Assembly: GCF_006345805.1 (NCBI RefSeq)
Contig: NC_043006.1
Location: forward strand, 104,346,001 to 104,410,000
Length of the DNA: 64,000 nucleotides
Direction of reading: 5' to 3'
From: Octopus sinensis
Taxonomy: Eukaryota
Shown: one piece after another, positions 1 through 64,000 of the stretch
How positions within the stretch are numbered: position 1 is the first letter of the stretch
Layout of the letters: each line of letters opens with the position of its first letter
Position numbers and translations under genes: made by a program
Notes under the pieces: model-generated
What the model was told of the DNA's origin: nothing
Seen by the model: only the letters and a program-made list of their open reading frames with translations
Database searches by the model: none

Positions 1-810
1 TCCTTCTTGACTATTTGTGGATCAAAGGGGTATGCAATATCAACTATGTTGCATATGTGGTGCACCTTGTCCACCACCACTAGATCCGGTCTGCTATGCT
101 CTAGCACCTGATCTGTCTGGACTGGGATATCTCAGAGAATATTGCTAGTCCGCCACTCTCTGCGGTTTGAATTCATATCACGTCTTACCACTCTCTAATT
201 CCCACTTTTCGCACAGCTTCCAATGTACCACTTCCGCTACTTGATCCTGTCACCACAACTTGTAGTGAATTCGGGCAAGTCTAGGGCATTCGTTCGTGAT
301 ATGGGCAATAGTTACATCCCCTCTATAGCAGATGCGGTACAGCGAAGACTCTCCTTTCCAAGGTTGACCCTCCAGTTCGTCGCTTGGTCTTGCGCTTGCA
401 GTATAGGGATCTCAGTCTCCTTTTTTAGTGTTCCTTTCATCAGCCAATCCTACCTATTTTCTCCAGCATCTTCTGTTGTGGCTATATGCAATTGATTGTG
501 CTGTCCCTTGTTGCGTAATTCTGTCACTAGCAAGGTTTCCTTACTTTGACTTAGGTATCTCATTAAGCTCTCGAGTTCGATACGCACGCAGTCTTCCACA
601 TTAATCAGTCCTCTTCCTCCATTTACTCTCTTCATGTATAGGCAATTAGTTCCTACACGTGCATGATGGGCCCCGTGCATCTTTAGGAGCTTTCTTCACT
701 TCCTGTTTATCTACGCTAACTCTTCTGTCCACTTCAGGACTCCAGCGCCAAACCGAGCTACTGCGACTGCGCGCGAGTTTATTGCCGAAATTATGTTTCT
801 GGCATTTTCC
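1..810 (-). mobile_element. Decayed RLE-type non-LTR retrotransposon (R4/Dong-like), RT thumb to restriction-like endonuclease
   Basis: Minus-strand translation across stops and frameshifts gives NARNIISAINSRAVAVARFGAGVLKW, MHGAHH..LYMKRVNGGRGLINVEDCV, QDQVAEVVHWKLCEKW and PVQTDQVLEHSRPDLVVVDKVHHICNIVDIAYPFD (PD..D endonuclease motif). Runs off the window start. Confidence 0.85.
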
Positions 811-1051
811 TTCTTCTTCTTCTTCTTCTTCTTCTTCTTCTTCTTCTTCTTCTTCTTCTCTTCTTCTTCTTCTTCTATTCCCCCTCCTCCCCCTCCCCTC
901 CTTCATCCTCTTCTTCTTCTTCTTCTTCTTCTTCTTCTCCTCCTCCCCCTTCATCATCTCCTCCTCCTCCTCCTCCTCCTCCTCCTTCTTCTTCTTCTTC
1001 TTCTTCTTCTTCTTCTTCTTCTTCTACTTCTTCTTCTTCTTCTTCTTCTTC
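811..1051. repeat. (CTT)n/(CCT)n microsatellite
   Basis: Direct reading. Confidence 0.97.
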
Positions 1052-1056
1052 ATGTT

Positions 1057-1252
1057 AAGGCAGTGAGCTGGCAGAATCCTTAGCATGCCTGGCGAAATGC
1101 TTATCGGTATTTCGTCTGCCGTTACGTTCTGAGACTTTTCCTTTCGTCATTTCGGGAACGATAAATTAAGTACCAGTTGCGTACCTGGGGTCGGTATAAT
1201 CGACTTAACCCCCTTCCCCCAAATTTGAGGCCTTGTGCTTCCAGTAGAAAGG
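1057..1252 (+). mobile_element. tRNA-type SINE, family A, followed by (ATT)n
   Basis: Head AAGGCAGTGAGCTGGCAGAATCC-TTAGC, body CGATAAATTAAGTACCAG..GGGGTCG..AATCGACTTAACCCC, tail GGCCTTGTGC..GTAGAAAGGATT. Homologous to copies at 12785, 39921, 40130, 52843, 54230 and 60181-60560. Confidence 0.85.
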
Positions 1253-1378
1253 ATTATTATTATTATTATTATTATTACTATTATTATAATAATAATAATT
1301 ATTATTATTATTATTCTTATTTTTATTATTATTATATTATTATTATATTATTATTATTATTATTATTTTATATTATTA

Positions 1379-1421
<43 letters not shown>
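1253..1421. repeat. (ATT)n microsatellite
   Basis: Direct reading; another (ATT)n lies at ~3644-3730. Confidence 0.97.
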
Positions 1422-1426
<5 letters not shown>

Positions 1427-1663
1427 AACAATAGTAGTATTTCATCTTTATGGAATACTGCTATCCAAACTCCTACTTTATTTCATTCAACACTGTACAA
1501 TAATAAATATCCTTAAATTGTCTTCATTTGATAGTCAGTTTCACTTATTCATATGTTGAATTATTCTTAATTGTCTTTAACGTTTGCCATTTTCATCTAA
1601 CAGGACAACACCTATGCACTTGTTTCAAATTTACACACACACACTCACACACACACACATATG

Positions 1664-2180
1664 TCTATATATATAAAACTGTAGTTGTGTGAGTGTCTGT
1701 CCCCTTCGATTTAGATTCCTAACTACTCCCACATTTTGCGGTGCAGTTTAACCAAATTCAGGTATCTTATAGTCGTGATTCATATCGAGCCCGTCTGGGT
1801 ATTAGCGCGCGTCTACGATGAGTCTACGATTTTAAAATAATTTAACATCATTTTTTATTCCATTTTAATGCATAATTTTTCGTGTGTCGATGGCGGCGGC
1901 GGAGTTGGCGTCCACGCTCACATCTGCACCTGTTTGCTTCTCCTCGTGAAACTGTGGGGAAGGGAGTGTAAGGAAATCAACGTCGTAAAGCGTTGTCAAG
2001 GAGACCAGCGTTCTTTTAGAACAACGACTTCATGGCTTGAAGACACTGAGTCAACGATTAAAAAAAAATTACCATCACTTTTTATTCCATTTTTAATGCA
2101 TTTTTTTGCTATAACTCTCTAAAAATGCTTATATAGTTATTTCCCTTACTAACCCGAGCAACGCCGGGCGATACTGCTAG
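1664..2180 (+). mobile_element. Non-autonomous Helitron
   Basis: Begins TCTATATATATAAAACT; ends with a GC hairpin CCCGAGCAACGCCGGG (2153-2168) about 12 nt before terminal CTAG followed by T. No TSD. Internal ~55 bp direct repeat (1824-1880 and 2051-2107). Confidence 0.8.
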
Positions 2181-2192
2181 TATTTATATATA

Positions 2193-2686
2193 CCGTAAAT
2201 CCACGATTATAATCCGCATTTTACCCCAAAATTTGAAGGTCAAAATCCTTTGTGCGTACTATATACGAGATTAAAAAGGAAAAATATTTTCTATGTAATG
2301 TCCGAGTCTCTGCTTGCTGTCCGGCAATGTTTATTCAGACGCATTTTGTGATCTCGGGCGCGAAAATACCTTAAGCTAACCCTGAAAACAATGAAGTCTT
2401 AAAAGAGTCATCCATAACTTGCAGTTAGCAACATTTATGAAACGTTATTACTGTTATTTCTTTATTTTCTACAAACAAAATGCACAAAAATGCTACACGT
2501 TTGCATTATGTTATATATACAATAACAATAAAGGACGTTACCGTATACATTTCTACAAACCAAGGACGTTATATAGACCTCCTTGACTCAAGTTAGAGAA
2601 AGGTTGCGTATTATACACAAGGTTTAAGTTTTTCCGAGGTACAGCCCCTTAATACTCAAGGGCGGACTATACCCGAGGATTTACGG
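2193..2686. mobile_element. Tc1/mariner-superfamily MITE (CCGTA-type TIR, Tc2/pogo-like)
   Basis: TIRs CCGTAAATCCACGATTATAATCCGC and GCGGACTATACCCGAGGATTTACGG, TA on both sides, with subterminal TGCGTAYTATAYAC repeats. Confidence 0.85.
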
Positions 2687-2727
2687 TATATACATACATA
2701 CATACATATGTATTTATATATATATAT

Positions 2728-2821
2728 ATGGAGACAATGAATTTTTTCTATTTATAGATATAGGAAGGGGTAGTACTACCCCTTCCTATATCTATAAATA
2801 GAAAAAATTCTTTGTCTCCAT
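2728..2821. repeat. 94 bp spacer-less palindrome
   Basis: 47 bp arms with one mismatch, centred on AGTACT; left arm abuts (TA)n. Confidence 0.95.
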
Positions 2822-3657
2822 CCAACCAAACATAAAACCCCTTCCCCACTGATAGAACTAAATAACAAAGTGAACTCAATGATAAAATCTACAGACGGAG
2901 AATGAACATACTACCGCCATGTTCTTAATGATGAAATCAACCTCTCTGTCTATATATCTACCCTCATTATAATGTTGGCAGATGAAATAGAGATAAGAAT
3001 GTGCATTGTCCGTTTGAGTGAAAAATTCTATAAGTGGGTGAAGATTGCTCGACATTTTAAAACCTGTGTAATTCTTAGAGTGTTTAATAAAATGAAGTAG
3101 CATGAAACAATTGTACTACTCTACCTTGGATATACTTGTTGCTTATTTTGATTATAATCCCCCCATTTGATTTATATGGGTAATACCATACAAAATTCTG
3201 GTGCCTTTGACTTAAGTACCATATTCATCTGAATCTAAATTTTGCTAAACTTTCATATATATATATATATAATATCCCTTAATTTTGTTTTGTTTTTTAT
3301 CTTCAAATACTTTCATTTATTTCATACATTCATTCTCTCTACTTCACCTATGATGTCGTCAATCTCCACGTGCGACCCAATTTCTCTTTCCTTCTGCCAC
3401 TTTTAGGCCGCAAAAACCGATAGCACAATTGCTTTCTCAAGATAGTTATTGTTTCTTCTAATATATAACGAATTTGACCTTTGTTCCTTAACTTGGATCC
3501 ATTCTTTCCAGCACAGTCATTCTTAACAACTCCCACACTCGCATGCCATTTACCATTCTTCTTCACCTCCGCTGCATTTTTTCCTCCTCCTCCTCCACCT
3601 CCTGCTTTTTCTTCCTCCTTCTCCTCATTTCCCTTCTCCTCCGCATTATTATTATTA

Positions 3658-3730
<73 letters not shown>

Positions 3731-4466
3731 TCTATTTCTGTCTGTTTCTCTTCTCTGTCTGTCTCTGTCTCTGTCTCTCTCTCTCACTCTCACTCCCCTC
3801 TTTCTCAGTCTGCATATATACATATATATATATATATATTTCCGCATCTCCTTATATATATATATGCATGTATGCACTTACAGACTTATGTATCCTTCTA
3901 TGTCTATACGTGCACCTGCATCTGTATACTAAACACACATAATATTTCTTTACACACACACACACACTCACACACACGCACAGAGTACATATGTGCATTA
4001 CTAGCGCAGCATCGGCATCGTTTTCCTTATAGTCATCGGCGTCGCTACCAATCTCCACCGGGCTCTCCATTGCAACGTCCATCGCTACACTTAAAACAAT
4101 CAGCTAATAGTCATCAGAACAATAACATGAATTGTTAAGAAGAAGAGAACAAAAAAAGTCACAAAACAAAATCTACAAAAATAAACCACAAAAAATATTT
4201 CTTCACATGTGCCTCACCCAACGCCTATGCACCCAACCAAAAATCGATCGCTAAAATCAATATATAAAATGTCGACCATTAACAAGTAACGAGAAATGAA
4301 TAAAGTAGCAAAGCAATATAGATTTATTGGGTTCTCGCTTTTTCATAAGTACTGACATTATTGTAATCTTTCACAACCTTCAGTTTTATAGACATCATCA
4401 CTTTATTTCTTCTTCGCCTTTATGGTGTTATATACACATACAATCATATATGTATATGCATGCATG

Positions 4467-4508
<42 letters not shown>

Positions 4509-4786
4509 GAACAAATACGTACATACACTCTTATATATATATATAATATGATATAATATAATATATGCATATAAATTAATAAATGAATATATATATATAT
4601 ATACACACATACGCACACGAAATATAATTCTACAAGTTTATTTTGATTTATGCAAAAATATGCATACGTACAAATGAATATGTTCATACTGATATACAAA
4701 TACATTTTACATCTATACTTATATATATATAAGTATAGATGTAAAATGTATTCGTATATCTATATATATATATATATATATATATA

Positions 4787-4967
4787 TGATAGATCGTTAG
4801 CTACTACACACATTTTTTCTCTCCTTGTTTTTCTGTGTATCTTTTTGTTGAAGAGCGTAGGCTCGAAACGTAAAAGACTTTTTCTATTCCTGAGCGCTAT
4901 ACTAATACATCTGTTCGTTTGTACACCACTTGCCTTCGTCTTTTGTTTATTTTCGTAAACTTTCCCT

Positions 4968-4968
<1 letters not shown>
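4787..4968 (+). mobile_element. Short (TA)n-embedded element with hammerhead-like motif (Penelope pseudo-LTR or retrozyme-like), copy 1
   Basis: ~180 bp island between two (TA)n tracts; homologous minus-strand copy at 56581-56769. Contains TCTTT-TTGTTGA-A-GAGC GTAG GCTC-GAAAC GTA-AAAGA. Confidence 0.7.
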
Positions 4969-4998
<30 letters not shown>

Positions 4999-5772
4999 CT
5001 ATGTGTTTGTGTGTGTGTGTATACTTGCTCATAAATACACAGTTATATATCCATCTATGTATATATAAACATGCGTACACTTGTACATACCAGAAACAAG
5101 CAAAATACATTTATATAAATACACACATATAATGATAAACAAATATAAATAATTCATTATGACATTAATTGAAAGTAGATAAAGCTATACTTGGTAGGAG
5201 GTAGAATATTTAGCTAGGATATGTCTGAAGTCTCCCTATGGAACACGAACCCACAACATTTGTTATCCTGTGCTACCACTATCCATTTCCATCCAAGATT
5301 TTTTTGTAACCCTTATATTCTACAGTTGAAACCTAACCACTTAAGCCAGATATGACCACCCACCACACATTTATCCTGTAAGGTCTGTCGATTCTCTAGT
5401 TTCCCGGTAAGTGATTTCATTTGGCAGAAAATTTCCATTCAAAGGAATCCTAGATTTTTGTATTAAGATTTTATTTATGGCTGAAGGTTTGCTGTTTTGT
5501 GATACATACAACAATAGATGATCTTAGCATTTTTGTGTCAAGAAAACTTAATCCTGAGATTACTGTAACAAAGTGGAGAAATTAGTGTATAGAAACAACC
5601 AGCAACAAAAAAAATAATAAATGTCCTTTTTCAATAAAGAATTACAGTGTCTTACAGTGTCTTAGCCAATTGGACGCTCAATATTTGTTGGAGGGCGTTT
5701 CCTTAAATAACAATATGATGGACTAACCGATCAAATATTCGTGGAAACTGAGGTAATGGCTAACGCCTTCAT

Positions 5773-5798
<26 letters not shown>

Positions 5799-5807
<9 letters not shown>

Positions 5808-6096
5808 TAAATAAATGGAGTTTAACGCAGGTGTAATCAAATATTTTTACTTTCGACACATGTTTCGAAAATTCCACAGATACTATTCAAAAGAATAAAT
5901 GGTATAAACAATGCAATCTTCTCCTCACGAAAGTGAAAAAAGCGAAACTCGTCAATAAGAAACTCGCCAAGGAGAAGATTGCATTGTTCATACCATTTAT
6001 TCTTTTGAATAGTATCAGTGGAATTTTCGAAACATGTGTCGAAAGTAAAAATATTTGATTACACCTGCGTTAAAGTCCATTTATTTATTCATATAT
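5799..6096. repeat. Inverted repeat, ~127 bp arms (5799-5925 / 5970-6096), inside a (TA)n-flanked Penelope-like island extending to ~6248
   Basis: Arms are reverse complements with about 4 mismatches; ~45 bp spacer. Confidence 0.9.
5849..5934 (-). ncRNA. Minimal type I hammerhead ribozyme-like motif (C3 changed to G)
   Basis: Minus strand reads ACTTTC-GTGAGGA-GAAGATT...AATTTTC-GAAAC ATGT GTC-GAAAGT: 6 bp stem I, 7 bp stem II base, short stem III, GUC triplet. Confidence 0.65.
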
Positions 6097-6245
6097 TATT
6101 CAAAATATTCAACGTAAACACGAAGTTTCTACCTTTATAAACAAGGAGTTACAACATCTTTACTTGTGAGATTTTTGCTGCCCTGGTAACTATTATTTAT
6201 TTTTTCCGTGTTAATTGTTACAAGGTAAAAATACACTCATCTATT

Positions 6246-6348
<103 letters not shown>

Positions 6349-7480
6349 TTTGAGAGGGTTGTGAGATCTCGAGTAACTCCCTACCTGGAAAATAACATCT
6401 TATTTATTCTCAACCCTTTTAGTTTCCGCAACGGCACAGACTGCTTAATACAGCTCTTGAATCACTTTAATGACACCCTAAAGATTTTGGAAGAGTGTTC
6501 CAATCCAGATGTCATCTATCTTGACTTCAGCAAGGCCTTCGACAAGGCTCACCACAGCATCCTATTAAAAAAAAACTAACCAGATTGCATTTTTGTCCTG
6601 AGCAGAACTCAACAGATAGTGATAGATGGTGTTCGATCAAGTTCGGCAAGAATCATCAGTGGAGTCCCACAATGCACTGTTTAGGGCCCACTCCTTTTCA
6701 TTATTTACGTAAATGAAACCACTGACGTCATCAAACACAGCAGTATTAGAAATTTCGTACGTGACTCAAAACTTCGGACGGCTGCCGACAGGGTGGTAAA
6801 CTGAACAAATCTCCTTTCGGATTACCTCGCTGCTATCCGATGGGCAGAAAAGATCAATATGAAGCTAAACGAGTATATATTTGAATTAATTCACTTCGGT
6901 GGATTAATTCAAACTCAGGTGAAAACCTCGTGGTATCAAACACTGCTAGGGACCTCGGAGTAACCGTCAATAATAAGTTAAGCTGGAATGCACACATTAA
7001 CAACAAAGTCAACATGACCGACAGGGTATGCTTGTGGACCTTCAGGACATATTGGCCTAGAGATATTTTTTCTCCATTTTTCCCCTTCCTCAACCTTGAA
7101 TACTGTTGTCCGCCTTGGTCTTATTACACGAAACGAAATATATGAAGCACCCCAGAGATCAATCTCAAAAGAAACAGACGCTCTGCCAGATTCTGATTTT
7201 GGGGATCGTCTTACGCAACTCAAACCTTATTTCTTCCAACGCCACCGCAAGCGATCTATCATTTTCACTATGATGCTGGAATCAAAGTTTAAAACTCATT
7301 CAAAGGATGGTCCCAGTTTCATCCAAGCTCTACAAAAATCATGCTCACATCACATCACAACACTAAGGCAGAAGTACTCCACCTCAACTGGCCGTACTCT
7401 CTTTAACATCATGTCAAGAAATATAAGACAAAAGATCTCTTAACATTCGAACGGTTCCTGGACGAATATCTCTCAACAAT
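6349..7480 (+). mobile_element. Decayed CR1-group LINE reverse transcriptase fragment
   Basis: FERVVRSRV.., DVIYLDFSKAFDKAHHSILLKK, SRTQQIVIDG..SGVPQCTV*GPLLFIIYVNE, RDLGVTVNNKLSWNAHIN, LEYCCPPWS, FERFLDEYLSTI; many stops and frameshifts. Confidence 0.88.
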
Positions 7481-7605
7481 TTTTGAAGCCGATCACATGG
7501 AGGAATGGTGTTCATATCCATTTTGGATGAAAACACAAAATATCTCCAAAATGGAGATGAACACCATTCCTCCGTGTGATCGGCTTGAAAAATTGTTCAG
7601 ATATT
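7465..7605. repeat. Inverted repeat, ~60 bp arms with ~17 bp loop
   Basis: AACAATTTTTGAAGCCGATCACATGGAGGAATGGTGTTCATATCCATTTTGGA pairs with TCCAAAATGGAGATGAACACCATTCCTCCGTGTGATCGGCTTGAAAAATTGTT. Confidence 0.9.
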
Positions 7606-7692
7606 AAGATACGTTTCTTAACACAAAATCCATGGTAGCCGTAATACACAAATAAAGAAATTTTATCCACCAACACGTAATTCGACATTTAC

Positions 7693-10680
<2,988 letters not shown>

Positions 10681-11291
10681 GACTGTACGAATGTACGTGT
10701 TTCAGCGTGGATCGTTCCAATTTACCTACAATCGTTTTTATAATTGAAAGGCATATTTGCAGGCTGAAGAGAACCGCAGCAGGGTTAATGTTCTTCTATA
10801 CAAATGTATTTCGTTTCCATTTTAAACGTTGTATAAATAAATATATTTTGCTTGCCTTAGATATAATATCTTTAGTTGATTCACTTTCAGTAAATTTAAA
10901 ATGTTATTGTTTTACATACAGTTTATTAACTTTGAAAATGTAATTGCAATTGCCAACAGAATATATATATTATACACTTCAAATGCAAACGGAATATATT
11001 TATAACGCAAAAAAGTTATAGCCAATGAAAATCTCTTAGGCTTAATCAGATATTTTTTATTGAGTTTGAATAAAAAAAAAATGAAGATAATCGGTTTCTT
11101 TTTCCGATTATGAAACTCATGTATTCAAACTGTAAACATCAGAAGATCGATTAAAAACAACGACATAAAAATATCAGTGGGTGGAGTCCGACAAAAATCC
11201 ATGATAAAGCCCACAACTCTTCTTCTCTCTCCGCCTCTATTTATATGTTGCTTTAATTCACTCACTCTTCCTCTTTCTCTCTATCTCTATA

Positions 11292-11549
11292 AAAGAAAAA
11301 AATGCGCCCTTTTAAAGCCTAGCCAGGCTCATGGGTCCGGTATCTCGGTTTCTATGGCGTATGTGTTCCCTAGCCGGACGGGACGCCAGTCCATCGCAGC
11401 GTTACTCATTTTTGCCAGCTGAGTGGACTGGAGCAACGTGAAATGAAGTGTTTTGCTCAAGAACACAACGCGTCGCCCGGTCCAGGAGTCGAAACCACAA
11501 TCTTACGATCATGGTGCTGACACCCTAACCACTACACCACGCGCCTCCA
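11292..11549 (-). mobile_element. tRNA-type SINE, family C, with 15 bp TSD
   Basis: Minus-strand head GGAGGCGCGTGGTGTAGTGGTTAG (A box) ... GGTTTCGACTCC (B box); TSD CTCTCTATCTCTATA at 11277-11291 and 11550-11564. Confidence 0.9.
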
Positions 11550-11989
11550 CTCTCTATCTCTATACATAACTTTAAATCTCCTTATGAAACAAGTGTACTC
11601 ACGCAGGGTCATACATGAGTATATACAAACGCAAGCAAGAACACTGTATTATGTAGTTTATATATGTGTGTATGCTACTATAATATTCGTGATGACATAC
11701 AGCTATTACTCGGAGTTTCACAATATTGAAGCATGTGACAGAGGAATCATTCTAATAGATGACCCAAAGTTGAACTGTAGTTGGCTTACAACCACCGAGT
11801 ATTTTTGCAGCTCCATGAGCGATGTAATCTCCACTTTCTGTCTTGTTTTATTTGATTGACCTTAGGTCAGACTTTGGCTGTCCTACAGTACAACGATCCC
11901 TCCTCCACTCGATTGGTTTACATTAGTGCACCGCCTGTCTGATAAACAGAACTCCATCTACAGTTTTATATTTGAGATGAAGAATCATG

Positions 11990-12450
11990 TACATTATTTA
12001 CATTATTTACATTCGTTGTGTAAACAACAAACAAGGTGAGGACAAATATCCGTCGAACGTAAAGAATCTAAATAACGAACTCCACCTGTCCGCAGAACAG
12101 AACTCTGAAATCATCTCCAAATGTCCCCACAGTCGAGGTTTTGCTTTAGCTCAGTTTTATTCTGCTAATTTAGAAAACAACGAAAATAGCCCCAGGAAAA
12201 ATTGCTTCCAGCGCAGCTTAGTAGCGCCACCAAAATCTAACAATATCTCGCCATATTCTATGTTGCAATCCTTAACGATTTTCATTCCGTTCAACCCCCA
12301 AAATTCTAGTTTACTACCTTCCGATGCAGGACCACCTTTCAATCCTAATTCGACTAAGGTTACACTCATTGTGGACACTTTATCAAGGGGACGTATGCTA
12401 GCGTGTCTCTGAAACTTGCATAATAGCTGTTCGATTCTTATACAAATGTA
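11990..12450 (+). mobile_element. Penelope-like element remnants (pseudo-LTR end plus GIY-YIG C-terminal tail)
   Basis: Peptide NSEIISKCPHSRGFALAQF resembles the SE(I/L)xSKCxH C-terminus of PLE ORFs. 12014-12075 matches the minus-strand island at 57304-57376. Confidence 0.55.
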
Positions 12451-12784
12451 TATATGTACATATAAGCATATCTGTTTCCTTCTGCATTTCTATCGTTTTA
12501 AATGAGTACAACTACTTGGAGCTGCCTGATCGCATGCAAACTCAACCCAGGTAACTCACCTTCCATCGTGTCTTATCCTCCCATCATCTTTATGATATTC
12601 ATCACCCTACTCTCACGCAAATTACTGTAATCATCCCTTCCATTGCAGAATGCCGCTTTTTTCAAATTCTGTTGTGCCCGTTTCTTACAGTCACGAACTT
12701 ACAGCAGTTTAAGCAAAACATTATTGGCGTCGACTTCGACAGCCACGAAGGTCACGTGCATAGCCTCTTTCGCCAGGCCTAGTT

Positions 12785-12968
12785 AATCCTTTCTAATAGA
12801 GGAACAACACCTGAAATTTGAACGTGGGGTTCTAATCCATTACATCGACCCCATGCTTAACTGGTGCTTAATTTATCAACCCTGAAAGAATTAAACCTCG
12901 GTGGCATTTGATCTCAGAAGACATGTGCCGCTAAGTATATTGTCCGGCGTAGTAACAACTCGCTGCCT
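12785..12968 (-). mobile_element. Decayed family A SINE
   Basis: TACATCGACCCCA..CTGGTGCTTAATTTATCAACCCTGAAAG matches the family A body. Confidence 0.7.
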
Positions 12969-12980
12969 CCTCAACACACA

Positions 12981-13105
12981 CTCTTTTATTCGCTTCAGTC
13001 ATTAGACGGCGGCCACGTTGGGGTACCGCCTTGGCGTTTTAGTCGAGTACATTGACCGCAATACTTACTTTTATACTTATTCTATCGGTCTCTTTTACCT
13101 CACCG

Positions 13106-13143
<38 letters not shown>

Positions 13144-13305
13144 ACAGACTTATTTCAGTTTCCACCAACCAAATCCACTCACAATGCTTTGGTCGGCCCG
13201 AGGTTATAGTAGAAGAGACTTGCCGAAGGTGCCATGCAGTAGGACTGAACCCGGAACCATCTGGTTGGAAAGCAAGCGTCTTACCACACAGCCTTGCCGG
13301 CGCCT
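12981..13305 (-). mobile_element. tRNA-type SINE, family E (two halves joined by an internal microsatellite)
   Basis: Head GGCTGTGTGGTAAG..GGTTCCGGGTTCAGTCC, internal (TG)n, tail ..GGCCGCCGTCTAATGACTGAAGCG; homologous to copies at 33885, 56822 and 59255. Confidence 0.85.
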
Positions 13306-14101
13306 ATAATTAAAATTAATAGAATTATAAATAGTCTATGCATTTCTGAATCACATTTTATTTATAAAAGTTTCATATTAAAAAACCATGATAAAAATTA
13401 GAGCGTTGTAATTCATTGTTTTGTTCTTGTACGAAGGACTATCAGAATAAAACTCGTACCTTATCAATAGATTGTTCATTACTCCAACGGCTCAGTCTTT
13501 TGTGTATTTAATATTGGAAACATGGCTTCACTTCTTCCATGTTGAAGATAAAACATTTCGTTAAGCTATCGCTTCATGTGTAAATCCTCTTTAATACTTT
13601 GTTCTGATAATTTTTCCTGTTTATCTTATTCATTTCCAGTTTGATGCATTGTCAGCTAGTTTCATTATTGCTTATCACACAAAACAATATTGCTGTATTT
13701 CGTCACATCACTGAACAGCAGCTCTCACAGGACACTGATTTAGGACCCCCAAGACTGGTGTGAAGAAAGGAGGAAGGAAGGAAGGAAGTTGGCACCACAT
13801 TGGAAGCCTGGTCAGAATGCTTGCAACAGAGTGGACCCTACAGGAGAAACCAAGAACTAGTTATTGATATTAAAACGGGTGATGAATTATATCTACTACA
13901 CAAGAACAGGGTTCCACACATTTACTTTCTACCAAATTTTACTCAACCCAAAGCAACAGTAGAAGACATTTTCTTCGGGTTCCTGGCGCATATAGGAATC
14001 GAGTCTGAAGTTTCGAAGCGAAGCTCTTAATAATACAACCATATCAAATGTATAATTGTTTTTAGTTGATACAATCACATACCAACTAACTTGTTAATAT
14101 A

Positions 14102-14406
14102 TCACCGTGACTGACCAGGTTATCAGATGTTGCTGCACATCGCTGGTCACAATGCGCTTCGCATTGTTTTAGCCTTCAAATGACTCCACCCTTCTGGCTA
14201 AGCGAGCAGGCCAACAGAAGAAAGAGTGAGAGAAATTTGTGGCGGAAGAGTACAGCAGGGATCGCCACCACCAACCTGCCGGAGTTTCGTGGAGCTTTTA
14301 GGTGTTTTCGCACAATAAACACTCACAACGCCCGGTCTGGGAATCGAAACCGCGATCCTACAACCGCGAGTCCGCTGCCCTTACCACTGAGCCATTGCGC
14401 TTCCAC
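14102..14406 (-). mobile_element. tRNA-type SINE, family B, with 10 bp TSD
   Basis: Head GGAAGCGCAATGGCTCAGTGGTAAG..GGTTTCGATTCCCAGACCGGGCG; TSD TGTTAATATA at 14092-14101 and 14407-14416. Confidence 0.9.
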
Positions 14407-15405
14407 TGTTAATATAAAACTGTGCAATATCATCCACGAAACCCTATCCACGATATTTTAATCGTTTTTCATCCATTCACCATTACAAAGCGGCAGTTTT
14501 ACAATTTGAATGACGACGGCCATTCTTAGTTGTCTGTGGTTTCTATTATTTCACGAAATAAAATTATCCAATATCTAGATTCCCTCTTACCTTTTGGGGA
14601 TGGTTTTGTTGCGAATCTGATTGCATGTTTGTTTGTATGTGTGGGTGATTATGCATTGTTTTTGTTTACACACACACATACATAAATGTATGTGTGTGTG
14701 TATGTATGTATGTATGTATGTATGTATGTATGTATGTATGTATGTATGTATGTATGCATGCATGTATGTATGTATGTATGTATGTATGTATGCATGCATG
14801 CATGTATGTATGTATGTATTATGCATGCATGCATGTATGTATGTATGTATGTATGTATGTATAAATGTATGTGTGTGTGTGTATGTATGTATGTGTGTAT
14901 GTATGTATGTATGCATGTGTGTATGTATGTATGTATGTATGTATGTATATATGTTTGTATGTATGTATGTATGTATGTATGTATGCATGCATGCATGTAT
15001 GTATGTATGTATGTACGTATGTATGTATGTATGTATGTATGCATGCATGTATGTATGTATGTATGTATGTACGTATGTATGTATGTATGTATGTATGTAT
15101 GCATGCATGTATGTATGTATGTATGTATGTATGCATGCATGCATGTATGTATGTATGTATGCATGCATGCATGTATGTATGTATGTATGTACGTATGTAT
15201 GTATGTATGTATGTATGTATGTGTATGTATGTATGTATGTATGTATGTATGTATGCATGCATGCATGTATGTATGTATGTATGCATGCATGCATGTATGT
15301 ATGTATGCATGTATGTATGTATGTATGTATATATGTATGTGTGTGTATGTATGTATGTGTGTATGTATGTATGTATGTATGTATGTATGTATGTATGTAT
15401 GTATG

Positions 15406-15436
<31 letters not shown>

Positions 15437-16077
15437 GTATGTATGTATGTATGCATGCATGCATGTATGTATGTATGTATGCATGCATGCATGTATGTAT
15501 GTATGTATGTATGTATGTATATATGTATGTGTGTATGTATGTACGTATGTATGTATGTATGTATGTATGCATGCATGTATGTATGCATGCATGTATGTAT
15601 GTATGTATGTATGTATGTATGTATGTATGCATGCATGTATGTATGTATGCATGCATGTATGTATGTATATATGTATGCATGCATGTATGTATGCATGCAT
15701 GTATGTATGTATGTATGTATGTATGTATGTATGTATGCATGTATGTATGTATGTAGGTATGTATGTATGCATGCATGTATGTATGTATGTATGTATGTAT
15801 GTATGTGTGTATGTATGTATGTATGTGTGTATGTATGTATGTATGTATGTATGTATGTATGTATGTATGTATGTATGTATGTATGTATGTATGTGTGTAT
15901 GTATGTATGTATGTGTGTATGTATGTATGTATGTGTGTATGTATGTATGTATGTGTGTATGTATGTATGTATGTGTGCATGTATGTATGTATGTATATAT
16001 GTATGTATGTGTGTGTGTGTGTATGTATGTATGTGTGTATGTATGTATGTATGTATGTGTGTATGTATGTAAGTATG

Positions 16078-16108
<31 letters not shown>

Positions 16109-16547
16109 GTATGTATGTATGTATGCATGCATGTATGTATGTATGTATGCATGCATGCATGTATGTATGTATGTATGTATGTATGTATATATGTATGTGT
16201 GTATGTATGTATGTATGTATGTATATATGTATGTATGTATGCATGCATGTATGTATGTATGTATGTATGTATGCATGCATGTATGTATGTATGTATGTAT
16301 GTATGTATGCATGCATGTATGTATGCATGCATGCATGTATGTATGTATGCATGCATGTATGTATGTATGTATGTATGCATGCATGTATGTATGCATGCAT
16401 GTATGTATGTATGTATGTATGTATGTATGCATGCATGTATGTATGCATGCATGTATGTATGTATGTATGTATGTATGTATGTATGCATGCATGTATGTAT
16501 GCATGCATGTATGTATGTATGTATGTATGCATGCATGTATGTATGCA

Positions 16548-16835
16548 TTTCGGCTCATGATCGTAATGTTGTGAGTTCGATCCGGCGACGCGTGTGTCCT
16601 TGAGAGCAAGCACACTTTATTTCACGTTTGTATGCTCCAGTCCACTCAGCTGGCAAAAATGAGTTGTACTTGTATTTGCAAAGGGTCAGCCTGTATCTCT
16701 GTGTCCGCTGATTTTCCCCGAGAACTACGTTAAGGGTACACGTGTCTGTGGAATGCTCAGCCTTGCACGTTAATTTCACAAGCAAGCTGTTATGTTGATC
16801 GTATCAGCTGGGACCCTATCGTCGTAACCGGGAGG
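16548..16835 (+). mobile_element. 5'-clipped SINE (family C-type head and core with alternative tail) embedded in the satellite
   Basis: TTCGGCTCATGATCGTAA..GAGTTCGAT..CTCCAGTCCACTCAGCTGGCAAAAATGAG, then tail ..CCCCGAGAACTACGTTAAGGGTACAC..GTCGTAACCG. Confidence 0.85.
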
Positions 16836-17848
16836 ATGAAGAGGATGAGAGAGAGATGTATGCATGCATGTATGTAGTATGTATGCATGCATGTATGTAT
16901 GTATGTATGTATGTATGCATGTATGTATGTATGTATGTATGCATGCATGTATGTATGTATGTATGTATGTATGTATGTGTGTATGTATGTATGTATGTGT
17001 GTATGTATGTATGTATGTATGTATGTATGTATGTTTGTATGTATGTATGTATGTATGTATGCATGCATGCATGTATGTATGTATGTATGTACGTATGTAT
17101 GTATGTATGTATGTATGTATGCATGCATGTATGCATGTATGTGTGTGTGTATGTATGTATGTGTGTATGTATGTATGTATGTATGTGTGTATGTATGTAT
17201 GTATGTATGTATGTATGTTTGTATGTATGTATGTATGTATGTATGCATGCATGCATGTATGTATGTATGTATGTACGTATGTATGTATGTATGTATGTAT
17301 GGTGTATGTATGTATGTTATATGTATGTGTGTGTGTGTATGTATGTATGGTGTATGTATGTATGTATGTATGTGTGTATGTATGGTATGTATGTATGTAT
17401 GTTGTTGTATGTATGTATGTATGTATGTATGCATGCATGCATGTATGTATGTATGTATGTACGTATGTATGTAGTATGTATGTATGTATGCATGCATGTA
17501 TGTATGTATGTATGTATGTACGTATGTATGTATGTATGTATGTATGCATGCATGCATGTATGTATGTATGTATGTATGTATGTATGCATGCATGCATGTA
17601 TGTATGTATGTATGCATGCATGCATGTATGTATGTATGTATGTATGTATGTATGTATGTATGTATGTATGTGTGTATGTTTGTATGTATGTATGTATGTA
17701 TGCATGCATGCATGTATGTATGTATGTATGCAAGCATGCATGTATGTATGTATGTATGTATGTATGTATGTATATATGTATGTGTGTGTGTGTATGTATG
17801 TATGTGTGTATGTATGTATGTATGTATGTGTGTATGTATGTATGTATG

Positions 17849-17879
<31 letters not shown>

Positions 17880-20800
17880 GTATGTATGTATGTATGCATG
17901 CATGCATGTATGTATGTATGCATGCATGCATGTATGTATGTATGTATGTTGTATGTGTATGTATGTGTATGTATGTTGTGTGTATGTATGTATGTATGTA
18001 TGTATTGTATGTATGTATGCATGCATGTATGTATGTATGTATGTATGCATGCATGTTGTATGTATGTATTATGTATGTATGTATGTATGTATGTATGCAT
18101 GCATGTATGTATGCATGCATGTATGTATGTATGTATGCATGCATGTATGTATGTATGTATGTATGCATGCATGTATGTATGCATGCATGTATGTATGTAT
18201 GTATGTATGTATGTATGTATGTATGTATGTATGCATGCATGTATGTATGTATGTATGTATGTATGTATGTATGTATGTATGTATGTATGCATGCATGTAT
18301 GTATGCATGCATGTATGTATGTATGTATGTATGTATGTATGTATGTATGTATGCATGTATGTATGTATGTATGCATGCATGCATGTATGTATGTATGTAT
18401 GCATGCATGTATGTATGCATGCATGTATGTATGTATGTATGTATGTATGCATGTATGTATGTATGTATGTATGTATGCATGCATGTATGTATGTATGTAT
18501 GTATGTATGTGTGTATGTATGTATGTATGTATGTGTGTATGTATGTATGTATGTATGTATGTATGCATGTATGTATGTATGTATGTATGTATGTGTGTAT
18601 GTATGTATGTATGTGTGTATGTATGTATGTATGTGTGTATGTATGTATGTATGTGTGTATGTATGTATGTATGTGTGTATGTATGTATGTATGTATGTAT
18701 ATATGTATGTGTGTGTATGTATGTATGTGTGTATGTATGTATGTATGTATGTGTGTATGTATGTATGTATGTATGTATGTATGTATGTATGTATGTATGT
18801 ATGTATGTATGTATGTATGTATGTATGTATGTATGTATGTATGCATGCATGTATGTATGCATGCATGCATGTATGTATGTATGTATGCATGCATGTATGT
18901 ATGTATGTATGTATGTATGTATGTATGTATGATGTATGTATGTATGTTATGTATGTATGTATGCATGTATGTATGTATGTATGTATGTATGCATGCATGT
19001 ATGTATGTATGTATGTATGTATGTATGTATGTATGCATGTATGTATGTATGCATGCATGTATGTATGTATGTATGCATGTATGTATGTATGTATGTATGT
19101 ATGCATGCATGTATGTATGCATGCATGTATGTATGTATGTATGTATGTATGTATGTATGTATGTATGCATGCATGTATGTATGTATGTATGTATGTATGC
19201 ATGCATGTATGTATGCATGCATGTATGTATGTATGTATGTATGTATGTATGCATGCATGTATGTATGTATGTATGTATGTATGTATGTATGTATGCATGC
19301 ATGTATGTATGTATGTATGTATGCATGCATGTATGTATGTATGCATGTATGTATGTATGTATGTATGTATGTATGCATGCTGTATGTATGTATTGTATGT
19401 ATGCATGTATGTATGTATGTATGTATGCATGTATGTATGTATGCATGTATGTATGTATGTATGGTATGTATGTATGTATGTATGTATGCATGCATGTATG
19501 TATGTATGTATGTATGTATGCATGCATGCATGTATGTATGCATGCATGTATGTATGTATGTATGTATGTATGTATGTATGTATGCATGCATGTATGTAGG
19601 TATGTATGTATGTATGTATGTATGCATGTATGTATGTATGTATGTATGTATGTATGTATGCATGTATGTATGTATGTATGTATGTATGTATGTATGCATG
19701 CATGTATGTATGTATGTGTGTATGTATGTATGTATGTGTGTATGTATGTATGTATGTGTGTATGTATGTATGTGTGTATGTATGTATGTATGTATGTATG
19801 TGTGTATGTATGTATGTATGTATGCATGCATGTATGTATGTATGTATGTATGTGTGTATGTATGTATGTATGTGTGTATGTATGTATGTGTGTATGTATG
19901 TATGTATGTATGTATGTATGTATGTATGTATGTATGTGTGTATGTATGTATGTATGTTTGTATGTCTGTCTGTATGTATGTATGTATGTATGTACGTATG
20001 TATGTATGTATGTGTGTATGTATGTATGTATGTATGTATGTATGCATGCATGTATGTATGTATGTATGTATGCATGCATGCATGTATGTATGTATGTATG
20101 TATGTATGTATGTATGTATGTATGTGTGTATGTATGTATGTATGTGTGTATGTATGTATGTATGTATGTGTGTATGTATGTATGTATGTATGTATGTATG
20201 TATGTATGTATGTATGTATGTATGTATGTATGCATGCATGCATGTATGTATGTATGTATGTATGCATGCATGTATGTATGTATGTATGTATGTATGTATG
20301 TATGTATATATGTATGTGTGTATGTATGTATGTATGTATGTATGTATGTATGCATGCATGTATGTATGTATGTATGTATGCATGCATGTATGTATGTATT
20401 ATGTATGTATGTATGTATGCATGCATGTATGTATGTATGTATGTATGTATGTATGTATGCATGCATGTATGTATGTATGTATGTATGCATGCATGTATGT
20501 ATGCATGCATGTATGTATGTATGTATGTATGTATGTATGTATGTATGTATGTATGTATGTATGTATGTATGTATGTATGTATGTATGCATGCATGTATGT
20601 ATGTATGCATGCATGTATGTATGTATGTATGTATGTATGGTATGCATGCATGTATGTATGTATGTATGCATGCATGTATGTATGTATGTATGTATGCATG
20701 TATGTATGTATGCATGTATGTATGTATGTATGTATGTATGCATGTATGTATGCATGTATGTATGTATGTATGTATGCATGTATGTATGTATGTATGTATG

Positions 20801-21625
20801 TATGTATGTGTGTGTGTATGTATGTATGTATGTGAGTATGTATGTATGTATGTATGTATGTATGCATGTATGTATGTAGGTATGTATGTATGTATGTGTG
20901 TATGTATGTATGTATGTGTGTATGTATGTATGTATGTATGTATGTATGTATGTATGTGTTGTATGTATGTATGTATGTGTGTAGTATGTATGTATGTATG
21001 TATGTATGTGATGTATGTATGTATGTATGTGTGTATGTATGTATGTATGTATGTGTGCATGTATGTGGTATGTATGTAGTATGTATGTGTGTGTGTGTGT
21101 ATGTATGTTGTGTGTATGTATGTATGTATGTATGTATGTATGTATGTAGGTATGTATGTATGTATGTATGTATGTATGATGTATGTAGTATGTTTGTATG
21201 TATGCATGCATGTATGTATGTATGTATGCATGCATGCATGTATGTATGTATGTATGTATGTATGTATGTATATATGTATGTGGTATGTAGTATGTATGTA
21301 TGTATATATGTATGTATGTATGCATGCAGTATGTATGTATGTATGTATGTATGCATGCATGTATGTATGATGTATGTATGTATGTATGCATGCATGTATG
21401 TATGCATGCATGCATGTATGTATGTATGCATGCATGTATGTATGTATGTATGTATGCATGCATGTATGTATGCATGCATGTATGTATGTATGTATGTATG
21501 TATGTATGCATGCATGTATGTATGTATGTATGTATGGATGTATGTATGTATGTATGTATGTATGCATGCATGTAGTATGCATGCATGTAGGTATGTATGT
21601 ATGTATGCATGCATGTATGTATGCA

Positions 21626-21905
21626 TTTCGGCTCATGATGTAAGGTGTGAGTTCGATTCCCGGCGGACGCGTTGTGTCCTGAGCAGACACTTTATTTCAC
21701 GTTGTCAGTCCACCCGCTGGCAAAAATGTTTTGTACTTGTATTTCAAAGGGTCATGCCCTGTCACTCCTGTGTCACGCTGATTTTCCCCGAGAACTACGT
21801 TAAGGGTACACGTGTATGTGGAAGATCAGCCATTGCACGTTAATTTCACAAGCAAGCTGTTCCGTTGATGTATCAGCTGGGACCCTATCGTCGTAACAGG
21901 CAAGG
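21626..21905 (+). mobile_element. Second copy of the same SINE insertion (duplicated with its flanks)
   Basis: Same left junction TATGCATGCATGTATGTATGCATTTCGGCTCATGAT and same (GA)n right junction as the 16548 copy; differs mainly by 1-2 nt indels. Confidence 0.85.
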
Positions 21906-23859
21906 AAGAGAGAGAGATGTAGAGAGATGTTATGCCTGCATGTATGTATGTATGTATGCATGTGTATGTATGTATGTATGTATGTATGTATGCATGTATG
22001 TATTGTATGTATGTATGTTGCATGTATGTATGTATGTATGTTATGTATGTATGTGTGTATGATGTATGTATTATGTGTGTATGTATGTATGTATGTATGT
22101 ATGTATGTATGTATGTGGTATGTATGTATGTATGTAGTATGCATGCATGCATGTATGTATGTATGTATGTACGTATGTATGTATGTATGTATGTATGTAT
22201 GCATGCATGTATGCATGTATGTGTGTGTGTATGTATGTATAGTGTATGTATGTATGTATGTATGTATGGTGTATGTATGTATGTATGTATGTATGTATGT
22301 TGTATGTATGTATGTATGTATGTATGCATGCATGTATGTATGTATGTATGTATGTACGTATGTATGTATGTATGTATGTATGTATGTATGTATGTATGTA
22401 TATATGTATGTGTGTGGTGTATGTATGTATGTGTGTATGTATGTATGTATGTATGTGGTGTGTATGTATGTAGGTATGTATGTATGTTGTATGTATGTAG
22501 TATGTATGTATGTATGCATGCATGCATGTATGTATGTATGTATGTATGTATGTATGTATGTATGTATGTATGTATGCATGCATGTATGTATGTATGTATG
22601 TATGCTGTATGTATGTATGTATGTATGTATGCATGCATGCATGTATGTATGTATGTATGTATGTATGTATGCATGCATGCAGGATGTATGTATGTATGCA
22701 TGCATGTATGTATGTATGTATGTATGTATGTATGTATGTATGTATGTATTGTATGTGTGTATGTTTGTATGTATGTATGTATGTATGCATGCATGTATGT
22801 ATTGTATGTATGTATGCAAGCATGCATGTATGTATGTAGTATGTATGTATGTATGTATATATGTATGTGTGGTGTGTGTATGTATGTATGTATGTATGTA
22901 TGTATGTATGTATGGTGTATGTATGTATGTATGTATGTTATGTATGTATGTAGTATGTATGTATGTATGTATGTATGTATGCATGCATGATGTATGTATG
23001 TATGCATGCATGCATGTATGTATGTATGTATGTATGTATGTATGTATATATGTATGTATGTATGTAGTATGTATGTATGTATGTTTGTATGTATGTATGC
23101 ATGATGTATGTATGTATGTATGTATGTATGCATGTATGTATGTATTATGTATGTATGTATGTATGTATGTATGCATGCATGTATGTATGCATGCATGTAT
23201 GTATGTATGTATGTCATGCATGTATGTATGTATGTATGTATGTATGCATGTATGTATGCATGTATGTATGTATGTATGTGTGTATGTTATGTATGTATGT
23301 ATGTATGTATGTATGCATGCATGTATGTTATGTATGTATGTATGTATGTATGTGATGTATGTATGTATGTATGCATGCATGATGTATGCATGCATGTATG
23401 TATGTATGTATGTATGTATGTATGTTATGTATGTATGTATGTAGGTATGTATGTATGCATGCATGCATGTATGTATGTATGTATGCATGATGTATGTATG
23501 TATGTATGTAGTATGCATGTATGTATGTATGCATGTTGATGTATGTATGTATGTATGCATGCATGTATGTATGTATGTATGTATGTATGTGTGTATGTAT
23601 GTATGTATGTGGTGTGTATGTATGTATGTATGTATGTATGTATGCATGTATGTATGTGTATGTATGTATGTATGTGTGTATGTATGTATGTATGTGTGTA
23701 TGTATGTATGTATGTGTGTATGTATGTATGTATGTGTGTATGTATGTATGATGTGTGTATGTATGTATGTATGTATGTATATATGTATGTGTGTGTATGT
23801 ATGTATGTGTGTATGTATGTATGTATGTATGTGTGTTTGTATGTATGTATGTATGCATG

Positions 23860-23890
<31 letters not shown>

Positions 23891-26591
23891 GTATGTATGC
23901 ATGTATGTATGTATGTATGTATGCATGCATGTATGTATGCATGCATGCATGTATGTATGTATGCATGCATGCATGTATGTATGTATGATGTATGTATATA
24001 TGTATGTGTGTGTATGTATGTATGTATGTATGTATGTATGCATGTATGTATGTATGTATGTATGTATGCATGCATGTATGTATGTATGTATGTATGTATG
24101 ATGTATGTATGCATGTTGTATGTATGCATGCATGTATGTATGTATGTATGCATGTATGTATGTTGTATGTATGTATGCATGCATGTAGTATGCATGCATG
24201 TATGTATGTGGTATGTATGTATGTATGTATGTAGTATGCATGCATGTATGTATGTATGGTATGTATGTATGTATGTATGCATGTTGTATGTATGCATGCA
24301 TGTATGTATGTATGTATGTATGTATGTATGCATGCATGTATGTATGTATGTATGTATGTATGTATGTATGTATGCATGCATGTATGTATGTATGTATGAT
24401 GCATGCATGTTGTATGCATGCATGTATGTATGTATGTATGTATGTATGTAGCATGCATGTATGTATGTATATATGTATGCATGCATGTATGTATGTATGT
24501 ATGTATGCATGCATGTATGTATGCATGTATGTATGTATGTATGTATGTATGTATGTATGTATGTATGCATGCATGTATTGTATGTATGTATGTATGTATG
24601 CATGCATGCATGTATGTATGTATGCATGTATGTTATGTATGTATGTATGTATGTAGTATGTATGCTGCATGTATGTATGGTATGTATGTATGTATGTATG
24701 TATGCATGTATGTATGTATGTATGTATGTATGTATGTATGCATGTATGTATTAGTATGTATGTATGTATGTATGCATGATGTATGTATGTATGTGTGTAT
24801 GTATGCATGTATGTGTGTATGTATGTATGTATGGTATGTATGTATTGTATGTGTGTATTGTATGTATGTATGTATGTATGTATGTGTGTATGTATGTATG
24901 TATGTATGCATGCATGTATGTATGTATGTATGTATGTGTTGTATGTATGTATGTATGTGATGTATGTATGTATGTGGTATGTATGTATGTATGTGTGTAT
25001 GTATGTATGTATGTATGTATGTGTTGTGTATGTATGTGTGTATGTTTGTATGTCTGTCTGTATGTATGTATGTATGTATGTGTGTATGTATGTATGTATG
25101 TATGTATGTATGTTGTATGTATGTAGTATGTATGCATGCATGCATGTATGTATGTATGTATGCATGCATGCATGTATGTATGTATGTATGTATGTAGTAG
25201 TATGTATGTATGTGTGTGTGTATGTAGTATGTGTGTATGTAGTATGTATGTATGTGTGTATGTATGTATTGTATGTATGTATGTATGATGTATGTATGTA
25301 TGTATTGTATGTATGTATGTATGTATGCATGTAGGTATGTATGTAGCATGCATGTATGTATGTATGTATGTTGTTATGTATGTATGTATGTATATGATGT
25401 ATGTGTGTATGTATGTAGTATGTATGTATGTATGTATGCATGCATGTATGTATGTATGTATGTATGATGCATGTATGTATGTATTATGTATGTATGTATG
25501 TATGTATGTATGTATGTATGCATGCATGTATGTATGTATGTATGCATGCAATGTATGTATGTATGTATGTATGTATGTATGTATGTATGTCATGCATGTA
25601 TGTATGTATGTATGTATGTATGTATGGATGTATGTATGTATGCATGCATGTATGTATGTATGTAGGTATGTATGTATGCATGCATGTAGTATGTATGTAT
25701 GCATGTATTGTATGTATGTATGTATGTATGTTGTGCATGCCTGTATGTATGTATGTATGTATGTATGTATGTATGTATGTATTATGTATGCATGTATGTA
25801 TGCATGCATGTATGTATGTAGTATGTATGCATGTTGATGCATGTATGTATGTATGTATGCATGCATGTATGTATGTATGTATGTATTATGTATGTATGTG
25901 TTATGTATGTATGTATGTGAGTATGTATTATGTATGTATGTATGATGCATGTATGTATGTAGGTATGTATGTATGTATGTGTGTATGTATGTATGTATGT
26001 GTATGTATGTATATATGTATGTGTTTGTGTGTATGTATGTATGCATGTGTGTATGTATGTAGTATGTGTGTATGTATGTATGTATGTGTGTATGTATGGA
26101 TGTATGTATGTATGTATATATGTATGTGGTATGTATGTATGTGTGTATGGTGTATGTATGATGTATGTATGTATGTATGATGTATGTATGTATGTTGTTG
26201 TATGTATGTATGTATGTATGTAAGTATGTATGCATGTATGTATGTATGTATGTATGTATGTATGCATGCATGCATTATGTATGTATGTATGTATGCATGC
26301 ATGAATGTATGTATGTATGTATGTATGTATATATGTATGTATGTATGTATTGTATGTATGTATGTATGTATGTATGTATGCATGCATGTATGTATGTATG
26401 ATGTATGTATGCATGCATGTATGTATGTATGTATGTAGTTGTATGCATGCATGTATGTATGCATGCATGTATGTATGTATGTATGCATGCATGTATGTAT
26501 GTATGTATGTGTGTATGTATGTATGTATGTGTATATGTTTGTATGTATGTGTGTATGTATGTATGTGTGTATGTATGTATGTATGTATGTA

Positions 26592-26622
<31 letters not shown>

Positions 26623-28752
26623 GTATGTATGTATGTATGTATGTATGTGTGTATGTATGTATGTAAGTATGTATGTGTGTATGTATGTATGTATGTGTGT
26701 ATGTTTGTATGTATGTGTGTATGTATGTATGTGTGTATGTATGTATGATGTATGTATGTATGTATGCATGCATGTATGTATGTATGTATGTATGTATGTA
26801 TGTATGCATGTATGTATTATGTATGTATGTATGTATGTATGCATGTATGTATGTATGTATGTATGTATGTATGTATGTATGCATGCATGTATGTATGCAT
26901 GCATGTATGTATGTATGTATGTATGTATGTATGTATGTATGTATGCATGTATGTATGTATGTATGTATGTATGTATGTATGCATGCATGTATGTATGTAT
27001 GTATGTATGCATGCATGTATGTATGTATGTATGTATGCATGTATGTATGTATGCATGTATGTATGTATGTATGTATGTATGTATGTATGTATGCATGCAT
27101 GTATGTATGTATGTATGTATGTATGCATGTATGTATGTATGTATGTATGCATGCATGTATGTATGCATGTATGTATGTATGTATGTATGTATGTATGTAT
27201 GTATGTATGCATGCATGTATGTATGTATGTATGTATGTATGTATGTATGCATGCATGTATGTATGTATGTATGCATGTATGTATGTATGTATGTATGTAT
27301 GTATGTATGTATGTATGCATGCATGCATGTATGTATGTATGTATGTATGCATGTATGTATGTATGTATGTATGCATGCATGTATGTATGTATGTATGTAT
27401 GTATGTATGCATGCATGCATGTATGTATGTTATGTATGCATGCATGCATGTATGTATGTATGTATGTATGTATGTATGTATGTTATATGTATGTGTGTGT
27501 GTGTTATGTATGTATGTAGATGTATGTGTGTATATGTATGTATGTATGTATGTTGTTTGTATGTATGTATGTATGTATGTATGTGTGTATGTATGTATGT
27601 ATGTATGTATGTGTATGTGTGTATGTTGTATGTATGTGTGTATGTATGTATGTATGTATGTATGTATGTATGTATGTGTGTATGTATGTATGTATGTGTG
27701 TATGTTGTATGTATGTATGTATGTATGTATGTATATATGTATGTATATGTGTGTATGTATGTATGTATGTGTGTATGTATGTATGTATGTATGTATGTAT
27801 GTGTGTATGTATGTATGTATGTTTGTATGTCTGTCTGTATGTATGTATGTATGTATGTGATGTATGTATGTATGTATGTGTGTATGTATGTATGTATGTA
27901 TGTATGTGTGTATGTATGTATGTATGTTGTATGTCTGTCTGTATGTATGTATGTATGTATGTATGTGTGTATGTATGTATGTATGTATGTATGTGTGTAT
28001 GTATGTATGTATGTTTGTATGTATGTATGTATGTATGTATGTATGTATGTATGTATGTGTGTATGTATGTATGTATTTTTGTATGTCTGTCTGTATGTAT
28101 GTATGTATGTATGTATGTGTGTATGTATGTATGTATATATGTATGTATGTATGAGTGTGTATATGTGTGTATAAGGAATTACATTGGTGATTTTGTATTC
28201 TTTATATTGTATGCGGGTTCGCCATTGTGTGATTTGTGTGTGTGTGTCTGTTCGTCTGTGAGTGTATGTAGGTGGCATGCGTATATATATATATGTATGT
28301 ATTTATATATGCAGATAGAAATGTATATATATAAAAATGTGCATGCGTATATAAATATATATATAATATTATGCGTGTGTGAGTGTGTGTAATTATACAT
28401 ATATACACATATATAGTCATGTGAATATATATATATATACACGTGTGTGCTTGTGTGTGTGTGTGTGTGTGTGTGCGTGTGTATGCGTGCGGTAGTGTGT
28501 GTGCATATACAGATATGGTCGAACGTATGAGTTAATTATTGAGAAGTTTGCCTGGCAGCTGTCCCGAGCAGTCAGCTTAGGTCCAACTGCATGCCCACTT
28601 GGATAAGGGCCTCTGCAATACGTTTCAATCGATGAATCCTTACGAGTGAAAATAGAAACTCACAACCTGTTACATAGAATGCACCTGTAATTCGAGGATA
28701 TAGCTTTGTCACTCTTGTGTCATACTAATTCAAATGAAATAATATAAGCTAT

Positions 28753-29262
28753 CGGAGGCGCAATGGCCTAGTGGCTAGAGTAGCGGAATCGCGGTCGTTG
28801 GATCCGGTTTCGATTCCCAGACCGGGCATTGTCAGTGTTTATTGAGCGAAAACACCCAAAGTTCCACGAGGCTCCGGCAGGGGGTGGTGGTGAACATTGC
28901 TGTACTCTTCCACCACAACTTTCTCTCACTCTTTCTTCCTGTTTCTGTTGTACTGTATTTCGAAGGGCCAGCCTTGTCACACTCTGTGTCACGCTGAATC
29001 TCCCCGAGGACTACGTTAAGGGTACACATGTCTGTGGAGTGCTCAGCCACTTGCACGTTAATAAATGAGCTGCGATGTCACAGGTGCCTAGCTGTATCGG
29101 CCCCCTTGCATTTCCCTTGGATATTATCGGTGGCGTGGAGAGGGGAGGCTGGTATGCGTGGACGACTGCTGGTCTTCCATAAACAACCTTGCCCGGACTT
29201 GTGCCTGGGAGGGTAACTTTCTAGGTGCAATCCCATGACCAGTCATGACCGAAGGGAGTCTC

Positions 29263-29263
<1 letters not shown>
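28753..29263 (+). mobile_element. Composite family B SINE carrying two consecutive tail modules (duplicate at ~30483-30987)
   Basis: B head, then the tail seen at 16660-16775, then from ~29062 the tail seen at 46985-47178 (minus strand). Confidence 0.85.
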
Positions 29264-29335
<72 letters not shown>

Positions 29336-29667
29336 TCTTGTATCTTTTTACATTTCCTTTTATTCTTTTATGTGTTTCAGCCACAAGGTTGTGGCCATGG
29401 TAGGGTACCACCAGGTTTATCACCGAAGGGAGACGTTATAGTAACTAGGTTTCCAAGCAGTCGGAATTATAGGTACTGCTAACTAGGCCCGACGTTGCTA
29501 ACTCTAGTGATCGAAGGCGAACCGGTGCATTCAATGTGAATTGGCCGTAAGCTATACACACACACACAAACACACACACACACACTCACATACACACACA
29601 CACGCATATTTATATATACGTATATAAGAAAATGAGATGACAAAGGAATAAATTATCAACTTCCATT

Positions 29668-29749
29668 AGTTTACAGCTGTTTCCGCAGTAAGATGCAGGT
29701 ACTTCTATCTGAGTACCTGCATAACACCTTATAGCTTCATCGGAGCCTC
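29668..29749 (-). ncRNA. Hammerhead-like motif with long stem II (duplicate at 31374-31455)
   Basis: GGCT-CCGATGA-AGC..TAAG..ATGCAGGTACT/AGTACCTGCAT CTTA..GCG-GAAAC AGCT GTA-AACT; palindromic stem III ACAGCTGT. Confidence 0.55.
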
Positions 29750-29815
29750 AAATATATATATATATACATACATCATACATATATACATACATACATACGT
29801 GTGTGTATGTATGTG

Positions 29816-29879
<64 letters not shown>

Positions 29880-31001
29880 CACACACACACGTATGTATGT
29901 ATACATATGTATATATGTATATGAAACACGTGTAGACAAGTTATAAGGTAGTAAGTATTTAAATTGAATTTCTTTTATATGGTGAGATGAAGGGGCCTAC
30001 TATCTCGAAATGAAAATATATATTTTCTCATTGAGAATAATTTTAACCCCTGTTATTCCGGAATTTTTATTCCCTAACTAATAAAATTAAATATATATAT
30101 AATATTATGCGTGTGTGAGTGTGTGTAATTATACATATATACACATATATAGTCATGTGTATATATATATATACACGTGTGTGCTTGTGTGCGTGTGTGT
30201 GTGTGCGTGTGTATGCGTGCGGTAGTGTGTGTGCATATACAGATATGGTCGAACGTATGAGTTAATTATTGAGAAGTTTGCCTGGCAGCTGTCCCGAGCA
30301 GTCAGCTTAGGTCCAACTGCATGCCCACTTGGATAAGGGCCTCTGCAATACGTTTCAATCGATGAATCCTTACGAGTGAAAATAGAAACTCACAACCTGT
30401 TACATAGAATGCACCTGTAATTCGAGGATATAGCTTTGTCACTCTTGTGTCATACTAATTCAAATGAAATAATATAAGCTATCGGAGGCGCAATGGCCTA
30501 GTGGCTAGAGTAGCGGAATCGCGGTCGTTGGATCCCGGTTTCGATTCCCAGACCGGGCATTGTCAGTGTTTATTGAGCGAAAACACCCAAAGTTCCACGA
30601 GGCTCCGGCAGGGGGTGGTGGTGAACATTGCTGTACTCTTCCACCACAACTTTCTCTCACTCTTTCTTCCTGTTTCTGTTGTACCTGTATTTCGAAGGGC
30701 CAGCCTTGTCACACTCTGTGTCACGCTGAATCTCCCCGAGAACTACGTTAAGGGTACACATGTCTGTGGAGTGCTCAGCCACTTGCACGTTAATAAATGA
30801 GCTGCGATGTCACAGGTGCCTAGCTGTATCGGCCCCCTTGCATTTCCCTTGGATATTATCGGTGGCGTGGAGAGGGTATGCGTGGACGACTGCTGGTCTT
30901 CCATAAACAACCTTGCCCGGACTTGTGCCTGGGAGGGTAACTTTCTAGGTGCAATCCCATGACCAGTCATGACCGAAGGGAGTCTCAGCAAACACACACA
31001 A

Positions 31002-31039
<38 letters not shown>

Positions 31040-31522
31040 TCTTGTATCTTTTTACATTTCCTTTTATTCTTTTATGTGTTTCAGCCACAAGGTTGTGGCC
31101 ATGGTAGGGTACCACCAGGTTTATCACCGAAGGGAGACGTTATAGTAACTAGGTTTCCAAGCAGTCGGAATTATAGGTACTGCTAACTAGGCCCGACGTT
31201 GCTAACTCTAGTGATCGAAGGCGAACCGGTGCATTCAATGTGAATTGGCCGTAAGCTATACACACACACACAAACACACACACACACACTCACATACACA
31301 CACACACACGCATATTTATATATACGTATATAAGAAAATGAGATGACAAAGGAATAAATTATCAACTTCCATTAGTTTACAGCTGTTTCCGCAGTAAGAT
31401 GCAGGTACTTCTATCTGAGTACCTGCATAACACCTTATAGCTTCATCGGAGCCTCAAATATATATATATATATACATACATCATACATATAACATACATA
31501 CATACGTGTGTGTATGTATGTG

Positions 31523-31582
<60 letters not shown>

Positions 31583-31819
31583 CACACACACACGTATGTA
31601 TGTATACATATGTATATATGTATATGAACACGTGTAGACAAGTTATAAGGTAGTAAGTATTTAAATTGAATTTCTTTTATATGGTGAGATGAAGGGGCCT
31701 ACTATCTCGAAATGAAAATATATATTTTCTCATTGAGAATAATTTGAACCCCTGTTATTCCGGAATTTTTATTCCCTAACTAATAAAATTAAATATATAT
31801 ATATATACGCACACAAATG

Positions 31820-31850
<31 letters not shown>

Positions 31851-31879
31851 ATATATATATATATATATTATTTTTATAT

Positions 31880-31911
<32 letters not shown>

Positions 31912-31939
31912 TCACACACATATATACATATATAGCATG

Positions 31940-32125
31940 CATATGTATGTATGTATGTTTGTATATAAGTATGTATGTTTGTATGTAAGTATGTATGTAT
32001 GTATGTTTGTGTGTATGTATGTATGTATGTATGTTTGTGTGTAAGTATGTATGTATGTATGTATGCATGTATGTATGTATGTAAGTATGTATGTTTGTAT
32101 GTAAGTATGTATGTTTGTATGTATG

Positions 32126-32156
<31 letters not shown>

Positions 32157-32200
32157 GTATATACGTATGTATGTATATACGTATGTATGTATGTACGTAT
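31940..32200. repeat. Degenerate (TATG)n
   Basis: Direct reading; opposite-orientation (CATA)n tracts at ~34545-34750 and 38215-38290. Confidence 0.93.
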
Positions 32201-32945
32201 GTGGAAACCAAGTCGGTAGAATTTGAGGACGCAACTAAATCGTATAATGCGTTATATATTTTCTGTACGTGTCTTATGGTTATAAATATATTCTTAGATA
32301 ATACTGCAACGTTGCATCATAAAATATTGATTAATTAATGCTATGTTAATATGTTAGTACACATTATGTTATTCAATTTTAAACTATCCCATGATTTCTT
32401 ATCGATTGAAATCGCAAGGAAATGTTTTGAACAACCACGAAAAACTCAAAAGCCGTTATTACTGTAGGCCTTTATTGTGTAAGAACTGCTCGAAGGCACC
32501 AACTCATTACAATGCCGTATACTGGAATCTCTTTGGATAACATAACAGCCTTCTAATTTAGTTTAACAGAGGGCAAAATCTGTGGCGTTTGTTAAAGTAT
32601 TGGCGTCAGTGAGTTGAAATCGTTTTGCTTATGAATGAAAACTAGAACGCAGCCCTGACACGCTGAATGTTTATATAAGGTTCGTAAGTAACTGTAAGGA
32701 TATTATCTTCGTTTGTGGTTCGGTTTTTCCCCATATTTTGGTGAAGAGGGAAGAGAGTGCTCATAACTCCTTACAAGACCATATAGAGTAGTGCGAGGGA
32801 GGAAGGTATCCTCACACAGGAAACCTGGCCTCGATGTTCCAGAAGAATTGAGTCTACTAAATGTATCCGAGGATCAGGCGGTGAGGCCAAACCGGACGAC
32901 GAGTTCAGTCTGCCAGGCAAAACCTTATTCGCAATCATTCTTTAA

Positions 32946-33164
32946 CCCTTTAGCATTTAAACTGGCCATATCCGGCCTAAATATACCTCCTGTTTTATGT
33001 TCTAACCATCCAGATCAAGCCTATCATACCTACTCTTCAATGCCATTATAAAATATACAGTCACATCATCAAAATTTCAGCGCTGCAAAACAATGCAGGA
33101 TTAATTAAAAACAATTTGAATGAAAAAGTGTTACATTTGACGGAATAATCCGAATGCGAAAGGG
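32946..33164. mobile_element. piggyBac-type MITE
   Basis: TTAA TSDs (32942-32945, 33165-33168) with TIRs CCCTTTAGCATT / AATGCGAAAGGG. Confidence 0.85.
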
Positions 33165-33884
33165 TTAAAAATTCTCGGAGACAAGCGACTTGTAATGTTA
33201 TGACATGCATGCTTTTGCAAAGAAACCAACAACATACGATTGTTTATTTCCAACAGAAATATACGGACATTTGGTAGTCAATTGGGGATAGAAAATAATT
33301 GATGCCGATTCGAGAAACCTGGCTCCTTGGTCATCTCTTGGCTGTACTTGTTACGTCGTAATAAGAGTTTATGATGCAGACGATTTGCTTCATGTGTCAT
33401 CTTTGCCTCTCAACAGCTTAATTAATCACTCCATTTTAAACAGAGATCAGAAGATGTACTTCCATGTTGTAACAATACATATATATTTGATATATATGTT
33501 CATTAATAACATTTAACATACCCTGTTGTGAAAAAAGAGCTACAAATTCTAGTCTCAGCAATGAGACAAGCGGTTAGGGAGGTACAGTGTACATTAAATA
33601 ATTATCTCACATTGAATCGAGTATTTTCAAGATGAATGCTTTATGCCATCGATTGAGGAAGACGTTAGACATATATGCTCTGAGCAGTGACCAACAACCC
33701 TTAATCTGTCCGTCGAAAGACTACACACTTCTTTTCTTGCACATCGAAAGTATAGAAGGAACGTTCTTACATCGCTACAGTTCCTTTTCAAAGGTAAGGC
33801 TTTGTGATATTTAAATTTATTTCTACATTTCCGATTCACGGTGAGTTGTGCTACAATCTACCCCTCACCTTTTTCTCTCTCAGA

Positions 33885-34047
33885 TATGGCTCTGTAGTAA
33901 GAAGCCCGCTTCTTAACCTCACGGTTTCGACATCAGTCTAACTGCATGGGACCTTGGGCGCTTATCTTTCACTATAATCCAGGAGCCATTAAAGCATTAT
34001 AAATGTAACTTGTGGATGGAAACTGAAAGAAACCTGTTGGATATATT

Positions 34048-34088
<41 letters not shown>

Positions 34089-34305
34089 CCGTGTGTCGTT
34101 GCGCTTGTATATATCTCTCTCTCGCACCCAACACTTGACAACTAGTGTTAGTCTCCATAACCAAACGGTTCAAAATAAGATATCGAATAAGTATCGGACA
34201 TTAAAGAAAAATGTAAGCACGGGTAGTGATTCGCACTGAAACACTTGAACGCGGTACCACAGTATGGTCGCAATCTAATGACTCAAACCTGTACAAGAAA
34301 AGGAT
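33885..34305 (+). mobile_element. Decayed family E SINE with internal (TG)n
   Basis: Both halves align by eye to the other family E copies. Confidence 0.75.
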
Positions 34306-37034
34306 AAGAGACACAGATATATGCTTACAGTAGAGGCGAAACTCGATCTAGTAAGGAGATTCTCGAGTCGGTCATGGGGCGGTTGCCTTCCCTGTCAGCA
34401 TGTGTATATACATGTGCGCTCCTCTTTAAGAGTATTTTAACTATTATTTCTAGCAATGTAGGTGCTTCGACATATTTAGTCACTCTTAGTGACGATTGAC
34501 TATTTCCTTTATGGTATCACATTGGGCCTGGCTATTTATATTAAATACATACAAACATATATACATACATACATACATACATACATACATACATACATAC
34601 ATACATACATTCATGCATACATTCATACATGCATGCATATATACATGCATTCATACATGCATGCATACATATATACATACATACACATTCATACATACAT
34701 TCATACATACATGCATACATACATGCATGCATGCATACATACATACATATACGCATTCCATTCATATATGCTTACAAACTAATAACAGAAGTGCCAAAGT
34801 GCCGAGTTTGCATTCAATTCCTGAATTGAGAAACTTTCATACCATTCATAGTCACCTTTATTCATAGAAATATTTCTGTCTCTGCCACTTAACGTTACTA
34901 AACATCTGTTATAGCTACCGGAAGATAGTTGTGGTTTGTGTTAAATTTAAGTAATTCAGATGAAAATATTTGAAAGTCTGGCTAATTAGTAATGTTTGGC
35001 TGTAGCACAGACCAAATAATTATAGTTAGATAATTATATTAGAGGTCAGAGCTGTAAGGTTATCATTATTACTCTAACTGATTAAATTGCAATACATTTC
35101 TTCAATTAATCCATATTCTTTAATGAAATTCAATTTTAATAGTATTCAACTTGTCTATTTTCTATAGAACGTCCGACAATGTCATGCACAGATTCCACGT
35201 CGAAAAATGAAAACAAACATTAAACTGCAACATCGATTCTATGTAATTTTTTCTGGCATTGTCTTATACGCAGTTCTTTTCTGTGAGTGGCCACAGACAA
35301 AGAAAGCGAGCGAGAGAAAGGGGGGAGAGAGGGAGGGAGAGAAAGAAATGGAGAGAGAATAGCATCATAACAGACATACTCAGCAAATCAATAATAAATC
35401 TTCAATGCTTGTTTCTAAGCAGAATAAATCGATTTTCTTTGCGAATATTTCTCAGTTAACAAGAAATTTGTTGATTTATCACTACGAAAATTTCTTTTCC
35501 TTTGTAAGAGTATAAAGCTAAATATTGAATCTTGATTTCTTCAGAAATATCAACTCTTTCTATAGAATTTATCGTCAAATGACTTAACAGACAAACTAAA
35601 AAGGAACGATTACTATTTTGTATTTCTTTTTTCAAATTTTGTCTATTTTCTTTTCTTCTTTTTTTTTTCAGTTTTAAAAAAAATTACCTTTTTCGTATTA
35701 GAACATATTCTGACAAATCATTCGTAACACCCTGTCTGGTTGGGGACCACAGAATTCGTATTCCACTATATTGAATGAATGTCAATTCTGCTGAACTTAC
35801 CTCTCTCCCCAAGTAATAATCCCCACCACAAATAATCATAAAAAATAAACACTGAATTCAGTATTGCATGTTTTAAAAGCCACCGTTCATTTTACAGTAT
35901 TATTTCTGCCTTCAGTGGCGATATTTCTTCAACTAAATAGTACCGAATACCAAAGTCGTTTCGCTTTGCAGACACTAGATCTGGCGGACCAAATGGAGAC
36001 AAGTATTCCTAGAAACTCTTTTTATGATTTTGCCGAAGTAAATAAATATAGAATTCAATATATGACAACAAAGAAAGGAAAGGAAATGAAGTTTATCAAT
36101 GTTTGTGTGCAGAAATGTATGGAAAATACTCATCCACCTGATATACAGTCCTGCTAAAAGTCCTTATATTAAAACAGTGATAGAATTTGTCCAAATGAAT
36201 GAATAATATTCTTGAAAAGACTAATGTTTGATAGAAAAATTGCACTGTTTCACCTACAGAAACTTTCAATATATTTCATATCACTAGAATCCATTTGGAT
36301 GAGCGAGTGTATAAACTTGATATGATAGTACAAGAATACAGAAACTTCTATTTTAACTCGGTCTGTTCTGACAAAGTGAAGGAGAAATAATTCACACCGT
36401 TATAGTAAATGGATTCACGAACTTCTTTTACTTTGGCTGAGATAAAAGTTTTCCGAAGATGCATTTTATTGATTAATGGGATTCAAGGTTTATCGATATA
36501 CATTTTACAAGTTAGTGATATATATTTTACAGGTCAGATCATTTATGGGAGCATTTGTCGTTATCTGCTCGGGTCGTTCCGAGCAACCTTCCAAGCAGCG
36601 CTACACATCTCTGCAATATACTTCCTCATCCATCGTGACCATCAAGCATGTGGCCGACCAACACAAATTATCTCCCCAGTTGTATCCCCAAAGAAGGAAA
36701 CATGATCAAACAGTCTAAGCTGAATTCCCTCAACAAATTGAACCGGAGACCGAATCCAACCCTCGAGCATTGCGCTTGACACCTCCTGCATAACACTTTA
36801 TAACTTGGTTGACTCAAATGAAATATGAACGGTAGTTACTGTCTATCGTAAGCACAGCTAAACCGCACTGCTACGGATAGAATACAAGCAACTGACCTCT
36901 GTTTTTTGCATAATAGTTTGTTGCAGGATAATTATCAGTAAAAGTATTCCAAGTAATCAAAAAGTGAAACGAAGTCCAACTGGAAATATATTTTATCAGC
37001 AGAGTGTCCAATTCCAAAGAAGGGAACACCTCTG

Positions 37035-37954
37035 ATTTTCACAGATAATGTCCTATTTCACTCCCAGCATTTAACAAGTGATGGAAATCATTATTAACAG
37101 CAACCCTATCCAATATCTTGACGGTATTTTCGTTTTAAAGCTACGAGTGCGGTTTTCTTAAAATCAGATCAATTGGAGATCTCTCTTACACTGGTCAAGA
37201 ATGAACTCTCACCTTAGTGAAATTTGATGGAAATAGTTTTGTTGCATTGAGAAGCAATTAACTTTTCGACTGTGTCCGGCACGAGAACCTACTCTGAAAA
37301 TAATTTTTCGATTGCATGCATTTGTCTGCAGAGCTTAAAACCGTTGACTGCGTGAGAAATCGTAGAGTCGCGGCGTAGACTAATGTAGCTCACCCCCCCC
37401 CAACTTACCTTCTTTCAAGACTCCTCTTCTGTTTTGTTCCTAACACCTTTCCTCTTATCAAAGTCTTACTTTCCATCACCTTTAGCAAATTGAACCACTA
37501 CATAACATTTTATTCCTTTCCATTTTCGCACACTCAACCAGCATCCGTTATCGAAATCTCTGCTCACTTCCCGAATGTATGGGCTCGAAATACCCCTTTA
37601 AAAGAGACATGTCAAAATTTTTCCTTGGGTATAGATAGATGACTGTGCATGCTAAGAAAAGCATTATCACTCCTTATCACCATACCATGAAGAGCAAGTA
37701 GGTTCTCGTGCCGGACACAGTCGAAAGTTAATTGCTTCTCAATGCAACAAAACTATTTCCATCAAATTTCACTAAGGCGAGGGTTCATTCTTGACCAGTG
37801 TAAGAGAGATCTCCAATTGATCTGATTTTAAGAAAACCGCACTCGTAGATTTAAAACGAAAATACCGTCAAGATATTGGATAGGGCTGCTGTTAATAATG
37901 ATTTCCATCACTTGTTAAATGCTGGGAGTGAAATAGGACATTAGCTGTGAAAAT
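37035..37954. repeat. Long inverted repeat, ~258 bp arms (37035-37293 / 37697-37954), ~400 bp spacer
   Basis: Arms differ at only a handful of positions; right arm ends at a (TA)n tract. Confidence 0.95.
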
Positions 37955-38115
37955 ATTTATATATATATATATATTCAAAATGTGACCGCATGTGTACCGT
38001 TGGCGACTTTTTTTCCTCCGTCTTCCCTTCCTTCCCGAGCGTCCATTAACACTATACTTGTTCCACGTCTTCGCGTTGTTGTGTTTTCTCTTTGTGTTTT
38101 CATGTTTGGATTAAC

Positions 38116-38163
<48 letters not shown>

Positions 38164-38180
38164 ATATATATTATATATAT

Positions 38181-38216
<36 letters not shown>

Positions 38217-38258
38217 CATACATACATACATACATACATACATACATACATACATACA

Positions 38259-38319
<61 letters not shown>

Positions 38320-38404
38320 ATGCATAGGCCACAACAAAACAAAGGCTAGTCAACTGAATTTCATGAAGTCACTCAAATAGTACTTTAGCTTCTGGCCCTC
38401 TGAT

Positions 38405-38710
38405 GTATGATTTCCTCTCTTACCTTCTGTTGCTACTATAATGTCCGTGGCTTATTGTTATTGATTGATATCATATCATCTACCCTCTGGTGGTCTCGAC
38501 TCACTCGTCTCTTCCCTGCTGCCAACGTTCATATTGCACCCAACTTCAGGATCCACTCTAACCATGGCCTCCACTGCTTTCTACCTAGAACTTTCAGTCT
38601 CTGGAACCCCGTCCGTACAAATGTTTCTCTGGCAAGCATCATACTTGCAAAAACACAAGAAGAATACTCTCAGATTATGGAAGAGCCTTTGACGGTCATC
38701 TACGTAGACT
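38405..38710 (+). mobile_element. Decayed CR1/Jockey-group LINE 3' coding end
   Basis: SLTFCCYYN..RLTR..HCFLPRTFSLWNPV resembles the SFFPRT..LWNxLP C-terminal motif. Confidence 0.55.
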
Positions 38711-39920
38711 CCCCTTATTGACCATACGAACTTTTTAAAATAACACTAAAAATAATCGATATCTTTTGACTGCACTTTTGCTTTTAAAATTTTATGTATT
38801 TCCTAAAGTAAGTAACTTTTCTACAATTTTTATTTGAAATTTTATTACCAAACTCATTGAAATAACTAGAAAATTAAGAAATGTTATAAATAAGTAAAGT
38901 ACCGTTTCTTGTGCTTTAAATTCCGTGTAAAAGCTATTTTGAAACGATTGATTATAAAATACGAAAACCAGTCAATAGACGAGGCAGAAATAAGAAGCAT
39001 GTAAAAATAGTCTGTTAGATATTAACACTTTCTTCACTGCATCCGGTTATTACCGGAAATCGACACCATTGGCAATATCCTATAACAGGAAAATAGCGGC
39101 TAACCATTCTCGACCATATAACTGCTTTCCTAAAGATTTTTGTTAGCACCATTAAAACTAACTTGTGTAGGTAGTAATGTATTTGCATTCATATATGTAA
39201 GTCGCAATATTCCTACATAGATAGACTTAGGATTGTCTCACATATTGTCTATAAAGTGTTTTTCTAATTTCCTTTTCCATTTTCAATCGTTTTTCTGAAA
39301 TGTATATCCACCGAACGTATCAGGTTGCTTCGATGGAAATATTAGCACTAAATATAGAAAGCTTTTCAGGATATGAATAATAAAAACAAATTAAGAAAGT
39401 AAAAGATTAAATGCTTATTAACTTTATACTTTAGTGGTTAACTTGGACATATAACATTTTTAGGAATTAGCTTGTGTAGTACAATATATATATATATAAT
39501 AATATTTTCTTTTTTTTACTGTTTATATTCTGTCTGGAGGAAGGATTTGCAATTCCAGAAGACCGATATTCTAACAAGAAGTATTTGATGTGTGACCCGA
39601 AATGCTGGGCCCAATACAGATAACGAGAGAATGATGAACAAGGCTGCTACTGTTTGCAAGCTAAGCAATTGGCAATCGGTTCCATGTTATCATTAGTTGT
39701 GGCTATTATATTTAGTAGGATGCTGCAAGGAGAAAACGATAATATTCTGGGACACGCTTGAAAAGCATGGCACTCGCCTGATTGACAAACCTCCATTCAT
39801 CAACGTTGTGTGTACAAATATCAAGCATTTAGACACTGTCCTTCTATTATTCATTCAACCGCTACTTAAACGATCTCTGTTCTCCCGAAAGTGCCAAACG
39901 TAAACTCTTTTGATTTATCT

Positions 39921-40355
39921 CAAGGCGGCGAAGTAGCCTAATCGTTAGCACGCAGGACAAAATGTTTAGGGGACATTTCGTCCGTTCTTACGTTCTGAGT
40001 TCAACTTTCTTCCTTTCGGGGTCGATAAAATAACTACTAATTGAACATAGGGGGCGATGTAATCGACTTAACCCCTCCCCTGCATTTGCTGGCCTTGTGC
40101 CAAAATTTGAAAGAAATATATCAATTGTTCAAGAACGGCAGACTGGCAGAATCATTAGCATGTCGTATAAAATGCTTAGCAGCATTTCGTCCGTCTCTGC
40201 ATCCCGAGCTTCAAATACTGCCCAAGTTAACTTTCTTTTTCATCCCTTCTAGGGTGTCAATAAAAGAAGCACCAGTTGCACACTGGGGTTAATACAATCG
40301 ACTTAACCCCGCTTCAAATTTGCTGGTTTTGTGCAAATATTTATAATCAAAATAT
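39921..40355 (+). mobile_element. Two head-to-tail decayed family A SINEs (39921-40120, 40130-40355)
   Basis: Each has head, GGGGTCGATAAAA body and GGCCTTGTGCCAAAATTTGAAA-type tail. Confidence 0.8.
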
Positions 40356-40714
40356 ATCAACTGCATACATCCATTATGTGATAAGGTGTCAAAGATAAAG
40401 TAATTTCTTCTCGATGTCTCCTCTATAAAAGTGATGCCGGTGGTAGTGGTGATGGCCCCGATGGAGAGACTGGAGTGGTAGTGGTGGTGATGTTGATGGT
40501 ATTGAGATTAGGGTCGTTTCGGGAATGATGGTTGGTAATATCGGTCGTTGGTGGGTGGTATTATGATTATGGTGGTGGTGTCATTGGTGTGAGGGAGTTG
40601 ATGTTGATGGTGATTATAAGTAGTGCTGTTATTCATGTTGGTCACTTATCTCTACATCTAGCCAAGAATAAGTCCATTTATTGACAAAACAAGGCAGCAG
40701 TATACCTAGATTGA

Positions 40715-41125
40715 ACAATATGAGGAATTATATAATCAGGACAATTAAGAAATGGTATGAATATCGATTAAACGTAGTCACTGATAACAATGATGTCATC
40801 CATCTCTGGTGTATGTTCATTCACACTGAGAGTGAGATAAAAGCTAACAAGCCTGACATTGTTACAAAAACAATGAAGGACAATAAGAAAAAAGAGGTGT
40901 ATAGTTATCCACGTTGCAAACGAAACACCTCCTGCTGACAGATTCCCAAAACCTAGGAATCAAAATCAGTAGGGTTTAGAATATGAAACCGAAATAATAC
41001 AAGTGACCTTTGGAGCACTAACACTCGTGAAGAAGCGAATGGAGAAGTTCGCCAAGTGTATCCCGGATGTCAGCAATAGTTATGCAGCCCTGGATTTAGC
41101 ACGACATACATAAGATCTCATATTG
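40715..41125 (+). mobile_element. Decayed RLE-type (R4/Dong-like) endonuclease fragment
   Basis: KKWYEYRLNVVTDNNDVIHLWCMFIHTESEIKANKPDIV and downstream EIIQVTFGAL. Confidence 0.75.
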
Positions 41126-41424
41126 CGAAGTGAGGTGTGAATCAAATAAGATCTTCCAATACGGCCTTGGGGCCATGCTTTGGGCACGGCCCTTGGGATG
41201 TAAAACAGAAAGTACAATAAGAGTGACATCTACAGCAACAGTAATAGTCCTACCATCGACAATATATAACATTTCTGATAGTTATTCGATATACTTACTG
41301 TCAAATAAATTCACCATAAAATGTCCTTTTGAACAAATATCTAGGCAGTTATTTATTGGAGTGAGATTTGGAGTGGGATGTAAAAAGCCAGAACAAAGAC
41401 CGTAAAACAATTTTTCCGACGTTT

Positions 41425-41712
41425 TTTACTATGTATGATGCGCAGTTGAGAAAGACACCAACTGCTCTGCCTGCAATACCAAGGCCGAACTGGTGGCCAA
41501 CATCAAATAGGTGTCCAAACACATTCCCTAGGATACCATGAAGAATGCATTCCGGAGATGTCTTGCAGATCCTGGTGGAATCTACTTTGAGAGTAAACTG
41601 TTATATCCCAGCTATAAACTAATTGATACTTTTTGATTCTTTAAAATATTTCGATTTTGGGATTTGATATAGTAGTTTGTTTTCTTTTATGCAAACTGTC
41701 AAATTGAGCCCG
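41425..41712 (+). mobile_element. Tc1/mariner-superfamily transposase 3' remnant (maT/DD37D-like)
   Basis: YYV*CAVEKDTNCSACNTKAELVANIK*V..DTMKNAFRRCL..GGIYFE. Confidence 0.65.
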
Positions 41713-43589
41713 ATTTGTTAGTATATTGATTACCGTTTTTGCTGTGTAAGGAACACACTCTTGCATAAGACAAAACTCAAATTTTTGTGGAAGAAATATA
41801 TATTTTATCATACAGTCATACATTCGGTTCCTTTTCGTAATAAAGTCGCATTAGACGCAGAGAGAATGTTTATTACATCTAAGAATGATAATTTTACAAA
41901 GCGTGTATGACGCATTAGCATATACGATAAACACGCCTTTTACAAATAGAGGTCAATAATCAGAACTGTTACCTCTGGCTTATCGTAGAAATATTTAGAT
42001 AACAGATGAAAGTCATTTTTCAGATGTGGCCCATAAAAACCTGTCTCTCTTAACAAAGAAGTCATATATTCCGACGCATATACGTATAAGTAAAGTAATT
42101 GCCATGTGTGGAATGGATTGAAAAGTAGAGCTAAATACTTAAGTCGTTATTCTTGCAGTAGCCAAGCTAATTCTAGGGTCTGTTTTACTAAATAAAGCTG
42201 ACACGAGTTTAATGGTGACTAGGTTGTTTGGGGTCAATCAGCAACTGCAAAACAGATTGTCCATGTAACTATTGTTCAGATTCGTACCACCGCCCCATTC
42301 TATATCTTAGAAGGATGGCGAGCCACGTAAGAAGCTTTCAATTTAGGTCAGGCTTTCTGATTAATCATAGTTACTTCACTTATATCTAAATGCATTCTTA
42401 ATGAAATGAAATTCTTTGTTCTTAACTTCTTATTTACCATATATTTATTTTTTTAGCATAAAATTAATCCGGTTAATTAATCCACTTAAGTACTTCTGAA
42501 TGAATTAGTAATGAAAAGAGAAATTATACCGTCAATTTAAGTGATTTTTGTTTTTACACTTTTTAATTACGGAATGAAACAACCAAGGTTTCAAAATCGA
42601 TTGTTGCAGTAATTAATATTATTCTCTTAGTGTTACTATGCCACGAAAATTAAATAATTCACCAGATCTCATTCATAGCGATTTATCTTCCGGCTATTAT
42701 TACAAATTGTAGAGTAGCATAACTGTTCTGGCTGTCAAAACTTGCACTGTACTTCTTAGAATGTGAATTTAATTGGCATTATTTCGACACCGTTCGCTTC
42801 TTTGTAGAAATATATTGAAACAAAATAACATGTAGGTGAAGGAGGTAAGTAGGTTGATCAATCTAAATCTGGGTATTGATTAACTAGATTGGCTCAAGGC
42901 TATTCATTCTATAGATGGCATTAAGGTTATGTTGTCGATTGATTTAACCTCAGTACAAGAGAGAGACCCTTATTATTTGCAGAGAATACAAAGGAAAATG
43001 TTAAGCCGATTTCTGGCAATATGTCGAATCTGAAGATAGAAGGACGGAACCAAACACTGAAAGGCATCAGTTCTGGAATTCTATCATTTTGGCATCGATC
43101 TGTACCACAAGAAAAAACAGAAACTTTTGGGTAAATGACGCACAAGATGAAGTCGGCTCTATGGTTTATTTCTGTTGCTTAATCTAAAAGGTATGTTGGT
43201 GAAATTCAGTTCCAGTTGGCTATGAATTCAGTTTGAACATGGTAGTTATTAAATATCGCAAGGTATTACGTCCGATGTGGTGGCCACGTTAACTATTCCA
43301 TCACTTCGACCGAGATACAAACATTGTAGTTGAATATGACTGGTTGTTGTGGTGGTGGAGGTGGTGTTGTTGTTGTTGTTGGTGGTGGTGGTAGTAGTAG
43401 TAGTAGTAAGAGGGACATGCGCTATACCAGCGCGTCGCTGCAGTTAGCATTTGATGGTGATTCTCTACAACCCCTGGAGGATGACACCTCTGCGTCTTGT
43501 TTAGGGAGTCGTTTGCTGATGAAGGTTTTATGACGTCGGAGAGCAAATCCTACCTCGGCTTCTCATTGTCGCCCTTTAAAACACGTGGA

Positions 43590-43985
43590 AAAAGCGTTGG
43601 GTCTGTTCTTTAACATGCCCGGCCATACAGTACTAGAGCAAGATGAAATAAAGTGTTTTACTCAAGAACACAATACGCGCCCGGTCTGGGAATCGAACCC
43701 ACGATTTGATGATCATGAGTGCAACACCCAAACAACTTGGCCATGCGAGTGGCTTAGCGGTTACAGCGCAAGACTCATGATCGTAAGATTGTGGTTTCGA
43801 TTCCTGAATCGGGCAATGTGTTGTGATCTTGAGAAAGACACTTCATTTCACGGTGCTCCACTCGATCCAGCTTGCAGAAAGGAAAACAAACACTTTCGAC
43901 GGACCGGCGTCCAGCCCAGCGGGAAATTATATGAGAGACACAGAAACCATGAAACCGGCCCTAGAAGTCTTTGTGACTCGGGAAG
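43590..43985. mobile_element. Head-to-head fused pair of family C-like SINEs (minus ~43590-43745; plus ~43745-43985)
   Basis: GAAATAAAGTGTTTTACTCAAGAACACAA..GGGAATCGAACCC followed by GTGGCTTAGCGGTTA..GGTTTCGATTCCTG..CTTGAGAAAGACACTTCATTTCAC. Confidence 0.75.
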
Positions 43986-44879
43986 AAATATGAACTCAAC
44001 ACCAAAATTTATGAGTATCGTAAATCCCAGAATTTGACTGAAACTTACATAATTTTCTGAACAAGCCATCGATTATATCGGCTCCTATATATATATTTAA
44101 TTATTTTATTTCAACAAAAATGTATTAATATTTTTTCAACTGAACTGTAAGCATGAGAATTTATCTTTTAATCGGTCGAATCTCTATCAATTTAAGATAA
44201 ATTCTTACTTCGAGTAATTTTCTCTTGCTATGATCAGGTATAATCTATTGTATACTTGTTAGTATTTTGGTTACCGTATTCACCGCTGTATGTGATGCAT
44301 TTTTTCATAAGATGAAGGGCGAAGTCGATATAAGAAGGATTTAAACTCAGGATCTACACACAAATGGGATTAACAAATCACTGCAAAAGGGAAATTTGAC
44401 AAGACAGTCAGTCGCCCACTGACACTCGTTAACGCTACATAGACGAGGCCAGGGAACAGAAGAAAAAAGAAAGAAAGAAGACATGCACCCAACACCAGAG
44501 CTGAAAACACCTCCGAAAGGAGGGGCCCCACCACGTCAAAACGGTAGAGGAGTAGGGGCCGAAACCGGACGTGATGATGATGGCTTGAGCTAACTGGATC
44601 CTATAAAGGAGCTGTTGTGGTAGCAGACCACGAAACACGGTTGAAATTCCTCCTGCCAATTTACTGACCTGATACTCTAACAATGTTGATATTCATCGCA
44701 CAGGTGCTCTATCTAGCCTTTTAGCAAGTACTCTGATATCTTATGGATTCTGCAACCTGTTGCCCTTAATACAGATTGGCAAGTCTATTTTGCTGAGTAT
44801 ATGGTCCAACTCAAACGCTTACAGATGGGAAAGGGGAGATGATCTCGGCCAGAATACTTTTGATAACAGGTTTAAAAAA

Positions 44880-45124
44880 GGTAAAGGTTAACTTCTCGAG
44901 CCATGCCGCATCACAAGGGCCGTTTTCCTGGTTTCCATGGCGTATAAATCCCCCACCTGGATGAGACGCCAGTCCGTCACAGGATTACTCATTTTTGCCA
45001 GCTGAAGCAACGGGAAATGAAGTGTTTTGCTCAAGAACACAACGCATCGCCTGGTCCAGGAATCGACACCATAATCTTACGATCATGAGTCCAACGCCTT
45101 AACTCCTAAGTCACGCCCCTCCAC
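44880..45124 (-). mobile_element. Family C SINE
   Basis: Colinear with 11292-11549. Confidence 0.85.
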
Positions 45125-45989
45125 TTTGATAATAAGTTTGCATAATCATGTGTGACTCAGAGCACAAAAGGAAAAAAAAAGAACTAAGACAATCGAGCTA
45201 AGAACCCTGTTTTCACTGGTGTTGTTGATTGTTGGGATTTTCTGTTCGGAAAAGTAGATTGTCTCAGACTCTGACAATATTGCTCAGATCTTTAGTATTT
45301 CATAAAAAACTTACTAGACCATTTAATTGACTGAGCTGTACAGTAACCACAACCCTGAGAAATACATCTTTCAAAATGATCCAATAAGGTAATATCAGTG
45401 GGAGTCACTCTCATTCTAGAAATAACAGTCAAATCATCCTCAAATGCGGACCCTCCTGTTGAAACATATATTTGATACTGTAAAGACAGATATATACAAT
45501 ATCAGAAAAAAGTTAGATGGTCGTATCTGGAACGCAAACTATCATCTTCAAAGTTTCTACATGCATTTTGTCTGAACAATATATGGGAGAGTCATGGATG
45601 GAATGCATTTGAGGATAAGCATGCTGAAACAAAGGTTACCTGGAGCTATACACAATGCATCATATCATATCTCTTGTAAGTGTCCTTTTTTGTAAGATCT
45701 CAAGAAAGAATGGGGTGCAGTGTAGTCTATGTGTTAGTGGGGGAGGGAAAATTGGTCGTGTTCAGAACGAATGTGGCATTCGGGGAATGAATGGGTAGCA
45801 AGATATCTGGTATTCTCGTAAACAAGGATGGGTTTGGGAAGTGAGTCGCGTCAGAGAGTTGCATATATAATTTAGCAAATAATTAATTTATGACGTTGTA
45901 ATGTATGTGTGCATGTACTTGAGTTTGTACGTCTTTAGACTGGTCTGTATGTACATATATAAGTAACTATCTATTTACTTATTCATAGA

Positions 45990-46600
45990 CAACAGCATCT
46001 AAAATGCTGTGCCAAAATTCTGCTACCTGGACGAAGAGATCCCTCATCGATTGTCTAAGGCAAAACCAACTTTCGGTAGACTCCAGCACAGACTGTGGAT
46101 AAATCACGGCATCTGCTTGGCCACAAAGATAAAAGTCCATCTGGTAGTAATGCTTACCTGTATGGCTGTAAAACATGGACACTACAAGTTCCAAATGAAA
46201 TGGCAAGGCTCATTCCATATCCGCTGCCTTCGTTCACTTTGAACATCAAGTGACAGAACGAAGTCCCCAGCACAGAGATGCTTTCACGGTGCGACATTCT
46301 AGGCAAAGAAAGTTTCTGTATTAAAACGCATCTAAGGTGGTTTGGCCATTAGGTACGCGTGAAAGACACTCACTTAACAAAATCCCTCTTTTATGGTCAG
46401 TTTAACTCTGGTGCCAGGAAATAAGGTCGTTTATTGCTCTGTTATAAGAACATTCAAAAGATTTGCTTGAAAGCCGCACGATAAACCTGAAGACATGAAA
46501 GTTGTTAGTGCCGAATACAGCTCAGTGAAAAAGCTCGGTGTACCATGCCATTCCCGACTTTGAGGTAGGCAGGATCGATGGCCTGAGAAAATAGGTCAGT
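45990..46600 (+). mobile_element. Decayed RTE-clade LINE, C-terminal part of RT
   Basis: FCYL..DEEIPHRLSKAKPTFGRLQHRLW..ICLATKIKV, LYGCKTWTL, SFHIRCLRSL, HLRWFGH*VRV, KSLFYGQ. Confidence 0.85.
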
Positions 46601-46984
46601 ATAAAGCCAGGTTCAATCTACTCCCCTGATGATGGTGACTGCTACTACAACGTCGGCAAACGATCTCCACATCCTGAATAAGCCTTTATCTCTACGTGAG
46701 CCGACACGACAAGACATCGAATTGCGAGGATTGTACGGCTGTGACCTTCTGAATCCTCATTCGTTGAATCGGCGACAAAGTCAAGTAATCTACTGGATTT
46801 GTTGTGTATATAAGCAGGTTAGATACTAATTTCTCCGGGATTGGTCAAATCATCTTGATACCCTTGATGAGAAATCAATAATGATCGAAAATCACTTAAG
46901 ACTATTTGTCACTTATTTACTCTACGGAGTAGTTAAATTAGCCATATTTGCATTTCTACAACGTTGGTATAGGGTAAAGGGTAA

Positions 46985-47319
46985 AGAGCCCCTTCCATCA
47001 TGAATGACCATAGGATTATACTTACAAAGTTAACCTCGGTAGCACAGGTCCGGGCAGGGTGTTTTATGGAAGACCAGCAGTCGCCCATGCGTACCAGCCT
47101 CACTACGTCACCGATATTATCCAAGGGAAAGGCAAAGGGGCCAATACAGCTTGCCACAAGTGACGTCACAACTCATTTCTACAGCTGAATGAACTGGTGC
47201 ATCGTGAAATAAAGTGTATTGCACAAGAGCACCACACACAGCCCCTGTCCGATAATCGAACTCACTACCTCATGATTGCTAGTCCGATGCTCTGACCACT
47301 GAGCCATGCGACTTCCCAC
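46985..47319 (-). mobile_element. Family C-type SINE with a third tail type
   Basis: tRNA-like head and core as in family C; tail shared with 29062-29263. Confidence 0.8.
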
Positions 47320-47520
47320 GTTTGTATACATATATGATCAGATCATACAGTGATGCTATGTGAACTGATATCCCCATTGAGAGGCTGCTGATATTAGATA
47401 GAGTGTTAGACACTTACGGTATGCAAATTAGTAGCCCCACTTCTCTGTAATGACTGGATCTGTTGAACATATAAACAAATTGGTTACTTATTCCACTGGA
47501 ATAAGTCAGATGATGAAGAT

Positions 47521-47563
47521 CCCTCTGATGAGAAACCAATGAGTTTCGAAAATCGATTAAAGC
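47521..47563 (+). ncRNA. Minimal hammerhead ribozyme motif with intact catalytic core
   Basis: CCCT-CTGATGA-GAAAC CAATGA GTTTC-GAAA ATCGAT TA-AAG: canonical core, 5 bp stem II, palindromic stem III AATCGATT; stem I weak. Confidence 0.6.
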
Positions 47564-47608
47564 TGTTAAATTTGCAATGTCTGTACTTTTATTTCGTAGG
47601 TATATCTA

Positions 47609-47639
<31 letters not shown>

Positions 47640-47642
<3 letters not shown>

Positions 47643-47905
47643 TCTTTATTAGCCACACAGACGGGACGGATTATAAAGTAGAGTTTTTCTTTTTGGGGGA
47701 GAGAAAAAAAGGTGGGGTAGGTTTTCGATCAAAAGGGATCGTAAAAGGGAAAGAAGGAAAAAGAAAGAAAAGAAGAAAGAAAAAAGGGAAAAAAGAAAAC
47801 AAAACGATCAATAGGGATCGTGTATCAGTATCATGATGTAAAGTGTAAAGGGGGAAGAAGATAAGGTTTATCCGTGGGAAGAAAAGCCTATGGAAAAGAC
47901 CGTAG
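47640..47905 (-). mobile_element. 3' UTR fragment of the same Tx1 family as 7951-10224
   Basis: Reverse complement matches ~9950-10224 (TTTTACGATCCCTTTTGATCGAAAACC..GTGTGGCTAATAAAGAAAC); lies between (TA)n and (CA)n. Confidence 0.9.
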
Positions 47906-48017
47906 GTATGCACACACATACACGTACACACACACACACAACACACACACACACACACATACACACACACACACACACACGCACACACGCACACACACAC
48001 ACGCACACACACACACG

Positions 48018-48057
<40 letters not shown>

Positions 48058-48859
48058 AACTTCTATGTCTCTATACATGTACAGAACAATCACTTTGTAA
48101 CATGATTAGAGTATTATTCTTCGCCATTTGTCAGTTCACTAGATGAAATGGTAAAGTTCTATGCAGATCTCAGAGCTAATTTGAAAGATATGGATAAAAT
48201 CCTAAACATGTACTGATGGAAGATCTGAATGGACTGAAACGAGAAGTTCTGTTTGGGTGATCATGAAAGAGGAAATTGTAGTATTGTAGTGGCTTGCTTT
48301 TAAAAGGCTGTCAAGAATTGAATTTAATGATAGTTAATTCATGGTTTACACAGAAAGATTAATGTAACATCATTTGAAAGCATCTACACTCTGGTCTCTT
48401 GTATATCATGTCGAAGATGTTGCTCTGAATTGTCGATATATGTACAGAAGACGTATGAGATGAACTTAATATTGAATGCTAACCATTTGCTGAGAACAAT
48501 GTGTGTGGGGGTGTGTTTTCATCGAAAGCATACGACTCCGAAGATATGAAAACAAACCAAAGTGTCTCAGCTTCCTACTCAGGAGAAGCTCAAGCAGTTT
48601 TAAGAGATTCAGGTGATTGGCCTTCTGATGATCATATTTGTATTCTAAACAAAATCATTATGAAGCTATATCTTCAACATTAGTATAAAAAAACGACGGA
48701 TTGGCTTACAATTAATGACCTTTTCGGTAGAAGCCTCTTAAAATAGGGCAGCAGTTTTGACAGGTTCTTGCTACCGGCATTGACAGAAAAGGAACAAAAG
48801 ATTAAATAGGATAGAGCTCCTTCTCCAGTTATATAGCTTTGTAAAGCAAGTTTCTCGAC

Positions 48860-49042
48860 ATCCGTGGCGTCTATATATTCAGCCCCTGGAAGGAATCCTA
48901 GTCCGTCGCGTGATTACTCATTTCTGCCAGCTTAGTGGACTGCAGTAACGTAAAAGGAAGTGTTTTGCTGAAGAGCACAACTTATCACCTTGTCCAGGAA
49001 TCGAAACCAACCAACACCCTAACCGCCAGGACATGCACCTCG
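48860..49042 (-). mobile_element. Decayed family C SINE
   Basis: TTACTCATTTCTGCCAGCTTAGTGGACTG..GTCCAGGAATCGAAACCA. Confidence 0.75.
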
Positions 49043-50448
49043 TGTAACAAAAGAAATTGTGAAAAAGAATTAAAAAGCTGTTAGACGAAACAGCAAGGAA
49101 CGCTAATGATAAAAACCCAACACACTTAAATACTCGAAAAGGTTGTAATTCCAATTGACCATAGATTATAGGACAAATGCTCTGAGTTTTCTCATACTGA
49201 AAACTTTGCGGGATTAGGAAACATTGGATTTGATAATAAAAAGAACTACAGAACATACTTTCGGACGTTAGCCTTGATGTGACTGGTGTGCTGGAAGTTG
49301 GTGAAGCTTGCTCACACAGAAACCTGATTTAAGTCGCTCATTTAGTGAGATGCAACATTTCCATAAGTAGGAAGAATAGAGGCAACAGAACCAGAAAACA
49401 TTAAGCTGCTGAGAAGGATAAAGGGAAATTGTAGAGAAATGGTTGACCTGCCTTTTATCATATTCCAGCTTGTGTGATTGAAAAGTACAACTGGAGAGGT
49501 ACCACCTTTACATCTCTCTTCAAAGACAGCTCTAAGGTACTTTATGATAACAACTGTCAATTGAAGATTACGTCCTTGCCAGAACATTCCTTAATCATCT
49601 GTTTGTATATATGTATACAAACATATACAAACATGTTGTATATGTTTGTATATACAACATATATAGATCGTTTAGCAAATTCACTCACAATGTTTATAGT
49701 GCAGACGTATATAAATAAAAGACGCTTTTGAAAGATGCCTCGAAATGGGATTGAACTTGAAATGTCGAAGTTGTGAAGTAAGACTCTTGACCATACAGTT
49801 GTGCCCGCACCTCCATCTATGTCTAACAAAACAATCAATCGCATAGAATTAGAAGTTTCTTCGTTTGCTTGACTGTTAGTCTCTATACAGATATGTAAAC
49901 TACACAAAACGCAAGTTGATAATTCAATATGATTATATGAAAATATCAAATACGGAGTAATAAATTCGTTTCAAAGCAATCGCAAATTGCTTAATAACAT
50001 AAAAGTTTTACATATTTGTGTGTGTGTGTGTGTGTGTGTCTGTGTACGTACGTATATGTGTATGTACCTGTATGTATATGTGTGTGTTTGTGTGTGCCCG
50101 TATCTATAAGTATATGCCAATATGTATATGTATCATCTCGTATGTATTTTGTAATATCAGCCAGGTGTTTAATATATCAAAATGTTAACAGATAATCAAT
50201 AGTTTTCATGACTTTATATGAAACTACGAAGTCTGATACATGTGATAAAGTTCGAATGGAAAGCCGATATATATTGACGAGTCTAAGTGAATAAATATAA
50301 CATTTATATGAATGGCTGCATTATACTCAACCAGAAAACAGACACACAACATGAACAGACATGAACAGACACATTCACACATATGCAAACACATATAAGA
50401 AACAAATAGAAGCGAACCATATATATATATATGCATACATACAACATA

Positions 50449-50560
<112 letters not shown>

Positions 50561-50782
50561 GGAGAGAGTGAGGGAGAGAGAGAGGGAGCGAGAGAGAGGG
50601 GGTGAGAGAGAATTATATGTGTGTGTGTGTATGTAATATAACAAATATTTGTGTATTTATATTATATATATGCACACACACGTGCATACACATGTACATA
50701 TATGTATATACGTACATACATGTATGCATATATCTACATTCATATCTATCTAACGATGTATGTATATATATATTATATATAG

Positions 50783-51136
50783 CTGAGTAAAAATCTGTAC
50801 GTACGCCGCTATATGTCCATATAAATCCGAAAAATGGAACAAGAGCGTAACAGATAACCATATAAACATACGGACTGATGGACGATACAAAGACGGACTA
50901 GAAAACCAGGACTGAATATTCGTAGCTTTCAACAGTCAATCTTCCATTCATCTTTACTGTTTCGGTCCGTTACACTTGAGACTGTTCAAAATTGGTAGAT
51001 CCCCACGAATGTTCTGACCTGGTTCTCCTGTCTGTCTTTGTATCGTCCATCTGTCGGTATGTTTTCATTGCCGATTGTTATGTTCTTGTTCCGTTTGGGG
51101 GATCTATAAAGCGGCGTACGTACATCTTTTGCTCAG
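50783..51136. mobile_element. Inverted pair of diverged copies of a short (TA)-associated element (third copy at ~51905-52065)
   Basis: 50783-50925 is an imperfect reverse complement of 51003-51136; shared CCTGGTT..TGTC(C/T)GTCTTTGTA motif in all three copies. Confidence 0.75.
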
Positions 51137-51146
51137 TTTGTAAGTA

Positions 51147-51436
51147 TCGGGTCATCCCAAAACTTCTGTCCGAAATTTGAAGAAAGAAAACAAGTGATGG
51201 AAAATGTACTCATACAATTAAAATTTCCTTGATTAAAACCCTTTCTAACATGGAAGTATCCAAAGAGGATTTAGGGCACATAAATCTATTATTCTGTAAA
51301 ATAATATTTTATTAATTTAAATGTACACAAATGTATAAAAATAATTTTTAATTCCATTAGACATTCTATAAACTATTAAATTTCATTCAGTTTAAAAAAA
51401 AAGGTAAAATCGAACAGAACTTATGGGATGATCTGA
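51147..51436 (+). mobile_element. Mariner-derived MITE
   Basis: TIRs TCGGGTCATCCCAAAACTTCTGTCCGA / TCGAACAGAACTTATGGGATGATCTGA, TA flanks, residual start MEVSKEDLGHI. Confidence 0.8.
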
Positions 51437-52062
51437 TATATATCTAAATCCCGTTTGACTTTCTTCTCTCTTTCTTTTTTTTCTTTTTCTAGCCTACTCC
51501 CTCTTTCACTTTCTTGGCATTCTCTTTCTTTCCATTTTTCTTTTTCTTGCTCCCCCTCTCACATTTCTTGCCATTCTCCCTACTTCTCTATGTACCTTCC
51601 ATGTGATTGGTGCTCGGCTAAGCATGATCTTTCTTTCTTGGCCTAACCGCATCTCGTACAACATCTTATTTTCCTGTCTCCTGACTTTCATCTATGTTTG
51701 TTGTTGTAAGGCTTCCATTTCACACGCCAGCTTACTTTTTGTCCTTTTAGACGAAAGACACTTCTTGTTATACTTGTTAGTATTTTCAATAGTGTAACTT
51801 TTTTCCCGTTTTCTCGTTATTTTTTTTTGCCCGACAACTTGTCGCACATATTCGCTCGATTTCTTCCAAAAGTTTAATGCCCTTAGCTTAGATTTTTGGG
51901 ACCTACCAAGAGTAACAGGCCGAAACTATAATAATGATTAGAAGCTTGACTGATGAAAGGAAAGCCACGAATGTTCCGTCCTGGTTTTCCTGTCCGTCTT
52001 TGTACTCTCCACATCTGTCCCTATGTTTTCATTGTCATCCTTTACGTTGTTATTCTATCTTT

Positions 52063-52095
<33 letters not shown>

Positions 52096-52795
52096 TATTT
52101 AACCCTCTTTAGTTTTGGGCTGCAGGCCCAATTAGCTGCCCGCAGGAGGTAACCTAACAGTCCGCACAGAGTACGGTTTTTAAGCTAGTCCTGCATAAGC
52201 TGACGCACTCTAGGAATAAATCTAATTCAGCTTTTGGTATCCGGAATTAAACCAATTATTTACATGTATGGTTTTGTACGTTCGCAGCTTTAATTGTTGA
52301 GTTTTACTATAATCAAGGATTTCTCATAGCAAAAGTATATTCATAATGTCGATGGGATCGCACCCCAATAACGGGTTTTGTCTTAGAAACCAAAATATAC
52401 TATACACTTTAACCCCCTTCAATTATTGGTACTCTACACAGCTCATGTACACGATATTGTCTTGCACAATTTGATGCCGAGGCTGTATAAACGGCATTGT
52501 TGACCACATTCAAAAACGGACTGTCTTGATTGATTTGCATCAAATCACCCACAGATGCTATCTAGCCTCTGGCCCCCAGACAAGCAGCCCCTTTTCTCTA
52601 ACACTTCCTTTCTGGCTCTATAACAGTCTCTCCTCCTTCGACTTGTGTGGGTTCGTGCTGCCTCCGCTGTGACTTTTGCATCGCTTCGTGCCCACACACA
52701 TTTTGTGTTTCAACCAAGCATGATCCCCACTACTCACAATACCCTTTTCTTTCTTTACCAGAATATTAGAACATTAACCAACCCTTTTTGTTTAC

Positions 52796-54571
52796 ATTCT
52801 ATGAAACATACGAACTTGCGGCTTTATTATTTATATTGGTTTAAGGCTGCTAGTTGCCAGAACCGTTAGCACGCTAGGCAAAACGTTTAGTGGCGTTTCT
52901 CCCGTCTACGTATTCTGAGCTCAAATTCCTCCGAGATCGACTTTACCTTCTATTCTTTCGGGTTCGATAAAATAAGTGCCAACTGAGCACAGGGGTTGAT
53001 TACATCGACTTACCCCTCCTCCGAAACTGATGGCCTTGTGCCAAAATTTGAAATCAATTTTAAATATTGATTTTAAGTTGTGGCACCAGGTCAGCAGTTT
53101 TGGGGAGGACGTAAATCGATAACAAGGACATCATTGGTAATCTTGTACTTATTTTATCAACCCCGGCGGCTGTTGAGCCTACAACCCTGTTCACATCTTT
53201 CCCGCAAATGTTGAATTACAAAGGTTCAAGAGAAACATAAACGGCATCGTTATAGTTGGTCGAAGCGAAATAACTTCATTCTAGTTAACTGTCTTTTTAA
53301 TATATTTGGGAAGATTTTTCGAAATTCGTCTGAGCGAACTTCGGGTTTACTAATCGGATATTGAGTACCAACGCGAATGTAAATTCCTTTTGGATTTAAT
53401 GAACTCTGATTGATCAATAAAGTTAGTCAAGTTTGCATAACTGCACAGTGCCTGGAAAGTATCTACCTGGACTTGTGAATCCCCTTCCTTCGTATTATAT
53501 ACATACATAGTGGCATAGTGGTTGTGTATATTCAGCTCATGAACGTAAGGTCGTGAGTTCTAATTCCGGCGGCGCGTTGCTCCAGTCCACTCAACTGGCA
53601 AAAATGAGTAGTACCTGTATTTCAAAGGACCAACTTTGTCACGTTCTATCGTGATTAATCTCCCTAGAAGTGTATGCGTGTCTGAGATATACTCAGTTAC
53701 ACGTTGCGCGCATCTTTGTCTATCGATGGAAAAACAGACTTTTATCGGAAAGCGAATCGCTTATAGTTATGTCAGTATATCCGACTGGATTCACGTGTTT
53801 TTCATGTAACTATCGGTTTGTAACTGTTCAATAATATCATTAACTGTTAATCTCACCGGTCATGAACTGTCTGTGAGAGCTATGAGGACAACCCCAAATG
53901 CTTGAAAGAAATTTAGAAAACCGATACTCTTTGCAAATGTCGACTATTTCATAAAAAGTAGCTCGTAAGTAGAACTGAAAAGGATTTGAAAATTTTAGTT
54001 AATTAGTGATAGTTTGTAGTGTCTTGTGCTACTGTAAATGTTATGATCCATTCTGTAGTTGATTTAAATAAAATTTGCGAATGAGTAAAAATAACTATTA
54101 AGTTGAACGTGATATTTAACAATACCAGGGTTAAAAGCCAGCTTTGTCGAACACCATAGATGCCCTACGGCCAGCCATTATAATTCTATGAAGCATACGA
54201 ACTTGCGGCTTTATTATTTATATTGGTTTAAGGCTGCGAGTTGCCAGAACCGTTAGCACGCTAGGCAAAACGTTTAGTGGCGTTTCTACCGTCTACGTAT
54301 TCTGAGCTCAAATTCCTCCGAGATCGACTTTACCTTCTATTCTTTCGGGTTCGATAAAATAAGTGCCAACTGAGCACAGGGGTTGATTACATCGACTTAC
54401 CCCTCCTCCGAAACTGATGGCCTTGTGCCAAAATTTGAAATCAATTTTAAATATGATTTTAAGTTGCGGCACCAGGTCAGTAGTTTTGGGGAGGACGTAA
54501 ATCGATAACAAGGACATCATTGGTAATCTTTTACTTATTCTATCAACCCCGGCGGCAGTTGAGCCTACAAC
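52796..54571 (+). repeat. Dispersed direct duplication of ~390 bp (52796-53185 / 54183-54571) containing family A SINE sequence
   Basis: Near-identical including non-SINE flank; 1.39 kb apart. Confidence 0.95.
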
Positions 54572-54630
54572 TTAAAGACGGATGAAATGCCGCTAAGCAT
54601 TTTCCAGGAAAGTTAACGATTCTGCCAGCT
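54230..54630. mobile_element. Tail-to-tail pair of family A SINEs
   Basis: Plus copy ends ..GCCAAAATTTGAAATCAAT; minus copy begins ATGATTTTAAGTTGCGGCACCAGGTCAG and ends TAACGATTCTGCCAGCT. Confidence 0.8.
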
Positions 54631-56513
54631 TTATCATTTAATATTGCTTATTCTGTTTTGTTATTTAATATTTGTTTCATTATTTAATATCGAGACTTTG
54701 ATCTTATTGATGACTGATATGTAACTGAACTAAATCTTTATCGATATTCACATGCAGTAGCCTATAAATTACTTCTGATATACTAAGACAAATTCTATGC
54801 GTTTATCAAGAGGACTCAAAAGCCAGACATTTCATATAAGGATTTCTCGTAATAAACATTTAATAAAGGTAAAAAAAGCAGAGGTCTAAGAGTCACAAAC
54901 GTCCATCAGATCGAGATATCTGTCATTATATTATTTGATTTCTTCGGATAACTTGGAAAAATCTCACTCGTAGTGAAAACTGGACGAGACGATGTATTGT
55001 ATTTCAAGACCTCATTCTTCGATGTTGATGGCAGATAATTTTATTGCATTGAGAACAGTTTATATTCTCTTTACTAAAAACAACGCTTATCTCTTGATCT
55101 TTTTCATAAAAATTACTCACGAATTTTGAGTATACTGTCTATACAGTGAATTGAAAGTCGATATATAGCTCACAATAAAGTCCATTTGTTATCAACGCAA
55201 GATTTTTTTTTCAAATTTAATATATTAAATATCTCATGAAGTTACTTCAAGGGGGATTCGATTTTTTTAATGTTAAATTCTTTATAGCTTTTAAACAATC
55301 AATATTTTAATAGACTTGCTTATTGTCGGATGACGTTTTGTATATAATTACTCCTTTAAGCTTGAAAATGATCTTATATTTTGAACCAAAATTCAGCACC
55401 AGGCTTATATTTTCTGATCAAGATGTCACGGGTAACATTCCTTTTGGTAATGATGCAATCTAGAAGGTAGCAATATTTTAGGCGAGGATATATTGAAATA
55501 TTCATGTGTCATTTGGGAAGATGAAACGGGGCATTTGCGAACGTAAGATCAGGTGGGAAACATTATTTGGAATATATGTCTCTTAATAGACATTTGTGAT
55601 GCACCATTCACCAGCTTCATCTCTTTATCTGTCTCGATTGCACACACACACACAATTATGTACATGTTGCCAAATGCCCGATCAACGACGAAAAAATATG
55701 TCCTAAGTTATGTGTAAAATCACATGTAGTAAATGTAACGAATCCTATATGAGAAGTATCGTTAGGCAAGCGCATATACGGGTTCAAGAAAACATCTATC
55801 GTCATGCTCTTTCTGTCAAAAGGCACCTATAGTAACTCCACATGTAATATATTCAAGTTCCCACTGACGTCACGGAACGAAACATTGGAAAACTGAGAAT
55901 AAAAGAGGCCACTATCATTAGCTAGATCACATATTAACACAATCGAGCTGCATGTATATTATTGGCTATTATAGCAATGCTTGCTATCCTGTGTCTGCAA
56001 GTCAACCGTCCACACACACACACACACACACTCTCTCTCTCTCTCTCTCTCTCTCTGAGATACTGAAATACAAGAAAAAGCGTAAACCATCAATTAATCA
56101 TATTTCTTATAACCGAAATTGTTTTGGATTTCAAAGATCAAAAGTAATAGCATTTATCTATATCAGACAATGCTTCAGATAGATTATATATATAATCTGA
56201 TAAGGTCCAATTGACCGAAATCACGTGATATAGGAATTCCGATGCACGTGAACCTCGAATTTCGTCTGCTACGTTTTATGTGTGTGCTTGTATGTACCAA
56301 GCGCTTATATTAAAGGATGCCTCAAAGCTAATAACGCAGTACTCCATGCTCTAACAAGGTATTCATGCTAGTTGGATATAGAGATTACCTTTTTGTATTA
56401 AATACTGCTTCCGTTGCTAAAAATGACAATGAATATTTATGTACGCGTATAAGAGCGTGTGTGCGCATGTGCGAGTGTGTGTGTGCATATATGTGCGTAT
56501 GTATGTGTACACG

Positions 56514-56553
<40 letters not shown>

Positions 56554-56580
56554 TGTATATATATATATAGAGAGAGAGAT

Positions 56581-56769
56581 AGAGGAGAATTCACAAAAAA
56601 AAAACAAAAGACGAAGACAGGTGGTGTAGACAATAAACAGATGTATTAGTATAAAACTCGGGAAGCGAAAAAGTCTTTTAAGTTTCGAGCCTACGCTCTT
56701 ACACAGAAAGGAACACAGAAAGAAATAAGGAGAGAAAATAAAGAATGTGTTGTGGCTAGCGATCTATCA
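56581..56769 (-). mobile_element. Short microsatellite-embedded element with hammerhead-like motif, copy 2
   Basis: Colinear with 4787-4968; motif at 56674-56711 reads CCTTT-CTGTGTA-A-GAGC GTAG GCTC-GAAAC TTA-AAAGA. Confidence 0.7.
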
Positions 56770-56774
56770 CTGCG

Positions 56775-56818
<44 letters not shown>

Positions 56819-56821
56819 TAT

Positions 56822-56974
56822 ATGACTGTGTGGTAAGTAACTTGCTTACAAGCCACATGGTTCCGGGTGCCGTCCCACTGCGTGGCACCTTGGACAAGTG
56901 TCTTCTGCTACAGCCTCGGGCCCACCAAAGACTTGTGAGTGGATTTGGTAGACGGAAACTGAAAGAAGCCTGTC

Positions 56975-57054
<80 letters not shown>

Positions 57055-58050
57055 TATATATATACATATATATATCAAGGGTAAGCGAGTCCGTACACAA
57101 GTCGCCTACACGCTAAAAAAAGACACCAATATCTAACATCTACCTTAAGATATCATCATAACGTACAAACGGGCGTCGTACTCGTGCAAATAAATGAGAC
57201 AGATTCATGAAACGGTTCAATTACGTATCAATTGATTTCAAGATTAAGAGGTAATCCTTTTTTCTATCGACATTGTAATGTAACCCAATCAATGCATACA
57301 ACCTTATTTACATTATTTACAATTGACGGATATATATGTCCTTATCTTTTTTGTTGTTAACACAACGTTTCGGCTGTTCTCTTAAATACAAAACTGTATT
57401 ATCTAATCGGTACGGAGCCGACATTAGACTTCAATGGAGACATACAGAGAAACCCCATCAAAAACAAGCTTGTCTTTGAAACCATCTAACAATCTCTTAA
57501 ATATAGAACTGCAATGCATGTAAATACGAACGAAATGCATACACATGAAACAGAACGGCTCCACAGCGCAAATATACTGTTCGTTCTTACATACGGAACA
57601 CAAATTCAAAAATCTGGTTTCGTTTATTTCGATCCCGTGTTAATAACGAAATAATTCAGCAGTGAATAATTTTGGTTTGAGTGAAATTATATATGTTTAA
57701 TATATTTTAAAATTAAGGATAACATCTATATTAGATTCTATCAGGTAGTTAGCATCCGGTTATGGTTAAATCAATCGATTTATAAATGTATATCAATGGC
57801 AAGCGAGTACGTATTATATATATATATATATGTGTGTGTGTGTTTCTTTGTGTGTCTGTGTTTGTTCCCTCCACCATCACTTACCAACAGATGCTGGTGT
57901 GCTTAGATCCCCGTAATCTCGTGTCTCGGCAAAACAGACACATAAAATAAGTACTAGGCTTACAAAGAACATGTCCTGGGGTCGATTTGTTTGACTATAG
58001 GCGGTGCTCCAGTATGGCCGCAGTCAAATGACTGAAACAAAGAAATGAGT
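56822..58050 (+). mobile_element. Family E SINE halves (56822-56976 and ~57830-58050) separated by ~850 bp
   Basis: 5' half ends GAAAGAAGCCTGTCG(TA)n; 3' half begins after (TA)n(TG)n with GTGTCTGTGTTTG. Confidence 0.75.
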
Positions 58051-58091
58051 AAATATATATAATATATATATATATATATTATATATATATA

Positions 58092-58656
58092 TTGGGTTGT
58101 CCGGAAAGTTCGTTCCGATTTTTAAAGGAAAGAAAAAGGTCAATAAATACTTGCCATTACATTTTCAATGAACCAAATATGAACCACTTTGTTGCACAAT
58201 GCGTCTCTATCTTTCCTTTAACTTGAAAATACCATCTTCCCAGAATTGAGGTGGTTTCATAGCAAATAATTCCTCAGGTATCTTTTTATGTCATCCAAGG
58301 AATTGAAATTTATACCATTAAGACTATTCCGCAGAGACCTGAATAAGTGGAAATCCGAAGGAGCAATATCTGGTGAATATGGAGGGTGGTTTAACACATC
58401 CCAGCCGAGCTGCAGCAATTTTTGTCTGGTTTCCAAAGCATCAAGTTCCGAAAATGAACTTTCTTATCTTCCATTTTAAAGGGTTACAGAATTAACACGG
58501 GTGATAGGAACATAAACCTTCTTCCACGAAAAGATAGCTTAAACTGTGCTCTAAATGGAGGTGTAGTCAAATTCTATTTTATGGACTCAACCATGTTCTA
58601 AAATAAGTCGGAACGTAAGCTACTATAAATCGGCAAGAACTTTCCGGACAACCCAA
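58092..58656 (-). mobile_element. Internally deleted mariner (DD34D) transposon
   Basis: TIRs TTGGGTTGTCCGGAAAGTTCGTTCCGATTT / AAATCGGCAAGAACTTTCCGGACAACCCAA with TA TSD. Minus strand MEDKKVHFRNLML is joined to TRQKLLQLGWDVLNHPPYSPDIAPSDFHLFRSL. Confidence 0.93.
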
Positions 58657-59254
58657 TAAAAACATTGACAATAAGAATACAATAAACTCGTCATGAGGTG
58701 ACATTCCCAAAATCGAACGCTTCAGAGAGTCTTTCTTTAAGGGAAAGTTGACAGTATTCTTCGTATTGATTTTACTAAGGAACAAAAATCTTCTGCACGC
58801 AGACCAAGAAGAGAAAGTTCGATTTTTCCCCGTCTGGCACTTATCAGATTTAGATAAGTGCCATGAACAAATCTTTTAGCTCTTGAATCAATTTTTTCCG
58901 ATTAAATATTAAATTTACATATACCCGTGTATAACGTGTGAGATTAAGTTAAAATGCATATAAAAGACAGAGACAGATAAGTGTTTAGATCGGATGAAAT
59001 ACGTTAAATTCACCGACAAACGAAGGGGAACAAAATCCAGATAAGCAAGATTCACCTATACGAAATGTAACGATTTATTATTTCCCTCCGATGACACTTC
59101 TAAATTTGTTATTTTATATATACTTCACAGACACCAATTTACTATGAGTACGTCCAATGTACGATGCTGCACTTACTGATCACCGATCCCAAGAAACAGC
59201 TGTAAAGTGTTGCCCCGATTCTCCTCTTTCAATTATCTTCTATTCTTTTGTTCT

Positions 59255-59637
59255 TTTTATTCTCTTACTTGTTTCCGTCATTTGACGGCGGCCATGATGG
59301 AGCATCGTCTGAAAGGTTTTAAGTCTAAGAAATGATCCCAGGACTTCTTCTTTGTAAGCCTGCTACTTATTCGTTCGATCACTTTTGCCGAACTGCTAAG
59401 TGACGGGGACGTAAATACACCAGCATCGGTTGTCAAACGATGATATGGGGGGAGGGACAAGTACAGTCACAAAGACACATACACATAGATTTATACATAT
59501 ATATGTATACATATACACACACACACAGACACACACACACACATATATATTGAAAAATTTCTTAGTGGTCAGGCCATAGCGGATCTACTTCTAGCATGAG
59601 GGTTGTCCACATAGTGGTCATGCCTCTTATATGTATG

Positions 59638-59689
<52 letters not shown>

Positions 59690-59845
59690 GACGGGCTTCT
59701 TTCGCTGTCTGTCTACCAAATCCAATCACAAGGCCTAGGTCGGCCCGAGCCAATAGCAGAAACAACACGCCAAAGGTGCTACACAGTGGGACTTAACCCG
59801 GATCCATGTGCTTGGGTGCAATTTTCTCACCATACGGCCACGCCT
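59255..59845 (-). mobile_element. Family E SINE with expanded internal microsatellite
   Basis: Tail half 59255-59480, head half 59690-59845. Confidence 0.82.
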
Positions 59846-60180
59846 GTGTATGAATTCTATATATCTAGGTACTTACGAAGAACTACTAAAAAGGTTTGCC
59901 TCAGTTCTCATCTATCGTATCGATGAGAGTTTATGACATTCATAATAGCTACCTATCTGTAAAAAACTACTATGGACATTGTTTTCTAGTTTTCTCGGTT
60001 TTTTTCCTGGTTAATAACATGTATATATTTCTGCTCAGTTCTGTATAATTATTTTATAAGCGCATGTCCCTCTTATTTTATTGTGCGATACGCTTATCTA
60101 TGGATTTCTATATTTCCTTGTTTGTTCTACCAATCTTGCACATACATATACACACGTACACACTCATGCATACACACACT

Positions 60181-60560
60181 GGGGAGGGGACCAGCCGATG
60201 AGATCGACCCCAGTACGCAACTTAATTTATCGACCTCGAAAGGATGAAACCCATAGTCGACCTGGGCGGAATTTGAACTCAGAACGTAAAGACAGACGAA
60301 ATACCGCTAAGCCCTTCGCCCGGCGTGCTAACGTTTCTTATTTCTTTATTACCCACAAGGGGCTAAACATAGAGGGGACAAACTAGGACAGACAAACGGA
60401 TTAAGTCGATAACATCGACCCTAGTGCGTAACTTGTACTTAAGTTATCGACCCCGAAAGGATGAAAGGCAAAGTCGATCTCGGCGGAATTTGAACTCAGA
60501 ACGTAACGGCAGACGAAATACCGATAAGCAGTTCTAACGTTTCTGCCAGCTCGCCGCCTT
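60181..60560 (-). mobile_element. Nested family A SINE dimer; the upstream copy (60339-60560) carries a Tx1-like 3' tail
   Basis: Minus strand: full head and body, tail TTTGTCCCCTCTATGTTTAGCCCCTTGTGGGTAATAAAGAAATA, then immediately AGAAACGTTAGCACGCCGGG of a second copy lacking its first ~16 nt. Confidence 0.88.
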
Positions 60561-60768
60561 TAGTAAGATAGTATTAACACATCACTGGCGCTGCAATTAG
60601 CTAGCTGGCTGGATACAAATTCCTTATTATGACCACTGCTGTTAAACATTTTTCGTCTGCAACTGGTATATTTTGTGTCTTTAACTCTATACGTCTATAC
60701 GAGATGCTATCTCGAAACGAATACAGCAGGTTTCAAGGCTTTCTACGATGTCTATCTATTTACATATG

Positions 60769-60812
<44 letters not shown>

Positions 60813-60837
60813 TATATATATAAATATGTGTGTGTGT

Positions 60838-60927
<90 letters not shown>

Positions 60928-61579
60928 ATATATGTGTGTGTGTGTCCTCTCTTATTTCACCCTATACAAAACTGCTTCTGTATCCGCGTATGTTGTTTCT
61001 GTCATGTATGGAGTGTGAAAAATCAGTTATTTTAAAATTTCTATATTATTTGTATTTCTCCAAATTCCCAGTAATTCTTTGGGCTTTGGTGCAATCCTTC
61101 TTACGGACACTGTTATGTTATATTACATCACATACGATCGCAAAACTGTAAATGAAATAACTGATTATATGAAAACAGCTGTCTCCTATATGGAAACACA
61201 ACACCTAATTAGCTGTCAAAATGTTGCATTAGTATTTTTGTGCACAAGAAAAAATTAGGCCAATTACTTCATTTTTAATTTTTGGTTCCAAATTAGTTAT
61301 TTATCGATTTTAAATCAGTGTAAACAAAAGTACAATGTTTAATATTACTGCTCTTATATCTTAGACGTAAATTTATAATTTATTCATGATTCCTAGTGTC
61401 AATCGTCGTCTAGACATCAAATCAAGGTAAAATATCATATTAGAAAAGCAGACGAAATAGTTGGCCAGAAATTTGCGGGTGGAAATGACTGTTCAGTACA
61501 ATAGATGTGACTGGGTGGTAAGAAGCTTGCTATTCAAACACTTGGTTGCGGGTTCAGTCGCACAGCGTAGCACTTGGGC

Positions 61580-61703
61580 CAGTGTCGTCCACTATTGTTT
61601 CGGGCCTACTAATTGTTTAGTATGCATGTATATATATACATATGTATGTATATACATGCATACTAAACAATTAGTAGGCCCGAAACAATAGTGGACGACA
61701 CTG
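61580..61703. repeat. 124 bp near-perfect palindrome truncating a family E SINE (SINE head ~61507-61615)
   Basis: One mismatch; centred on TACATATGTA. Confidence 0.95.
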
Positions 61704-61957
61704 TTCTAGCACAACGCTTACCTATTTGGAAGCCTCTTATTGAATTTCTATATGAATACTATATAGTCTAATGACGAATTCGTTTTTTGTGGTAATGATA
61801 ATCTATTATTACCCTATTTTATTATGTTTTATTATATGTATGTATATGTACACACACACAAACACACATATATATATTATATATATAATAAATATATATA
61901 TATATTATATATAATATATATATATATAAATATGTATGTGTATATATATATACATAG

Positions 61958-62010
<53 letters not shown>

Positions 62011-62016
62011 TGTATA

Positions 62017-62062
<46 letters not shown>

Positions 62063-62085
62063 TATAAAATATATATATATATAAA

Positions 62086-62111
<26 letters not shown>

Positions 62112-62117
<6 letters not shown>

Positions 62118-62235
62118 AATTAGATATAAAACCACTATTATGCAACTCAACAGTTTTTTATTTGTTATTTATGTTTTGGTTTATGTCTATCACTGTTTGA
62201 GTTGCCTAATAGTGGTTTTATCTCTAATTTATATT
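62112..62235. repeat. Inverted repeat, 43 bp arms (62112-62154 / 62192-62235), at the start of a (TA)n-flanked island ending ~62315
   Basis: AATATAAATTAGATATAAAACCACTATTATGCAACTCAA pairs with TTGAGTTGCCTAATAGTGGTTTTATCTCTAATTTATATT. Confidence 0.9.
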
Positions 62236-62314
62236 TTGTATATTTATACTTTGAAATTTGATTTAATACTAAATTGAATTTTTCCCTGTAAGTTTGGAGC
62301 TATACTCCCTAATA

Positions 62315-62391
<77 letters not shown>

Positions 62392-62396
62392 CATGT

Positions 62397-63386
62397 AAAG
62401 GACAAGGCCACAAAAAGTGTACGACTACGAGGGAAGACAGGTTGCTGAAGAGGACATCTTTGGCCGATAGGAAAGGACCTCTTCTGACGAAACTGCTGAG
62501 TTTTGGGTGGCAACAAACAAGGAGATATTTACTCGCGCACAGTGAGAAGAAGGTCTTTAGAAGCTGGGCTCAAGGGACGTAATGCTAGAAAGAAGCCGTT
62601 GCGGTTTGGGGTAAACATGAAGATGCAATTGTCCCGGGCAGAAGTGCATAACGATTGATGATGATTGGGAAAAAGTTATTTGATCTGATGAAAATAACTT
62701 CGAGGTAGGTTCACCACATTCAATTCTACCACTATATTAGGCATAATTGTAATCCTACACTTTTATGGGATACCAAATATGACCTGTAATTTTTTTTTCT
62801 CCTCAAGTCTTAGGAACTCCTACAGCTTTTTTGTTCGATGTAGAATAGGGAAGTCTTGCAATCCTGGATGTGTGGTCCCAACAGTCAAATTTGGAGGATG
62901 AAACGTGATGGTTTGGGGCTGCATGTCGTCTTCAGGACCAAAAATGTTGTTCACTTGTGAAGGTACAACGAATTTCAGCACCTACACCAACATGTTAAAG
63001 TTCATCAACAATGCTCCATGCTACGAAGAAAGGGATGAGTGTGATAAAATGGCCCTCTTAATCGCCAGGCCTCAATCCCATTGAACATTTGTGGTCATAC
63101 GTAGGTACAAGATTGAGAGCGCACAAATGTTCTTCAAAAAAGAATTAGAATCGAAACTTCATGAAGACTGACAGAAAATTGACCCCTCTACTTGCGCCAA
63201 CTTCATCTCACGCATGTAAAAATGCACAAAAGCGGTTATATAAGAAGCAAGACACATCAGATACTAATTATTGATGGAATAGACTCAAGACTCAAGAATG
63301 TTTATAATACGATTTTTAATTACCAAGATGTGTTTCAATCATATTCTCTATTATTTCACACTTGCTCCATATTTTTGGCCAAGCGT
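62397..63386 (+). mobile_element. Decayed 5'-truncated Tc1 (DD34E-type) transposon with a probable intron
   Basis: EDRLLKRTSLADRK, SRTVRRRSLEAGLKGRNARKKP, DWEKVI*SDENNFE, VVPTVKFGG*NVMVWGCM, NNAPCY, WPS*SPGLNPIEHLW; right TIR-like end GCTCCATATTTTTGGCCAAGCG then TA. Confidence 0.88.
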
Positions 63387-63699
63387 ATATATATATATAT
63401 GTGTTTTCACATACATGCATATGTGTATATGTGTGTGTGTTTGTGTGCGTATGGGAGTGTGTATGTGCATATGTGTGTATGTGTGTGTGTGTGTGTGTGT
63501 GCGTGTGTGTGTGCGTGCGTCGTGTGTGAATCTGTATTCCACTTATTTAGAACTCCTATTTAAAGCAGTGTTTAATTTCAACCTGATCTCTAGGTTCCTC
63601 TAGGTTACTGTAATCTATATTGAAGTAATAGGATCGTCTGAGAAAAGCATTACTCATTGCAGTATATACGCAAATGATGTATTTACATTTATATATACG

Positions 63700-63762
63700 C
63701 ACACACATAAACACACATATATATATATATGTGTGTGTGTATGTGACCATATTCACATATCT

Positions 63763-63797
<35 letters not shown>

Positions 63798-64000
63798 ATA
63801 TATATATATATATCTATATATATATATATATATATATATGAATGTATGTATATGTATTTATATATGTACATATATATAAACATATATGTACATATATATA
63901 AACATATATATGGACATGCATAAACATATATATACATTCATGCATGCATACATACATGTATATAATACATATATATATATGTATGTATATCATCTATCTA
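63700..64000. repeat. (TA)n-rich compound microsatellite
   Basis: Direct reading; similar tracts at 38116-38320, 47910-48052, 50420-50610, 60770-60945 and 61840-62111. Confidence 0.95.

What the first reader, a model, noticed from the sequence alone, without database searches (positions are those of the whole stretch)
4787..4968. Two-copy microsatellite-dwelling element with a hammerhead fold carrying a shared non-canonical U6 core
Seen: this ~180 bp element and its minus-strand relative (56581-56769) both sit in (TA)n/(GA)n tracts. Both conserve stem I (CTTT/AAAG), stem II (GAGC-GTAG-GCTC) and GAAAC. Copy 1 has a loop-less palindromic stem III (ACGT) and a GUA triplet. Their cores read TTGTTGA-A and CTGTGTA-A, giving consensus CUG-U-N-GA-A where CUGANGA is expected. 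Established: Penelope-like elements and retrozymes carry minimal type I hammerheads with palindromic stem III that cleave as dimers, and A6 is normally near-invariant. Inference: a mobile family with a natural A6U hammerhead variant, or one that spread after losing self-cleavage. Two copies cannot distinguish these.
Basis: partly seen in the sequence, partly recalled or inferred. Interest (0 to 1): 0.75.

Follow-up and report, generated by a model that had tools for sequence, protein, structure and literature searches.

The report
Penelope hammerhead with family-wide U6 core
This short insert is the cut-off tail of a young, very abundant Penelope-type jumping gene whose hammerhead (self-cutting RNA) motif has U instead of the usual A at one core position in 96% of about 15,700 matching copies while the rest of the motif is kept, so it is likely a slowed ribozyme, but cutting is untested.

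Summary
Observation confirmed. Both window copies are 5'-truncated 3' ends (pLTR) of a Neptune-type Penelope-like retrotransposon. The genome holds 18,445 exact matches to the motif. Full-length copies are young; one has an open 1,009-aa RT + GIY-YIG frame with a hammerhead in both repeats. U6 is family-wide: 15,118 U, 358 C, 176 A, 43 G. The A6 copies are scattered over the tree like sporadic mutations. Between subfamilies only N7 and H17 change in the 36-nt hammerhead, against 32-42% of flank columns, so the core is under selection. A sister family in the same genome keeps A6, with one compensatory stem I pair, so U6 is derived. One unrelated metagenome element also shows U6 (single copy). 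Against efficient cleavage: copies run through the cut site, 5' ends do not pile up there, and A6 mutants are slow in print. The two window copies carry private core damage. Best reading: an attenuated, probably protein-assisted ribozyme (about 55%); rival: a non-cleaving RNA scaffold (about 33%). This scan noted the same family before on other DNA of this genome, and U6 in other genomes. I did not find it in print, but one key paper was not available.

The parts
4786..4968 (+). Copy 1: 5'-truncated 3' pLTR fragment of the Penelope-like family A, between (TA)n tracts
   Evidence: 81.5% identity over 222 bases (includes some TA flank) to the 3' end of full-length copy L296; 93% to nearest copy L180
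4841..4876 (+). Minimal type I hammerhead motif of copy 1: stem I 4841-4844/4873-4876, core 4845-4851 (U3 private, U6 at 4848), extra A 4852, stem II 4853-4864, GAAA 4865-4868, palindromic ACGT 4868-4871, H17 = A at 4872 (predicted cut after 4872)
   Evidence: sequence; position counts in 67 copies
4755..4787 (.). Upstream (TA)n tract, part of the target microsatellite
4968..5004 (.). Downstream (TA)n tract; the element's own short TA stretch merges with it (predicted priming site of reverse transcription)
   Evidence: 82 of 90 blind-sampled copies have a TA run within about 70 bases after the 3' motif
56581..56774 (-). Copy 2: 3' pLTR fragment of the N7 = G subfamily of the same family, between (TA)n tracts
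   Evidence: (8% from its cluster consensus)
56675..56710 (-). Hammerhead motif of copy 2: U6 at 56703; private G8U at 56701 and G16.2U at 56681 (palindrome broken)
   Evidence: sequence

Best explanation
The element is the 5'-truncated 3' repeat of a young Neptune-type Penelope-like retrotransposon, and its minimal hammerhead, which has U6 across the family, is likely an attenuated ribozyme that would cut slowly and probably only with help from the element's own protein or a second hammerhead. Shown: the full unit is about 4.45 kb (5' UTR, RT, CxxxxCxxC linker, GIY-YIG, 3' repeat with the hammerhead) and occurs as partial tandems with two hammerheads. Shown: copies end in a short TA stretch about 105 bases past the cut site, which in tandem masters runs on into the 5' UTR and in insertions merges with genomic (TA)n. 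Inferred: the endonuclease nicks (TA)n, the nick primes on the internal TA stretch of the RNA, and reverse transcription runs back through an uncut or re-ligated hammerhead, mostly stopping early and leaving stubs of about 200 bases. Inferred: fast cleavage would separate the priming site from the ORF, so a slow core is tolerated or favoured, while the fold is kept for occasional processing (release from read-through RNA, or circularisation). Predicted only: U6 can pair with A15.1 and zip the monomer into an off state.
For: Family identity: U6 at the 3' hammerhead in 21 of 21 long copies (20 picked by RT DNA at 99% identity, plus L071); 7 have a second hammerhead upstream at 4.3-4.9 kb; L296 has an open 1,009-aa frame; Pfam RVT_1 E 1.3e-07 and GIY-YIG E 0.008, below cut-off. 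U6 fixed: 15,118 U, 358 C, 176 A, 43 G; 66 of 67 copies picked blind by a 3' motif. A6 is sporadic: 26 changes on the tree versus 25.7 for shuffled labels, while N7 (17 vs 65) and H17 (13 vs 42) are inherited. Selection on the core: subfamily consensuses differ only at N7 and H17 (2 of 36 columns) versus 28-37 of 88 flank columns, Fisher P 1e-3 to 3e-5 (blind set). N7 takes all four bases. H17 is A, U or C; G17 occurs in only 100 copies, spread over all N7 types. Polarity: the sister family B keeps A6, sister status 99% SH-aLRT on thumb/endonuclease pieces, with a C-G to G-C swap in stem I. 34 of 35 hammerheads beside related elements in 80 metagenome loci have A6, as do all 56 rows of Fig. 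S3 of PMC4209133. Print: a natural A6C hammerhead keeps low activity (PMC3088659 section 8; PMC7151607 passages), and the Anolis PLE hammerhead cleaves only with the element's protein (PMC11167929).
Against: No cleavage data for this motif. 77 of 90 copies extend upstream of the cut site, and only 2 of 90 start within 2 bases of it (about 1 expected from the 20 starts in the surrounding 93 bases). All 7 upstream repeats run 466 to more than 1,686 bases past their hammerhead. In a type III hammerhead all single mutants in CUGA had low activity except the C3/G8 swap (PMC9901934 passages). In Anolis PAc, catalytic mutants did not affect insertion in vitro and no RNA-seq ends were found at the cut site. 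Loop II and the extra A, free in hammerheads generally, are also fixed within family A, so the conservation could reflect protein binding. Absence of a G17 subfamily rests on few changes. Invariance of position 6 alone is not significant, since about 60% of flank columns are also invariant. The stem covariation is a single event. The predicted U6-A15.1 pairing (P 0.38-0.92) is not the only way to mask the palindrome; some natural A6 copies mask it too.
Confidence: 0.55

Rival explanations
1. The U6 motif no longer cleaves. The hammerhead-like fold is kept as a binding or folding signal for the RT/endonuclease protein near the priming site, and the family spread without self-cleavage.
For: Copies span the cut site and 5' ends are not enriched there. 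Catalytic mutants of the Anolis PLE hammerhead insert normally in vitro. [quoted passage not shown] Loop II is invariant within family A. A6 mutants are slow in vitro.
Against: The only positions that change between subfamilies are the two that the catalytic consensus leaves free or nearly free (N7, H17), and C3, U4, G5, G8, A9, G12, A13, A14, A15.1 and U16.1 never do. No G17 subfamily exists.
Confidence: 0.33
2. U6 is a fully competent core in this context: the extra A after A9, the dimeric stem III or the protein compensates, and the RNA is cut and re-ligated into circles that template the partial tandems.
For: Partial tandems with variable upstream lengths fit more-than-unit copying of a circle (model proposed in PMC4209133). 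One shared private variant in both repeats of L298. U6 recurs with a U3-A8 core in an unrelated element (L358).
Against: Within-locus and between-locus repeat differences are alike (1.6 vs 2.0), so the circle test is inconclusive. Published A6 changes lower activity strongly. L358 is a single sequence.
Confidence: 0.08
3. U6 is a neutral founder mutation in a dead motif, and the apparent conservation comes from recent amplification or from how copies were picked.
For: Part of the sample was picked by the hammerhead motif itself. The youngest subfamily is 99% identical.
Against: The blind set picked by a 3' motif gives the same result: 2 of 36 hammerhead columns differ versus 28-37 of 88 flank columns.
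Confidence: 0.04

Closest known systems
Minimal type I hammerheads (min-HHR) in pLTRs of metazoan Penelope-like elements (Cervera and De la Pena 2014, PMC4209133; read: first two of four parts of the main text and first two of three parts of the supplement PDF)
   Same: Short stem I, extra nucleotide between A9 and G10.1, G10.1-C11.1, loop-less palindromic stem III, location in the pLTR, most copies as single truncated stubs.
   Different: U at position 6 across the family. All 56 motifs in their Fig. S3 have A6 and their descriptor consensus is CUGANGA; the core variant they describe in the parts I read is U3-A8.
Neptune/Nematis clades of endonuclease-positive PLEs (Craig et al. 2021, PMC8557442; passages read)
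   Same: [quoted passage not shown]
   Different: Non-canonical hammerhead core. No reference Neptune or Nematis sequences were on hand, so the clade is assigned by motifs and (TA)n targeting, not by a tree with named members.
PAc, Poseidon element of Anolis carolinensis (Frangieh et al. 2024, PMC11167929; first two of four parts read)
   Same: Hammerhead in the pLTR; reverse transcription starts inside the RNA downstream of the hammerhead; AT-rich targets.
   Different: In PAc the ORF starts inside the hammerhead and the start site is not homologous to the target. Here the motif lies hundreds of bases from the ORF and the inferred start site is a TA stretch that matches the (TA)n target.
Natural A6C hammerhead of phage Bcep176 (PMC3088659 section 8; PMC7151607 passages)
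   Same: A natural substitution at position 6 with the rest of the core kept.
   Different: C rather than U, a single phage sequence rather than more than 15,000 copies; shown to be slow with Mg2+ and active with Mn2+. Nothing is measured for this U6 motif.
Non-LTR retrozymes (bioRxiv 10.64898/2026.07.22.740005; passages read)
   Same: Type I hammerhead, animal genome, link to PLEs.
   Different: This family is autonomous and dispersed as truncated stubs, not a non-coding tandem array.

Membership tests
Endonuclease-positive Penelope-like element | Single ORF with RT followed by a C-terminal GIY-YIG endonuclease | tested here: met
   L296 open frame of 1,009 aa; RVT_1 E 1.3e-07 at aa 392-581, GIY-YIG E 0.008 (below curated cut-off) at aa 812-845; homologues carry the same domains
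Endonuclease-positive Penelope-like element | Partial tandem arrangement forming pLTRs that hold a hammerhead | tested here: met
   7 of 20 long copies have an upstream hammerhead; in 6 it is joined to the ORF by a shared 5' UTR
Endonuclease-positive Penelope-like element | [quoted passage not shown] | tested here: met
   translation shows CSLC between the IIY and YIG words, with downstream histidines; definition from PMC8557442
Neptune (or Nematis) clade | CX2-5CxxC linker between RT and endonuclease | tested here: met
   CX4CxxC in L296 and L029
Neptune clade | RT groups with named Neptune elements rather than Nematis | not testable with these tools
   no named reference set; homologues are unnamed or 'uncharacterized'
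Neptune clade | Insertion bias for microsatellites | tested here: met
   82 of 90 copies have a TA run at the 3' end
Minimal type I hammerhead (min-HHR) | Stems I and II and a palindromic stem III around the core | tested here: met
   97.9% of cells paired in 12 rows of families A and B; one pair with a change on both sides, a single event
Minimal type I hammerhead (min-HHR) | C3, U4, G5, G8, A9, G12, A13, A14, A15.1-U16.1, H17 not G | tested here: met
   each in 61-67 of 67 copies; invariant among subfamily consensuses; the two window copies each break at least one of these
Minimal type I hammerhead (min-HHR) | A6 | tested here: not met
   U in 15,118 of 15,695
Minimal type I hammerhead (min-HHR) | Self-cleavage after H17, as a dimer or with protein help | not testable with these tools
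   needs a bench assay; only contigs were available from public runs
Non-LTR retrozyme | Non-coding tandem array of short hammerhead units | tested here: not met
   copies are dispersed stubs of a coding 4.45 kb unit

The most novel reading that the evidence does not exclude
A6U is a recurrent, selected tuning of Penelope hammerheads: it arose on the stem of this family and again in an unrelated element, and it turns the ribozyme into a switch in which U6 pairs with A15.1 and locks the monomer until the retrotransposon protein or a partner hammerhead opens it. Searches that demand CUGANGA would then have missed a whole class of regulated natural ribozymes with tens of thousands of copies in animal genomes.
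Probability: 0.2. Interest if true: 0.75.

Novelty: new variant of a known kind. Interest (0 to 1): 0.52.

Why it matters
What the hammerheads of Penelope-like elements do is an open question: they are nearly universal in these elements yet slow in vitro and dispensable for insertion in the one reconstituted system. This genome offers a natural comparison: a young, intact, highly amplified family with U6 and its sister family with A6 and almost the same stems, plus 176 natural A6 copies inside the U6 family. If U6 cleaves, the accepted core consensus is too narrow and motif searches miss large families. If it does not, a major retrotransposon family spread while keeping a non-catalytic hammerhead fold under selection, which would point to a structural role.

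Tried and rejected
(1) Rfam: no hammerhead hit (one search was swamped by microsatellite miRNA models and only 150 of 777 rows were shown). (2) A second apparent U6 family in this genome (67 copies, 65 with U at that place) was rejected: it lacks stem I, has G at position 17, and lies at the 3' end of another retroelement whose upstream frame resembles a restriction-like endonuclease (resemblance recalled; no Pfam hit). (3) U6 pattern in viral contigs: 86 stretches, 80 fetched, 0 of 80 with both stems; the pattern from L358 found 0. (4) Circle versus linear template by comparing the two repeats of a locus: inconclusive. (5) Pile-up of 5' ends at the cut site: none. (6) Public runs: no RNA holder listed. 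Contigs laid from runs of organisms B-E and from runs only guessed to be RNA cannot show ends; the difference tables did not even list the known N7 variation, so a blank at position 6 says nothing. One contig of organism B has no substitution against the U6 reference over 223 bases. (7) 'U6 locks the monomer' is kept only as a prediction, since some A6 copies also mask the palindrome. (8) No genome-wide protein search for the endonuclease was run, so the number of ORF-bearing copies is known only as 2,001 first-look candidates of a DNA search, 40 scored. (9) Print: ten searches listed no paper on a U6 PLE hammerhead; none of the listed papers held 'A6U'. Lunse, Weinberg and Breaker (RNA Biol 14:1499, on PLE hammerhead variants) is not held and could already describe it; the supplements of PMC3088659 (Figs S6, S7 on core variants), PMC8557442 and PMC9901934 were not read and may bear on this. 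The word 'octopus' was a guess from memory; the host was not identified.

Full report
Observation. The 17-base motif (stem II plus GAAAC) occurs twice in the window, with a mean of 0.01 in 100 shuffles. Copy 1 has the hammerhead at 4841-4876 with U6 at 4848; copy 2 at 56675-56710 (minus) with U6 at 56703. Rfam does not call it. An HMM of the family repeat finds only these two copies in the window.

Copy number and position 6. The window's genome G000 (2.72 Gb) holds 18,445 exact matches to the motif, control 0. With the rest of the core required, position 6 is U in 15,118, C in 358, A in 176 and G in 43 copies, so U is 96.3% of 15,695. The transition is the commonest departure, as expected for decay after insertion. 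To avoid picking on the hammerhead, I took 90 of the first 100 listed sites of an 18-base motif near the 3' end (19,337 sites). Of these 90, 67 had an ungapped hammerhead window (at least 26 of 34 matches); the other 23 were truncated, deleted or shifted and were left out of the count. U6 was present in 66 of 67, N7 was U 38, A 12, C 9, G 8, and H17 was A 37, U 29, C 1. The window copies each carry private damage: U3 in copy 1; U8 and a broken palindrome in copy 2.

A6 copies are sporadic. On a tree of 131 repeat fragments with positions 6, 7 and 17 masked and A6 rows oversampled on purpose (28 rows), position 6 needs 26 changes against 25.7 for shuffled labels. N7 needs 17 against 65.3 and H17 13 against 41.7, with 0 of 200 shuffles as low. 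The tree has few columns and few supported forks, so only these totals are used.

Selection on the motif. Clustering the blind set (60 rows) on non-hammerhead columns gave three subfamilies at each of two thresholds. Their consensuses differ at 2 of 36 hammerhead columns, N7 and H17, against 28 or 37 of 88 flank columns (Fisher P 1.2e-3 and 3.3e-5). The larger, partly motif-picked set gave five subfamilies with the same two positions against 39 of 106 flank columns. G17 occurs in 100 copies, spread over all N7 types. Limits: loop II and the extra A are also fixed within the family, few changes underlie the H17 pattern, and position 6 alone could stay fixed by chance.

The carrier. Some copies extend upstream into a GIY-YIG frame on the same strand, and L071 holds RT and endonuclease with frameshifts. 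A DNA search with its RT region gave 40 scored hits at 99-100% identity among 2,001 candidates. I fetched 20 of them. All 20, and L071, have U6 at the 3' hammerhead. Seven have a second hammerhead 4.3-4.9 kb upstream (six U6, one C6). L296 has an open frame of 1,009 aa with RT, a CX4CxxC linker and a GIY-YIG domain with two inner cysteines. These are the marks of the Neptune and Nematis clades as defined in PMC8557442 (passages). RT relatives reach 70% identity over the RT piece; the few named ones come from cnidarians, a shark and a snail.

Anatomy and targeting. In six tandem loci the upstream repeat passes through a short TA stretch about 105 bases beyond the cut site into a shared 5' UTR; the downstream repeat stops at the same stretch and merges with genomic (TA)n. 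The seventh (L302) has a long TA run there and looks like two separate insertions. 82 of 90 blind copies have a TA run at the 3' end. I infer that nicked (TA)n primes reverse transcription on this internal TA stretch. Internal initiation is shown for the Anolis element PAc (PMC11167929), though there the start site is not homologous to the target. Every copy that spans the hammerhead must then come from RNA that was uncut or re-ligated there. 77 of 90 copies reach upstream of the cut site and 2 of 90 begin within 2 bases of it, no more than the local background. Comparing the two repeats within loci did not separate a circular from a linear template.

Polarity and recurrence. The genome also holds 12,897 matches to a canonical A6 pattern, control 30, mainly two other families by the 100 rows listed. 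Family B has the same stem II arms, a different loop, a related 3' flank and a C-G to G-C swap in the outer pair of stem I; this is one event. On thumb and endonuclease pieces, family A (7 rows, 98% SH-aLRT) and family B (18 rows, 100%) are sisters (99%; quick tree); five of the 20 loci picked by the family B endonuclease DNA showed a family B hammerhead within reach, all five with A6. Beside related elements in 80 metagenome loci, 35 minimal hammerheads were found (0 in reversed controls): 34 with A6 and one, L358, with U6 in a U3-A8 core and different stems. L358 has RT and GIY-YIG with one frame break and lies outside the A+B clade. It is a single sequence, so a chance mutation is possible. 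U6 is therefore derived on the stem of family A and may have arisen more than once.

What print says. All 56 PLE hammerheads in Fig. S3 of PMC4209133 have A6, and metazoan minimal hammerheads cleave weakly even as dimers. A natural A6C variant is slow but active (PMC3088659 section 8) and prefers Mn2+ (PMC7151607 passages). In a mutational scan of a type III hammerhead, mutants in CUGA had low activity apart from the C3/G8 swap (PMC9901934 passages). The PAc hammerhead cleaves only with its protein, and its catalytic mutants insert normally in vitro. Ten searches listed no report of a U6 PLE hammerhead; the most relevant paper (Lunse et al., cited in PMC6765202) is not held, and several supplements were not read.

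Mechanism. The most likely reading is an attenuated ribozyme: the catalytic layout is kept under selection, while A6U lowers the rate, which suits an RNA whose priming site lies just 3' of the cut. Folding predicts that U6 pairs with A15.1 in the monomer (mean P 0.38-0.92 by subfamily, 0 in A6 copies), and L358 folds the same way, but some A6 copies hide the palindrome by other pairings, so this is only a lead. The main rival is a non-cleaving scaffold for the protein. The data here cannot separate the two.

Earlier notes of this scan (unchecked AI notes, read after my own analysis) describe the same family on other pieces of this genome and U6 hammerheads in other genomes, including a shark. 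They agree with my reading but are not counted as evidence; the shark note prompted the metagenome scan. Nothing was listed near this place.

Verdict. A real feature and a new variant of a known kind: the stub of an ordinary Neptune-type element, with an unusual and well-supported family-wide core change whose catalytic effect is untested. Interest 0.52.

Noticed in passing
window 47518-47560 (+) and 46857-46900 (+): Two related hammerhead-like motifs of another family with A6 (cores CTGATGA and TTGATGA; a 5-bp stem II in the first); stem I is imperfect.
   Followed up: partly
window 8321-9865 (+): 515-aa frame of a non-LTR retrotransposon (RVT_1 E 4.9e-12, zf-RVT E 4.6e-07), in the only G+C-rich part of the window.
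   Followed up: partly
window 14686-28172: A 13.5 kb (ATGT)n array, about 3,387 units, 86% matches.
   Followed up: no
window 61584-61699: A near-perfect 116-base inverted repeat with a microsatellite centre, scored by miRNA models only because of its hairpin; possibly a miniature inverted-repeat element.
   Followed up: no
L358:2794 (+), metagenome contig: Minimal hammerhead with both U3-A8 and U6, 3' of an RT + GIY-YIG frame that is about 44% identical to the L296 protein; single copy.
   Followed up: partly
L106, L108, L110 and others: Family C: an abundant canonical A6 minimal hammerhead with a 5-bp stem II and 10-base loop, often beside (AAT)n or (AAC)n repeats; carrier not identified.
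   Followed up: no
L135-L164: 3' end of another retroelement, ending in a short hairpin without a tail and carrying hammerhead-like words without the stems; upstream frame resembles a restriction-like endonuclease (recalled).
   Followed up: partly
L216: A copy with the whole hammerhead cleanly deleted between two CTTT words while both flanks remain.
   Followed up: no
L169/L170; C1:14476432 and C1:14477094: Pairs of nearby copies, one inverted and one direct, typical of complex PLE insertions.
   Followed up: no

Follow-up and report, generated by a model that had tools for sequence, protein, structure and literature searches.

A fixed insertion site in the A-box-like motif of an octopus SINE, shared by the SINE, a Tx1-like LINE and an ORF1-only element

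In the Octopus sinensis genome, a SINE, a Tx1-like LINE and an ORF1-only element (half-LINE) insert at one and the same base of the SINE head, base 15. There is little doubt that this self-targeting system is real. The explanation that best covers the base-15 joint, and the LINE and half-LINE at the same base, is that the site is chosen by flanking sequence carried on the RNA, to which we assign a probability of about 0.58.

The base-15 joint in the window and in the genome

The window is the whole stretch of 64,000 nucleotides that was analysed. A SINE copy on its minus strand (60558-60339) finishes with a LINE-type tail and directly abuts a second, head-less copy, whose first letters past the joint (60338-60325, minus strand) are AGAAACGTTAGCAC. 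The joint lies at SINE base 15 counted from GGCGGCG (17 if two leading A's are counted), inside the A-box-like TGGC^AGAAACG. The features discussed here are as follows.

7954..10225, plus strand: 5'-truncated Tx1-like LINE cited in the initial annotation, a relative targeting (ATCT)n
60339..60558, minus strand: upstream SINE with LINE-type tail (head, body, tail), 5.8% from a typical copy over 103 shared bases
60538..60548, minus strand: A-box-like motif of the upstream copy, with the insertion site after its fourth base
60485..60497, minus strand: B-box-like motif of the upstream copy
60339..60382, minus strand: LINE-type tail, in which a hairpin is predicted and an AATAAA stands six bases short of the end
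60325..60338, minus strand: base-15 landing site, the 14-bp duplication unit; its upstream counterpart survives at 60544-60534
60181..60338, minus strand: downstream head-less SINE of the C-rich tail type, truncated at 60181
60295..60305 and 60512-60522, minus strand: base-48 landing site, empty here and far more used by the family

The A-box label of 60538..60548 follows what is generally known of tRNA promoters, and the SINE may resemble the Octopus OR2 / CORE SINEs. The available text of PMC4758252 names OR2. Like tRNA-derived SINEs, the family carries a tail of LINE origin, and its dispersed copies are flanked by duplications that vary from site to site; ARAGORN finds no tRNA within the window. 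The upstream copy carries an 11-base deletion directly past the A box. The downstream copy (60181..60338) differs from the same typical-copy reference by 11.3% over 97 bases, partly through subfamily differences, and is likely the older host. No outer duplication was found around the dimer at this locus. Elsewhere in the window, two near-identical old-SINE regions (52859-53165 and 54246-54551), 1,387 bases apart, represent a local tandem duplication, and a block of about 14 kb of (ATGT)n-type microsatellite with strong GC skew (about 14600-28400) is broken up at several points by a short element that recurs.

The tail followed by the base-15 site has 130 exact matches in the genome and its reversed control has none, so the joint is not a product of chance. 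The joint is always at SINE base 15, in agreement with the initial annotation, which had inferred a cut within the A-box region. The exact tail alone occurs 17,457 times; the tail followed by the base-48 site, searched with a pattern that was a little broader, occurs 29,479 times. Exact head sites at base 15 number 72,727, or 1.3e-5 per position. The first 30 tails, taken without regard to their flank, comprise 23 dispersed copies, 6 at base 48 and 1 at base 15. Base 15 is therefore a true hotspot yet a minor route for the SINE, and the proposal that a SINE variant homes mainly to base 15 is not supported. The initial annotation had named random 3' flanks of the tailed copies as a refutation, which applies in part: most unselected tails do lie at dispersed sites, but the fixed joint recurs 130 times.

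The tail followed by AGA occurs 895 times genome-wide. A sample of 30 such loci reduces to 24 independent places (two arrays being entered once each), with 12 at base 15, 11 dispersed and 1 at a look-alike site; by extrapolation, base-15 joints total a few hundred. GGTA starts 13 of the 23 dispersed unselected flanks, as it does the base-48 joint, and in the dispersed cases read by eye the GGTA bases lie inside the duplication. Contigs bridging the base-15 and base-48 joints are present in runs from three other organism labels. When empty sites were looked for in other runs, contigs broke within the SINE and none spanned the window locus.

Elements inserted at base 15

A Tx1-like LINE of about 5.34 kb (L308), with ORF1 and ORF2, carries the SINE-type tail. 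All four full-length copies that have 99% or more identity to L308 start in a SINE head at base 15 and are followed by half-LINE units (all four read at the 5' joint; one array, L367/L109, followed into the SINE body). Thus a Tx1-like LINE with this tail does occupy the same site, as had been anticipated. Pfam assigns EN (PF03372), RT (PF00078) and zf-RVT (PF13966) domains to the L308 ORF2, and sister copies keep intact ORF2 frames of 1131 aa. A CCHC zinc knuckle motif is visible in ORF1 of the family, with a match to PF00098 (E 0.003) below the curated cut-off. Among the 120 RT homologues listed, one is 'Transposon TX1 uncharacterized 149 kDa protein', at 39% identity, and most are unnamed; a 63% homologue comes from Argonauta. 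The family also has the Tx1 trait of target-specific insertion with duplication, at fixed sites and with 14-18 bp duplicated. Judged from these sequences, it likely belongs to the Tx1 clade.

The half-LINE is 1,742 bp long, without ORF2, and has a zinc-knuckle ORF1 and the same tail. It has its leader and tail in common with L308, and the two ORF1s are 36% identical over 263 aa; the element could derive from a LINE RNA that was spliced or suffered a deletion. The 61 exact tails of its youngest subfamily fall at 20 places, of which 13 end at base 15, 5 end elsewhere and 2 are unreadable (13/18 of those readable). Loci such as L065, L099, L112, L113 and L115 hold single half-LINEs between SINE head and body, with the 14-bp duplication. 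Other half-LINEs form arrays spaced by the 14-bp unit, and mixed arrays of LINE and half-LINE are present, bearing out the expectation of multimeric arrays. Half-LINEs are numerous, with 12,657 candidates, of which 150 were scored; open frames of 470-500 aa persist in many copies, which, at the sequence level, suggests selection on ORF1. A splice-donor-like AG|GTAAGT overlaps the ORF1 stop in half-LINEs (L065 end) and in the LINE (L308:5298-5310).

At the host heads, 27 of 224 SINE bases differ (16 insertions, chosen for a visible head; 5'-truncated heads inflate the figure). The LINE copies in SINE heads differ by 13-22 substitutions in ~5.35 kb (0.2-0.4%). Therefore, young elements entered aged hosts.

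The window's own LINE, which the initial annotation had proposed as the partner, belongs to a family in which (ATCT)n follows 28 of 28 tails (found among 30 loci); it is therefore not the base-15 partner. The SINE tail matches the end of this LINE (10179-10223) at 35 of 45 bases; in a side-by-side comparison over 45 bases, it matches this LINE, the SINE-head LINE and the half-LINE equally well (33-34). Over the last 25 bases, the tail of the window SINE is identical to those of the SINE-head LINE and the half-LINE at 24 positions and to that of the window LINE at 21. The same hairpin is predicted in the tails of all three elements. Further Tx1-like tails terminate in (AT)n and (ATCA)n (window 47641-47900, minus strand; L236), so sister families use other microsatellites.

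A second LINE starts at SINE base 48-63 (three loci read, 44 exact leader joints). This LINE is also Tx1-like, with an ORF1 45% identical to that of L308 over 138 aa, and is seen at L065 (on the minus strand beyond the half-LINE), L109 and L382. Two SINE hosts hold tenants at both base 15 and base 48. The base-48 LINE may be the main carrier of the SINE; one candidate for its 3' end was found (L031). No LINE with the L308 tail type was recognised at base 48 among the 20 viewed of 76 matches, where 19 have a SINE upstream and 1 is too short.

Of the 130 exact matches, 70 junction loci were classified, with a SINE upstream in 62 and the half-LINE upstream in 8; the tests on SINE dimers leave out these 8, one of them (L124) by hand. 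It is very improbable that the dimer is a single amplified composite or results from unequal recombination between SINE copies, even though near-identical units in some arrays were probably lengthened by duplication (L067, L192-L195, L207-L210). Both tail types occur among the downstream halves (by a rough classifier), no rare allele is held in common in 1,396 of 1,891 dimer pairs (the maximum shared is 4), and the outer duplications that flank whole dimers at 23 of 54 loci with a head, some of them by chance, all differ. Moreover, unrelated elements use the same base 15. The reading as an amplified composite is thus largely refuted, and the dimers represent independent events.

The same outer duplications would also be expected if dimers and arrays were built in one step, by a reverse transcriptase that leaves one RNA for the 3' end of another where the two match over a short AGAAA, a route that needs no genomic host. 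At L106, two truncated units joined at AGAAG lie within one duplication, which looks like a template jump rather than nesting. The age gap between the dimer halves is weak, which also fits such a jump: with subfamily columns masked, 34 versus 16 of 51 dimers differ in the direction of an older downstream half (5.0% versus 6.0%, p 0.08), which argues weakly for that half being the older. An earlier version of this test (40 versus 9 of 50, p 1.5e-5) was set aside, being biased by an A-type reference. A template jump as the general route is nevertheless improbable, since it leaves unexplained the aged, locus-specific SINE heads that precede near-identical LINE and half-LINE copies. It would still require a 3' extension of the RNA and could act alongside the targeting by carried flank that we prefer. 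Internal inversions, as in twin priming, are seen in SINE copies at L021 and L112.

What sets the target

Target choice of endonuclease-bearing LINEs is generally ascribed to the endonuclease. In L350, the EN region is 99.7% identical to that of L308 (about two EN bases differ), yet the copy sits in an unrelated repeat, P, with an 18-bp duplication unrelated to the base-15 unit. On the strength of this comparison, we hold it slightly better than an even bet that pairing by RNA read-through, rather than endonuclease specificity, steers targeting.

LINE copies with EN regions 96.5-99.7% identical to that of L308 lie in the unrelated repeats P, Q and R, and relatives with 91-93% identity lie in repeats S and T. 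Where both ends were read, insertions in P, Q, S and T have duplications of 16-20 bp. The 5' leader of a LINE resembles the target of its own lineage, and among half-LINE subfamilies, too, more than one class of target is found. Where members of the base-15 lineage lie off target, their duplications start with AGA (L102, L106, L369, and L100, which lies at a look-alike site). The SINE subtype tracks the target class although the SINE encodes no protein: the ACCTAT subtype accounts for 25 of 30 unselected tails, but it is seen only once among 62 base-15 dimers and never among 11 AGA copies at dispersed sites, with search patterns that differed between the sets.

Several multicopy repeats each act as the fixed landing site of one LINE or half-LINE lineage: P at L350, L351, L357, L360, L366 and L368; S at L370-L379; T at L380, L385 and L386; X at L265-L283; and Y at L261, L266 and L270. 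The ends of repeat S look like those of a small DNA transposon. Copies of repeat P have flanks in common over >230 and >330 bases, so amplification of P might have carried its LINE along passively, and P is then weaker as an independent target. It is also conceivable that the machinery of a different LINE copy acted in trans to make the insertions.

Each element has AATAAA six bases from its end, and no poly(A) was seen where elements are inserted; the 3' ends of transcripts would accordingly fall within the flank. In contigs of presumed RNA runs, the level at which these runs were inspected, no poly(A) loose end past the tail was seen. In the mechanism that we favour, the LINE ORF2 would bind the tail hairpin and reverse-transcribe LINE, half-LINE and SINE RNAs. 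Transcription would pass the tail by 5-20 bases, with cleavage inside the duplication, given the position of AATAAA. The RNA extension would pair with nicked DNA and prime synthesis strongly enough to set the site, and a lineage would keep going back to any multicopy repeat in which it had once inserted. When a SINE enters a SINE, its 5' end would merge with the host head, restoring one intact A box and B box; in the window, the host that the tailed SINE entered was likely an older copy with the other type of tail.

The initial annotation had instead named a dedicated endonuclease as the cause. In this account, the A box is nicked by a sequence-specific EN belonging to one Tx1 subfamily, which takes SINE and half-LINE RNAs there in trans, in line with what is the standard view for Tx1 in the available text of PMC4494074. 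The SINE-head LINEs do cluster tightly and have 12 ORF2 residues to themselves, of which one (N116) is in EN and 11 are elsewhere, and the more distant target groups S and T have EN changes of their own. However, L369 lacks this EN residue (it has S116) and is still at an AGA-type site, L350 shows that near-identical ENs occur at unrelated targets, and no obvious common motif was found among the targets P, Q, R and base 15 at 96.5-99.7% EN identity. Endonuclease specificity is therefore an unlikely explanation, though less so than a template jump. Overall, the observation made in the initial annotation is confirmed and its interpretation is partly supported.

Extended beyond base 15, targeting by carried flank would make these Tx1-like LINEs RNA-programmed: the poly(A) signal at the end would leave 14-20 bases of the last site on the RNA, so that one EN serves many targets (base 15, P, Q, R and others). 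Targets would pass to the SINE and half-LINE passengers in the same manner. We put this extension forward tentatively, at somewhat less than even odds. If true, it would account for the frequent target changes among Tx1 families and for the abundance of fixed-joint SINE arrays in this genome, and would provide a naturally retargetable insertion system. Near-identical ORF2s at unrelated targets of 14-18 bp offer a direct handle on RNA-set targeting. At minimum, the SINE that travels with this LINE also provides it with a landing site that is safe and renewable.

Comparison with known systems

In the literature searched, to which Repbase and subscription papers are external, no such system was found in a cephalopod; figures S3-S5 of Kojima may list SINE-targeting Tx1 elements. 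The accessible part of PMC13282606 counts L1-Tx1 families only. The closest parallel is Tx1-Mar and SINEU of crocodilians (Kojima 2015, PMC4494074), where, as far as the available text goes, LINE and SINE both insert at one target within a Mariner DNA transposon, and specificity is suggested to gain from co-transcription with that target. As here, a Tx1-type LINE and a SINE use one target in another repeat, and tandem copies sandwich the duplication. In contrast, the target there is Mariner and the SINE head derives from U1/U2 snRNA, whereas here the passenger SINE's own head is the target, a half-LINE also takes part, and sister copies with nearly the same EN lie at unrelated targets. Kibi and Koshi, described in the same text as microsatellite-targeting Tx1 families, are like the window LINE family in (ATCT)n and unlike the base-15 system.

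For R2Ol (PMC6795142) and for SART1 and R1Bm (PMC7265360), the portions available describe target sequence at the RNA 3' end that makes priming more efficient by annealing to the nicked DNA. In those elements the site is fixed by the endonuclease, with the RNA tuning accuracy; here, the RNA extension would set the site. The hotspot for Alu self-insertion at position 133 (PMC2836564, in part) resembles base 15 in that a SINE enters its own copies at one base, in sense, with pairing between RNA end and target invoked. It differs in relying on poly(A)/linker pairing and the promiscuous L1 EN, with no LINE at that base and no heritable guide. HAL1, a non-autonomous half-L1 from mammalian L1 that codes ORF1 only (PMC5753468, in part), is matched by the element here, which also codes ORF1 only and keeps the 5' and 3' ends of its LINE. 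Unlike HAL1, the octopus element is Tx1-like, site-preferring and array-forming.
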